Assembly (NCBI GenBank): GCA_036229005.1
Contig: JAZAMN010000013.1
Coordinates: forward strand, 1-49,853
Origin: Myxococcota bacterium
Lineage (GTDB): Bacteria > Myxococcota_A > UBA796 > CAJQPC01
Length of the DNA stretch: 49,853 bases
Direction: 5' to 3'
Shown here: positions 1 through 49,853 of the stretch, in pieces
How the letters are laid out: every line of letters starts with the position of its first letter
How positions within the stretch are numbered: position 1 is the stretch's first letter
Notes under the pieces: model-generated
Databases searched by the model: none
Seen by the model: only the letters and a program-made list of their open reading frames with translations
What the model was told of the DNA's origin: nothing
Translations under genes and position numbers: made by a program

Positions 1-59
1 GGGAGGGGGCGCGAAGGCGGGGGGGGGGAGGCGCATTTTCGCCCGCCTTGGGTACGCTG

Positions 60-1250
60 TCAATGCTCCTGGGCGGCCTCTTGAGCGCGTCGCAGGAGGC
101 TCCGGGCTCCAGGCAGCAGGCCCTCGCTGTCGGCCGTGGTCCCGCCGATGGCGTCCAGCTTGGGGATCCCGGCGTTGTAGAGGCGTTGTTCGACCACCAG
201 GCGCCCCACCTTGTCCGTCTCGGAGAGCACCACGGCCCAGCCGCCGTCCCACCACGCATACTCGTCGCTCGCGCGGAGCTGAGGGGCGAGCTGCTCCCAG
301 TGCTTGGGGCTGGGGCCGGCGAGCCAGAGGACCGAGACAGGGAGGTTCCGCTCGCTGATGGCGTCCAGGCAGCCCCGCAGCAGGCTGTAGAGGCTGGGCT
401 CGGAGATGGCTCCGGTGATGGGGTCGCGCTCGGGCGGGCGGCGCTGGGCCTGGTCCCGGATGCTGCGCTGGACGGCGCGGCGTTGGCTCTCCAGCTCGTC
501 GAGGTTGCGCGAGAGGGACTGGTAGCTGCGGCTGACGTAGAGGGCGGAGGGGCCCGCGTGGCGCTCCAGCTCCTGCCAGGTGGGCTGCTCCTCCACCGGC
601 CAGTTCAGTTGGGCTGCGAAGGTGGGGAGGGCCTCGCGCAGGGCCTGGAACAACGCTCTGGGCTGGAGGGTGACCCGGGCGGGCAGATCAGCGAGGGCCC
701 GCTCCAGCGAGGTCATCGTTCCGGTCGCGGCCTCGGCCTGGGTGAGGTCGGCGAGGGCGTCCGCGGCACGCGAGATGGCCAGCAGGCGCTGCATCCGTCT
801 GCTGGCCAGCCGCTGGGTCGGGTCGTGGTGGGCGAGCACCAGCGGGATGAAGCTGCGGGGCAGGCCCCAGCGCTCGGAGGCCTCTACGTAGGCCTGGGCG
901 TGGTCCTTGCCGAAGGTGGCGCGCTCGCTGAGGATCCGCCGGGCGGCGGGCTGGTTGGCCATGTCCTCGAGGGCAGGGGCCTTCTCGGGGTCGCGCAGCG
1001 CCAGGTGCACCAGCGGCAGGTCCAGGACGAGTCCGAGCGCGAAGGCCTCCTCGGCGTCGACCGCGCCGGCGGCGGTCGCGATCACGTAGGCAGCGACGCC
1101 CCTGCGCAGCATGTCCTCGAACACCCAGTCCACCCGGATGCCCTCGATCGCCGCGTCACGAAGGGCCGCCCGCAGGCGCTCGGCGACGTCGATGGTCGCG
1201 CGCGTGCTGGGGCCGGTGGGCAGGGACGGTGGCTTCGATTGCGGCAGCAT
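60..1250 (-). CDS. HDOD-like domain protein with C-terminal degenerate GGDEF-like domain
   Basis: ATG at 1250 (MLPQSKPPSLP). HDOD-like motifs EEAFALGLVLDL and ERATFGKDHA..WGLP..LAHHDP. The C-terminus has RDPITG..LRASD..WWDGGW where GGDEF would lie. Confidence 0.7.
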   Translation of the reverse strand: MLPQSKPPSLPTGPSTRATIDVAERLRAALRDAAIEGIRVDWVFEDMLRRGVAAYVIATAAGAVDAEEAFALGLVLDLPLVHLALRDPEKAPALEDMANQPAARRILSERATFGKDHAQAYVEASERWGLPRSFIPLVLAHHDPTQRLASRRMQRLLAISRAADALADLTQAEAATGTMTSLERALADLPARVTLQPRALFQALREALPTFAAQLNWPVEEQPTWQELERHAGPSALYVSRSYQSLSRNLDELESQRRAVQRSIRDQAQRRPPERDPITGAISEPSLYSLLRGCLDAISERNLPVSVLWLAGPSPKHWEQLAPQLRASDEYAWWDGGWAVVLSETDKVGRLVVEQRLYNAGIPKLDAIGGTTADSEGLLPGARSLLRRAQEAAQEH

Positions 1251-1304
1251 GCCCTCCGGAGATCGGTCGCCTGTACGGAATCTGAAGCATAGACTTTGGG
1301 CCTG

Positions 1305-2030
1305 ATGCTGTTGATCTCCCTGCTGGCCTGCGCCGACCACGACGCCACGCTTCAGCCCCTGGTGAACGCGCGGGCGGAGCAGATCGCCCGGGACGCGGAG
1401 CTCGCCTGCCGCCTGGGCCTCGCGGGGGGCGGGATGGTGGCCGAGCTGGCGCCCCAACAGGTGAGCTGGTGGGCGGGGCACGTCGGAGCGGGCGTTGACC
1501 TCCACCCGGACACAGCCTCCGTGCTGGGGCTGTCCGAGCCCGGGGTGGTGAGCCAGGACATGGAGACTGGGGCGATCCTCCTCCGCTGGGAGGACGTGGA
1601 GTTCTCCCCGGACATCTGGGGGCGGGTCGAGCTCGACGTGCTGAGGCCGCAGACCTCCTGGGTGTTGCGCTTTGAGCAGGAGCCCGACAGTCCGCCCCGG
1701 CTGGAGGCGGAGGCGCGCTTTCGCACGCTGGACGTGGACGGGGATCCCCAGGTCCAGGGCGAGCTGATGTTCGAGACCGCAGAGCGCTCGCAGACGCTCA
1801 CCCTGCCGGAGGGCGAAGCCGGGATGCGCTGGCCCGCTGGAGGCGGCTACTGGCCGGCGGAGGGGCAGTTCACCTGGGCCGAGTCCTGGCAGAGCACCAC
1901 GCGCAGCCTGGAGGCGCTGGAGGAGGGGGGAGAGGCCTCTGGGCAGTCGTGGGCGGTCGTTGTCACCGCCGAGGACTGGTCCGATCGACAGATCCTTGAG
2001 CTCTCAAGGCACGCGAGGAGCGGCGAATAG
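1305..2030 (+). CDS. hypothetical lipoprotein
   Basis: MLLISLLAC lipobox-like N-terminus, typical codon pattern, no recognised domain. Confidence 0.6.
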   Translation: MLLISLLACADHDATLQPLVNARAEQIARDAELACRLGLAGGGMVAELAPQQVSWWAGHVGAGVDLHPDTASVLGLSEPGVVSQDMETGAILLRWEDVEFSPDIWGRVELDVLRPQTSWVLRFEQEPDSPPRLEAEARFRTLDVDGDPQVQGELMFETAERSQTLTLPEGEAGMRWPAGGGYWPAEGQFTWAESWQSTTRSLEALEEGGEASGQSWAVVVTAEDWSDRQILELSRHARSGE

Positions 2031-2048
2031 CGTCCCGCGGGCCGCAGC

Positions 2049-2732
2049 TCAGAAGGCCAGCCCCATCCAGCAGCTCAGGCCCATCCCGGCCCCGAGCTGC
2101 CCCTGCACGCCGGCCGAGAGGTAGCTGGGGGTTCGGCCGGGCGCGCTCAGGTTCTCGGAGCGGAGCTCGCCGCCAACGAGCACGCCGGTCCATTGGTGGG
2201 GGTGCAGAATGAGCTGCACGTCGTCCACCTTCATGTCCAGCTCCAGGTCGCCCCAGGGGGAGAACTCCGGGCCGGCCCAGATGGTGGCCCCCTGTTCTCC
2301 GGAGCCCCAGAGCACCTGGGGGGAGAGCTGGAGGTTCCAGAGCGCGCTGCTGCTGTGGTCTTCGCCGCTGCGGGAACGCCCCCAGGCCTGGTTGTACTGA
2401 GCGCTGATCGCGGGGCGGATGCCGCGTCCGGGCCAGGCGAGCGAGGCGCCAGCGCTGAACGCCGGCCCAAGGCCCGTGTGACCACTGCCCGCCGCGCTGA
2501 GCTGCCCGTAGCGAGCGGTCACCCAGACAGCGAAGGGATCGACGGGGCGCAAGCCAACGCGGAGGCCCGTGTGGGCCTCGCTCAGGGTGGAGACGCACCG
2601 GTCTCCGCTGCACCCCTCGGCCTTCCAGGCGCTGGACCGGGTCCCCCCGATCCAGTCCGCCGAGACCAGAGACTCCCCCGCATGTCTCCCGGGGTTGGGC
2701 AGCGGCGCCGCCCAAGTCTCCCCGAGGGACAA
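2049..2732 (-). CDS. probable outer-membrane beta-barrel protein (start uncertain)
   Basis: Alternating amphipathic strands and C-terminal W-x-G-x-x-F. An in-frame hydrophobic stretch LILLLL extends upstream to about 2747. Confidence 0.55.
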   Translation of the reverse strand: MSLGETWAAPLPNPGRHAGESLVSADWIGGTRSSAWKAEGCSGDRCVSTLSEAHTGLRVGLRPVDPFAVWVTARYGQLSAAGSGHTGLGPAFSAGASLAWPGRGIRPAISAQYNQAWGRSRSGEDHSSSALWNLQLSPQVLWGSGEQGATIWAGPEFSPWGDLELDMKVDDVQLILHPHQWTGVLVGGELRSENLSAPGRTPSYLSAGVQGQLGAGMGLSCWMGLAF

Positions 2733-2743
2733 GAGAAGGAGGA

Positions 2744-2977
2744 TCAGCGGTTGGTCCCGGTGCTTCCGATCTTGCCGCTGTCGAGCATCGACTTGACGTC
2801 GTCACCCAGGGCCTGGACGCCGTCCTCGAAGGGGTCGAGGAAGATGTAGGCGGCCGCGACCACCGCGATGACGATCACGGAGATGAGCAGCAGGTACTCG
2901 ACCGTGGACTGGCCACCCTCCTCATCGATGAAGGCGGCGCTGCTGTCCTGGAAGAAGGAACGGATCATGGGAAGCAT
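2744..2977 (-). CDS. Flp/Fap family type IVb pilin
   Basis: DEEGGQSTVEYLLLISVIVIAVVAA: prepilin G cleavage site, E+5/Y+6 Flp motif and hydrophobic helix, about 77 aa. Confidence 0.85.
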   Translation of the reverse strand: MLPMIRSFFQDSSAAFIDEEGGQSTVEYLLLISVIVIAVVAAAYIFLDPFEDGVQALGDDVKSMLDSGKIGSTGTNR

Positions 2978-3025
2978 GGACGGAATCCTCGATGGCTGAC
3001 CGAGCATAGCACCGGCGCTCGGAAA

Positions 3026-4537
3026 TCAGAGATCAAAGCTGATCCCCTGGGCCAGGGGGAGCTCCTTGCTGTAGTTCAGGGTGCAGGTCTGACGGCGCAT
3101 GTAGGACTTCCAAGCGTCGGAACCGGACTCGCGGCCGCCGCCGGTGTCCTTCTCGCCGCCGAAGGCGCCGCCGATCTCAGCGCCGCTGGTGCCGATGTTC
3201 ACGTTGGCGATCCCGCAGTCGCTGCCAGCGGGGCTGAGGAAGGTCTCGGCCGCGCGGAAGCCGCCGGTGAAGATGGCGGAGGACAGGCCCTGGTCCACGC
3301 TGTTCTGGGACGCGATGGCGTCCTCCAGATCGGCGTAGGTGAAGAGGTAGAGGATGGGGGCGAAGGTCTCCTCGCGCCACATCTCCATCTCATCGTTGGC
3401 CTGCACGATGACGGGCTTGACGAAGAAGCCCTCGCGGTCGACCTGGCCGCGCTCGGTGAGCAGCTCGCCGCCCTCGGCGACGATGCTGTCCAGGGCGTCG
3501 TCGTACATCTTGATGGCGTCGGCGTCGATCAGGGGACCCATCAGGGTGCCCTTGGCCAGGGGATCGCCGATGCGCACCTGCCCGTAGGCCTTGACCAGGC
3601 GGGCGGTGAACTCCTCGGCGATGTCCTGGTGCAGGTACACGCGGCGGGTGCTGGTGCAGCGCTGACCGGCGGTGCCCACGGCGCCGAAGAGGATGCCCAT
3701 CAGGGCCAGATCCAGATCGGCGTCGGGCTCGACGATGATGGCGTTGTTGCCGCCCAGCTCCAGCAGGCTGCGGCCCAGGCGCTTGGCGACGGTGGTGGCC
3801 ACGTGGCGGCCCATGCGGGTGGAGCCGGTGGCCGAGATCAGGGGGAGGCGGCGGTCGTTGATCATCGTCTCGCCGACCTCCTGGTCGTCGCCGATGATCA
3901 GGGTGAACACGCCGCCGAAACCGTTGGCCTTGAGGACCTCGTTGCAGATCTTGTGGGTGGCGATCGCGGTCAGGGGCACCTTGAGGGAGGGCTTCCAGAT
4001 CACGCTGTCACCGCAGATGGCGGCCAGCATGGAGTTCCAGGCCCACACGGCGTTGGGGAAGTTGAAGGCGGAGATCACGCCGACCACACCCAGGGGCTGC
4101 CACTGCTCGTACATGCGGTGGCCGGGGCGCTCGCTGTGCATGCTCAGGCCGTAGAGCATCCGGGACTGGCCGACGGCGAAGTCGGCGATGTCGATGGACT
4201 CCTGGACCTCACCCAGGCCCTCCTGGAGGATCTTTCCGCACTCCAGGGTCACGAGGCGGCCGAGGTCCTCCTTGTGGGCGCGCAGGGCCTCGCCCATCTG
4301 GCGCACGATCTCACCGCGCTTGGGGGCGGGCAGCATGCGCCAGCGCTTGAAGGCCTCCTGGGCGACGGCCACGGTCTCCTCGTAGTCCTCGACCGAGGCG
4401 AGCTGCACCTTGGCGATGACCTTGCCGGTGCTGGGGTCGATGGACTCGATGATCCGGCCGGAGCACTCCTTGGCGTCGGGCAGCCAGCAGCCGCTGTTGA
4501 GGGGCTCGATACCAAGGCGGGAGAGGAAGTCGTGCAC
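3026..4537 (-). CDS. aldehyde dehydrogenase, ALDH7/antiquitin (piperideine-6-carboxylate dehydrogenase)-like
   Basis: ISAFNFP, ATGST, LELGGNNA, GTAGQRCT, EETFAP, GAEIGGAFGGEKDTGGGRESGSDAWK. Confidence 0.93.
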   Translation of the reverse strand: MHDFLSRLGIEPLNSGCWLPDAKECSGRIIESIDPSTGKVIAKVQLASVEDYEETVAVAQEAFKRWRMLPAPKRGEIVRQMGEALRAHKEDLGRLVTLECGKILQEGLGEVQESIDIADFAVGQSRMLYGLSMHSERPGHRMYEQWQPLGVVGVISAFNFPNAVWAWNSMLAAICGDSVIWKPSLKVPLTAIATHKICNEVLKANGFGGVFTLIIGDDQEVGETMINDRRLPLISATGSTRMGRHVATTVAKRLGRSLLELGGNNAIIVEPDADLDLALMGILFGAVGTAGQRCTSTRRVYLHQDIAEEFTARLVKAYGQVRIGDPLAKGTLMGPLIDADAIKMYDDALDSIVAEGGELLTERGQVDREGFFVKPVIVQANDEMEMWREETFAPILYLFTYADLEDAIASQNSVDQGLSSAIFTGGFRAAETFLSPAGSDCGIANVNIGTSGAEIGGAFGGEKDTGGGRESGSDAWKSYMRRQTCTLNYSKELPLAQGISFDL

Positions 4538-4620
4538 GGAAGCCTCGCTGGGAGTGGGGGGTCAGGCGCGGCAGGTAGCACGTCCCGCAGGAGTATGCTG
4601 CCCCCCTGCCTGGAGGCCCC

Positions 4621-5616
4621 ATGCTGCCCGTACTGCTCAGCTCGATCGCGCTCGCCGCAGACCCCGTCGCGCTGGAGGTCGTGTCCAAGGCCCAGAAGGG
4701 CCAGGGCACCCCTGAGCTTGTGCTCGTGGTCAACCAAGACGCAACGAAGCTGGATGTCGAGGTCTCCTGCGGCGGCGCGACCGCCAACACGCACGGAGGC
4801 GCCAGCGCCGGGGAGCGCATCTCGCTGCCCCTGGACGCCCGCATCGGGAAGCACCGCTGCACGGGCAGCCTGGCCGCGGAGTTCAGCGACGGCAGCGCCG
4901 GTGAGATGCCCCTGTCCTTTGAGATCGAGGTGTTGCCCGCGCTGGTGGTCAGCGTGCCCCGGGACGCCATCGACATGGAAGCGCAGACCCTGAGCGTGGT
5001 CATGGATCGGCAGCCCGGTCGGGTCGAGGTCCAGGCCTATGGAGTGGGGAACGTGCTGTTGGGGGAGGCCAGCGTGCCCGCGCTCGGAGAGGGGCCGGGG
5101 CAGCCCATCAGCGTGCAGTGGCCGGGAGAGGGGGAGGTGATCCGGCTGCACGTGAAGGCCTACGACGCCGACGGCTTCTGGACCGCCGTGGACCTGCTGC
5201 CCTGGTACTACGAGATCCCGCACGAGGACGTGGTGTTCGAGTCCGGCAAGGCGGAGATCCTGGCCAGCGAGGAGCCCAAGCTGGAGGCCGCGCTGGCCGA
5301 GGTCGACAAGGTGCTGGCCAAGTACGGCAGCGTGGCCGAGGTCAAGCTCTACGTGGGCGGCTACACCGACACCGTGGGGGACCGGAAGCTGAACCAGCGC
5401 CTCAGTCAGGAGCGCGCGGCGGCCATCGCGCGCTGGTACCGCCAGCACGGCTTCGAGGGCGAGATCTACTTCCAGGGCTTCGGCGAGGAGGGGCAGGCGG
5501 TCGCCACCCCCGACAACACCGACCAGCCCGAGAACCGGCGCGCGGTCTATGTGCTCGCGGCGGAGGCCCCCCCCGTCAACCCCCAGATGCCTCGCGGCAT
5601 GTGGCAGAAGCTCTGA
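4621..5616 (+). CDS. secreted OmpA-family protein
   Basis: Signal peptide. C-terminal OmpA-like domain (GGYTDTVG..NQRLSQERA..ENRRA). Confidence 0.88.
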   Translation: MLPVLLSSIALAADPVALEVVSKAQKGQGTPELVLVVNQDATKLDVEVSCGGATANTHGGASAGERISLPLDARIGKHRCTGSLAAEFSDGSAGEMPLSFEIEVLPALVVSVPRDAIDMEAQTLSVVMDRQPGRVEVQAYGVGNVLLGEASVPALGEGPGQPISVQWPGEGEVIRLHVKAYDADGFWTAVDLLPWYYEIPHEDVVFESGKAEILASEEPKLEAALAEVDKVLAKYGSVAEVKLYVGGYTDTVGDRKLNQRLSQERAAAIARWYRQHGFEGEIYFQGFGEEGQAVATPDNTDQPENRRAVYVLAAEAPPVNPQMPRGMWQKL

Positions 5617-5628
5617 GCCTCCGGGTCG

Positions 5629-6456
5629 TCACATCGGGCCAGCAGCGCTGACCCGCCTCCGCCGCACCAAGAGCAGCAACATGCCTGCCAGGAAGGGGCC
5701 GCCCCCCTCCCAAGTTGCGCAGCCCCCACCACCCAGTGAGGCGTCCTGGCAGGCATCCCCCATCCCGTTGCCGTCCGTGTCGACCTGCCATGGATTCGGG
5801 CGGTCCACGCAGTTGTCGCAGGCGTCACCGACGCCGTCTTGGTCCTGATCCTCTTGGCCCGGGTCCGCGTGCTCCGGGCAGACATCGCACTCGTTGCCGA
5901 AGCCGTCCTCGTCAGCGTCCCACTGCATCAGGTTGCTGTGCTCGGGGCAGTTGTCGCAGGCATCGCCGATCCTGTCGCCGTCCCCGTCGAGTTGGTCCAG
6001 GTTTGCAGCGCCCGGGCAGTTGTCGCAGACATCCCCCAGGGTGTCGCGGTCCACGTCGCTCTGGTCCGGGTTGTGCGTGTCCGGGCAGTTGTCGCAGACA
6101 TCGCCGGCGTCGTCGCAGTCCGCGTCGAGCTGGTCCAGGTTCGGGACCAGCGGGCAGTTGTCGCACTCCAGGACGACTCTGAGGTGGGCCTGGCCGCTCT
6201 CATCCTCCAGAATGACCTCGCCGGCGCCCAGACCGTCACGGTCTTTGTCCAGCTCCCAGACTGGGATGGTGCAGGCAAAGTCTCCGTAGTTCCAGAATCC
6301 GTCCCGACTCTCCCCCTCCACACACAGGGGCTGCGCGGGGTCGACCAGCGGCTCCAGGCTCACGTCGATGCCGTTGCAGTTCAGGTCCTGGGTCAGAGTG
6401 GTGTTCTCGCACTCCTGGCCGAGCGCGGCCGCGATGCACAACAGCAGGGCGCTCAT
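5629..6456 (-). CDS. thrombospondin type-3 repeat surface protein with MYXO-CTERM-like sorting signal
   Basis: Six ~23-aa CDNCPxxxNxDQxDxDxDxxGDxC repeats. C-terminal GGGGC, then a hydrophobic stretch, then RRRR. Confidence 0.85.
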   Translation of the reverse strand: MSALLLCIAAALGQECENTTLTQDLNCNGIDVSLEPLVDPAQPLCVEGESRDGFWNYGDFACTIPVWELDKDRDGLGAGEVILEDESGQAHLRVVLECDNCPLVPNLDQLDADCDDAGDVCDNCPDTHNPDQSDVDRDTLGDVCDNCPGAANLDQLDGDGDRIGDACDNCPEHSNLMQWDADEDGFGNECDVCPEHADPGQEDQDQDGVGDACDNCVDRPNPWQVDTDGNGMGDACQDASLGGGGCATWEGGGPFLAGMLLLLVRRRRVSAAGPM

Positions 6457-7964
6457 GGGACCACCTCCAGCTCGAAGTCGTCTTCGTCCAGGGTGAAGTC
6501 GGGCTCGGGTTCGGGCTCGGGCTCCAGGACAGGGCGCGGGGGCTGGACCACGGGGACCGGCTCGCCAGACCAGGGGAGCGGGGTGTGATCCGGGTACTCG
6601 GGGCTCAGGTCCAGGGGGTGGAGCTGGTGGACGATCTGGAAGACCACGCGGCGGCTCTCCTGCTGACCCTGCAGAGGCTCGACCTCGCCCATGCCCCGGA
6701 AGCTCAGGCGGTGGGGGTGCACCCCGGCGAGCACCAGCGCCTCGTAGATCGACTGGGCCCGCTCGGTGGACAGCGCGTAGTTGCTCTCGTGGGAGCCCTC
6801 CACGCTGGCGTGCCCGACGACGGTGACGTGCGCGAGCTCGGGGTGCTGGGCCATCAACTCCGCGACGGCGTCCAGGACGGGCTGGGACTCGGGCAGGATG
6901 CGGGCGGTCCCTTGGACGAAGAGGATCGGCTCGCTGATGCGGATCTCGTCGTCCACCACCTGAGCCAGGCCGTTGCTGGACACCTTGGGCTCCTCGGCGC
7001 CGGCGAGGTCAACGAGCTGCTGAGGCGGACCCTGTTCGGGCACCAGGTGGCGGTTCTGGACGGGCGCGTCGGAGGGGACCTTGGGGCTGGCGGGCAGCTC
7101 GCTGGGCTTGGGCCTGCCGACCCCCATCTGCTTGAGGCTGGCGGTGCCCGGGAGCAGCAGCCACATCCGCGCGCGGGTGGTGCCCAGGCCCCGACTCAGG
7201 CCGCGCCCCATGCCCAGGCTGCCCGCGCTGCCGCGTAGACCCAACAGGGCCTCGGTGCTGTGCTCTTCGAAGCCGGTCGCGGACGGCACGCTGCTGCGGT
7301 GCACCGCCCAGACCACGTCCAGCCCCGAGGACAGGGGGACGCTGCCACCGGCCCGAATCTGCAGCTCATTGCCGGCGCTGTAGTTGGCCAGGGTGGGGGT
7401 CTGGGCGCGGTGGAGTGCGCCGAGCTCCACGCTCAGGGAGAGCGCCTGCCCGTGTCGCTCCAGGACCCCGGAGAGGGCGGTGCGGGTGCCCATCTCCGCC
7501 AGGTAGGCGTCGGGGGTCCCCAGGGGCGCGTAGACCCGGCCGTGCACGCCCAGCTTCCAGACGGGGCGGTCCATCGCGGTGAGGGTGATCGCGAGCTGCG
7601 GGTTGCCCCAGGCGATGCCGTCATCCGGCGCGTAGAGGGTGGCCCCCGCGAACTGGCGGGCGACGGGGATCGAGGCCACCGCCCGGAAGCGCCCGTGCTC
7701 GAAGCCCAGCGATGGGGCGGCGTAGAAGCGGTTGGTGACCACCGGCTCTCGGGAGCCCGAGCTCGCGCTGAGGGTCACCGGGTCCAGGTCCGCGCTCAAG
7801 AGCAGGCCGGGCAGCAGTCCCTCGCTGGCGCCAGGGAGCCGCACGATGCCCGCGATGGGCTCCGCCCCGAGGGTTGGGCGCAGGAGCTGGGTGTCCACGG
7901 ACAGCCCCTCATCCAGGGCGCCTTGGGCTTGGGCAACAGCGCTGGCGACCAGCAGGGACAGCAC
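6453..7964 (-). CDS. OmpA-family protein with N-terminal beta-barrel-like region (TraB-like architecture)
   Basis: Signal peptide, long amphipathic beta region, Pro-rich linker and OmpA domain (VVGHAS..NYALSTERA..SRRVVF). Overlaps the downstream gene by 4 bp. Confidence 0.8.
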   Translation of the reverse strand: MLSLLVASAVAQAQGALDEGLSVDTQLLRPTLGAEPIAGIVRLPGASEGLLPGLLLSADLDPVTLSASSGSREPVVTNRFYAAPSLGFEHGRFRAVASIPVARQFAGATLYAPDDGIAWGNPQLAITLTAMDRPVWKLGVHGRVYAPLGTPDAYLAEMGTRTALSGVLERHGQALSLSVELGALHRAQTPTLANYSAGNELQIRAGGSVPLSSGLDVVWAVHRSSVPSATGFEEHSTEALLGLRGSAGSLGMGRGLSRGLGTTRARMWLLLPGTASLKQMGVGRPKPSELPASPKVPSDAPVQNRHLVPEQGPPQQLVDLAGAEEPKVSSNGLAQVVDDEIRISEPILFVQGTARILPESQPVLDAVAELMAQHPELAHVTVVGHASVEGSHESNYALSTERAQSIYEALVLAGVHPHRLSFRGMGEVEPLQGQQESRRVVFQIVHQLHPLDLSPEYPDHTPLPWSGEPVPVVQPPRPVLEPEPEPEPDFTLDEDDFELEVVP

Positions 7965-8024
7965 GGAGGTCTCCTCTCTCGGGGGCCTTGGTGTCGCCTG
8001 CCGGAGGGATCCTTCACGAAAAGA

Positions 8025-9437
8025 TCAGGGGATCGCGCTGAGGGGCTCCAGGGCCTGGATGAAGCCCTCCAGGGTGCCGCTGGGGAGGCCGCAGGAGGCC
8101 CCCACGCACACGTAGGCCCGCGGTCCGGTGGGGCCGGGGAGCTTGCCGGAGAGGGCGCTGAACTGGGCCAGCTCGGGCTCTTGTCGGGTCACCGCGAGGC
8201 GCACGCCGGGGCGCCAGGACGTGTGGAAGGCGGCGATCCAGAAGGGGAGGGTGGGGTCCTCCTTGTCACTGGCGATCACCACCTCCACGGCTGGCCGTTG
8301 CAGCTCCAACACCGCACGCGACATCGCTCCGCAGGCGAGGACATCGGTCTGTAGAGCGGGCAGGCCGGGCCCCAACAAACTGGAGAGCTCGGAAGAGGAT
8401 CCGGGCGCTCCGAGGAGGCTGAGGCGGTGAAGGACGATGACGGCCTCCCCCCACGCGGAGGGCAGCGCGCCGTCCTGGGGCGGTGGGGGCTCGCTGAGGC
8501 CGGCGCGGAGCTTGGGGGCCAATCCCTGTGCGGCTAGCAGCCAGCGGGGATCGGGCAGGGCCTCGTTGAGGGAGAGCAAGCCCGCGGCCGTGAAGCTGGG
8601 CCCGGCGAGGGGTTGTCCCTGGGTGTTCAGCTCCGTGGTGGTCAGGATCTGTGCGAGGTCCTCGGCGGCGCTCAGGTGGGCGGGCTCCCCGAGCAGCGCG
8701 CCGGAGACGGAGAGCGCCCGCAGCAGCAGCCCGTTGTCGGCGGCCATCACGCGCGCGTCGGTGGGGGGCGGGAGGCGCTCCAGGCGGGCCCCGAAGAGGC
8801 GGAGCAGGGCGCTGCGGGTGGCGGCGTCCAGCAGGATGTCGGGGTCTGTGGCCTGGAGCTGGCCGCTGTCGCTGAGCTGGGCGTGCGCGAGCAGGGGGGC
8901 GGCCTCGGGCCCCAAGAGGGTCTGCAGCTCCACCGGGTCCCAGGCGTAGAACTCCCCGAACTCGCTGGGGGCCTCGCTGTGCCAGTAGCCGCCGCTGGGG
9001 GCGCGCAGATCCCGGAGGATGTAGTCGGCGGTGCTGCGGGCCAGGGCGGCGTGGCGCTGCTCTCCACTCAGGGCGGCGGTGGCGGCGCTGATCTGCAGCA
9101 GGCGCGCGTTGTCGGCCAGGGCCTTCTCCCCCTGGGGCCCGAAGAGGCCGCCGCCGAGCAGGTCGATGTGTCCCTGGGTGAGCAGGCCATCCAGGTAGGC
9201 GGAGAGCGCGGCCACCGGGGGCTCGGGGCGCTCCAGCAGCAGCTCGGCGGCGCTGAGGCCGGCCCGTCCGGCGGGGATCTCCGCGGGCAGCGCGTCCAGG
9301 GTGGCCTTCATGTCGGGGAGCTCCACGCGGGGGAGGGGGACGCTGCGCTCCAGGGCCGGCGCTCGGGGAGCTGGCTGGACCACCGGCGAGGGGGCCGGAG
9401 GCGGGCTGCAGGAGAGGAGCAGGGAGAGGGCGAGCAC
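8025..9437 (-). CDS. YyaL/SSP411-like protein lacking the N-terminal thioredoxin domain; putative lipoprotein
   Basis: GGYWHSE..GEFYAW, DARVMAADNGL, DGALPS and AYVC..SCGLP resemble YyaL-family motifs. GTG start followed by LALSLLLSC. Confidence 0.65.
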   Translation of the reverse strand: MLALSLLLSCSPPPAPSPVVQPAPRAPALERSVPLPRVELPDMKATLDALPAEIPAGRAGLSAAELLLERPEPPVAALSAYLDGLLTQGHIDLLGGGLFGPQGEKALADNARLLQISAATAALSGEQRHAALARSTADYILRDLRAPSGGYWHSEAPSEFGEFYAWDPVELQTLLGPEAAPLLAHAQLSDSGQLQATDPDILLDAATRSALLRLFGARLERLPPPTDARVMAADNGLLLRALSVSGALLGEPAHLSAAEDLAQILTTTELNTQGQPLAGPSFTAAGLLSLNEALPDPRWLLAAQGLAPKLRAGLSEPPPPQDGALPSAWGEAVIVLHRLSLLGAPGSSSELSSLLGPGLPALQTDVLACGAMSRAVLELQRPAVEVVIASDKEDPTLPFWIAAFHTSWRPGVRLAVTRQEPELAQFSALSGKLPGPTGPRAYVCVGASCGLPSGTLEGFIQALEPLSAIP

Positions 9438-9572
9438 AGGCTGGGTGTAGCACCCCCGGCGCTGGCTGGGCGTCCAGAGTAGGCACGGGCCCCCCACATC
9501 AGCGAGGAGCCCGTGCGATCCTGCGGCAGCGAGGCGGCACCACCCTGCTGGCCACTCCGCGAGGATCTGGAG

Positions 9573-10298
9573 TCAAACGGTGGGCAGACCGGCGGCCTTC
9601 CAGCCAAAGATGCCGCCCTCCATGGAGGCGACGGCCTTGAAGCCAGCGCCGACCAGGGCGTGGGTGACGCGGCCGGAGCGGCCACCGGAGGCGCACATGA
9701 TGACCAGCGGGGTGCTGCGGTCGATCTCGCCGGCGGTCTGCATGAACTGGGAGAGGGGGACGTTCTCGGCCTGGGCGACGGCCCCCATCATCTGGAGCTC
9801 GGAGGGCTCGCGCACGTCGATCAGGGCGAAGCGGCCCAGGTTGGCGTGGACCCAGCGGGCGGAGACCTCGGGCAGGCCGTTGAGCCGGCTGATGGCCTGC
9901 TCCAGGTTCTCGGTGTTGGCCTCGCGCTCGGTCTCGACGATGTCGCTGCGGCCCTCGACCTGTAGGTTCCAGGCCATCATGCCGCCCTCGACCGAGGCGA
10001 CGTGGCCAAAGCCCAGGGCCTTGAGCTCCTTGGCGGCCAGGCTGGAGCGGCGGCCGGAGCGGCAGATCAGGACGTAGGGGGTGTCCTTGTCCAGCAGCTT
10101 GGCCTGGCCCAGCAGGGAGAGCAGGGGGGTGTTCTGCACGCCCTCGACCTGGCCCAGGGGACCGGTCAGCTCGGAGGGCTCGCGCACGTCGATGAACTTG
10201 AGGTCGTCGCGGTGCTCCTTGACCCAGGAGGCGGACACCTCGGGGGAGCCGTTGTCCACGCGGATCTGCTTGTCGAACTCAGCGGTGATGGCAGTCAT
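9573..10298 (-). CDS. tandem rhodanese-domain sulfurtransferase
   Basis: Two repeats IDVREPSEL..C(R/A)SG(R/G)RS..SxEGG, each with the catalytic Cys. AAGGAG RBS upstream of the ATG at 10298. Confidence 0.9.
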   Translation of the reverse strand: MTAITAEFDKQIRVDNGSPEVSASWVKEHRDDLKFIDVREPSELTGPLGQVEGVQNTPLLSLLGQAKLLDKDTPYVLICRSGRRSSLAAKELKALGFGHVASVEGGMMAWNLQVEGRSDIVETEREANTENLEQAISRLNGLPEVSARWVHANLGRFALIDVREPSELQMMGAVAQAENVPLSQFMQTAGEIDRSTPLVIMCASGGRSGRVTHALVGAGFKAVASMEGGIFGWKAAGLPTV

Positions 10299-10351
10299 CT
10301 GAATCTCCTTGGGCCCGTTGTGGGTGGGGGCCCCTTGCTGCTGAGGTCCAT

Positions 10352-10368
10352 TCCAAGAAGCGTGCCAG
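10352..10368 (-). promoter_or_regulatory. sigma54-like -24/-12 promoter (variant -12) for the rhodanese gene
   Basis: Minus strand CTGGCACGCTTCTTGGA versus consensus YTGGCACG-N4-TTGCW, about 54 bp upstream of the start. Confidence 0.5.
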
Positions 10369-10445
10369 CCCCCAGGGTGGGGATTTGGTGCATTCTGGGG
10401 CAAGATGGCGCGTAAGGTGGGGCAGTTGATGGTCCAAAACGTTGC

Positions 10446-11879
10446 ATGGCCTCAAGGCCCCTCAGCTCTGTGCCCCTCCGTTCCGAAATGGCGGGGAGGG
10501 AGGAGCCTTCCGTGCGCGCTCGACTCCGCTCCGCCATGGAGCGCTTCTGGGATCCTGGCCCCAGCCCCCTGCAGGTCCTGCTGCAGCAGGGCTGGATGCT
10601 GGGACTGGCCACGGTGACCGCCGGGATCGCTGGGGGTGGCCTGGCGCTGCATCCCGACAACCTGCTGTTCCGGGCGCTGCTGGTCCTCAGCGCCGGCGGC
10701 GGGCTGCTGGTCTTCTGGCTGGGCTGGGCCCTGCTGATGTGGGCCGTCTCCAAGCAGAAGCAGCGCGACCGAGAGGCCAACGAGTCCCTGGCCACGGTCC
10801 TGGAGGCCACCGCCATGGGCGCGGTCATGGACCACGGCAGGACCCTGCATCCCCGGGTCAGCGACGCCATGAGCCACCTGGCCCACGAGCACAGCAAGCT
10901 GGTGCGCACCCTCCAGACCGAGCGCCAGCGCGCCGCCTTCTCCCGGGACCTCGCCGAGGCCCTGGACATCGCCGACACCTCGCGGGAGGTCTACGAGATC
11001 GCCCGCCGGGTGGCCGCAATCCGCCTCCGGGACGCCGACTTCGCCCTGGTGGTCGACCACGGCGAGGGCAAGCTGGAGTGGGAGGTCCAACAGGGCGAGC
11101 GTGCCTGCGCGTGCGCCTCCTCCAAGCGCTGTCCTGCCCTGCGCAAGGGCCGGATGATGGAGTTCGCCCCCGACAGCGGACTGGCCCGCTGCTCCCAGCT
11201 CCTCCAGGACGACACCCACGCCGTCTGCGCGCCTGTGGCCGTCACTGGCAAGAACCTCGCGGTCGTCCAGGCCGTGTTCGAGCGCCAGCCGCCCCTGGAT
11301 GCCCCCGAGGCCTGCTCGACCCTGGCCCACTCCCTGGGCACCCGCCTGGGCGTCGTCATCAGCCTCCAGGAGCGCGAGCATCAGGCCAACACCGATCCCC
11401 TGACCGGGCTCTCGAACCGGCGCGCCATGAACCAGCTCCTGGGCGATCTGGACGAGGCCGCCGGGCCCTACGCCGTGGTCGCCTGCGACCTGGACCACTT
11501 CAAGAGCCTCAACGACACCTACGGCCACGAGGTGGGGGACCGCTGCCTGAACCTCTTCGCCCAGGTGCTCCAGGAGGTCTGCCGCGCCAGCGATCTGCCC
11601 TGCCGGCCCGGCGGCGAGGAGTTCACGGTGGTGCTGCCCCACGCCGACGTCCTGGCTGGAGAGCAGGTCGGTGAGCGCATCCGAGCCCGCCTGCTGCACG
11701 CCTCGCACGCGGCCGGTCGGCCCTTCACCGTGAGCATCGGCGTGGCCGCGACCCAGGAGGGTGAGGTCAGCCCTGAGACCCTGCTGGAGCGCGCCGATAT
11801 GGCCCTCTACGCCGCCAAGGAGGCCGGGCGCGACCGGGTGGTCACCTGGACCGAGGGCCTGCGCCGCCAGGCTGCGTGA
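10446..11879 (+). CDS. membrane-anchored GAF-GGDEF diguanylate cyclase (start uncertain)
   Basis: Two TM segments, Cys-containing GAF-like region, TDPLTGLSNRR, DLDHFKSLNDTYGH, RASD I-site, GGEEF. Confidence 0.92.
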   Translation: MASRPLSSVPLRSEMAGREEPSVRARLRSAMERFWDPGPSPLQVLLQQGWMLGLATVTAGIAGGGLALHPDNLLFRALLVLSAGGGLLVFWLGWALLMWAVSKQKQRDREANESLATVLEATAMGAVMDHGRTLHPRVSDAMSHLAHEHSKLVRTLQTERQRAAFSRDLAEALDIADTSREVYEIARRVAAIRLRDADFALVVDHGEGKLEWEVQQGERACACASSKRCPALRKGRMMEFAPDSGLARCSQLLQDDTHAVCAPVAVTGKNLAVVQAVFERQPPLDAPEACSTLAHSLGTRLGVVISLQEREHQANTDPLTGLSNRRAMNQLLGDLDEAAGPYAVVACDLDHFKSLNDTYGHEVGDRCLNLFAQVLQEVCRASDLPCRPGGEEFTVVLPHADVLAGEQVGERIRARLLHASHAAGRPFTVSIGVAATQEGEVSPETLLERADMALYAAKEAGRDRVVTWTEGLRRQAA

Positions 11880-11924
11880 GGCCCGCATTGACTCGGGCGG
11901 GGGGAAGCCTGATAGAAGCCTGAA

Positions 11925-14276
11925 ATGAGCATCCAACTCCGGGGCGCCCGGACCCACAACCTCCAGGACGTCGACCTCGACCTGCCGCTCGGCCAGATGA
12001 TCGTGGTCGCCGGCGTGTCCGGCTCCGGCAAGAGCAGCCTGGCCCTGGACACCCTCCACGCCGAAGGTCGCCGCCGCCTGGTGGAGACCCTCTCCGTGCG
12101 CCTGCGCGCCCTCTTGGACCAGCAGCCCCGGCCGCCTCTGCGCTCCCTGTCCGGCCTGCCGCCCACCCTGGCCATCACCCAGCACCGGGGCGACGCCGCC
12201 GGCCCCCGCGCCACCGTCGGCACCCTCTCCGAGCTCCAGCAGCTCCTGGGCGTCGTGTTCGCGCGCCTGGGCGTCCAGACCTGCCCCGAGACCGGGGAGC
12301 TTGTCCGCACCCACAGCCTCGACCAGATCCTCCACGAGCTCCAGGCCCACCCCGCGGGCAGCCGCCTCACGGTCTGCGCGCCTCTGCGGGAGGGGGAGGC
12401 CGGCGACCACCACGCCCTGCTCACCGGGCTGCTCCAGGAGGGCTTCGCGCGGGCCCGCGTGAACGGGGAGATCCAGAGGATCGAGGACGTCGGCGCCCTG
12501 GACCCGGCCGCACCGCAACACATCCAAGCCGTCATCGACCGCATCAAGCTCTCGCCCGAGCGCGAGGAGCGGCTGGCCGACGCGCTCCGCCTGGCCATGC
12601 GGGTCGGAAAGGGCCGCGTCGTCGTCCTGGTCGACCGCAGCGTCCACAGCTTCCAGACCCAGGCCTGGTGCCCCGGGCGGGACACGCCGCTGCCGGATCT
12701 GCGCGCCGAGCTCCTGCACTTCTCCTCCCAGCCGGGCGCCTGTGAGGCCTGCCAGGGCCTCGGGGTGGATGAAGCGGGACAGCCGTGCCTCGTCTGCGCC
12801 GGATCGCGCCTCTCCGATGTGTCGCGGGCCCTGAGGTTGGACGGGGTGGGCCCCGCTGCGCTGATGGCCATGCCGCTCTCCTCCCTCTCCCCCTGGCTGC
12901 TGGAGCGCGCCCAGGACCTGGAGGGCGTCGGGCCCGAGCTGGAGCGCCGCCTCCGATTCCTGCTGGATCTGGGCCTGGGCTACCTGAGCCTGGACCGCAG
13001 CGCCGACTCCCTGGCCCGCGGGGAGCTCCAGCGCCTGCGCCTGGCCGGTCTGGTGGCCCGCCCTCTGCGCGGCGTGCTCTACGTCCTGGACGAGCCCACC
13101 GCCGGCCTGCACCCCCGCGACACCCAACGCCTGCTGGACTGCCTGCACGAGCTCCGCGACCAGGGCAACAGCCTGCTGGTGGTCGAGCACGACCCCCTGA
13201 TCCTCGCGGGCGCCGACCAGGTCATCGAGGTGGGGCCCCAGGCCGGCCACGCCGGCGGTCGCATCGTGTTCCAGGGCAGCCCCGAGGCCCTCCGCGAGGC
13301 CGACACCCTCACCGGGCGCTGGATCTCCGGGAGGGAGCGGCCCCCGGTGCGCGGCGATCTGGGCCCACCCAACGACTGGCTGAGCCTTCACGGACTCACC
13401 CAGAGAAACCTGGCCATCGCCGAGGTGCGCTTTCCGCTGGGCCGCCTGAGCGTGGTCACCGGACCGGGCGGCGCGGGCAAGTCCTCGCTGGTGCTGGACA
13501 CCCTGCTCCCGGCCCTCAAGCAGCAGCCCGGGCTGGCCTTCGAGCGCCTGGAGGGGCAGGGGAGTCTGGAGCGCATCGTCCGGGTCGGGGGTGGCTCCTC
13601 GCTGCGCTCGCCGCGCTCTTCGGTCGCGACCTACGCCGGCCTGTGGACCGAGCTGCGGCGCCTGCTCTCCATGACCCGGGACGCCAAGGTCGCCGGCTTC
13701 GGGCCGGGCCACTTCTCCCTGAACCGGGCGGGGGGACGCTGCGGCGCCTGCGGGGGCAGCGGCATGCAGGAGCTCGAGTCGGGCAGCCTCCCGGATCTGC
13801 AGCTCCCGTGTCCGGTCTGCGGGGGCCGGCGCTTTGACCGCGCCACCCTGCGGGTCCGCTACAAGGGCCTGAACGCCGCGGAGCTGCTGGAGCTGTCGGT
13901 GGGGGAGGCCCGCAGCCTCTTCCAGGCCGTCCCCAAGCTCGCTCGGGTGCTGCGGGAGCTGGATGCGGTGGGGTTGGGCTACCTGCCCCTGGGACAGTCT
14001 GGGCCCACCCTCTCCGGCGGCGAGGTGCAGCGGCTGCGCATCGCAAGGGATCTGGCCCGAGGACAGGCGTCCGGCGCCCTCTACGTGCTCGACGAGCCCT
14101 GCTCCGGGCTGCACCCCCAGGACGTGGCCAACCTGGTGCGGCTGCTGCAGCGCCTGTGCACGCAGGGAGCCACGGTGATCTGCATCGCGCTGGACCCCGT
14201 GCTCATCGCGGCGGCCGACTGGGAGCTGCGCCTGGAGGCGGGGGCCTTGATCCACGCGGGAGCGCCAGATGCCTGA
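11925..14276 (+). CDS. UvrA-family ABC ATPase paralogue, shortened and partly degenerate
   Basis: GARTHNL, GVSGSGKSS, zinc-finger CxxC pairs, YVLDEP twice, second Walker A GPGGAGKSS. 783 aa. Confidence 0.85.
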   Translation: MSIQLRGARTHNLQDVDLDLPLGQMIVVAGVSGSGKSSLALDTLHAEGRRRLVETLSVRLRALLDQQPRPPLRSLSGLPPTLAITQHRGDAAGPRATVGTLSELQQLLGVVFARLGVQTCPETGELVRTHSLDQILHELQAHPAGSRLTVCAPLREGEAGDHHALLTGLLQEGFARARVNGEIQRIEDVGALDPAAPQHIQAVIDRIKLSPEREERLADALRLAMRVGKGRVVVLVDRSVHSFQTQAWCPGRDTPLPDLRAELLHFSSQPGACEACQGLGVDEAGQPCLVCAGSRLSDVSRALRLDGVGPAALMAMPLSSLSPWLLERAQDLEGVGPELERRLRFLLDLGLGYLSLDRSADSLARGELQRLRLAGLVARPLRGVLYVLDEPTAGLHPRDTQRLLDCLHELRDQGNSLLVVEHDPLILAGADQVIEVGPQAGHAGGRIVFQGSPEALREADTLTGRWISGRERPPVRGDLGPPNDWLSLHGLTQRNLAIAEVRFPLGRLSVVTGPGGAGKSSLVLDTLLPALKQQPGLAFERLEGQGSLERIVRVGGGSSLRSPRSSVATYAGLWTELRRLLSMTRDAKVAGFGPGHFSLNRAGGRCGACGGSGMQELESGSLPDLQLPCPVCGGRRFDRATLRVRYKGLNAAELLELSVGEARSLFQAVPKLARVLRELDAVGLGYLPLGQSGPTLSGGEVQRLRIARDLARGQASGALYVLDEPCSGLHPQDVANLVRLLQRLCTQGATVICIALDPVLIAAADWELRLEAGALIHAGAPDA

Positions 14277-14760
14277 GATCGACCCCCAGTCCCGGCCCGC
14301 GCGGCTGGAGGATCTGGACCGGATCTGCGCCCTCAACGTGCAGGTCCACAGCTTCCACCTGGCGGAGAACCCGCTGCGCTACCGGGAGCTGCACGCGGAC
14401 GACCCGCGCCTGCGGGCGCACCACCGCAGGTGCATCGAGGATCCCGACACCGTGCTGATGGTGCGCTGCGACCCGGAGGGCCTGGTGGTGGGCTACCTGC
14501 TCGCCCGCTGGCGCGTGTTCGAGGACTCGCCGTTCTTGAACGACGCGGTGGAGCTGCACGTCGACCAGATCGTCGTGGACGCCGAGCATCGGGGCCAGGG
14601 CCACGGCCAGGAGCTGCTGGACCGGGCGATGCGGGCGGCGCGCGGGCAGGGGGCCGACCGACTGAGCCTGGGGGTCGCGATCTTCAACGACCGCGCCCGA
14701 AAGATGTTCGAGCGCGTGGGCTTCCAGGTGATCGGCCGGGTGATGGTGCGCCGGGCCTGA
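14269..14760 (+). CDS. GNAT family N-acetyltransferase
   Basis: VDAEHRGQGHG acetyl-CoA motif and N..A..F.R.GF. Overlaps the uvrA-like stop. Confidence 0.88.
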   Translation: MPEIDPQSRPARLEDLDRICALNVQVHSFHLAENPLRYRELHADDPRLRAHHRRCIEDPDTVLMVRCDPEGLVVGYLLARWRVFEDSPFLNDAVELHVDQIVVDAEHRGQGHGQELLDRAMRAARGQGADRLSLGVAIFNDRARKMFERVGFQVIGRVMVRRA

Positions 14761-14769
14761 GCCAGCCGC

Positions 14770-15243
14770 TCAGGCGTCCAGGGCGTCGATCATCTCCTTG
14801 AGCTCCCCGTTGCCGTGCATCTCGGCCAGGATGTCGGAGCCGCCGACGAACTCGCCGCCGATGTAGATCTGGGGGATGGTGGGCCAGCTCGAGAAGTCCT
14901 TCACGGCCTCGCGCACGTCGGGGTCCAGCAGCACGTTGCAGTGGGCCAGGGGCTTGCCGTAGCCGCGCAGGATGGCCGAGGCGTTGGCCGAGAAGCCGCA
15001 GGCGGGCTGCACGGGGCTGCCCTTCATGAAGATGTAGATGGGCGCGGCCGCGACCTGCTCCTTGATCCACTCCGTGGGGTCCTGGTCGCCGCGGGGGGAG
15101 ACCTCCTCCTCGATCACGGTGGGGCGGGGCCGGGGGGCCGGGCGCGGGTTGGGCTGGCCCTTGGCGCGCGTCTCGGGCGGCGTGGGGTTGTTCCGGCCGA
15201 TGATGGGCAGGATGAGCTTCTTGACGCGCTTGCGGATTCCCAT
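14770..15243 (-). CDS. grxD: monothiol (CGFS) glutaredoxin with N-terminal extension
   Basis: FMKGSPVQPACGFS, WPTIPQIYIGGEFVGGSDI. ATG at 15243. Confidence 0.9.
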   Translation of the reverse strand: MGIRKRVKKLILPIIGRNNPTPPETRAKGQPNPRPAPRPRPTVIEEEVSPRGDQDPTEWIKEQVAAAPIYIFMKGSPVQPACGFSANASAILRGYGKPLAHCNVLLDPDVREAVKDFSSWPTIPQIYIGGEFVGGSDILAEMHGNGELKEMIDALDA

Positions 15244-15339
15244 GGGTACCTCTTGCCTGGATGGGCCAACACCCCGCGGGCGTTGCAGCCTCATCGTCCA
15301 GGCGCTCTGGCTAAGATGGCAGGCCTGACCGGGCCGCCC

Positions 15340-16314
15340 ATGCAGATCCTGCTCCTCATCGCCTCCCTGTTCTTCGCCACGGTGCCCATCGTGGGCTTCC
15401 TGGTGGTGATCTGGTGGCTGGACCGCTACGACCGCGAGCCCATCTGGCTGGTCGCCCTGACCTTTGGCTGGGGCGCGGTGGGCTCCATCATCCTGGCCCT
15501 GATCGGCAGCTTCATCCTGAACCTGCCCTTCGAGCTGGCGCTGTCCCCGGAGGCGGCAGACGGCATCGGCGCCACCTTCATCGCCCCGCTGGTCGAGGAG
15601 CCCTCCAAGGCCCTGTTCCTGCTGGCCATCTACTTCTCCCGGCACTTCGACAACACCACGGACGGGTTCGTCTACGGGGCGGCCGCGGGGCTGGGCTTCG
15701 CGATGACCGAGAACTTCATGTACTTCACCTCTGTGGGCTCCACAGGGGACATGGTCGCCTACGCGGGCACGGTGGTCATCCGCACCCTCTACTCCGCGAT
15801 GATGCACGCCTGCGCGAGCTCCGTGGTGGGGGCCAGCCTGGGCTTCGTCAAGTTCCGCAGCCTGCCCTTCAAGCTGGTGGTGCCCCCGGTTGGCCTCGCC
15901 GTCGCCATGGGCATCCACGCTCTGTGGAATGGGCTGCTCACCCTGGAAGGTGTGGCCGAAGCCAGCGGCATGCTGGCGCTGCTCAACTTCCTGATCTTCC
16001 CCCTGGAGTTCCTGGGGCTGTTCATCACCCTGCAGGTCTGCCTGCAGATCGAGAAGCGCACCATCCGCCGCGAGCTGGACGAGGAGGCCCGCCTGGGGGT
16101 GCTGCCCGGCAGCCTCGTCCCCATCCTGTCGAGCTACCTCCCGCGCGGCCGCGCGGGCTGGGTCCCCAAGGGGGTCTCAAAGGACGACTACATCGTCGCT
16201 GCCACCACTCTGGCATTCAGGAAGCACCAGCACCGGAACCGGCCGGATCCGGGCATCGCCGAGGACATCGAGCGCCTGCGCGGGCAGCTCCGGGCCTGGA
16301 GCGCGCTGGCCTGA
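15340..16314 (+). CDS. PrsW family intramembrane metalloprotease
   Basis: DRYDREP, EEPSK, FAMTEN, MHACAS, HALWN and multiple TM helices. Alternative start at 15316. Confidence 0.9.
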   Translation: MQILLLIASLFFATVPIVGFLVVIWWLDRYDREPIWLVALTFGWGAVGSIILALIGSFILNLPFELALSPEAADGIGATFIAPLVEEPSKALFLLAIYFSRHFDNTTDGFVYGAAAGLGFAMTENFMYFTSVGSTGDMVAYAGTVVIRTLYSAMMHACASSVVGASLGFVKFRSLPFKLVVPPVGLAVAMGIHALWNGLLTLEGVAEASGMLALLNFLIFPLEFLGLFITLQVCLQIEKRTIRRELDEEARLGVLPGSLVPILSSYLPRGRAGWVPKGVSKDDYIVAATTLAFRKHQHRNRPDPGIAEDIERLRGQLRAWSALA

Positions 16315-16317
16315 GCT

Positions 16318-16356
16318 CCGCGGGGGACTGGGCCGCGGGGGACTGGGCCGTGGGGG
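16318..16356. repeat. 15-bp tandem repeat (CCGCGGGGGACTGGG x2.6)
   Basis: Seen directly between two convergent stop codons. Confidence 0.8.
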
Positions 16357-16357
16357 C

Positions 16358-17002
16358 CTACTTGCGGCGCCGCTTGGCGTCCTCGGCCTCGGGCAGCTCG
16401 CCGTCCAGGGTGCGGACCAGGATCAGCACCTCCTTGGGACCGGCCTGCACCGTGAAGCCCTGGCCCGCGAAGCTGTAGTCCCCGGCGGGCAGGAAGCCGA
16501 CGAAGGCGCCGGTCTGCGCGAGCTGGGCCTGGGCGTGCTCCACCGCGGCGCGCTGGTCGGGGAGCATGGGCATCCGCGCGGGCTCCAGGCTGGCGGGGGC
16601 CTGGGGGTCGGTGCGCAGCTCGACGCGGCCGAACTGGGTGTCGATGGTCCAGAGCCAGTCGATGACCTCGCGGGTGCCGTCCAGCTTGGCGGCGGCCTGC
16701 AGGCGCTCGTAGGCCAGCAGCACATCCCCGGCGTGGCGGGCGGCCATCGCGCCGGCCACGTAGTCGTCGTAGCGGAGGGCGGCGCCGGTGGCCTCCATCT
16801 CCAGGTAGAGCCGGGCGACGCCGTCCCAGAGCTGCCGCTTGGCCAGCTTCATGCACTCGTCGTGCAGGCGGTAGTACTCGGCCTGGCGGGCGGGGTCTAT
16901 CGCCTGGCCCTCGGCCACCTGCTCCATCTCGGCGTCCGCAGACGCGTCGCCTCGGCTCAGGGCCCAGGGCGAAGGGAGCAGTACCAGGAGCAGGGACAGC
17001 AC
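16358..17002 (-). CDS. hypothetical secreted protein
   Basis: Signal-peptide-like start, helical N-half, no recognised family. Confidence 0.6.
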   Translation of the reverse strand: MLSLLLVLLPSPWALSRGDASADAEMEQVAEGQAIDPARQAEYYRLHDECMKLAKRQLWDGVARLYLEMEATGAALRYDDYVAGAMAARHAGDVLLAYERLQAAAKLDGTREVIDWLWTIDTQFGRVELRTDPQAPASLEPARMPMLPDQRAAVEHAQAQLAQTGAFVGFLPAGDYSFAGQGFTVQAGPKEVLILVRTLDGELPEAEDAKRRRK

Positions 17003-17067
17003 GGGCCCGTTTTAGGACCCGTGCGCCCCGGTGCGCAAGGGGGATTCGCCCGGTCGTAACGTCAGCG

Positions 17068-17856
17068 TCAGAGCTGTCCCGGGGTGACCTCGCCTGCGGA
17101 CTCCAGCTCCATGCGCTCTGCGGGGGAGAAGAGCCCGTCGGTGAGCTCGGATTCGGGGCTGCCCAGATCCTCCTCCCCGGCGAGCTGGACGCTGTCCATC
17201 AGCACGGGGTGGCGCAGACGGTCGCCGATCTGCAGGGCCTCCACGTCCAGGTTGGGGTTGTAGGCGGCCAGGACCCAGACGGGGATGCCCAGATCCTTGG
17301 ACAGGCCCCAGGTGGACTCGCCGGAGCGCACGCGCAGCTCGCTGACCCCGGCCACGCCCCCGTGCGCGGTGTGGAAGTTGGCCAGGCGGCGCTCGAGCCA
17401 GGCGTTCCGCGCCTGCTGCAGGGGGGTGTCGTCGGCGACGGGGACCACCAGGATCTGTCCGGGGTAGAGGGGCTCGCGGGGGTCCAGCTCGGGGTTGGCG
17501 TCGATCAGCAGGTCGACGGGGAGCTCGGCCCACTCGGCAATCAACACGAGGTTCTCGTTGTGGCGGACCTGGAGCTCGAAGGAGCCGGCGTGCTCCTCCA
17601 CGTCCTCGCCCTCCAGGGGCTGGTCCAGGGAGGCGCTGACGCCGCCGGTGTCCGTGGCGGGGGTCTCCAGGATCTCCGCGAGCTGCTCCAGGGCCTCGCT
17701 GGAGTCCGCGCTGCCCAGCTCACCGCTGAGCGTTTCGGCCTGCAGGGACGCGGTGGACGCATCCGGGACCGCCTCGGGGCTGCGGTTGTGCTCCTGACAG
17801 GCCACGAGGGCCAGCAGGGACAGTGCGATGCCGATGCCAGTGGGGATGCGCTGCAT
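17068..17856 (-). CDS. LysM-domain lipoprotein
   Basis: LALVAC lipobox. Two LysM-like repeats (VRHNENLVLIA..ANP..LYPGQILVVP and VRSGESTWGLS..YNP..LQIGDRL). AAGGAG RBS. Confidence 0.85.
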   Translation of the reverse strand: MQRIPTGIGIALSLLALVACQEHNRSPEAVPDASTASLQAETLSGELGSADSSEALEQLAEILETPATDTGGVSASLDQPLEGEDVEEHAGSFELQVRHNENLVLIAEWAELPVDLLIDANPELDPREPLYPGQILVVPVADDTPLQQARNAWLERRLANFHTAHGGVAGVSELRVRSGESTWGLSKDLGIPVWVLAAYNPNLDVEALQIGDRLRHPVLMDSVQLAGEEDLGSPESELTDGLFSPAERMELESAGEVTPGQL

Positions 17857-17902
17857 TGTGTTGCTCCTTTCCAAGGGTCCGGGAGTGGACGCTGGACAAG
17901 AG

Positions 17903-17919
17903 AGCAAGGCGCGTGCCAG
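17903..17919 (-). promoter_or_regulatory. sigma54 -24/-12 promoter for the LysM lipoprotein gene
   Basis: Minus strand CTGGCACGCGCCTTGCT is a full match to YTGGCACG-N4-TTGCW, about 47 bp upstream of the ATG. Confidence 0.75.
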
Positions 17920-18048
17920 CTTTTGATGGCCATTTCAGGCGGGTTTGGGGCCTCTTGATTGCGGGGCGTACACGAAAAGTAGCAACATGGTCTTCGCGCG
18001 CGTCCTCGCCGGGGCAAATACCGAGCCCACCCCGGCGTACCCTGGGCC

Positions 18049-19446
18049 ATGCCTCCCTTTGTTCGCCACATCGAGGGCCACACGCTCACCCTGGACGCCG
18101 GCCCCACCGCCTGGCTGTGGGTGTTGGTCGCGCTGCTCCCGCTCACCTGGGTGGTGCTCGTGGCGGCCTCCGAGCGCAGCGGCCTGCGGGAGGACTGGCG
18201 CCAGCTCTTGCGTGGAGGCGTCGCTGGGCTGGGCCTCATCATCGGTCTGAGCTGGCTGCTGCGGGATGCCCCGGCGGGCAGCGTGGCCCGCTACTTCCCC
18301 GACGCCTACCGCCCCGCGCAGCTCGCGCTCTTTCTGGGCGGCTTCACCTGTGTGCTGCTCGCCACCGAGCTCTTTCTGCGCGCTGGCACCCCCAAGGAAG
18401 CGCCGCGCCCCGTGCTCCTGGATCTGCCCTTCGTCCTGGCCCTCGGGGCGGGCAGCGTCTGGCTGGGGCACCAGCGCCTCCAGGTCCTGGACAGCGTCGA
18501 GGCCATCCCCCAGGTCGCCAAGGTCCAGGGCTGCGAGGCCGTCCAGCAGTTCACGGACTGCGCGCCGGAGCTCACCCTCTACCAGATGGGCGTGAAGACC
18601 CCGTACCGCGGCGCCCTGGGGCTCGTCCCCCGCTGGGACGACATGCGCCCGGTCTCGTTCGCCGAGGACTACCAAGGCAACGGCTGGACCGACCTGCGCG
18701 GCTGGACCATCCCTCCCGTCCAGGTCGACGGCCGGCGCCCCGGGCAGGTCCGGGTGCAGTGGACCGCCAGCAACGGCCCCCTCCAGGTGCGCACCACCCT
18801 GGGCCCCTTCTCGGTGTACGGCGCGCAGGGCGACCCCCGGCTGGCCCTCGCGCCCCAGACCCGCTTCACCTACGTCAGCTACCGCCGGTACCGCCGCCGC
18901 GTGCGCTTCCTCCGCACGGAGCAGTCCACCGGCCAGTGGGCCGACACGCGCATCCAGGTGCTCTCGCCCATCCAGGTGGGCGCCTACCAGGTGCTCCCCT
19001 TGGCGGTCCAGCGCGGCGAGGGCCCCGTCGAGGATGGCGTGCACGTCACCGAGATCGACGGGGAGACGAGGTGGGGGGATGGCCCTGATGGCATCGCGGC
19101 CCACCTCTCCGCTGGCCGGACCCAAGCGCGCCGGGCGCTGCTGCTCTCCGCAGACGAGGACACCGAGGGCCTGATCGCCTGCGAGAGCCCCGTCGTCCCT
19201 GGGGACTGGGAGTGCCTCTGCGACCTGAACGCCCCCGCGGGTCAGGAGCTGGTCCCCGTGCACTGCGGCCACAGCTTGCGACACGGGCTGGGGGAGACCC
19301 TGCTCATGGGCGCCCTGAACCTGTTCACGCTGGGGGCCGTTGGCGGCCTGCCGGAGGTCAGCTACCGGCACACCCTGGAGTCGGTGGAGCTGGGCGCGGA
19401 CCCGCTGGTGGCGCCGGAGCCCGAGGCCCCGGCCAGGGGCCCCTGA
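18049..19446 (+). CDS. hypothetical membrane protein
   Basis: About four N-terminal TM helices and a soluble C-terminal region, no recognised family. Confidence 0.6.
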   Translation: MPPFVRHIEGHTLTLDAGPTAWLWVLVALLPLTWVVLVAASERSGLREDWRQLLRGGVAGLGLIIGLSWLLRDAPAGSVARYFPDAYRPAQLALFLGGFTCVLLATELFLRAGTPKEAPRPVLLDLPFVLALGAGSVWLGHQRLQVLDSVEAIPQVAKVQGCEAVQQFTDCAPELTLYQMGVKTPYRGALGLVPRWDDMRPVSFAEDYQGNGWTDLRGWTIPPVQVDGRRPGQVRVQWTASNGPLQVRTTLGPFSVYGAQGDPRLALAPQTRFTYVSYRRYRRRVRFLRTEQSTGQWADTRIQVLSPIQVGAYQVLPLAVQRGEGPVEDGVHVTEIDGETRWGDGPDGIAAHLSAGRTQARRALLLSADEDTEGLIACESPVVPGDWECLCDLNAPAGQELVPVHCGHSLRHGLGETLLMGALNLFTLGAVGGLPEVSYRHTLESVELGADPLVAPEPEAPARGP

Positions 19447-19986
19447 CTACTGCTCGGCGCGGGCGCGGATGCCCTGGATCTGCTCGGGCAGGTTGTTCTC
19501 CAGCAGCGCCTTCTTGATGAACGCCGGCCCCGAGTCGGGCACGTCCACCCGGTAGTACAGCCGGCTGGCCCCCATCTTGAGGGGCACGGCGTGGTAGCTG
19601 CCCGCGCTCCCGGAGATGTCGTTGTCCTGCGTGTCGTCGGTGTAGTAGCGGACGTAGTGGTTGGCGCTGTCGATCTCGTAGATCAGGTTCATCGCCGCGT
19701 CGAAGCCCATCAGCGACAGGTCGTAGCGCACCGCCTTCTTCTCGGCGGTGTCCTGGTACAGCGTCACCTTCTCGATGGAGCCCACCTCGTCCTTGCGGGC
19801 CTCCACGTCGAGCACGGCCGCGATGACCTCGCTCGGGGGCGCGGCGACGTCGATGACGGCCAGCACAGAGTCCTGGGTGGTGCGCACGACCGGCTTGCGG
19901 GCCGCGAGCGTGGCCTCCTCCGACTCCGTGAGCGTCGGGGCGGTGGGCGGCGTCAGGGCGAGCAGCAGGGTCAGGATGCCGAGCAT
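19447..19986 (-). CDS. secreted SRPBCC/START-like protein
   Basis: Signal peptide, AVIDVAAPPSEV start of the fold, C-terminal helix, GGAGG RBS. Confidence 0.6.
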   Translation of the reverse strand: MLGILTLLLALTPPTAPTLTESEEATLAARKPVVRTTQDSVLAVIDVAAPPSEVIAAVLDVEARKDEVGSIEKVTLYQDTAEKKAVRYDLSLMGFDAAMNLIYEIDSANHYVRYYTDDTQDNDISGSAGSYHAVPLKMGASRLYYRVDVPDSGPAFIKKALLENNLPEQIQGIRARAEQ

Positions 19987-20040
19987 GGAACCTCCGGGCC
20001 CTGTTTAGCACTTTGGGGGCCGGGTCTCTTCCGGATCCGG

Positions 20041-20300
20041 GAGGCTACCGGGGCTGAGTGAGCGGGGAGGGGTGGCTACGGGGTGCGAATGAGCGAGTTT
20101 CTGAGGCTACGGGGTCTCAGTGAGCGTTTTGTCCACCGATTCGGCCCTGAAAGCCGGGATTTTGGCGTTCTGGCGGCCGTCTGACCCGAAATCCGCCCAG
20201 ATCGGTCGCCTGATCGCTCACCGAGCAGGCGTAGCCTCAGCGAAGCGCTCATCCAGAGGCCCTAGCCACCCCCAACGCGTCACTCACCCCCCGTAGCCAC
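20041..20300. repeat. symmetric element: three direct plus three inverted 24-bp repeats at 31-bp period
   Basis: Units start at 20041, 20072, 20103 (GWGGCTACSGGG..TGAGCG). Reverse-complement units start at 20215, 20246, 20277. Confidence 0.85.
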
Positions 20301-20320
20301 CAAAACCAACCCGAAACCGA

Positions 20321-20372
20321 CCCCTGACCCCTGATACCCGATACCTGACCCCCGATACCTGACCCCGACCCC
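20321..20372 (-). repeat. heptamer tract (GGTATCR/GGGGTCA) after the MATE stop
   Basis: cccctgacccctgatacccgatacctgacccccgatacctgaccccgacccc. Confidence 0.8.
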
Positions 20373-20376
20373 TGCC

Positions 20377-21726
20377 TCAGACCTCCAACTCCAACCACCG
20401 CCCCCGAATCAACGCCGCGCTCTTGAGCCCCGCCTTCACCCAGGTGCTCAGGTTGATGGCCCACCAGACGCCCGCCGCGCCCATCTCCAGGGGGAAGGCC
20501 AGCGCCCAGGCCAGCGGCACCCGCGTCAGGTTCAGGGGGACGGAGAGCCAGGTCACGGTCTTGGTGTCGCCGGCGCCCAGCAGCGCGCCCTCGCTGAGGC
20601 TCTCCCAGGACACGGTGAGCTGGGAGAAGGCCAGGATCATCGCGTAGCGGGTGGCCTCGCGGTGGACCTCGGGGTCCTGGGTGAACAGGCCGGTGAGGAA
20701 GGCGCCGCCAAAGTAGAAGGCGAGGGAGGCTGCGAGGCCAAGCCCGGTCATGACCGGGGCTGCGAGCTTCACCGCCCGGATGGCGCCCTGTCTGTCCCCT
20801 GCGCCCAGGCTGCGTCCCACCAGCGAGGACAGGGCCAGGCTGAGTCCGTAGAAGCAGGGCCAGGTGAAGCCTTCCAGGGCGGAGAAGCCGATCCCCAGCG
20901 CGGCGTTCACGTTGGGACCCAGGGGGGAGATGGTGGTGCGCAGCATCACCCAGTAGACCGCCGCGTACAGGAACACGCTCAGGGCGGCGGGGCTGCCGAT
21001 CTGCAGGACGCGGCGCAGCTCGGGGCCGGGGCGCACATCGCGCCAGGACACGCCGGTCTCGCGCATCAGCAGCCAGAGGCCCAGGCCCGTGGCCAGCAGC
21101 CGCGAGAGGTTGGAGGCGTAGGCCGCGCCAGCCACCCCCAGGCCCAGGCCGGCGAGCTCTCCGCCCCAGGCGACGCCCGGGTTGTCGAGCATCATCCAGG
21201 GGGTGAGCACGATGTTCACGGCCAGCGAGACGCCCTGCAGCACCATGGGCAGGCGGGTGTTGCCCATGGACACCGAGCACTGGTCCACCAGGGGTGTCAG
21301 GGAGAGGGGGAGGGCGGTCAGACAGATGGCGCGCAGGTAGGCCGCGCAGTGTTGGGCGGTCGCGCCGTCCAGGCCCAGTGTCTGGGCGATGGGGTCGGCT
21401 GCGAGCCAGCCCACGGCAGCGATCCCGGCGGCCACGAGCAGGGCCAGAAACAGCGAGGAGCCCACGGCCTGGCGCCGGCGCTCGGGATCCTGGGCGCCTG
21501 TGGCCCGCGCGACGATGGGACCTGCCCCCGCCGAGGCGAACTGGAAGGTCGAGTACAGCGCGATCAGCACGAACACGCTGGAGCCGATCGCGGCCTGGGC
21601 CTCCGTGCTCAGGTGCTGCACCCAGTACTGATCGACGCTGCGGTAGGCGTTGGTCAGCACGACGAAGGCCATGCTGGGCAGGGCCAGAGAGAGGAGCGCG
21701 CGGAGGGTCAGCGGCGGCACCGCCAC
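20377..21726 (-). CDS. MATE family efflux transporter
   Basis: LALPSM..VDQYWV, GNTRLPM, GVAGAAYA, GAGDTK, about 12 TM. Start is GTG 21726 or 21720, or ATG 21741. Confidence 0.92.
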   Translation of the reverse strand: MAVPPLTLRALLSLALPSMAFVVLTNAYRSVDQYWVQHLSTEAQAAIGSSVFVLIALYSTFQFASAGAGPIVARATGAQDPERRRQAVGSSLFLALLVAAGIAAVGWLAADPIAQTLGLDGATAQHCAAYLRAICLTALPLSLTPLVDQCSVSMGNTRLPMVLQGVSLAVNIVLTPWMMLDNPGVAWGGELAGLGLGVAGAAYASNLSRLLATGLGLWLLMRETGVSWRDVRPGPELRRVLQIGSPAALSVFLYAAVYWVMLRTTISPLGPNVNAALGIGFSALEGFTWPCFYGLSLALSSLVGRSLGAGDRQGAIRAVKLAAPVMTGLGLAASLAFYFGGAFLTGLFTQDPEVHREATRYAMILAFSQLTVSWESLSEGALLGAGDTKTVTWLSVPLNLTRVPLAWALAFPLEMGAAGVWWAINLSTWVKAGLKSAALIRGRWLELEV

Positions 21727-21739
21727 GCTATAGCGCCTC

Positions 21740-22516
21740 ATGGCCTCGCCGACCCCAAGCTCGCGTGCGACCCCCAGCAGCGCGCTGTTCACCGCCGCGA
21801 TCTCCTTCGCCATCATGCTGGTGGCGGGCGCCTTGCTGGGCGTGGTGATGGGCGCGCTGGGGATAGAGGACACGCCGACGCTGATGGCCATCGTCCTGCC
21901 GCTTCAGGGTGTCCTCGTCGGGGCCTTTGTGGTCGCCCGGGCGATGAACACCCAGCAGGGGGCGCGGTGGACCCTGGCGCTCCAGCGCGGTCGACGGCAG
22001 GCCCTCCTCCTGCTGATCCTCCCGGCCGGCCTGGTGAGCGACGCCTTCCTGCAGTGGGGGCTGGAGCACCTCACCCGCTTGAACACCGGCCAGCTCGCCC
22101 TGATGTCCGAGGCCCTGGACACCCAGGGCTGGCGCCAGTGGAGCATGCTCCTGGGCACCGTCCTGGTCGCCCCGCTGTACGAGGAGCTGCTGTTCCGCGG
22201 CTACGTCTTCCGGGGCTTCTCCCGCCACTCCACGTTGGCGGCGGTGGGCGGCTCGGCGCTGCTCTTTGCCGGCTTCCACGGCGACCCGCTCCACGCGCTG
22301 GGCGTGCTCCCCCTGGGGCTGGCGCTGTCGTGGATCCGCTGGCGCACCGAGGCGCTCTGGCCCGCGATCCTGGCCCACATGCTCAACAACTGCATCTGGG
22401 CCGTCGTGGGGCTGCTGGGCCTGGAGTGGTCCGTGGGGCCAATGCATGGCCTGGCGGGGCTCGGGGCCTGCGCGGCCATCGTCCTGGCGGGGGAGTGGGC
22501 GGCCCGCAGAGGCTGA
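21740..22516 (+). CDS. CPBP/CAAX (Abi) intramembrane metalloprotease
   Basis: APLYEELLFRG, FAGFH, AHMLNN. Confidence 0.9.
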   Translation: MASPTPSSRATPSSALFTAAISFAIMLVAGALLGVVMGALGIEDTPTLMAIVLPLQGVLVGAFVVARAMNTQQGARWTLALQRGRRQALLLLILPAGLVSDAFLQWGLEHLTRLNTGQLALMSEALDTQGWRQWSMLLGTVLVAPLYEELLFRGYVFRGFSRHSTLAAVGGSALLFAGFHGDPLHALGVLPLGLALSWIRWRTEALWPAILAHMLNNCIWAVVGLLGLEWSVGPMHGLAGLGACAAIVLAGEWAARRG

Positions 22517-22526
22517 GCCACCCAGG

Positions 22527-22565
22527 CGGAGTCCCCGAGACGGAGTCCCCGAGACGGAGTCCCCG
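22527..22565. repeat. 14-bp tandem repeat (CGGAGTCCCCGAGA x2.8)
   Basis: Seen 10 bp after the CPBP stop. Confidence 0.8.
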
Positions 22566-22601
22566 GAGCGCCTCAAGGCGGCGGGCCCAGGTCCGAATCA
22601 A

Positions 22602-22654
22602 TGGACAGACCCGGAATGTCGTGGCTATGCTCTAAACACTGACGGGTCTGTCAG
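22602..22654 (+). promoter_or_regulatory. sigma70-like promoter with overlapping inverted-repeat operator
   Basis: TGGACA(22602)-N18-TATGCT(22626). GACAGACCCG(22604-13) and CGGGTCTGTC(22643-52) form a perfect inverted pair. CTGAC-N6-GTCAG at 22639-54. Confidence 0.5.
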
Positions 22655-22671
22655 AATGTTGAGGAGTCGCC

Positions 22672-23247
22672 ATGATCGGTCTACCCATCGCCTGGGCCTA
22701 CGGCCACGTCATCGAGTGGGGCATCCACAAGTACGTGCTCCACGGCGCCGGCAAGAAGCGGGACAACTTCTGGTCCTTCCACTTCTTTGACCACCACCGC
22801 AGCGCGCGGACCAAGAACATGGACGACGCCATCTACCGGGGCTCGCCGCTGCAGTGGAACCCCGCTGGCAAGGAGCTCTTGGGCCTGGGCCTGCTCGGCG
22901 CCGCCCACCTGCCGCTGGCCCCCGTGGCTCCCTGGTTCGTGTTCGGGCTGGGCCTCTCCGGGCTCAGCTACTACCGCAAGCACAAGCGCAGCCACCTGGA
23001 TCTGGAGTGGTGCCGGCGGGAGCTGCCCTGGCACTACGACCACCACATGGGCCCCAACCAGGACGCCAACTGGGGCGTGCGCCGGGACTGGGTGGACCGG
23101 CTGATGGGCACCCGCGAGCCCTACATGGGCAGCGAGAAGGAGGCCCGCGACTACGCCCGCCGACAGGCCCGCCTGGCCAAGGAGGCCGCGCACCGGGAGT
23201 CCCTCAAGAATGCGCAGCCCGAGCGCACTTCCGACAAGGCCGCCTGA
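22672..23247 (+). CDS. fatty-acid hydroxylase/sterol desaturase superfamily protein
   Basis: His boxes HKYVLH, HFFDHH, HKRSH, HYDHH and ANWGV. GAGGAG RBS. Confidence 0.8.
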   Translation: MIGLPIAWAYGHVIEWGIHKYVLHGAGKKRDNFWSFHFFDHHRSARTKNMDDAIYRGSPLQWNPAGKELLGLGLLGAAHLPLAPVAPWFVFGLGLSGLSYYRKHKRSHLDLEWCRRELPWHYDHHMGPNQDANWGVRRDWVDRLMGTREPYMGSEKEARDYARRQARLAKEAAHRESLKNAQPERTSDKAA

Positions 23248-23271
23248 GCGCGCGGGGGTTAGATCCTCCGC

Positions 23272-24279
23272 ATGATTGCAGACCCCGACGCGCCCGCCTC
23301 GTTGGAGGATGGGCTGTTCGGACTCGGCGCAGATCCCGGGTCCACCGCTGTCACCGTGATCCCTGTCCCCTGGCAGGCGACCACCTCGTTCCGGCGAGGC
23401 ACTGCGCAGGCCCCCCAGGCCGTTCTGGAGGCCAGCCTGCAGGTCGATCTGCACGACCGGGTCACCGGGGACGCGTACTTGAAGGGCATCGCCATGCTGC
23501 CCATGCCCACCCAGAGCTGGGACGCGCGCGCCGAGGCCGACGCCCTTTCGGTGATCGCGGCCGGCGGGGTCCACACCCAACAGCTCCAGGCCGCCGCCGA
23601 GCGGGTGGACGCGATCGGCGAGCAGCTGCGCCAGTGGGTGTTCGATCAGGCCCAGGGGGTCCTCGCGCGCGGGGGGATTCCTGCGGTATTGGGCGGCGAC
23701 CACTCCAGCCCCCTGGGGTGCATCCAGGCGGTCGGCGAGCAAGGTCCCTTCGGCATCCTCCACATCGACGCCCACGCGGACCTGCGGGTGGCCTACGAGG
23801 GCTTCGAGGGCAGCCACGCCAGCATCATGAACCGGGTGCTGGACTCCGTGCCCACCCTGGAGCGCCTGGTGCAGGTGGGTATCCGGGACCTGGGGCAGGC
23901 CGAGGCCGCGCGCATCGAGTCCGAGCGCCGAATCGCCTGCTTCTACGACGCGGATCTGAGCTGGGCGCGCGCCTCCGGGGCCACTTGGGTCGAGCAGGCC
24001 CGCCGCGTGGTCTCGCTGCTGCCCCAGCGGGTCTACCTGAGCGTGGACATCGACGGCCTGCAGCCGGATCTGTGCCCCAACACCGGCACCCCCGTCCCGG
24101 GCGGCCTGGACTGGGAGCAGTTCACCATCCTGCTGCGCGTGCTCCAGGACAGCGGCCGGCAGGTCGTCGGCTTCGATCTCTGCGAGGTCGGCGCCCAGCA
24201 GTGGGACGCCATCGTGGGCGCCCGCGTGCTCTACCGCCTGGCCTGTCACGCCATCCTGAGCCAGCCCAGCGGCGCGTAG
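23272..24279 (+). CDS. agmatinase/arginase family ureohydrolase
   Basis: GGDHS, HIDAHADLR, VGIRD, SVDIDGL..PNTGTPVPGG. Confidence 0.92.
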   Translation: MIADPDAPASLEDGLFGLGADPGSTAVTVIPVPWQATTSFRRGTAQAPQAVLEASLQVDLHDRVTGDAYLKGIAMLPMPTQSWDARAEADALSVIAAGGVHTQQLQAAAERVDAIGEQLRQWVFDQAQGVLARGGIPAVLGGDHSSPLGCIQAVGEQGPFGILHIDAHADLRVAYEGFEGSHASIMNRVLDSVPTLERLVQVGIRDLGQAEAARIESERRIACFYDADLSWARASGATWVEQARRVVSLLPQRVYLSVDIDGLQPDLCPNTGTPVPGGLDWEQFTILLRVLQDSGRQVVGFDLCEVGAQQWDAIVGARVLYRLACHAILSQPSGA

Positions 24280-24285
24280 TCGCGG

Positions 24286-24349
24286 CTGTCGCAGATTGGG
24301 CCTGTCGCATGTTGATCCTGCGACAGATTGGGCCTGTCACAGAGTGCGC
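24286..24349. repeat. four 16-bp imperfect tandem units upstream of the LRR-like lipoprotein
   Basis: ctgtcgcagattgggc / ctgtcgcatgttgatc / ctgcgacagattgggc / ctgtcacagagtgcgc. Confidence 0.75.
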
Positions 24350-24384
24350 CCGCGCAGCGTAGGGGCCTGTCATCGGGAGGTTCC

Positions 24385-25518
24385 GTGCTGCTGCTCTGTT
24401 CGCTGTGTGTGTCATCGCTGCTCGCCTGCGGGAGGGGGGAGCAGCAGCCGGATCCCGACGACACGGGGGAGCCCACCGACACCCAATCGGGGGACCTGGA
24501 CAGCGACGGGGACGGGGTGCGCGCCAGCGAGGACTGTGATGACCAGGACGCCAGCGTCTGGCAGGACGGCGAGCTGGAGAGCCTGGACAGCCAGGACGGC
24601 CTGAGCGGCGTCTGCGACAGCTACTGCGCGCTCCAGATCACTGGAAACGTCCAGCTCCGGGACGCCACGGACGCCGACCTGGAGGCGCTCTCCTGCGTCA
24701 CGGCCATCGGTGGGGACCTGTGGATTCGGGACGCCGCCGCGGTCACCACGCTCGCGCCCCTGGGCGGCCTGCAGAGCATCGGGGACGCCCTGATCATCGA
24801 GCAGGCGCAGCTCCAGGATCTGGGGAAGCTGGCCGCCCTCACGGACCTGCACGGCCTCATCCTGCGGGAGATGGACAGCTTCAACAGCCTGCAGGCGGTC
24901 GCGGGCTTCGGGCTGCGGGGGGACCTGCAGGTCTACGATCTCCCCGCGCTGGCCTCGATCGAGGGGGTCGATGGGGCCCTCCAGATCTCCGACTTCACCC
25001 TCTCGGGCACCGGGGTGAGCAGCCTGCAGCCCCTCTCGGGGCTGAGCCTGGGCAGCGTCGAGCTGATCGACAACGCAGTCGAGGACCTGTCGGGCCTGGA
25101 GCACATCGATCACCTGGAGGTGCTCCGCATCGAGTCCGAGGCGGTCACCAGCCTCACGCCCCTCTCCAAGCTCACCGAGGTCGAGCGCATGACCCTCCAG
25201 GATCTGACGCTGGGCTCCCTGTCGGGCCTGGAGTCGCTGGCCTTCGTCGAGCAGCGCCTGCTGATCACCGGGGTCTCTGGGGTCTCGGATCTGAACGGCC
25301 TCTCGGGCCTGCGGGTCGTGGGCACGGACGCCTCGGGCATCGACTCCCTGGACATCGTGGACCTGCCGGATCTCGAGTACCTGGGCGGCCTCCACAGCCT
25401 GGAGGAGGTCATCGGCACCGTGTCCGTGGCCCAGTGCCCCCAGGTGAGCCAGGCGGAGCGCGAGGCCCTGGAGGACGCCCTCGAGGGCAAGGTCAGCGAG
25501 GGCCTGTACTGGAACTGA
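24385..25518 (+). CDS. leucine-rich-repeat/receptor-L-domain-like lipoprotein
   Basis: GGAGG then GTG, LLAC lipobox, DSDGDG..DCDD motif, repeated LxxLxGLxxLxxI units. Confidence 0.75.
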   Translation: MLLLCSLCVSSLLACGRGEQQPDPDDTGEPTDTQSGDLDSDGDGVRASEDCDDQDASVWQDGELESLDSQDGLSGVCDSYCALQITGNVQLRDATDADLEALSCVTAIGGDLWIRDAAAVTTLAPLGGLQSIGDALIIEQAQLQDLGKLAALTDLHGLILREMDSFNSLQAVAGFGLRGDLQVYDLPALASIEGVDGALQISDFTLSGTGVSSLQPLSGLSLGSVELIDNAVEDLSGLEHIDHLEVLRIESEAVTSLTPLSKLTEVERMTLQDLTLGSLSGLESLAFVEQRLLITGVSGVSDLNGLSGLRVVGTDASGIDSLDIVDLPDLEYLGGLHSLEEVIGTVSVAQCPQVSQAEREALEDALEGKVSEGLYWN

Positions 25519-25527
25519 GGGGCCGGC

Positions 25528-26955
25528 TCACTCCGCGCGCACGCTGCGGGCGTCCAGGTCCACGATCACGCGCTGTTGGCCCTGCAGGGTGAAGGGCTGC
25601 TCCCGCAGATCGAATCGGATGTCCTCGCTGGTGGGGCCGTCTCCTTGGTTGTCGTCGTAGATCACGAGGCCCAGGCGGTGGTCCCGGAGTTGGCCCTCCA
25701 AGGCGATGTTCCCCGGTCCCTGGGCCCTGGCCCCCCCGACGCGCTCTCCGCTGTCCAGGTCGATGCAGTCGATCTGCAGGCGCTGTCCGCGCATGGACTG
25801 GTAGCGGAGCTGGAGCTGGACGGGGCCCGCCGCGCCGGGATCCGGGCCGTCCTCCGGCGCGTGAACGAAGGGGTCGCGGACCGGGGGAGGGGGCTCGCCG
25901 CTGCCGCCGCTGTTGAGGGGCTTCCCGCGGGACCAGGGGCCGAGCTGGGTGGCCAGGGCCTCGCCGATCAGGGCGTGCCCCAGCGCGGTGGGGTGCATCT
26001 CGTCCAGGAAGAGGGCGTCGGCGCTCAGGCCAGTGTCCGCGAAGAGGGCGGGGACGTCGAGGATCGGGGCCCCGTGGCGCTCTGCGGCAGACCGCATGAC
26101 CTCGCGGTAGGGATCCCATGCCGGGGAGTGCTGGCGACCAGCGAGGTCCTCTCGGTTGGCCAGGATCACGAACGCGAGCTCAGCCCCTTCTCCCTGAGCG
26201 AGCTCGGCCATGCGCTCCAGGTTGTCCTGGTAGTCCTCCAGGGCGACCCGGCGCTTGCCGATCTGGCCCTCGCCGCCCACGGTCCAGCCCACCTGTCGGG
26301 CGCGCCCCTGGGGGCTGTTCTCCACGCGGAGCTGGTGGTGGAGCAGGCGGTAGAGCGCTGAGGCGCGCAGGCGCTCGTGGACGCGGGTCGCGGGGCGCTC
26401 CCGCCAGGCCCCCCACTCGGAGAGCAGCTCCTTGTCCACGAAGTCGTCGAAGTTGTTGTCCGACCACAGGTTGGCGATGACCAGGACGTCGGGCTCCAGG
26501 GCCAGGGCGCGCATCTGCAGCAGGTTCAGGGACTGGTAGCTGGAGTAGCCCGGGACCGCGGCGTTCCAGCCCTCGATGGCCGCCCCGCTGCTGCGGCGCA
26601 GGTGTTGGGCAGCCACGTCGATGAAGGGCTCGCCGTCCTCGACCCCGTAGCCGTAGACGGAGCTGTCTCCGGTGACCAGGAGTCGGCGTACTCCCGGTGG
26701 TTTGGGGATCTTGGGCTCGGGGCCGCGCAGGCCCAGGGCGTTGATCTCGGCGGTGGCGCCCTGGTCGGGGACCAGCTCCCAGAGCAGGTAGGGGTTGCCC
26801 TTCATGGTCGGGGCGCCGTCGTCGGGGGAGGGGGGCAGACCGTCCGCGCGGGCCAGGGCATCGCGGGCGAGCAGGCGCACGCCGAGCTCCAGGGCCGCGA
26901 AGCCGAGCAGGGTGGACAGGGCCGCGAAGGCGATGCGGAGGGAGAAGCGTGACAT
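25528..26955 (-). CDS. SGNH/GDSL hydrolase family protein
   Basis: INALGLRG, GDSS, NAAVPGYSS, DEMHP, N-terminal TM. Confidence 0.85.
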   Translation of the reverse strand: MSRFSLRIAFAALSTLLGFAALELGVRLLARDALARADGLPPSPDDGAPTMKGNPYLLWELVPDQGATAEINALGLRGPEPKIPKPPGVRRLLVTGDSSVYGYGVEDGEPFIDVAAQHLRRSSGAAIEGWNAAVPGYSSYQSLNLLQMRALALEPDVLVIANLWSDNNFDDFVDKELLSEWGAWRERPATRVHERLRASALYRLLHHQLRVENSPQGRARQVGWTVGGEGQIGKRRVALEDYQDNLERMAELAQGEGAELAFVILANREDLAGRQHSPAWDPYREVMRSAAERHGAPILDVPALFADTGLSADALFLDEMHPTALGHALIGEALATQLGPWSRGKPLNSGGSGEPPPPVRDPFVHAPEDGPDPGAAGPVQLQLRYQSMRGQRLQIDCIDLDSGERVGGARAQGPGNIALEGQLRDHRLGLVIYDDNQGDGPTSEDIRFDLREQPFTLQGQQRVIVDLDARSVRAE

Positions 26956-27031
26956 CCATGTCCCTGTATCCCTGCGTTGCTGCCCGGGGGTCCGGGGACT
27001 AGACTGAGTTCAGGCATCACGCGGAGGCCCT

Positions 27032-28282
27032 TTGTCTGAAGACCTGGTCAAGCAGCTCGACTCCAAGGACATTCACCAGCGCGCAGACGCGGGTCGGCAG
27101 CTCGCCAAGGTCGGTGAGCCCCAGCACATCGCGCGGCTCCTCCAGGCCGCCATCGAGGACCCCAGCCCCGGCGTCCGGCTCTACGCGGTCGGCGCGGCGG
27201 CGGACATCCTGAGCCGCTACCGGGTGGGCCCCCAGGCCGACACGATCGGGGAGCTCCAGCGCCGGGCCTGGTTCGACCAGTTCAAGGGCGTCGATCCGGG
27301 GCAGAACCCCGGCGTGTTCTCCGTGATGGCCAACCTCAAGCTCTCGCGCATCCCCAAGCGGCTGCTGGTGGGCTTGCAGGACCCGCGCCTGGACGTGCGC
27401 ACCGGCGCCATCGTCGGCGCCTACCGCTACTTCATCTCCCACGCGGCCGCGGACGACGCGGCGCTCAAGGCCGAGCTGCTCAAGCTCCTGGAGAGCGCGC
27501 GCCTGCGGCCCGACGCCATGGCCGCCATCGTCCGGCAGGTCGGGCAGTGTGGCTGGGAGGACGCGCGGGGCACCATCCAGGCGCTGCGCGGTCGCTTCGG
27601 TCAGGTCGACGAGGCCATCGAGCTCACCCTGGGCTGGCTGGACGAGCAGGCCGACCCCGGCACCCTGCTGGGCGCCTGGGCCAGCTACGGCGGGGACGCC
27701 GGCGAGGTCCGGAACGCCGACAAGCCCCTGAGCTACCTTCTGCTGGCCGATGGCGTGGGCGCGCGCTTTGACGAGAACGGCGTGCGCACCTTCCGCTGGT
27801 CGCTGGAGGACGGGCAGATCACCCTCGGGGACGTCACCACCTCGCTGCGCCGCATGGTGCTGGATGAGCCGGTGGACCACGAGTTCGTCCAGGCCCTCCA
27901 GACCGCGGAGATCACCTGGTACCGCGCCTCCAAGGGCGCCGCCGAGCTGGCGGAGCGCTTCTCCGACGACGTGGGCAACGTGGACCCCAAGGTCGGCAAA
28001 GCCCTCGCCGCCGCCTTCGTCGCGGCGCTTCCCGACACCGCCGCCGGCGAGCGCGTCAAGGCCCGCGTCGAGCTGTCCGTCGGCATGACCGAGTCGGCCC
28101 TGGAGCGCCTGGAGGCCATCGCCGCCAAGCCCCGTGGCGTCGCCAACGAGGTCTGGTACTGGCTGGGCGCGGCCCGCAAGGGCGCCGGAGACGACGCGGG
28201 GGCCAAGGCGGCGTTCTCCCAGTTCCTCAAGAAGGCGAAGAAGAAGGATCCGCTGTTTGCGTTGGCGGAGGCGGAGGTCTGA
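27032..28282 (+). CDS. HEAT-repeat protein with C-terminal TPR-like helices
   Basis: HEAT-like motifs (DPSPGVR, DPRLDVR) and C-terminal VWYWLGAA..GD..AKAAF. TTG start after GGAGG. Confidence 0.65.
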   Translation: MSEDLVKQLDSKDIHQRADAGRQLAKVGEPQHIARLLQAAIEDPSPGVRLYAVGAAADILSRYRVGPQADTIGELQRRAWFDQFKGVDPGQNPGVFSVMANLKLSRIPKRLLVGLQDPRLDVRTGAIVGAYRYFISHAAADDAALKAELLKLLESARLRPDAMAAIVRQVGQCGWEDARGTIQALRGRFGQVDEAIELTLGWLDEQADPGTLLGAWASYGGDAGEVRNADKPLSYLLLADGVGARFDENGVRTFRWSLEDGQITLGDVTTSLRRMVLDEPVDHEFVQALQTAEITWYRASKGAAELAERFSDDVGNVDPKVGKALAAAFVAALPDTAAGERVKARVELSVGMTESALERLEAIAAKPRGVANEVWYWLGAARKGAGDDAGAKAAFSQFLKKAKKKDPLFALAEAEV

Positions 28283-28693
28283 GGGGCGCTCAGGTATCAG
28301 GCGTCAGGTATCAGGTGTCGGAGCTTGGGCGTCTGGGAGGGTTCGCGGCGACAGGCGACCGGGGACCGGGGCCCGCCGATGACGGTCCTGCCGGGCTCGA
28401 GCGTCTCGCCAGCCGACCTCTGGAGGCGTCGCGGGGAGGGCCCGGCACTGCCTCCGGACCACACCAAGGCGGCGTTCTCCCAGTTCCTCAAGAAGGCGAT
28501 TAAGAAGGAGCCGCTGTTTGCGTTGGCGGAGGCGGAGGTCTGAGGGGCGCTCAGGTATCAGGCGTCAGGTATCAGGTGTCGGAGCTTGGGCGTCTGGGAG
28601 GGTTCACGGGGACCGGGGACCGGGGACCGCCGAGACGGCTCTGCCGGTCTCGAGCGCCTCGCCAGCCGACCTGTGGAGGGGTCGCGGGGAGGG
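28203..28693 (+). repeat. imperfect tandem duplication (261-bp offset) of the gene 3' end plus downstream repeat module
   Basis: 28203-28344 versus 28464-28605 differ at three positions. 28345-28440 versus 28606-28693 are more diverged. Confidence 0.9.
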
Positions 28694-28787
28694 TGGCGCA
28701 GCGCCCAGGCCACAAGAGCCCGCCTGTCCCCACATGGACCCCGAGGTCCGGCTCGGAGCGAACGCCTCGGAGTAGAGCGGCGTCATG

Positions 28788-28819
28788 CCCGATACCCGAT
28801 ACCCGATACCCGATACCCG
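28788..28819 (-). repeat. heptamer tract (CCCGATA)x4 after the hydrolase stop
   Basis: cccgatacccgatacccgatacccgatacccg. Confidence 0.85.
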
Positions 28820-28829
28820 CCCCCCCGAA

Positions 28830-29669
28830 TCACCCCTCCAACCAAGCCAAGCAGTCCTCCCACATCGTCAACCCCGGGTGCGGCCTGAAGAACCCAAAGT
28901 GGTCCACCTTCTGCATCCCAAAGTGCTGCGGCTTCACGATGCTGAGCTCCGCGATCTCTGGGTCCAGGCAACTCCAGAGCGCCTCGACTCCCCGAGGGGG
29001 CGCCAGGCTGTCGTCCGTGAGCCCCAACACCCGAGTCGGTGTGCGGTAGCGCTTGAAGCGAGCCTCCGCATCCGGCACAAAATTCAGCAGGTAGCGCGGA
29101 GAGCTGAGCCACTTGAGCCACTCCAGCATCGCCGGGCTGGGGACGTCCTCGCCGATTCCGGTCCAGCCGGGGAGGTAGCCAAAGGCCCGCGTCGCCAGCG
29201 GCATCACCACCTTGAACATGCCCCACATGCGGTAGCGAGCGAGGCCGTCGTAGTAGCCGTGCCAGCCAAGCTGTGAGCCCATCGTGTAGAGGCGATCCAG
29301 GATCTGCATCTGGTCCAGGATCCCGATGAGCTGCCCGCCAAAGGAGTGGCCCACGCCCAGCTTGGGGCCCGGCTGTCGGGCCAACCAGTCCAGCGCCGCG
29401 CGGGCATCCAGCAGCGCCCAGTCCGTGGTCGTCGCCTGCTCCCGCTGGATGGGGCCCGCTTGGGACTCCCCGATGCCCCGGTAGTCAAAGCGCAGCACCC
29501 GATAGCCGTGCTCGGAGAGCCACTCCGCGAAGCGGCGGTAGTAGCGGGCGGGGGTCGCGTAGGCGCCCAGGATGACCACGCTGCCCCGCGCGTCCGCGGG
29601 CTCGTGGATCCAGGCCGCGAGGCTGCGTCCATCCGCGGCGCTCAAGGAGAAGGGGGATGCATCAGCCAT
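28830..29669 (-). CDS. alpha/beta-fold hydrolase
   Basis: FDYRGIGES, GHSFGG nucleophile elbow, TDD, HFGFFR. ATG at 29669 after GGAGG. Confidence 0.88.
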   Translation of the reverse strand: MADASPFSLSAADGRSLAAWIHEPADARGSVVILGAYATPARYYRRFAEWLSEHGYRVLRFDYRGIGESQAGPIQREQATTTDWALLDARAALDWLARQPGPKLGVGHSFGGQLIGILDQMQILDRLYTMGSQLGWHGYYDGLARYRMWGMFKVVMPLATRAFGYLPGWTGIGEDVPSPAMLEWLKWLSSPRYLLNFVPDAEARFKRYRTPTRVLGLTDDSLAPPRGVEALWSCLDPEIAELSIVKPQHFGMQKVDHFGFFRPHPGLTMWEDCLAWLEG

Positions 29670-29735
29670 GGGGCCTCCAGCCTCAAGCTCACCCGCCCAG
29701 CGAGCCCTCGCGACCCCCAAGGGCGCAGTCCCGTC

Positions 29736-29749
29736 CTGCATGAATGCAG
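29736..29749. promoter_or_regulatory. palindrome CTGCAT-GA-ATGCAG, candidate LysR binding site
   Basis: Perfect 6-bp inverted repeat between the divergent hydrolase and LysR genes. Spacing is T-N10-A, not the canonical T-N11-A. Confidence 0.45.
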
Positions 29750-29774
29750 TCGGCTCTGCAGTTACGCTGCGGAA

Positions 29775-30653
29775 ATGCCGTCCTGGGATGACATGCGCTT
29801 TGCCCTGGCGCTGCGAGAGGCTGGGACCCTGGTCGGCGCCGGGGCTGCGCTGCGGGTGGATCCGACCACCGTAGGCCGCAGGGTGTCGGCCCTGGAGGAC
29901 GACCTCGGCGTGCGGCTCTTTGTGCGCACGCCCGGCCACTGGGGGACCACACCGGCAGGAGCGCGGGTGCTCTCGCACGCAGCGATAGGGCGGGAGTCCA
30001 TGCGGGCCGCCTTCTCAGCGGCGCAAGAGGAGCTCGCTCCCCGGGGCCTGGTGCGCCTGACCACCCTGGAGTCCATCGCGACCCACCTGCTGGTGCCGGT
30101 GCTGCCGGCGCTCGCCCAGACCTACCCGGATCTGGAGCTCGTACTGCGCGTGACGGACCAGGTGCTGGACCTCTCGTCCGGCCAGGTGGAGATCGCCCTG
30201 CGTGTCGGTCAGCCGCGGCGGCCCGAGCTCGTCGGTCGGCGCCTCGCCCAGGTGCGCGAGCGCTTCTATGCCGCCCCCAGTCTGCTGGAGCGGCTGGGCC
30301 TGGACGCGCGCTCCCTGGCCAATCTCGAAGGCCTCCCGGTGGTGGTCCTGCAGGGCAGGGGGAGCTTCCACAAGCGCCTGGGCGTGCACCGCCGCGTGCT
30401 CAGCACCAACAGCACCAGCGCCCTGCGCGCCGCGGTCGTCGCCGGGTTGGGGGTGGGCCTGCTCCCGGACCTCCTGGTGGGCCCCGGCTCAAGGCTGATC
30501 CCCTTGCCGCGGCTCCCATCGAACGAGGAACTCCCGGTCTGGCTCGTCACCCACCCCGACCTCGCTCAGCTCCCCAGGGTCCGCGTGGTGATGGACTTCC
30601 TGGCAGCCAGTGAGGTGTTCCAAGGTGAAGGAGCAGCCCAAACCGACCCCTGA
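29775..30653 (+). CDS. LysR family transcriptional regulator
   Basis: WDDMRF..GTL..A..L.VDPTTVGRRVSALEDDLGVRLFVR HTH plus substrate-binding domain. TACGCT lies 6 nt before the ATG (possibly leaderless). Confidence 0.93.
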   Translation: MPSWDDMRFALALREAGTLVGAGAALRVDPTTVGRRVSALEDDLGVRLFVRTPGHWGTTPAGARVLSHAAIGRESMRAAFSAAQEELAPRGLVRLTTLESIATHLLVPVLPALAQTYPDLELVLRVTDQVLDLSSGQVEIALRVGQPRRPELVGRRLAQVRERFYAAPSLLERLGLDARSLANLEGLPVVVLQGRGSFHKRLGVHRRVLSTNSTSALRAAVVAGLGVGLLPDLLVGPGSRLIPLPRLPSNEELPVWLVTHPDLAQLPRVRVVMDFLAASEVFQGEGAAQTDP

Positions 30654-30726
30654 CCCCAGCCCCCTGACCCTCCGATACCCGATACCCGATACCCGATACC
30701 TGATACCCGATCCCTGATACCCGCCC
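30654..30726 (-). repeat. heptamer tract (GATACCC/GATACCT) between convergent genes
   Basis: ccgatacccgatacccgatacccgatacctgatacccgatccctgatacccg. Confidence 0.85.
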
Positions 30727-31263
30727 TCAATCCTCCAGGAACAGCCCCCCGCCCACGACCTTCCCGCACCAGGGCGGCACCTCCTCCCAGCCGTCTCCGG
30801 CGTCGAGTCCCAGCAACGCACCCAGCATCGGTGCGCCGGCGTCAGGAGCGTTCGCGGGCTCGGGTTCGCCGGTCTCCAGGGAGGCCACCAGCGCGCTGAG
30901 GGCCAGCAGCTCGGTCCCCTCTGCGCCCATCTCGGGCAGGTGGCCGTGCTTGAAGGCCTGCTGCAGCAGCGGAAGTGCGGCTGCGTCGTCCAGCAACAGG
31001 ATGCCCCCCACCGCCAGAACGGCCAGGCGCTCGGACTCCGGACGCTCCAGGGCGACGGCGAGGAGCTCCGGGCTGCCCGCCAGGTCCTCGACGAGCACCG
31101 CCAGGTCCTGGACGCTGCGGGGCTTGTCCAGCCACCCGATGTCCTCGCTGGTGAGCTGGTGATCCCGCAGAGCGCGGAGGGCCGCCGAGTCCGAAGAGAT
31201 GGGCCAGCAGGCCTGCAGCAGAGGCAGAGCCGCCTCGTCCAAAGGAATACGCATCCAGGGCAC
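30727..31263 (-). CDS. hypothetical protein
   Basis: GGAGG RBS before GTG, fills the gap between convergent and divergent neighbours, no recognised family. Confidence 0.55.
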   Translation of the reverse strand: MPWMRIPLDEAALPLLQACWPISSDSAALRALRDHQLTSEDIGWLDKPRSVQDLAVLVEDLAGSPELLAVALERPESERLAVLAVGGILLLDDAAALPLLQQAFKHGHLPEMGAEGTELLALSALVASLETGEPEPANAPDAGAPMLGALLGLDAGDGWEEVPPWCGKVVGGGLFLED

Positions 31264-31316
31264 AGACCCTCCAAGGGGCGGTTGGTTAGGGGCTGTGTCT
31301 AACCAGGAGAGGGAGA

Positions 31317-32288
31317 ATGCAGGGCACTCTGACCCAGCTTGTTCACCACAGCGCGGCCTTGGCCCAGCACAACCCCTGGGGGGATCCGACCGCCCGCGAG
31401 GTCATCGTCTACGAGCCCGCGGACGCCACGGGGCCGATGCCCATGCTGCTGGCCTTGCCGGCGTTCACCAGCTCGCACTGGGGCTTCCTGAACCGGAGCT
31501 GGCGCAGCGAGAACCTGCCCATGCGCTTGGAGCGGCTGCGTCGGGAGCACGATCTGCCCCCCGTGCGCATCGCGATGATGGACGCCATGACCCACCTGGG
31601 CGGTGGGCAGTTCCTGGACTCCCCCGGGATGGGGCTCTACGGCACCTGGATGCGTCAGGAGCTGATCCCCTGGCTGGGCGAGCGCTTCCCGACGACGGGC
31701 TTTGGGGCCTTCGGCAAGTCCAGCGGGGGCTACGGCGCCTTCCGCCTGGCCCTGGATCAGCCCGGCCTGCTGGGCGCCATCGCGGCCCACGCGCCCGACT
31801 GCGGCTTCGACTACGTCTACCCCCCGGACTTCCCCAGCGCGGTCGAGTCGCTGCGGGACGCGGGCGGCTTGCAGGCCTGGCTGAACGACTGGGCCTCCCG
31901 GGGCGACGTGAAGGGACCGGACCACGCGGTCGCGAACACCCTGGCCATGGCCTGCTGCTACTCGCCGGAGCCCCAGGCCGACCCGCCCTGCGCGCTGCCC
32001 GTGGACCTGGAGACCGGCGAGACCCTGCCCGCGGTGATGGAGCGCTGGAAGGCCCACGATCTCGTGGAGCTGGTCAAGCAGCGGCCGCACGCGCTCCAGG
32101 GGACGGCGCTCTACCTGGACGTGGGCCGTCGGGACGAGTTCCGCCTGCAGGTGGGCGGCCGCCAGCTAAAGCGCGCGATCGAGGGCGCGGGGCTGGAGCT
32201 GGAGTACCGCGAGCACACCGGCGGGCACTTCAAGCTGAACAGCCGCTTCGAGTTCAGCCTGCCGTGGATGATCCGGGCGCTGAGCTGA
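31317..32288 (+). CDS. esterase, enterochelin-esterase-like alpha/beta hydrolase
   Basis: NPWGDP, GGQFLDS, GKSSGGYG, DVGRRDEF, GGH. Confidence 0.85.
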   Translation: MQGTLTQLVHHSAALAQHNPWGDPTAREVIVYEPADATGPMPMLLALPAFTSSHWGFLNRSWRSENLPMRLERLRREHDLPPVRIAMMDAMTHLGGGQFLDSPGMGLYGTWMRQELIPWLGERFPTTGFGAFGKSSGGYGAFRLALDQPGLLGAIAAHAPDCGFDYVYPPDFPSAVESLRDAGGLQAWLNDWASRGDVKGPDHAVANTLAMACCYSPEPQADPPCALPVDLETGETLPAVMERWKAHDLVELVKQRPHALQGTALYLDVGRRDEFRLQVGGRQLKRAIEGAGLELEYREHTGGHFKLNSRFEFSLPWMIRALS

Positions 32289-32302
32289 GCGCCCCGGAGG
32301 CC

Positions 32303-33256
32303 TCAGAGCCCCTGGGCTTCCAGCTCGGCGAGCAGGGCTTGGACCTTGGCGATTCCGTCTTGGTCCACGAGCTCGGTGCCCAGCGGGGGCATGCTGGGGG
32401 TGCGTTCGCTGAGGTTGCGCTCGGACATGCGACGCAGCACCTCGCTGTCACCCGGATCGCCGAGCTGCCAGCGTGCAGTCTGCAAGGCCGGAGATTGAGC
32501 CAAGGTCTCCAGGCCCCCCGGTAGGCTCAGGTCCAAGGGCTCAAAGTCCCCGGGAGCAAAGCAGTCGGTGGCCTGAGCCTGCTCATGTCGGCTGCTGTTG
32601 TGGCAGTGGCTGCAGTTGCCATGCAGGACCCCCAGACCGGCGAGCGCCGCGTCGCTGACCGTGGGCTCGGCCTCGACCGGGTCGCTCAGCAGGCCGCGAT
32701 CGTAGAGCTCCTGGCGCAGCGAGAGCTCCAACTGCGTCTGTGAGAAGCCCAGGGTGAAGCTCTCCCGACCACCATGACAGGCGGCACACTCCTGCTGGCC
32801 GGGGACGTCGTGCTGGGTGCCCGAAGCGTCCGCGAGGGGCTCGTGTTGAGGCGAGGCGTCGGACTGATCCGCGCTCCAGAGGTAGGCGATACCGATCCAC
32901 CCGTCCGCCGTCTTGAGGTTCAGCCGGGTCTCCACGCGGACGCCATCGCGCGTGAACTCCTTGAAGAGCTGGGTGCCCACGGGGAAGCGCCACTGCTCGG
33001 GGTCGCTGGTGTCGACCTGGGTGCCCTCGGGCAGCACGATCCAGCGCGCCTTGCTGGCCCCGTCGGTCCACAGGGGGAAGCGCGGGGTGAAGGCGATCGC
33101 GTCGGGGTTCAGCACGTCGCCCTGGATGTCGGAGTAGAGGGCGGTCTGGCCAAGGGAGCTGGGCAGCTCACCGACCAGCGCAGTGGGTTCGGTCGAGCAA
33201 TCCCTGAAGCTGGTGCAGCCAGCGAGGACACCAGTGATCAGCGCGAATGGGGGCAT
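32303..33256 (-). CDS. dihaem c-type cytochrome lipoprotein (SO2930-like)
   Basis: LAGC lipobox, [29 protein letters not shown] and CSHCH haem motifs, MPPLG. Confidence 0.8.
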
Positions 33257-33325
33257 GGGGACTCCGGGGGCGCTCTTGGGACACCGCAGAGGGGCCCTAC
33301 GCGTACACCCGGGATCGGAGCCGGC

Positions 33326-33784
33326 TCAGCGGAACATCAGCGGCAGCTCGGTGACCGCCTTCACATTCCGAGGGTAGCGGCCCTCGTCCAGCGCCTTGAG
33401 CATGCAGGTCTGGAAGGACTCGGGGGCGCCCTGGACAGCGAAGCCGCTCAGGCGGCCGGCGCCGTCGGCCTCGATGTAGAGGACAAGGTACTGCGGCGGC
33501 GCGTCCCACTGCTCGGTGCAGGGGAGGATGCGGTGCTGGAGCGCGTTGGCCAGGCTCTGGGCCCGGCTGTCCAGCTCCAGGTTTCGCGGGGTCCCCCAAT
33601 CGGGGGAGGCGATGAGCTGGGCGTCGGGGGCCTGGGAGGAGGCCTCGATCTCGGCGATGAGATCGGCCTCTTCGCGGTAGCGCGTGCGGCGCTTGTCCAT
33701 GACCCAGGCGGCCACCCCGATCACAATGACCCCCAGCAGGGCCGTCACCTGAAGCAGGGTACGGGGTCCAGACTCGGGGGCCAT
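33326..33784 (-). CDS. single-TM protein with TonB-C/AgmX-C-like periplasmic domain
   Basis: TM helix followed by a two-Cys domain (ILPC..FQTC..RYP..LPLMF). Confidence 0.5.
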   Translation of the reverse strand: MAPESGPRTLLQVTALLGVIVIGVAAWVMDKRRTRYREEADLIAEIEASSQAPDAQLIASPDWGTPRNLELDSRAQSLANALQHRILPCTEQWDAPPQYLVLYIEADGAGRLSGFAVQGAPESFQTCMLKALDEGRYPRNVKAVTELPLMFR

Positions 33785-33838
33785 GCGTGCAGACTCCAGG
33801 CGACAGGGGAGGGCACCCGCGGGGGGCGCCCGCACCCA

Positions 33839-34102
33839 CTATCCCGCGCGGGCCGTGACGCGCCGCACAGGCACGTTGGAGACCAGGGCGATCTCGCCCT
33901 CGTTGCGCTCCAGGCGGAAGTCCACCTGGTCACGGTCCAGGTTGATGTACTTGGACATGACCTCGACGACTTCGGCCTTCATGGCCTCCATCTCGGCGGG
34001 GGTCAGGTCCACTGCGTCGTGCACCAGCAGGAGCTTGAGGCGCGCCTTGGCGTCGTCCTTGCTCCCGGGGCCACCAAAGATCCGGCGAATGACATTGACC
34101 AT
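33839..34102 (-). CDS. minE: cell division topological specificity factor MinE
   Basis: SKDDAKARLKLLLVHD..VMSKY..NVPV. Coupled to minD. Confidence 0.92.
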   Translation of the reverse strand: MVNVIRRIFGGPGSKDDAKARLKLLLVHDAVDLTPAEMEAMKAEVVEVMSKYINLDRDQVDFRLERNEGEIALVSNVPVRRVTARAG

Positions 34103-34914
34103 CAGACCGCTCCCCGGCTGGGGGTCATGCCCATCCAGCGCTTGAAGTTGGCCCAGAAGCCCGTGGGCTCCTCGGCGACGAAAGGCACCTCGGGCTCGCC
34201 GGTGAGGCGACGCGCGACGCGCCGGTAGGCTTCTCCGACCACGGAGTCGTCGTCGTAGGCCACGGGCGCGCCCTTGTTGGCCGAGACGATGATGTCCTCG
34301 TGGTCGGGGATGATCCCGACCAGGGGGATGGCCAGGATCTCCAGGATGTCGGCCTTGTCGAGCATGTCGCCCCGGTCGACCATCTTCTGGCGGAAGCGGT
34401 TGATGATCAGGGTGGGCTCGGGCAGCTCAGCGGCCTCCACCAGCCCGATGATGCGGTCGGCGTCGCGGATGGCGCTGACCTCGGGGGTGGTGACGATGAT
34501 GGCCCGGTCGGCGCCGGCGATGGAGTTCTTGAAGCCCTGCTCGATGCCCGCGGGGCAGTCGACGATGACGTAGTCGAACTCCTCCTTGAGCTGGTCGATC
34601 AGGTCCCGCATCTGGTCCTCGGAGACGGAGGACTTGTCGCGGGTCTGGGCGGCGGGCAGCAGGTAGAGGTTGTCCAGGCGCTTGTCCCGGATCAGCGCCT
34701 GCTTGAGCCGGCACTCGCCCTCGATGACGTGCACCAGGTCGTAGACGATGCGGTTCTCCAGACCCAGGATGACGTCCAGGTTGCGGAGGCCGATGTCGGC
34801 GTCCAGGACGCACACCCGGTGGCCTTCGCGGGCCAGGGACACGCTGAGGTTGGCGGAGGTGGTGGTCTTTCCGACTCCACCCTTGCCGGAGGTGACGACG
34901 ATGCACTCGCTCAT
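34102..34914 (-). CDS. minD: septum site-determining ATPase MinD
   Basis: TSGKGGVGKTT, DIGLRNLD, DCPAGIE, PEVSAIRDADR, C-terminal amphipathic FWANFKRW. Confidence 0.96.
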   Translation of the reverse strand: MSECIVVTSGKGGVGKTTTSANLSVSLAREGHRVCVLDADIGLRNLDVILGLENRIVYDLVHVIEGECRLKQALIRDKRLDNLYLLPAAQTRDKSSVSEDQMRDLIDQLKEEFDYVIVDCPAGIEQGFKNSIAGADRAIIVTTPEVSAIRDADRIIGLVEAAELPEPTLIINRFRQKMVDRGDMLDKADILEILAIPLVGIIPDHEDIIVSANKGAPVAYDDDSVVGEAYRRVARRLTGEPEVPFVAEEPTGFWANFKRWMGMTPSRGAV

Positions 34915-34983
34915 TTTGGGGCTCCTGAGACTACTGCCTGCTGGCCCGGCTTTGCCTTGCGGCGCCGCGCGGACCGATCAACT

Positions 34984-35949
34984 TCAGATGGAGGCGGGCA
35001 GACGCCCGGCGTAAGGTTCGATCTGGATGCCCTGGTCCCCGCCGATCCAAGCGATCATCGGGGTGGGCGCGCTCCGGCCGCCGCGCAGCAGCTCCGGAGA
35101 AGGGAGGGCGGAGGACAGAGCCTGGAGGCGGGACCGACGCGTGGTCGTCCGCAGCTCCTGCTCTTCCCGCACGATGTGGCGGCCGATGCGAAGCTGGCTG
35201 GGCTGGAAGTCGAAGGCCATGACGATGCGCTGCTCGTCGCCCTCGGAGCCGGCGTGGACCATGCCCTTGAGGGCGCCCAGGACCACGATGTTGCCGCTGG
35301 CCACGAGCTGTGCCCCGGGGTTCACGTCCCCGAACACAGTGACGTCGCCGTTGAAGGAGACCGCCTGTCCGCTGCGGAGGCCGCGCTCCAGGGTGAGCTG
35401 CCGGCGCCCCTGGGGGCCGCTTTGCTCGGGCTCGTCGACCACCTGGACCTCGGTCGGGGTGGGCTCGGGCTCGCCATTGGGCTCCGCTTCGGTCTGCGCC
35501 AGCGTGTCCTCGCTGGTGGACTCCAGTGCCGGGGTGTCCGCGGGGGGAGAGGGCTCGGTGGTGGGCGCACGACGGGGGTACACCTTGAGCTTGAGCTCGC
35601 GCTCTGCATACCGGTGGAGGTGCTGCTCGGTGCAGTAGAGGCCCGTGACGCTGATCCCGAACTCGTCGCTGAGCACGTGCACCAGGCGGCGCAGGTCGAA
35701 GAGGTCGATGGGCCGGGTGGCCAGGTCCAGGCGGGCGTCCTTGCCGCGGAAGCGGTCGGGGGAGGCCGAGAAGAGCTCGCGGACGGCCTCGCGCAGCGCC
35801 TCGAAGGAGGCCTTGGGGTCCAGCGCCAGAAGGAGCACGCCGTCTTCGGCGCTCAGGGCCACGGTGGAGCGCTCGTTCAGCTCCTCTTCCGGCTTCTTTG
35901 CGTCGCTGGAGGAGGGGGCCGCGACAGGAGTCGGCTTTGGCTCTGCCAT
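34984..35949 (-). CDS. minC: septum site-determining protein MinC
   Basis: LRSGQ..GDVNPGA..A.GNIVVLGAL.G.VHAG..PSQLRIG. Confidence 0.92.
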   Translation of the reverse strand: MAEPKPTPVAAPSSSDAKKPEEELNERSTVALSAEDGVLLLALDPKASFEALREAVRELFSASPDRFRGKDARLDLATRPIDLFDLRRLVHVLSDEFGISVTGLYCTEQHLHRYAERELKLKVYPRRAPTTEPSPPADTPALESTSEDTLAQTEAEPNGEPEPTPTEVQVVDEPEQSGPQGRRQLTLERGLRSGQAVSFNGDVTVFGDVNPGAQLVASGNIVVLGALKGMVHAGSEGDEQRIVMAFDFQPSQLRIGRHIVREEQELRTTTRRSRLQALSSALPSPELLRGGRSAPTPMIAWIGGDQGIQIEPYAGRLPASI

Positions 35950-36215
35950 GTGGGTCGCTCGACGATGGAAGGGAGGAGGGGAGGGGTGAGATGTGTGGAA
36001 AGGGGGGAGGGATCCACGTCTCTCGGGGGGTGAGGTGTGTGTACCACGCCCTCAGATCTTGCCGCAAGGGAAAACTTGGCATGTCAAGACTTACAGCGAG
36101 GACAGGCTATGCACCGCCGCGCGTGGGCGCAAGCTGGCGCGGGGATCGGGCCGCAACCCGGGGGCTGTCCTGGCGTCAAGGATCCGATACACACCGCCCC
36201 CAAAGGAGGCCCGTC

Positions 36216-36473
36216 ATGGCTACGGTCCGCATCTACACCGCCGTCCCCTGCGCCTACTGCAGCGCCGCAAAGCGCTACTTCCAGGGCCGCGAGATCCCCT
36301 ACGAGGAGATCGATCTCACCGGCAACAGCGACGCCCGCATCGAGCTGATGCAGAAGACCGGGCAGCGCACGGTGCCCCAGATCTTCATCGGAGAGACCCA
36401 CGTGGGCGGCTACACCGACCTGCTCGCCCTGGACCAGAAGGGCCAGGTCGACCCCCTGCTGGAGAGCGCGTGA
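36216..36473 (+). CDS. grxC: dithiol glutaredoxin (Grx3-like)
   Basis: CAYC, TVPQIFIG..VGG, AAAGGAGG RBS. Confidence 0.88.
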   Translation: MATVRIYTAVPCAYCSAAKRYFQGREIPYEEIDLTGNSDARIELMQKTGQRTVPQIFIGETHVGGYTDLLALDQKGQVDPLLESA

Positions 36474-37615
36474 AGCTGCAGCGCCTGCCCCTGAACCGGG
36501 ACGCCGCCAAGGCGGTCTCGCAAGGCCACCCCTGGGTCTACCGGGACGGTGTGCGGGGCTCTGCGCCGGTGGGCTCTCCCATCGGTCTGGAGGACCACAA
36601 GGGGCGCATCAAGGCCTTTGGGCTCTTTGATGAGGGGCCCATCGCGGTCCGGGTGCTGGGGAGCGAGGTCCAGGAGCTGCCGGCGCTGATCAAGCGCCGC
36701 GTGCAGGCCGCCGACCGCTTCCGCTTTCAGGTCGTGGGCGGGCACACGGACACCTGGCGCGTGATCAACGGCGCCGGTGACGGGCTCCCCGGCGTGGTCG
36801 TGGATCGCTACGACTCCCTGGCGGTGCTCCGCCTCTACTCCAAGGCCTGGGAGCCGCACCTGGAGCTGCTGGTCAAGGCGCTCTCCGAGCTGCCCTGGGT
36901 GGGCTCCGTGCTGCGTCGGCTGGGGGTGCGTTCGGTCGATGGGCGCAAGGGCAGCGAGCTGCTGTTCGGCCCGGACCCCGGCGACGGACTGGTCGTCCAC
37001 GAGCACGGCATCAAGCTGCTGGTCCGGCCCCACCACGGGCAGAAGACCGGGCTCTTCCTGGACCAGCGCGAGAACCGGCGCAGGGTGGGGGAGCTGGCCC
37101 CCGGTCGGCGGGTGGTCAACCTGTTCGGCTACAACGGCGGGTTCTCGATCTACGCCGCGATGGCGGGGGCGGCGCGCGTGGAGACCGTCGACATCTCGGC
37201 GCCCGCGCTGGAGGACGCCAAGGAGATCTTCAGGCTCAATGGCCTGGATCCGCGGCAGCACGGCTTTTTGGCGACCGACGTGTTCACCTGGACCCCCAAG
37301 GGCCGGCCGGACCTGCTGATCTGCGACCCGCCCAGCCTCACCCACGGCAAGCAGTCGGACCAGGCCGCGCGCAGGGCCTATCGGGATCTGGCCGCCAAGG
37401 TCGGGCCCCAGGTCTCCAGCGAGGGGCTGTTGGCCACCGCGAGCTGCACGGCGCGGCTGACGCGGGGGCAGTGGGAGAAGGCCATCGCCGAGGGGCTCGC
37501 TGAGAGTGGTCCCTGGTCCTGGCTGGAGGGGGCTGGGGCCCCGGCGGACCACCCCGTCGCGCTGGCCCACAGCGAGGGGCGCTACCTCAAGTTCGCGGTG
37601 CTCCGCCGGCGCTGA
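36470..37615 (+). CDS. RlmI-like SAM-dependent rRNA methyltransferase
   Basis: GHPWVY, GDGLPGVVVDRY, GQKTGLFLDQRENR, DPPS, YLK. GTGA overlap with grxC. Confidence 0.9.
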   Translation: MKLQRLPLNRDAAKAVSQGHPWVYRDGVRGSAPVGSPIGLEDHKGRIKAFGLFDEGPIAVRVLGSEVQELPALIKRRVQAADRFRFQVVGGHTDTWRVINGAGDGLPGVVVDRYDSLAVLRLYSKAWEPHLELLVKALSELPWVGSVLRRLGVRSVDGRKGSELLFGPDPGDGLVVHEHGIKLLVRPHHGQKTGLFLDQRENRRRVGELAPGRRVVNLFGYNGGFSIYAAMAGAARVETVDISAPALEDAKEIFRLNGLDPRQHGFLATDVFTWTPKGRPDLLICDPPSLTHGKQSDQAARRAYRDLAAKVGPQVSSEGLLATASCTARLTRGQWEKAIAEGLAESGPWSWLEGAGAPADHPVALAHSEGRYLKFAVLRRR

Positions 37616-37882
37616 TCGGGCCTCGGTCCTGGCCTTGACGCCGGGTGGCTGGCGTGTGACGGAGAACTCCTCTGCTTTCGTCCTCGCATCGTCGGGGACA
37701 CCCGAATCGGACCGTCCAGCGGTCAGGTGATTGCCTGAAACCCTGGGTGGAACCTCAACTTTCAAATCGGACGCTCCCGGCGTTTGGCCCTGTGGAAGAT
37801 CCCCTGATCCCACCTGATGCCCGCCCCCAGGCCCCCCTGCGCGAACGCGCGGCGGACCGATCCGCGTCCAATGGAGCCCTTC

Positions 37883-39400
37883 GTGCCTTCGGAGATCATC
37901 GTCAACACCACGGGTCGCGAGACACGCGTGGCCCTGATGGAGAACAACCAGCTCGCTGAGTTCCACATCGATCGCGGTCGGGACCGCGGCTATGTCGGGA
38001 ACACCTACAAGGGGCGCGTCGTGCGCGTCCTCCCCGGTATGCAGGCAGCGTTCGTGGACATCGGTCTGGAGCGCGCCGCGTTCCTGTACGTGGGCGACAT
38101 CTACCCGGAGTTCCTGGACATGCCGAACCCGGAGCCCAGCTCTCCGGATGAGACCGTGGTGGAAGAGGGACCCCGGAACCGGCCGCGGCAGGGCCAGCCC
38201 GCCATCCAGGACCTCATCAAGGAGGGCCAGGAGATCGTGGTCCAGGTCGCCAAGGACCCCATCGGGACCAAGGGCGCGCGCCTGACCACCCACATCACCC
38301 TCCCGGGCCGCTACATCGTGTTCATGCCCACGGTGGAGCACGTCGGCATCTCCCGCCGCATCGACAAGGACAAGGAGCGCCGCCGGCTCCGCGAGTTCGT
38401 GGACAAGCACCGCCCCAAGGGCGCCGGCTTCATCGTGCGGACCGTGTGCGCGGGCCAGCCCGAGAAGATCCTGCAGCAGGACATGAACTACCTGCTGAGC
38501 ACCTGGGAGAAGATCCAGAGCGGCGCCAAGGACGGCAAGGCCCCCAAGCTGCTCCACGCCGACTACAGCCTGGTGGTGCGCTTCCTGCGCGACAACCTCA
38601 ACGATGACGTGCACCGCATCGTCGTCGACTCCCGCAAGGTGTTCGACGAGATCATGGACTTCATGTCCGGCTTCATGCCCAAGTGGAAGGAGCGGGTGCA
38701 CCTCTACAAGGGCAAGGAGCCCGTGTTCGACGTCTACGGCGTCGAGACCGAGATCTCCCGGTCCACCGGCCGCAAGGTCTGGCTCAAGAGCGGCGGCTAC
38801 CTGATCATCGATCAGACCGAGGCGCTCACCGCCATCGACATCAACTCGGGCAAGTACGTGGGCAGCTCCTCGCTGGAGGAGACCACCACCAAGATCAACA
38901 TGGAGGCGGTCAAGGAGATCGTCTACCAGCTCCGCCTGCGCAACATCGGTGGCCTCGTCATCATCGACTTCATCGACATGGACAAGGAGGCCAACCGCGA
39001 GAAGGTGTACCGCGCGATGGAGGAGGAGGTCCGCCGCGACAAGGCCCGGACCAACGTCCTCAAGATCTCCGAGCTCGGCCTGGTGGAGATGACCCGCAAG
39101 CGCGTGCAGGAGGACCTGACCCGCTTCTTGACCGAGCCCTGCTTCTACTGCGGCGGCAACGGCCACCTGCGCTCCCGCGAGACCGTCTGCTTCGACATCT
39201 TCCGCGAGGTCCAGCGCGAGGCCGCCCGCCACCCCAAGCGGGAGACGGTCTACATCAACTGCCACCCCCGGGTCGCGGACATGCTCTACGGCGAAGAGTA
39301 CGAGACCCTGGACAACTTCGAGCGTCAGGTGGACAAGCACATGGTCGTCCGGGCCATGGCCTCGTACCACCTGGAGCGCTTCGAGGTCTACTCCCGCTAG
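37883..39400 (+). CDS. Rne/Rng family ribonuclease (RNase G-sized)
   Basis: GNTYKGRV..PGMQAAFVDIG, KDPIGTKGARLT, AIDINSG, RNIGGLVIIDFIDM, CxxC. GTG after GGAG; alternative ATG at 37871. Confidence 0.95.
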   Translation: MPSEIIVNTTGRETRVALMENNQLAEFHIDRGRDRGYVGNTYKGRVVRVLPGMQAAFVDIGLERAAFLYVGDIYPEFLDMPNPEPSSPDETVVEEGPRNRPRQGQPAIQDLIKEGQEIVVQVAKDPIGTKGARLTTHITLPGRYIVFMPTVEHVGISRRIDKDKERRRLREFVDKHRPKGAGFIVRTVCAGQPEKILQQDMNYLLSTWEKIQSGAKDGKAPKLLHADYSLVVRFLRDNLNDDVHRIVVDSRKVFDEIMDFMSGFMPKWKERVHLYKGKEPVFDVYGVETEISRSTGRKVWLKSGGYLIIDQTEALTAIDINSGKYVGSSSLEETTTKINMEAVKEIVYQLRLRNIGGLVIIDFIDMDKEANREKVYRAMEEEVRRDKARTNVLKISELGLVEMTRKRVQEDLTRFLTEPCFYCGGNGHLRSRETVCFDIFREVQREAARHPKRETVYINCHPRVADMLYGEEYETLDNFERQVDKHMVVRAMASYHLERFEVYSR

Positions 39401-39406
39401 GGCCCC

Positions 39407-40183
39407 ATGAGCGCGTTTCTGACCAAGCTCCGGAACACCTTCATCGCGGGGCTCGCGGTGCTGTTCCCCTTGGGCGTGACCATCTGGGTGGTGGTCAAGG
39501 TCATCGGGCTCATCGACTCCATCCTGGACATCCTCCCGGACGGCGTCCACCCCGAGCACCTGCTGGACATGGAGCTCCCCGGCCTGGGGGTGCTGCTTGC
39601 CTGCATCGCGGTGCTCAGCGTGGGCGCGGCCATGCGCTACTACGTGGGCCGCCGCGTGGTCGAGTTCATGGAGGACATCCTGCTGCGGGTGCCCCTGCTC
39701 TCGGGCATCTACCAGGGCCTCAAGAAGCTCTTCGACACGCTCTTTGGCGAAGAGGGCATGAAGTTCCGCCAGGTGGTGATGGTGGAGTACCCACGCCGGG
39801 GGGCCTGGGCCATCGCCTTCCTCACCGGAGAGGCCCCCTGGGTGCGCGCCCCCCAGGAGATGGACGGAGAGACCCCGCTCTCCATCTTCCTGCCCAGCAC
39901 GCCCAACCCCACCACCGGCTTCTACATGGTGATCCCCGCCAAGGATGTGCGCCGCGTGGACATCTCGGTCGAAGAGGCCTTCAAGATCATCATGTCGGCC
40001 GGCATCGTGCACCCCGACCGCAAGGTCGACTGGCGCCCCGTAGAGCTGGATCAACTTCCGCCGCCGGTGGAGCCCATCCGGGACGCCGGGCTGGAGGAGA
40101 CGGTGGATCTCGCCCTGGCGGACCTGGACCCAGAGCCCCAGCCGGCCCAGGAGCGCAGCCCGTCGGACGTCCGGGATGACTAG
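39407..40183 (+). CDS. DUF502 family membrane protein
   Basis: FIAGL..P..T, VEYPRRG, FLPSTPNPTTGF, EEAFKIIMSAG. Confidence 0.88.
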   Translation: MSAFLTKLRNTFIAGLAVLFPLGVTIWVVVKVIGLIDSILDILPDGVHPEHLLDMELPGLGVLLACIAVLSVGAAMRYYVGRRVVEFMEDILLRVPLLSGIYQGLKKLFDTLFGEEGMKFRQVVMVEYPRRGAWAIAFLTGEAPWVRAPQEMDGETPLSIFLPSTPNPTTGFYMVIPAKDVRRVDISVEEAFKIIMSAGIVHPDRKVDWRPVELDQLPPPVEPIRDAGLEETVDLALADLDPEPQPAQERSPSDVRDD

Positions 40184-42317
40184 GGACCACCTGGACGGAG
40201 AGCTGGTCAGCTTCAGCTTCATGGCCGAGGACGGCTCCTTCGCGGTCGCGCGGGTCAAGAACGCCCAGGGCAGCCACACCGTGGTCGGGCCCCTGGGGCA
40301 CCTGCACGAGGGCGTGCACCTCAGCCTCAAGGGCCGCTGGGAGCGCCACCCCAAGTTCGGCCGCCGCTTCAAGGTCGCCGAGATGCTGGTCGACGACCCC
40401 CGCAGCCTCAGCGGTCTGCAGAAGTACCTGGCCTCCGGGGCGGTCCCCGGCTTTGGGGAGGAGCTGGCGAGGAGGGCGGTGGAGGCCTTCGGACTTCAGC
40501 TCCTCACCGTCCTGGACCAGAACCCCCGCGAGCTCCTCGAGGTCAAGGGCATCGGCGAGCAGAGGCTGGAGAAGATCATCGCCCACTGGGAGGCGGACAA
40601 GGTGGGCCGAGAGGTCTCCGTGCTGCTCCAGGGGCACGGGCTGGGGCCCTCCGTCGTAAACCGCGTGGTCGACCGCTACGGCGAGCGCGCCATGGCCATC
40701 GTCAGCAGCGACCCCTACCGGCTGGCCGCGGAGATCCCGGGGGTCGCCTTCAGGACCGCGGACCAGATCGCCCGCGCTGTGGGCATCGACGCCCAGGACG
40801 CCCGCCGCGCCAACGCCGCCGTGCGCTGGCTCATCCTGGAGGCCGAGGGGGAGGGGCACTGCTTCTTGCCCCAGTCCGAGCTGGAGACCCGCGCCGCCGA
40901 CCTGGGCCTGAGCGCGGACGCCGTCGTGCGCGCCGTCCAGGACCTGCTCCTCAAGGGGCGCGTGGTCCGGCGGGTGAGCGGTCGGGAGTCGCGGATCTAC
41001 CGGGCCGCGATGGCCCGGAGGGAGGACCTGGTCGCCAAGGCGCTCGCCGCGCGGGCGGCCTCCCACAGCAGCGTCGGCGGGGCCCTCCAGCGGGCCGAGA
41101 AGCAGGTGGGCCTGGAGCTCAACAGCGATCAGCGAAAGGCCGTCACCACCGCCCTGGAGCACGGCGTCGCGGTGATCACCGGGGGCCCGGGAACCGGCAA
41201 GACCACCATCGTGCGCGTGCTCATGGCGGCGGCCTCCGGGCGGCGGGAGAAGTGGGCGCTGTGTGCCCCCACGGGCCGGGCTGCGCGCCGCCTGCAGGAG
41301 AGCTGCGGCCAGGAGGGCAAGACCCTGCACCGGCTGCTGGAGTACTCCATGCAGGCCCAGGGATTCCTGCGGAACGCCGACAAGCCCCTGGAGCTGGACG
41401 GCGTGCTGGTGGACGAGGCCTCCATGCTGGATCTCGCTCTGATGGAGGCCCTGCTCGACGCGCTCCCGCCCAACGCGCGTTTGGTGCTGGTGGGGGACAG
41501 CGACCAGCTCCCCAGCGTGGGCGCCGGTCAGGTGCTCGCGGACTGCATCTCCTGCGGGCACCTGCCCGTGGCCACCCTCCATCAGGTCTACCGGCAGGCC
41601 CAGGACTCCGGCATCGTGCGGAACGCTTGGCGCGTGCAGCGGGGCGAGCTCCCCATCTCCAGCGAGAAGGAGCCCGACGCCGGCCGCAGCGACTTCTACC
41701 TGGTGCCCCGGATGGGCGCGCAGGCCGCACACCAGACGCTCCTCGCCGTCACCACGAAGCGGCTCCCGTCGCTCGGCTTCGACCCGCTTGAGGAGGTGCA
41801 GATCCTGACCCCGATGCACAAGGGTCCCCTCGGCTCCCGGGCCCTCAACGAGCTGCTCCAGGACGCGCTGAACCCTGGCGGCGAGCCCTTCACGCGCGGG
41901 AGCAAGACCCTGCGGGTGGGGGACCGCGTCATCCAGACCCGGAACGACTACGACAACGACATCTTCAACGGAGACGTCGGGCGCGTGGTGGGCCTGGCCA
42001 GCGGCGGGGTGGAGGTCAGCTTCGACGGGCGGCGGGTCGCGCTGGTGGGGGAGCAGATCGACCAGCTCGAGCTGGCCTACGCCATCTCCATCCACAAGAG
42101 CCAGGGCAGCGAGTACCCGGCGGTGGTGGTGGTGCTGGACACCGCGCACTTTGTGATGCTGCGCCGAAACCTCGTCTACACGGCCATGACCCGCGCTCAG
42201 CGCTTCTGCGCCATCCTGGGGCACCCCCGGGCGCTGCGGCTCGCGGTGGAGCAGGAGGCGGCGACACAGAGGTATACGGGCCTGTCGGAACACCTCGCGG
42301 AACTGCTCGGCGCCTGA
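40176..42317 (+). CDS. recD2: ATP-dependent RecD-like (RecD2) helicase
   Basis: HhH region, GGPGTGKT, APTGRAA, DEASM, QLPSVG, YAISIHKSQGSE, YTAMTRA. Confidence 0.93.
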   Translation: MTRDHLDGELVSFSFMAEDGSFAVARVKNAQGSHTVVGPLGHLHEGVHLSLKGRWERHPKFGRRFKVAEMLVDDPRSLSGLQKYLASGAVPGFGEELARRAVEAFGLQLLTVLDQNPRELLEVKGIGEQRLEKIIAHWEADKVGREVSVLLQGHGLGPSVVNRVVDRYGERAMAIVSSDPYRLAAEIPGVAFRTADQIARAVGIDAQDARRANAAVRWLILEAEGEGHCFLPQSELETRAADLGLSADAVVRAVQDLLLKGRVVRRVSGRESRIYRAAMARREDLVAKALAARAASHSSVGGALQRAEKQVGLELNSDQRKAVTTALEHGVAVITGGPGTGKTTIVRVLMAAASGRREKWALCAPTGRAARRLQESCGQEGKTLHRLLEYSMQAQGFLRNADKPLELDGVLVDEASMLDLALMEALLDALPPNARLVLVGDSDQLPSVGAGQVLADCISCGHLPVATLHQVYRQAQDSGIVRNAWRVQRGELPISSEKEPDAGRSDFYLVPRMGAQAAHQTLLAVTTKRLPSLGFDPLEEVQILTPMHKGPLGSRALNELLQDALNPGGEPFTRGSKTLRVGDRVIQTRNDYDNDIFNGDVGRVVGLASGGVEVSFDGRRVALVGEQIDQLELAYAISIHKSQGSEYPAVVVVLDTAHFVMLRRNLVYTAMTRAQRFCAILGHPRALRLAVEQEAATQRYTGLSEHLAELLGA

Positions 42318-42354
42318 CACCCTGTTATCAGCGCCTGCCGCCCCCGAGGTCACC

Positions 42355-43500
42355 ATGGCCAAGCCCCCCGTTCGCTCCCGCGTCTACAAAGAAGACGACG
42401 GCCGCATCGACATCAAGAGCCTCTCCCTGGAGCAGCTCCAGGAGCAGATGCTCGCGCTGGGACACCCCAAGTACCGCGCGCTCCAGGTCTACAAGTGGGT
42501 CTGGCAGCGGGGGGTGCAGTCCTTTGATGAGATGACCAACGTCTCCAAGGACGCCCGGCGCAGCCTGGCCGAGCACTTCGTCATCAACTTCCTGGACTCG
42601 GCCATGGTGCTGGACTCCAGCGACGGCACCAAGAAGTTCGTCTGGGCCTTGCCCGACGGCAGCCACATCGAGTCCGTGCTCATCCCGGACCGGGGCAACG
42701 AGACCAGCCGCCCGCGCATGACCCTGTGCATGAGCTCGCAGGTGGGCTGCGCGATGAGCTGCCGCTTCTGCCTGACCGGCGATCTGGGCCTCAAGCGGAA
42801 CCTGCGCCCCAGCGAGATCGCCAACCAGGCGCTGCAGGTGCAGCAGGCCCTGGGAGAGGACGAGCGCATCACCAACCTGGTGTTCATGGGCATGGGCGAG
42901 CCCCTGCACAACCTGAGCAACCTTGTGACCTCCCTCAAGGTGCTGCTGGACGAGCAGGCGCTGAACTACTCGCACCGCAAGGTCACCGTCTCCACGGTGG
43001 GCCTGGTCCCCCAGATGGCCAAGCTCGCGGCGGCCACCCCGGTCAACCTGGCGGTCTCCCTGAACGCCACGACGGAAGAGACCCGCAGCGACACCATGCC
43101 CATCACCAAGCGCTACTCCCTGGAGCGCCTGATGGAGGGCTGCCGGGAGTTCCCGCTGCCCCACGCCAAGCGCATCACCTTCGAGTACGTGATGATGCAC
43201 GGCTTCAACGACTCGATGGACGACGCCGCGCGCCTGGTCAAGCTGATGCGCGGCCAGAAGGCCAAGGTCAACCTGATCCCCTACAACGAGAACCCCCAGC
43301 GGCCCGACATCAAGCGGCCGCCCGATGACCACGTCAAGCGCTTCCAGCACTACATGGTCAGCCGGGGCATCCAGTGCTCGATCCGCACCACCCGGGGCAT
43401 CGACATCTCCGCCGCCTGCGGGCAGCTCGGCAAGTCCACCCCCGGCGAGCGCATCCAGGAGGCCGGGGGCGAGCACGCCACCCTGAGCCTGGAGGCCTGA
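42355..43500 (+). CDS. rlmN: 23S rRNA/tRNA m2A radical-SAM methyltransferase
   Basis: SSQVGCAMSCRFC, MGMGEP, NLIPYN, AACGQL. Confidence 0.95.
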   Translation: MAKPPVRSRVYKEDDGRIDIKSLSLEQLQEQMLALGHPKYRALQVYKWVWQRGVQSFDEMTNVSKDARRSLAEHFVINFLDSAMVLDSSDGTKKFVWALPDGSHIESVLIPDRGNETSRPRMTLCMSSQVGCAMSCRFCLTGDLGLKRNLRPSEIANQALQVQQALGEDERITNLVFMGMGEPLHNLSNLVTSLKVLLDEQALNYSHRKVTVSTVGLVPQMAKLAAATPVNLAVSLNATTEETRSDTMPITKRYSLERLMEGCREFPLPHAKRITFEYVMMHGFNDSMDDAARLVKLMRGQKAKVNLIPYNENPQRPDIKRPPDDHVKRFQHYMVSRGIQCSIRTTRGIDISAACGQLGKSTPGERIQEAGGEHATLSLEA

Positions 43501-43542
43501 TAGGCTCTCTCTGGCCACCCACCACCCAAGGACACTTCCCGC

Positions 43543-44406
43543 ATGAGCACCCGCATCGGCGTCATCGGAGGCAGCGGCCTCTACGAGATCGACGGCCTCA
43601 CCAACATCGCCGAGACCCGCTTCGACACGCCCTTCGGCCCCACCTCGGACGCCTTCATCACCGGCACCCTGGGGGACGCGGAGCTCGTGTTCCTGCCCCG
43701 ACACGGCCGCGGGCACGTCCTCAACCCCAGCGAGGTGCCCTACCGCGCCAACATCTGGGGCATGAAGCGCCTGGGCGTGGACTGGATCGTCTCCGTGAGC
43801 GCCGTTGGCTCCCTCCAGGAGGAGATCGTCCCCGGCCACATGGTCATCATCGACCAGTTCATCGACCGCACCAAGAGCGTGCGCCCGGTGACCTTCTACG
43901 AGCAGGGTGTGGTCGGCCACGTGGGCTTCGCGGACCCCATCTGCGAGACCCTGCGCGGCTACCTGCTGGAGGCCGCCAACGAGTCGGACGCCACCGTGCA
44001 CGACCGCGGCACCTACGTCTGCATGGAGGGCCCCCAGTTCTCCACCCGCGCGGAGTCCCACCTGTACCGGTCCTGGGGTGCCAAGGTCATCGGCATGACC
44101 AACGTCACCGAGGCCAAGCTCGCCCGGGAGGCGGAGATCTCCTACGCCACGCTCGCGATGTCCACCGACTACGACTGCTGGCACGACGGCCACGACGCAG
44201 TGACGGTGGAAGCCGTCGTCGAGGTCATCAAGGCCAACGTCTCCAACGCCCGCGACATCATCGCCCGGGTGGTCCCCAAGATCGCCGCGCACCAGGGCCC
44301 GCTGCCCCAGGACGGCGTCATGCGCCACGCGGTGATGACCTCTGCGAGCCACCTGCACCCCGAGGCGGTGGCCCGCGTGAACCTGCTGATCGGCAAGTAC
44401 CTCTGA
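43543..44406 (+). CDS. mtnP: S-methyl-5'-thioadenosine phosphorylase
   Basis: GVIGGSG, RHG..H, ANIW, EGPQFSTRAES, GMT, TDYDCW. Confidence 0.93.
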   Translation: MSTRIGVIGGSGLYEIDGLTNIAETRFDTPFGPTSDAFITGTLGDAELVFLPRHGRGHVLNPSEVPYRANIWGMKRLGVDWIVSVSAVGSLQEEIVPGHMVIIDQFIDRTKSVRPVTFYEQGVVGHVGFADPICETLRGYLLEAANESDATVHDRGTYVCMEGPQFSTRAESHLYRSWGAKVIGMTNVTEAKLAREAEISYATLAMSTDYDCWHDGHDAVTVEAVVEVIKANVSNARDIIARVVPKIAAHQGPLPQDGVMRHAVMTSASHLHPEAVARVNLLIGKYL

Positions 44407-44416
44407 GGAGGCCTCC

Positions 44417-45154
44417 ATGTTCCCCTTGTTGTTGTCGCTGGTGATGGGCCCTGGCTGCGTGAGCGCCAAGCGGGCGCAGAAGTCCGCTGTGCGCACGGAG
44501 CTGGGCTACGCCTACTTCAACGAGGGGAGCACGGAGCTGGCGATCGAGACGCTGCAGGACGCCACCGACCTGGACCGGCGCAACCCCGCCGCCTGGCACT
44601 ACCTGGCCCTCTCGCTGGTCAAGCGGGGCGCGCACGAGGACGCCGAGGAGGCCTTCAAGCGGGCCATCCGCCTGGACCCCGAGGACGCCGCGATCCGCCT
44701 GAACTACGCCTACCTGCTGCAGAAGCTGGGCCGGAACGCCGAGGCCATCGAGCAGCTCGAGGTCGCCCGCAAGGACCTGACCTACACCCAGCCGGCCAAG
44801 GTGCTGAACAACCTGGGCATGGCCTACCTGGCCGAGGGGCGCACCGACGAGTCCGTGGCCGCGCTCTCCGAGGCGGTCTACCGGCAGCCCAACTTCTGCG
44901 CCGCCCGCTACAACCTGGGGCTGGCCTTGTCCGAGGCCCAGCAGGCCGCCCGCTCCGTGGACGTGCTGGATGAGCTGCAGCTCGTGTGTCCGGACGCGTT
45001 CCCCGAGGGGGAGCTGCTGCGCGGCAACATGCTCATCACCATGGGCCGCATGGAGGAGGGGGCGATGGTGCTCCAGCTCACCGCGGACAAGTACCCGGGC
45101 ACCCCGGTCTCCGCGCAGGCCCTGTCTTCTCTGGACGCGGCGGGGATGCGGTGA
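44417..45154 (+). CDS. TPR lipoprotein, Tgl/PilF(PilW)-type pilotin
   Basis: Lipobox-like GPGC, TPRs with YxxP..NNLG and NFC..C. The rlmN-proximal position is typical of pilF. Confidence 0.75.
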   Translation: MFPLLLSLVMGPGCVSAKRAQKSAVRTELGYAYFNEGSTELAIETLQDATDLDRRNPAAWHYLALSLVKRGAHEDAEEAFKRAIRLDPEDAAIRLNYAYLLQKLGRNAEAIEQLEVARKDLTYTQPAKVLNNLGMAYLAEGRTDESVAALSEAVYRQPNFCAARYNLGLALSEAQQAARSVDVLDELQLVCPDAFPEGELLRGNMLITMGRMEEGAMVLQLTADKYPGTPVSAQALSSLDAAGMR

Positions 45155-45555
45155 AGTTCGCCGACCTCACCGCGCGAGGTCGGTCGGTGCTGCGCATGGT
45201 CCTGGGCAGCCTGATCGCCGCCGGCATCGTGCTGGTGGGGCTGCAGATCGTGGCGCTGCTGCTGGACGACCCCCAGGCCGTGGACCCCGACGCGCCGCCC
45301 CCCGGTGGGGTGGTGGAGCTCTCGGCCAACGAGGCGGTGCGCGTGCACGTGCACGTGGACGGCCAGGAGGTCTTCAACGAGGTGCTGTGTCGGGGAGATG
45401 TCTCCTGCAAGCAGAGCTTCGGGCCAGCCAGGGAGATCGCGGTGGACCTGCCCGATCTGAACCGCGCCACCGTGCGTTACAACGGCAGGCGTGTGAAGCC
45501 GCTGGGGACCCTGGACGAACCCAGGACCCTGGTCTTTGTAGACGACACCCCCTGA
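45151..45555 (+). CDS. single-TM protein with RodZ C-terminal (DUF4115)-like domain
   Basis: GTGA coupling, TM helix, then V..VDG..F...L..G..F..(Y)NG....LG. Sits where rodZ usually follows pilF. Confidence 0.55.
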   Translation: MKFADLTARGRSVLRMVLGSLIAAGIVLVGLQIVALLLDDPQAVDPDAPPPGGVVELSANEAVRVHVHVDGQEVFNEVLCRGDVSCKQSFGPAREIAVDLPDLNRATVRYNGRRVKPLGTLDEPRTLVFVDDTP

Positions 45556-45579
45556 GAGTCGCCCTCCACAGGAGCCCCC

Positions 45580-46932
45580 ATGGCTGAGAACCCCGTCCAG
45601 GCCCGGGTGGGTGCGCTCCGTCGCCTGGCTCGCCGCCGGGCAGCGGGGCCCCTTGAGCGGGCGCTGCAGAAGTCCAACTCCGAGACCATCAGCCGCGCCG
45701 TCACGCACCTCACTTGGGCCGACACGCGCTTCATCATGGAGTTCGTCTCCGATGACCAGGGCGGTGAGGTCCTGTTGTCCATGGACGACGATCGCTTCGA
45801 GCACATCCTGGAGAGCCTGGAGACCGACAAGGTCATGGGCTGGATGGACTACCTGGAGCCGGATGACGCCGCCGACCTCATCGCGCGCTTCCCCCCCGAG
45901 CTCCAGTCGCAGGCCCTGCAGCAGATGGAGGCAGAGGATCGGGAGGACGTCGAGGATCTGCTGGCCTACCCCGAGGACACCGCGGGCGGCATCATGTCTC
46001 CGGTGGCCTTCCTGCTCAACGAGGACACCACCTGCCGCGAGGCCATCGAGGCGCTGCAGGAGCAGGGCGACGTCGAGATGGTGTTCTACCTCTACCTGGT
46101 CAACGAGTCGGACCAGCTCACGGGGGTCACCTCGCTGCGGCAGCTCCTGCTGAACCCGCCCAGCAAGCCCCTCAAGGAGCTCGCGAACCCCGACGTCATC
46201 ACCGTGACCCCGGACACCGACCAGGAGGAGGTCGCGCGCATGGCGGCCCACTACGACCTGCTCGCCGTCCCGGTCTGTGACGACACCCGCAAGTTCCTGG
46301 GCATCGTCACCATCGACGACGTGCTGGACGTCGTCCAGGAGGAGGCCGCCGAGGACATGATGAAGATGGCGGGCGTTGGCGAGGCCTATGACCCCCAGGG
46401 GCGCAGCGTGCTCAAGGCGGCCCAGCAGCGGCTGACCTGGCTGCTCGTCACGGCGGTGGGTGGCCTGGGGCTGGCCCGCGTCATCATGGGCTTCGAGGAG
46501 TCGCTGGCCCAGGAGGCCGTGCTCGCTGGCTTCATCCCTGTGATCATGGGGCTGGGCGGCGGCGTCGGCATCCAGGGGGCCACCATCACGGTCGCCTCGC
46601 TGGCGACCGGCCAGATGTCCATGACCGAGAACCTGGGCAAGCTCGTGTTCCGCGAGGCCCGGGTGGGCGTGCTCATGGGGCTGGTGCTCTCGCTCGTGCT
46701 GCTGGGCGGCGGCTGGCTGCTGGGCGGTCAGATCGTCGGCATCGCGGTCGGCGTCAGCATCCTCTGTGTTGTCCTCGCGTCGGCCCTGATCGGCATGTTG
46801 ATCCCGGTGGCCCTCAAGCGGGTGGGGGTGGACCCTGCCGTTGCGACCGGCCCCTTCGTCACCCTCACCATCGACACCATCGCCATCCTCCTCTACTTCT
46901 CCATCGCGACGATGCTGCTGCGGGTGATGTGA
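45580..46932 (+). CDS. mgtE: magnesium transporter MgtE
   Basis: PDDAAD, YPEDTAGGIM, CBS pair, GIVTIDD, DPAVATGPFVT..D. Confidence 0.93.
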   Translation: MAENPVQARVGALRRLARRRAAGPLERALQKSNSETISRAVTHLTWADTRFIMEFVSDDQGGEVLLSMDDDRFEHILESLETDKVMGWMDYLEPDDAADLIARFPPELQSQALQQMEAEDREDVEDLLAYPEDTAGGIMSPVAFLLNEDTTCREAIEALQEQGDVEMVFYLYLVNESDQLTGVTSLRQLLLNPPSKPLKELANPDVITVTPDTDQEEVARMAAHYDLLAVPVCDDTRKFLGIVTIDDVLDVVQEEAAEDMMKMAGVGEAYDPQGRSVLKAAQQRLTWLLVTAVGGLGLARVIMGFEESLAQEAVLAGFIPVIMGLGGGVGIQGATITVASLATGQMSMTENLGKLVFREARVGVLMGLVLSLVLLGGGWLLGGQIVGIAVGVSILCVVLASALIGMLIPVALKRVGVDPAVATGPFVTLTIDTIAILLYFSIATMLLRVM

Positions 46933-47693
46933 GCCGCGGGCGCGCTCCGGCCGGCCCCGTGGACATCCAGCGCGCCATCGTGCTGGGCCACACCGACTAT
47001 GGGGACGCCGACCGCATCGTGCAGCTCATCACGGCGGAGCAGGGGCGCATCGCGGCGCTGGCCAAGGGGGCCCGCCGCAAGAACAAGCGCTTCACGGGGG
47101 CGCTGGAGACCGGCAACTGTGTTGAGGCGACCTTGAGGAGAGGGGGAGGGGATCTTCAGCGCCTGCAGGGGGCCGAGCTGGTCCACGGCCACCCCCACCT
47201 GCGGGAGCACCTGGAGAGCATCGCCCTGGCCGCCCTGCTCTGCGAGTGGGTGCGGGAGCTCGGCCGGCGGGACCAACCCGAGCCCAAGCTCTTTGGCCTG
47301 CTGGAGGTCGCGCTGCTGGTCCTGGACGCCTGCACCGAGCCCCCCCAGGCCGCATTCCGCATGGCCTTCGAGGCCAAGGTGCTCAGCTTCGCAGGGTTGA
47401 CGCCGGCTCTCGCGTGCTGTGCCTGCTGCGGTCAGGCCCTGGATGGGGCCGTCGGGTGGAGCCCCTCGTCTGGCGGAGCGGTCCACGAGCACTGCGCCAG
47501 CGGCGAGCCCATCTCCGTGTCCTGGGCCCACGAGCTGGAGGCGCTGCGGCGAACGCCCTTGGCCGAACTGGTCGACACCCCGGCGCCTCAGGGCGGGAGT
47601 CCGTGGGCGCTGTGTCAGCTCTTCACCTGGCACCACCACGGCAAGCCGCTGCGGTCGGTCTCCCTGCTCCAGTCCCTGCACTCAATGGGATAG
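46929..47693 (+). CDS. recO: DNA repair protein RecO
   Basis: AIVL...YGDADRIV..T...G...A.AKGAR and Zn-finger C..CG..C. Confidence 0.9.
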   Translation: MSRGRAPAGPVDIQRAIVLGHTDYGDADRIVQLITAEQGRIAALAKGARRKNKRFTGALETGNCVEATLRRGGGDLQRLQGAELVHGHPHLREHLESIALAALLCEWVRELGRRDQPEPKLFGLLEVALLVLDACTEPPQAAFRMAFEAKVLSFAGLTPALACCACCGQALDGAVGWSPSSGGAVHEHCASGEPISVSWAHELEALRRTPLAELVDTPAPQGGSPWALCQLFTWHHHGKPLRSVSLLQSLHSMG

Positions 47694-47702
47694 GGTGGGG
47701 GC

Positions 47703-48389
47703 ATGTTCTGGCTCCTGCTCGCTTGCGCCTCCGCGACCACCGATGACGGCCTGGTCTCCCTCTCCGGGAACCTCTACAGCGCGCCCGTTGGCGACCCGGA
47801 GCTGCTCAGCGGGGCCACCCTGACGCCCTACAGCAGCAGCCTGGATCCCTACGACGCCGCCAAGGAGTCCAGCGCGGGCAACTACAGCTTCCGCGTGGCC
47901 CCCGAGGCCCTCTACTTCCTGCACGTCCAGGCGGACGGCGCCATCCCCAGCCTCTGGCAGTCCCAGGCGCCGGAGCTGGGCGGCCTGCTCTTCCCGGTCT
48001 ACGCCTTCTCCGAGGACGCGGTCCTGCCCTTCTTCGAGGAGCTCGAGGCGGAGCTCGGGGAGATCGACACCGAGAGCGGCGAGTCCGTCCAGCTCTGGGG
48101 CACCACCCGGCAGGCCATGACGGGGGAGGGGGCCACCATCTACCTGGATCAGATCGAGGTCTCCCAGGCGGGTCGGCAGCGGGCGGTGGTTGGGTATCAC
48201 CTGGAGGACGGCGAGCTCGTGCGGTCCACCTCCGGGGATCCCGTCGACTGGTTCTTCTCGCTGAACCTGCAGCCCGGCGAGGTCACCCTGTCGCTGATCC
48301 ACCCCTACGACCCCACCATCGTCGACGACAGCGTGTTCTTCCCCCAGGGCGGGGAGATCGTGTCGGCCTTCTACACCCAGGGCTTCTGA
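47703..48389 (+). CDS. hypothetical acidic lipoprotein
   Basis: MFWLLLAC, beta-rich composition. Confidence 0.65.
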   Translation: MFWLLLACASATTDDGLVSLSGNLYSAPVGDPELLSGATLTPYSSSLDPYDAAKESSAGNYSFRVAPEALYFLHVQADGAIPSLWQSQAPELGGLLFPVYAFSEDAVLPFFEELEAELGEIDTESGESVQLWGTTRQAMTGEGATIYLDQIEVSQAGRQRAVVGYHLEDGELVRSTSGDPVDWFFSLNLQPGEVTLSLIHPYDPTIVDDSVFFPQGGEIVSAFYTQGF

Positions 48390-49114
48390 TGCTGCCTCTG
48401 CTCCCGCTCCTGTCTGCGCTCAGCCTGTCCTCGCTTGGGGGCTGCGTCTATGAGCCGACTCTGATCACCCTCACGGGCCGGGTGGTGGACGCCCCCAGTG
48501 AGGACGCCGATGGCATCTCCTCAGCCGCCGTTGAGAGCCTGGACTACAGCTTCGCGCCCGTGGACTCGGACGAGACGGACGGCCGGGGCTCCTTCCAGGT
48601 GCAGGTGTACGCCAACAACAACATGTACTTCGAGGTCTCGGCCCAGGGCTACGGGACCACGGGCTTTGCGGGCTTCGCCCCCGGGCTGGACACGGCCATC
48701 GACGACGGGCTGGTCTGGATGCAGTCCGAGGAGACCCTGGCGGAGCTGGACAACAGCTTTGGCGACTGTGCCCAGCAGGGCGGCGCGCTGATCGAGGGGG
48801 TGATCCGGCTGGGCGTCCAGGGCTACAGCCCCGAGGAGGGGGACTGGCCCCTGTCCACCACTGGGTTCGCGACGGCCTATGACTCGGCCGGCAACAGCTA
48901 CCCGGCCTGCTACCTGTCGGACGTGGGGGCCTATGACCCGGAGGCCGTCGAGACCGGGAACAGTGGCCGCTTCGCCATCTACGGCGCGCCCACCGGTCCG
49001 GTGACCCTGCAGGCGGGGTACCGGGTCGAGGACTCCGAGGTCGTCCAGGACTTCTACCTGTACGTCCCCGAAGACGGCGTGGTGTCGCTGTACTCTGTGG
49101 TCCTGTACCTGTAG
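48389..49114 (+). CDS. lipoprotein with carboxypeptidase-regulatory-like beta-sandwich
   Basis: LGGC lipobox, TGRVVD..TDGRGSF..VSAQGY. TGATG coupling to the upstream gene. Confidence 0.65.
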   Translation: MLPLLPLLSALSLSSLGGCVYEPTLITLTGRVVDAPSEDADGISSAAVESLDYSFAPVDSDETDGRGSFQVQVYANNNMYFEVSAQGYGTTGFAGFAPGLDTAIDDGLVWMQSEETLAELDNSFGDCAQQGGALIEGVIRLGVQGYSPEEGDWPLSTTGFATAYDSAGNSYPACYLSDVGAYDPEAVETGNSGRFAIYGAPTGPVTLQAGYRVEDSEVVQDFYLYVPEDGVVSLYSVVLYL

Positions 49115-49120
49115 GCACCC

Positions 49121-49411
49121 ATGGCCGCCGCGCGCATCACCAAGCCCGACATCAACCCGCTGACCCCCACCATCGTGAACGTCGTGACCCTGGGCGGCGG
49201 CGGCTACCTGCTGATGGGCCAGAACAAGAAGGCCGCGCTGGCCTGGGCGGTGACCTGGATCGGCGGCATCATGACCTGCGGGCTGGGCTTCGCGTTCGCT
49301 TTCATCGCCGCCTACGACGCCTTCAAGCTCTGTCAACGCCTGGAGGCGGGGGAGAGCATCGGGGCGGAGGAGAACCACTTTGGTTGGTTGGACGAGGTGT
49401 ATCGGTGGTAG
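49121..49411 (+). CDS. small membrane protein (TM2-like)
   Basis: GGGYLLMGQNKKA..TCGLG..YDA pattern. Confidence 0.6.
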   Translation: MAAARITKPDINPLTPTIVNVVTLGGGGYLLMGQNKKAALAWAVTWIGGIMTCGLGFAFAFIAAYDAFKLCQRLEAGESIGAEENHFGWLDEVYRW

Positions 49412-49420
49412 CGGGGGCGG

Positions 49421-49492
49421 GGTGTCAGGGGGCGGGTATCAGGTATCAGAGGTCAGGTATCAGGTATCAGGTATCAGAGGTCGGGTGTCGGG
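49421..49492 (+). repeat. heptamer tract (GGTATCA) after stop codon
   Basis: gggtatcaggtatcagaggtcaggtatcaggtatcaggtatcagaggtcgggtgtcggg. Confidence 0.85.
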
Positions 49493-49596
49493 CCTCAAGG
49501 GGGCGCAGCGACGGGCATGACGCCGCCGCTCCTCGGAGCCAGGCGTGCCGACGTGGGCCGCACGCATTGCCGCCCCCTTCCCCGAGGCGCCCACCT

Positions 49597-49722
49597 CCAT
49601 GTCGGCTGCCACCACCGCCTGAACCCGGGAACCACGCCATCGCCGGTCCCCAGTCGCTGGTCTCCGGCCGCCCCCCATGTCGGCTGCCACCACCGCCTGA
49701 ACCCGGAAACCACGCCATCGCC
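49597..49722. repeat. 48-bp direct repeat x2 with 30-bp spacer
   Basis: 49597-49644 and 49675-49722, one mismatch. Confidence 0.85.
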
Positions 49723-49853
49723 TATGACTGTTTGGGTGGTTTTCCACCTGCACGCACAGCACCCCATCACCTACAAGTCGCCCGCCCCGTTGAGGGCTAG
49801 GACCGGACCCGGGATGGGGTGCTGCTGTGGGCAAGAGGGCCTTAGTGATGCCT

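Follow-up and report, generated by a model that had tools for sequence, protein, structure and literature searches.

A symmetric array of six short sites in an intergenic region of a Myxococcota bacterium raises the question of what kind of element such an array is, whether it moves, in which form of nucleic acid it acts and which protein it might serve. The array lies in a window of 49,853 nucleotides (the whole stretch of DNA analysed) from a genome of 6.4 Mb and 70 % G+C, which occurs in marine metagenomes, none of the data sets listed for it being RNA; the names of homologous proteins agree with an origin in Myxococcota. It is flanked by the stop codon of the gene for a MATE transporter (20377..21891, minus strand; PF01554, E 5e-44), 76 bp away, and by the start of a gene for a 179-aa protein (19447..19986, minus strand). 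Both are host genes outside the element; the label SRPBCC, previously attached to the smaller one, could not be confirmed, since no Pfam family matched at E 0.001. Each arm consists of three 24-nt bipartite units built from the blocks GGCTACG and YSARTGAGCG: 20041..20064 (outer, PWM score 31), 20072..20095 (middle, 31) and 20103..20126 (inner, 35) on the plus strand, followed on the minus strand by 20215..20238 (inner, 28), 20246..20269 (middle, 27) and 20277..20300 (outer, 12, with a degenerate 3' block). The arms enclose an 88-bp core (20127..20214) with an A/T periodicity of about 10.3-10.5 bp and a length on the 10.33-bp grid of its family. An ACCGAT box is located at 20135..20140 on the plus strand (per-position conservation 73-92 % over 86 core ends) and its inverted counterpart, read from the sequence, at 20201..20206 on the minus strand. 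The six units, their 31-bp spacing, the core length and the inverted boxes, all first described in a sequence-only reading, were thus recovered at every position when the sequence was checked. At type-A core ends the slightly longer word CACCGAT (e.g., window 20134-20140) stands where the next unit would start. Base for base, though not in reverse, it is complementary to GTGGCTA, with which a unit starts, and the strong/weak base pattern thereby runs on in phase into the core.

The array is one member of a large, genome-specific population. Exact matches to the two-block pattern number 223 in this genome, and a longer pattern with one mismatch allowed gave 264 matches, compared with 4 for the reversed control and 0-5 per genome in 21 others of the family. 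The PWM scan proposed earlier as a check returned 401 units at 66 places, 57 of which carry both orientations; a multi-copy repeat thereby takes the place of the single looping or recombination locus that had also been considered. Two types were distinguished. Type A (GGCTACG...TGAGCG) comprises 45 two-armed copies, including the window element, with cores mostly of 88, 89 or 99 bp, and type B (AGCTACG...TGCGCG) comprises 12 two-armed copies with cores of 16, 37 and 48 bp; the two bases diagnostic for A and B co-occur in 367 of 381 units. When intergenic DNA was searched for periodicity without any motif, 135 matches at period 31 were obtained, including 68 known loci. With three further motifs added, the population rose to 124 loci with 856 units, divided into five families, A to E (46, 14, 31, 13 and 20 loci, respectively). 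Arms hold one to eight units, and a central YSARYG word is common to all five families. Two arms are present at 116 of the 124 loci and point inward in all 116 cases, with none outward; the remaining 8 loci have one arm. G/C skew of the arms showed no correlation with local genome skew (rho 0.11, p 0.43) and is therefore a property of each element. In a Pfam scan of 108 flanking proteins no recurring mobile gene was detected, the neighbours being unrelated host genes; two RAYT-like proteins among those scanned scored no Pfam family. Outside this genome, the exact pattern had no match in metagenomes, matched three stretches in GTDB genomes and occurred as six single matches in viral contigs. 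One of the GTDB matches (L016:1490-1800, a Marinicella MAG) proved to be unrelated: it is a 31-bp tandem repeat that runs for about ten copies beyond the end of a gene.

Comparison with congeners and between copies indicates that the elements have been copied. At the 3' end of the MATE gene, both congeners that possess the gene pair (2/2) have an 11-bp gap and no element. Further sites without the element in congeners are those at NifU/radical SAM (G001), enolase (G003) and PGI (G001, G002); at the tRNA-methyltransferase site the neighbour genes differ in congeners. Conversely, related copies occupy unrelated sites: the elements at C20:283378 and C58:1011 have cores 92 % identical, those at C27:33191 and C58:6355 cores 87 % identical, and in both pairs the arms match and the flanks are unrelated. 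In a trio with cores 82 % identical, the shared sequence extends about 40 bp outside one arm. The 97-98 % identical pairs in families C, D and E lie less than 6 kb apart and in part share flanking sequence, and may therefore be local duplications. Types A and B together have 57 two-armed copies, orthologous sites are empty and whole elements recur at unrelated sites, in support of the earlier suggestion of a non-autonomous dispersed element. Most copies are old: nearest-neighbour core identity was 0.45-0.62 in 31 of 38 type-A cores, and the window copy is found at the identical place in strain X3 with at least six substitutions, those listed being at variable positions. Copying is thus, as judged from sequence comparison, real but slow, with motif and phase retained long afterwards. 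Contig joints were also considered as excision events; most of them arose from paralogous copies matching one another, and they do not enter the count. At the outer end of one type-A element (L066:3001-3302, corresponding to G000:C27:33191), 30 bases, about one unit, are absent in strains X2 and X4, so that unit number varies between strains.

Several inverted binding sites per end are characteristic of the transposons Mu, Tn7 and IS21, and a miniature element of a DDE transposon of this type had been proposed for the window array. Inverted site arrays around a short core, the multiple copies and the empty sites in congeners would all agree with it. However, the flanks carry no terminus information (at most 0.16 bit within 40 bases beyond the outer unit, 90 ends), which bears out the noted lack of TG..CA termini, and no target duplication (4.27 versus 4.18 ± 0.14, 45 elements), which had likewise been noted as missing; a common dinucleotide at the ends of copied segments was not apparent by eye. 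The number of units per arm varies from one to eight, unlike the sites at such ends, and the only DDE transposase among the 108 flanking proteins lies 400 bp off and has its own ends. The gene actually linked to the arrays, described below, is of the HUH/Y1 type. A Mu/Tn7/IS21-type end thus failed on its termini and duplications, and we regard a DDE miniature element as extremely improbable. For the transposase noted as missing there is a candidate, an HUH/Y1 enzyme encoded outside the window on another contig.

Which molecule the array addresses can be judged from its spacing. Core lengths of types A and B fall into seven classes with a period of 10.34 bp, i.e. a third of a unit (R 0.98, p 2e-4 versus random lengths), and in the five families together the 21 core lengths, which range from 16 to 130 bp, all keep to a 10.33-bp grid with deviations of -0.10 to +0.23 turn. 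Within type-A cores, A/T content has a period of 10.3-10.5 bp that is in register with the units, and its power at 10.5 bp is 2.1, compared with 0.22 for shuffled sequences and 0.23 for 1303 intergenic stretches from elsewhere. The 31-bp units and helically phased cores agree with the original view that the sites lie on one DNA face. Duplex sites that are repeated in helical phase and recognised by helix-turn-helix (HTH) proteins are known from the DnaA boxes of oriC and from plasmid iterons, and at the bind/nic locus of pMV158 the HUH enzyme RepB binds to repeats in duplex DNA and introduces its nick at some distance. The present arrays share with such initiator arrays the phased duplex sites and a predicted HTH reader. 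They differ from these single-copy origins in forming about 120 dispersed chromosomal copies with inverted arms.

The same array could in principle be a structured RNA or single-strand hairpin that serves as terminator or mRNA stabiliser, in the manner of classical REPs. The window copy folds well (z -8.3), copies are located just past stop codons, and the TGA of a unit is the stop codon of the gene at 9 of 40 nearby gene ends. Yet any inverted motif array folds in this way, which accounts for the good fold of the window copy, and intact elements folded less well than chimeras whose right arm was foreign (-155.7 versus -168.5 kcal/mol, n = 34, p 2e-6). In 45 type-A elements, likeness at variable positions was 0.51/0.49/0.42 for mirror units versus 0.63/0.54/0.51 for random arm pairs. 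The private features once ascribed to mirror-position units accordingly persist as a rank effect only, the innermost unit having its own family-wide consensus, and do not hold pairwise, mirror units being less alike than randomly paired arms. Mirror positions are anti-correlated across type-A elements, and complementarity between them is not kept. Unit hairpins in 191 two-unit windows were no better than in shuffles (-9.6 versus -9.9 and -8.3 versus -8.9 kcal/mol). The word GTAG is present in types A and B and absent from the consensus of C, D and E, and the 32 nt downstream of it in types A and B folded like shuffles (n = 246). A search against Rfam gave no family at gathering score, a match to an miRNA model being rejected (33 bits versus a gathering score of 268), and no terminator-like site was found. 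Moreover, helical phase is not a constraint on RNA. The proposed functional RNA hairpin is thus contradicted by anti-correlated mirror positions, better-folding chimeras and missing unit hairpins, and an RNA role of this kind appears very unlikely, a side effect of the elements on mRNA being possible. Helical phasing, a mirror complementarity below that of random pairs and the lack of hairpins together place the constraint on duplex DNA rather than RNA, and the folding results likewise speak against a cruciform.

The missing enzyme is best sought in a five-member family of 258-284-aa proteins found among the unannotated neighbours of the arrays. All five paralogues adjoin an array, each from a different family; of all 5393 predicted genes, only 205 have an array within 250 bp. 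The paralogue on contig C27 (G000:C27:37209-37985) has two type-A units 115 bp upstream, whereas those on C52, C32 and C21 adjoin a type-B, a type-C and a type-D array, respectively, and that on C24 adjoins two type-E arrays; the array is on one side of the gene in four cases and on both sides in one. The link between C27 and type A comprises two units, cut by an IS110 element at the contig end, and lies below the stricter threshold of the five-family scan; contigs of two other strains continue from the C27 gene region into type-A sequence. Sister proteins pair with sister motifs, the A and B proteins being 69 % and the C and D proteins 68 % identical. By eye, a short inverted repeat with GTGTC/GACAC arms was noticed about 50-130 bp before the start codon of all five genes; it could possibly be an autoregulatory site or a true end.

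Assignment of these proteins to the HUH/Y1 nucleases relies on motifs and predicted structure. The Pfam model Y1_Tnp (PF01797) had no match in this genome, a search that missed the diverged genes, and NF047646 matched the paralogues at E 4e-9 with 36.5 and 31.3 bits, under its cut-off of 80. The motifs NHVH and YIHLNP are present, and H43, H45 and Y99 are invariant in 119 homologues. In the predicted structure of the 258-aa protein (pLDDT 97), residues 1-151 superimpose on E. coli TnpA-REP 4ER8 (Z 11.4, rmsd 2.5 over 132, Foldseek E 5e-5), to which a sequence profile also matches (E 2e-7). Residues 167-242 resemble DnaA domain IV (1J1V; Z 4.9, rmsd 2.1 over 76), a middling, domain-wide match; 3PVP aligned with the C-terminal part at rmsd 1.9 over 63 columns (E 0.26), and HTH_23 was detected in 12 of the 119 homologues. 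The candidate for the missing enzyme is hence an HUH/Y1 nuclease, not a DDE transposase.

Among REP-type tyrosine transposases, subclass 2.1 of Quentin et al. (2018; PMC6006769) is described there as the largest class, in about 15 % of species; it is characterized by NHVH/Y[IV]HLNP motifs and a DnaA_C/HTH tail, and equals RAYT Group 1 and the TIRYTs. The proteins found here share with it the NHVH and Y[IV]HLNP motifs, a size of 258 aa versus a median of 238, a predicted C-terminal DnaA_C/HTH-like domain and the presence of several diverged paralogues per genome, so that by motif and domain the predicted enzyme fits subclass 2.1.2. According to their text, Quentin et al. found no REP-like sequence beside subclass 2.1 genes and doubted that the HTH tail reads flanking DNA, and Bertels et al. 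(2017; 10.1101/119735) described the flanks of Group 1 as having weakly repeated 16-mers only. Searches by 16-mer or hairpin would probably miss elements of the present kind, because the middles of the units are degenerate. For the TIRYTs, Di Nocera et al. (2013; PMC3733652) reported single terminal inverted repeats bracketing the gene, some families of which are dispersed as dimers or clusters. Dispersal is shared with some TIRYT families; the two-armed 31-bp array with phased core, dispersed in 13-46 copies per family, is not, and helical phasing receives no mention in the article text of PMC6006769 or PMC3733652. No published description of phased 31-bp arrays beside tyrosine transposases was found; supplements of these two articles and subscription papers may list such flanks.

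The elements also resemble REPs, BIMEs and REPINs of RAYT groups 2 and 3 as portrayed in PMC8266576 in being intergenic, past stop codons and paired in inverse orientation, and in having one family per enzyme, the nuclease fold, no target duplication and targeting by IS110. Characterised TnpA-REPs, however, need a single-strand hairpin and GTAG according to the same article, whereas the present units are non-palindromic, form no hairpin, vary freely in the middle and are fixed in spacing to the helix, with GTAG restricted to types A and B and followed by no stem. Unlike RAYTs of groups 2 and 3, the proteins have a predicted extra HTH domain and reach at best 36.5 bits of the 80 required by NF047646; unlike the near-identical REP populations of active REPtrons, type-A copies are mostly old. 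Typical units of groups 2 and 3 are palindromes of 20-40 nt with a GTAG guide at the stem foot, and single strands are cleaved at CT/CA in dependence on the repeat. The element is REP/REPIN-like in its spread and enzyme pairing, yet fails REP membership, and is best read as a hairpin-free, helically phased variant of REP/RAYT of the subclass 2.1/TIRYT type.

Pairing of gene and array was also observed in relatives. Nuclease homologues are present in 58 of 154 genomes of the order, and 69 of about 145 loci listed outside the own genome were fetched with 700-bp flanks, representing 38 genomes. The best flanking period was 31 at 21 of these 69 loci and 62 at two more, in 16 of the 38 genomes and with motifs of their own; the remaining 46 had no period of 31 or 62 at the threshold used. 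Distant RAYT loci from metagenomes had period 31 in none of 80 cases, and control windows in 3 of 217, all three being arrays of this kind. Restricted to loci with full flanks, the comparison was 20 of 61 homologous versus 0 of 43 distant loci (p 6e-6, kin not being independent). Inverted 2+2 or 3+3 arms were recognized at most of 30 loci examined in detail, and core length, obtained at 17 of 27 script-oriented loci, clustered on the phase of the own genome (R 0.62), several of the others being mis-registered. Three relative motifs were searched in five genomes: the first gave 24 units in G002, the second 13 in G001, 28 in G002 and 1 in G021, and the third 19 in G047. Each is dispersed in the genome of its own gene and missing from most of the others, and G003, in which the gene was not found, had no unit of any of the three. 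On this sequence evidence, the gene-array pairing is, it appears, general in the lineage. Across relatives the motifs follow the protein tree (Mantel rho 0.08-0.18, with several motifs mis-registered); as gene and array are co-inherited, such a correlation is no independent evidence of recognition. Homologues at class and phylum level (L302-L311) and L125 showed a flanking period of 51/52, i.e. five turns, at 6 of 10 loci. The four of these arrays inspected are direct tandem runs, some with palindromic units, and not two inward arms.

A further explanation is that the arrays are architectural sites kept by the host, at which a bound protein wraps or loops DNA past gene ends while copying is rare and incidental; the protein could be the RAYT-like one, or else gyrase, a nucleoid protein or a similar host factor that occupies the phased core. 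Nearly invariant motif blocks in an otherwise saturated sequence are consistent with such maintenance, as is the restriction of the listed substitutions in X3 to variable positions. Genomic placement is likewise biased: of 50 type-A and type-B loci flanked by predicted genes, 26 are convergent, 23 co-directional and one divergent, versus 99 convergent and 102 divergent among 397 large gaps genome-wide. Avoidance of promoters is, however, also expected from neutral insertions, the orthologous sites are empty in congeners, and the motifs are specific to lineages, changing together with the gene. Host-kept sites of this kind seem rather unlikely as the main explanation, and are compatible with the preferred one.

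Our preferred reading is that the element is probably a duplex platform for the REP-transposase-like HUH nuclease encoded on C27, by which it was likely copied to intergenic sites. Copy number, architecture, phase rule, the lack of unit hairpins, the gene beside each family, the pairing in relatives and the TnpA-REP fold were established directly; binding, nicking and copying by the enzyme we infer. The predicted DnaA-domain-IV-like HTH tail would read the bipartite motif in duplex DNA, and each arm would accommodate several protomers along a single helix face; the spacing of units by three turns and of arms by whole turns places all sites there. The A/T-phased core could then bend, so that the arms meet, and the HUH/Tyr site might nick a strand exposed at the arm junction or during replication. 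The nicked strand would be joined to a new position, with no duplication of the target and in most cases immediately downstream of a stop codon; units may later be gained or lost in the arms by slippage or recombination. A broader proposition, to which we assign about even chances, is that a branch of the HUH/Y1 enzymes exchanged the single-strand hairpin for duplex recognition, with a DnaA-domain-IV-like tail as the reader. Such enzymes would assemble helically phased complexes on non-autonomous elements of their own, made of 31-bp units within the order and of 51/52-bp units in distant kin, and one genome would hold five orthogonal enzyme-element pairs. Each paralogue would be a natural specificity variant with its own motif, which allows the five pairs to coexist. 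If the preferred reading is true, a large enzyme group for which no DNA partner was known would gain one. The array families offer concrete candidate substrates, a prediction of phase-dependent binding and dozens of natural protein-motif pairs, and thereby render the questions of enzyme target and repeat spread directly testable.

The arrays are themselves targets of insertion sequences. An IS110-family element (NF033542, E 9e-7, from a 54-aa C-terminal piece) is located at contig ends of the genome, with its left end on C22, C29, C58 and C71 and its right end on C15, C27, C29, C48 and C50. The insertion point is the 3' block of type-A units (e.g., L088:6626-6770, L066:7957-8096). All four left ends abut arrays; of the five right ends, two abut arrays, one a partial unit and two only the word GAGTGAGC. 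The copy beside the C27 gene appears to be absent in strains X2 and X3. The left non-coding end contains words matching both halves of the type-A target, which might act as a bridge-RNA target loop would under the model described for IS110 (PMC11208160).

Some minor observations concern the surroundings of the arrays. Two type-B arrays are abutted by the contig ends G000:C28:1-140 and C53:1-141, which presumably belong to an IS256-type element. Compared with the congeners G001 and G002, the 179-aa gene beside the window element is inverted relative to the MATE gene (window 18049-19986; one case); the 465-aa gene preceding it was not found in the G001 and G002 loci, and the element lies at one breakpoint. 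Directly adjoining the element, a heptamer-like repeat run extends over window 20310-20375, and its minus strand contains GGGGTCAG, which fits the motif GGGGWSAS given for TIRYT inverted repeats in PMC3733652. Similar runs are present beside other copies too, and may represent a second repeat linked to tyrosine transposases.
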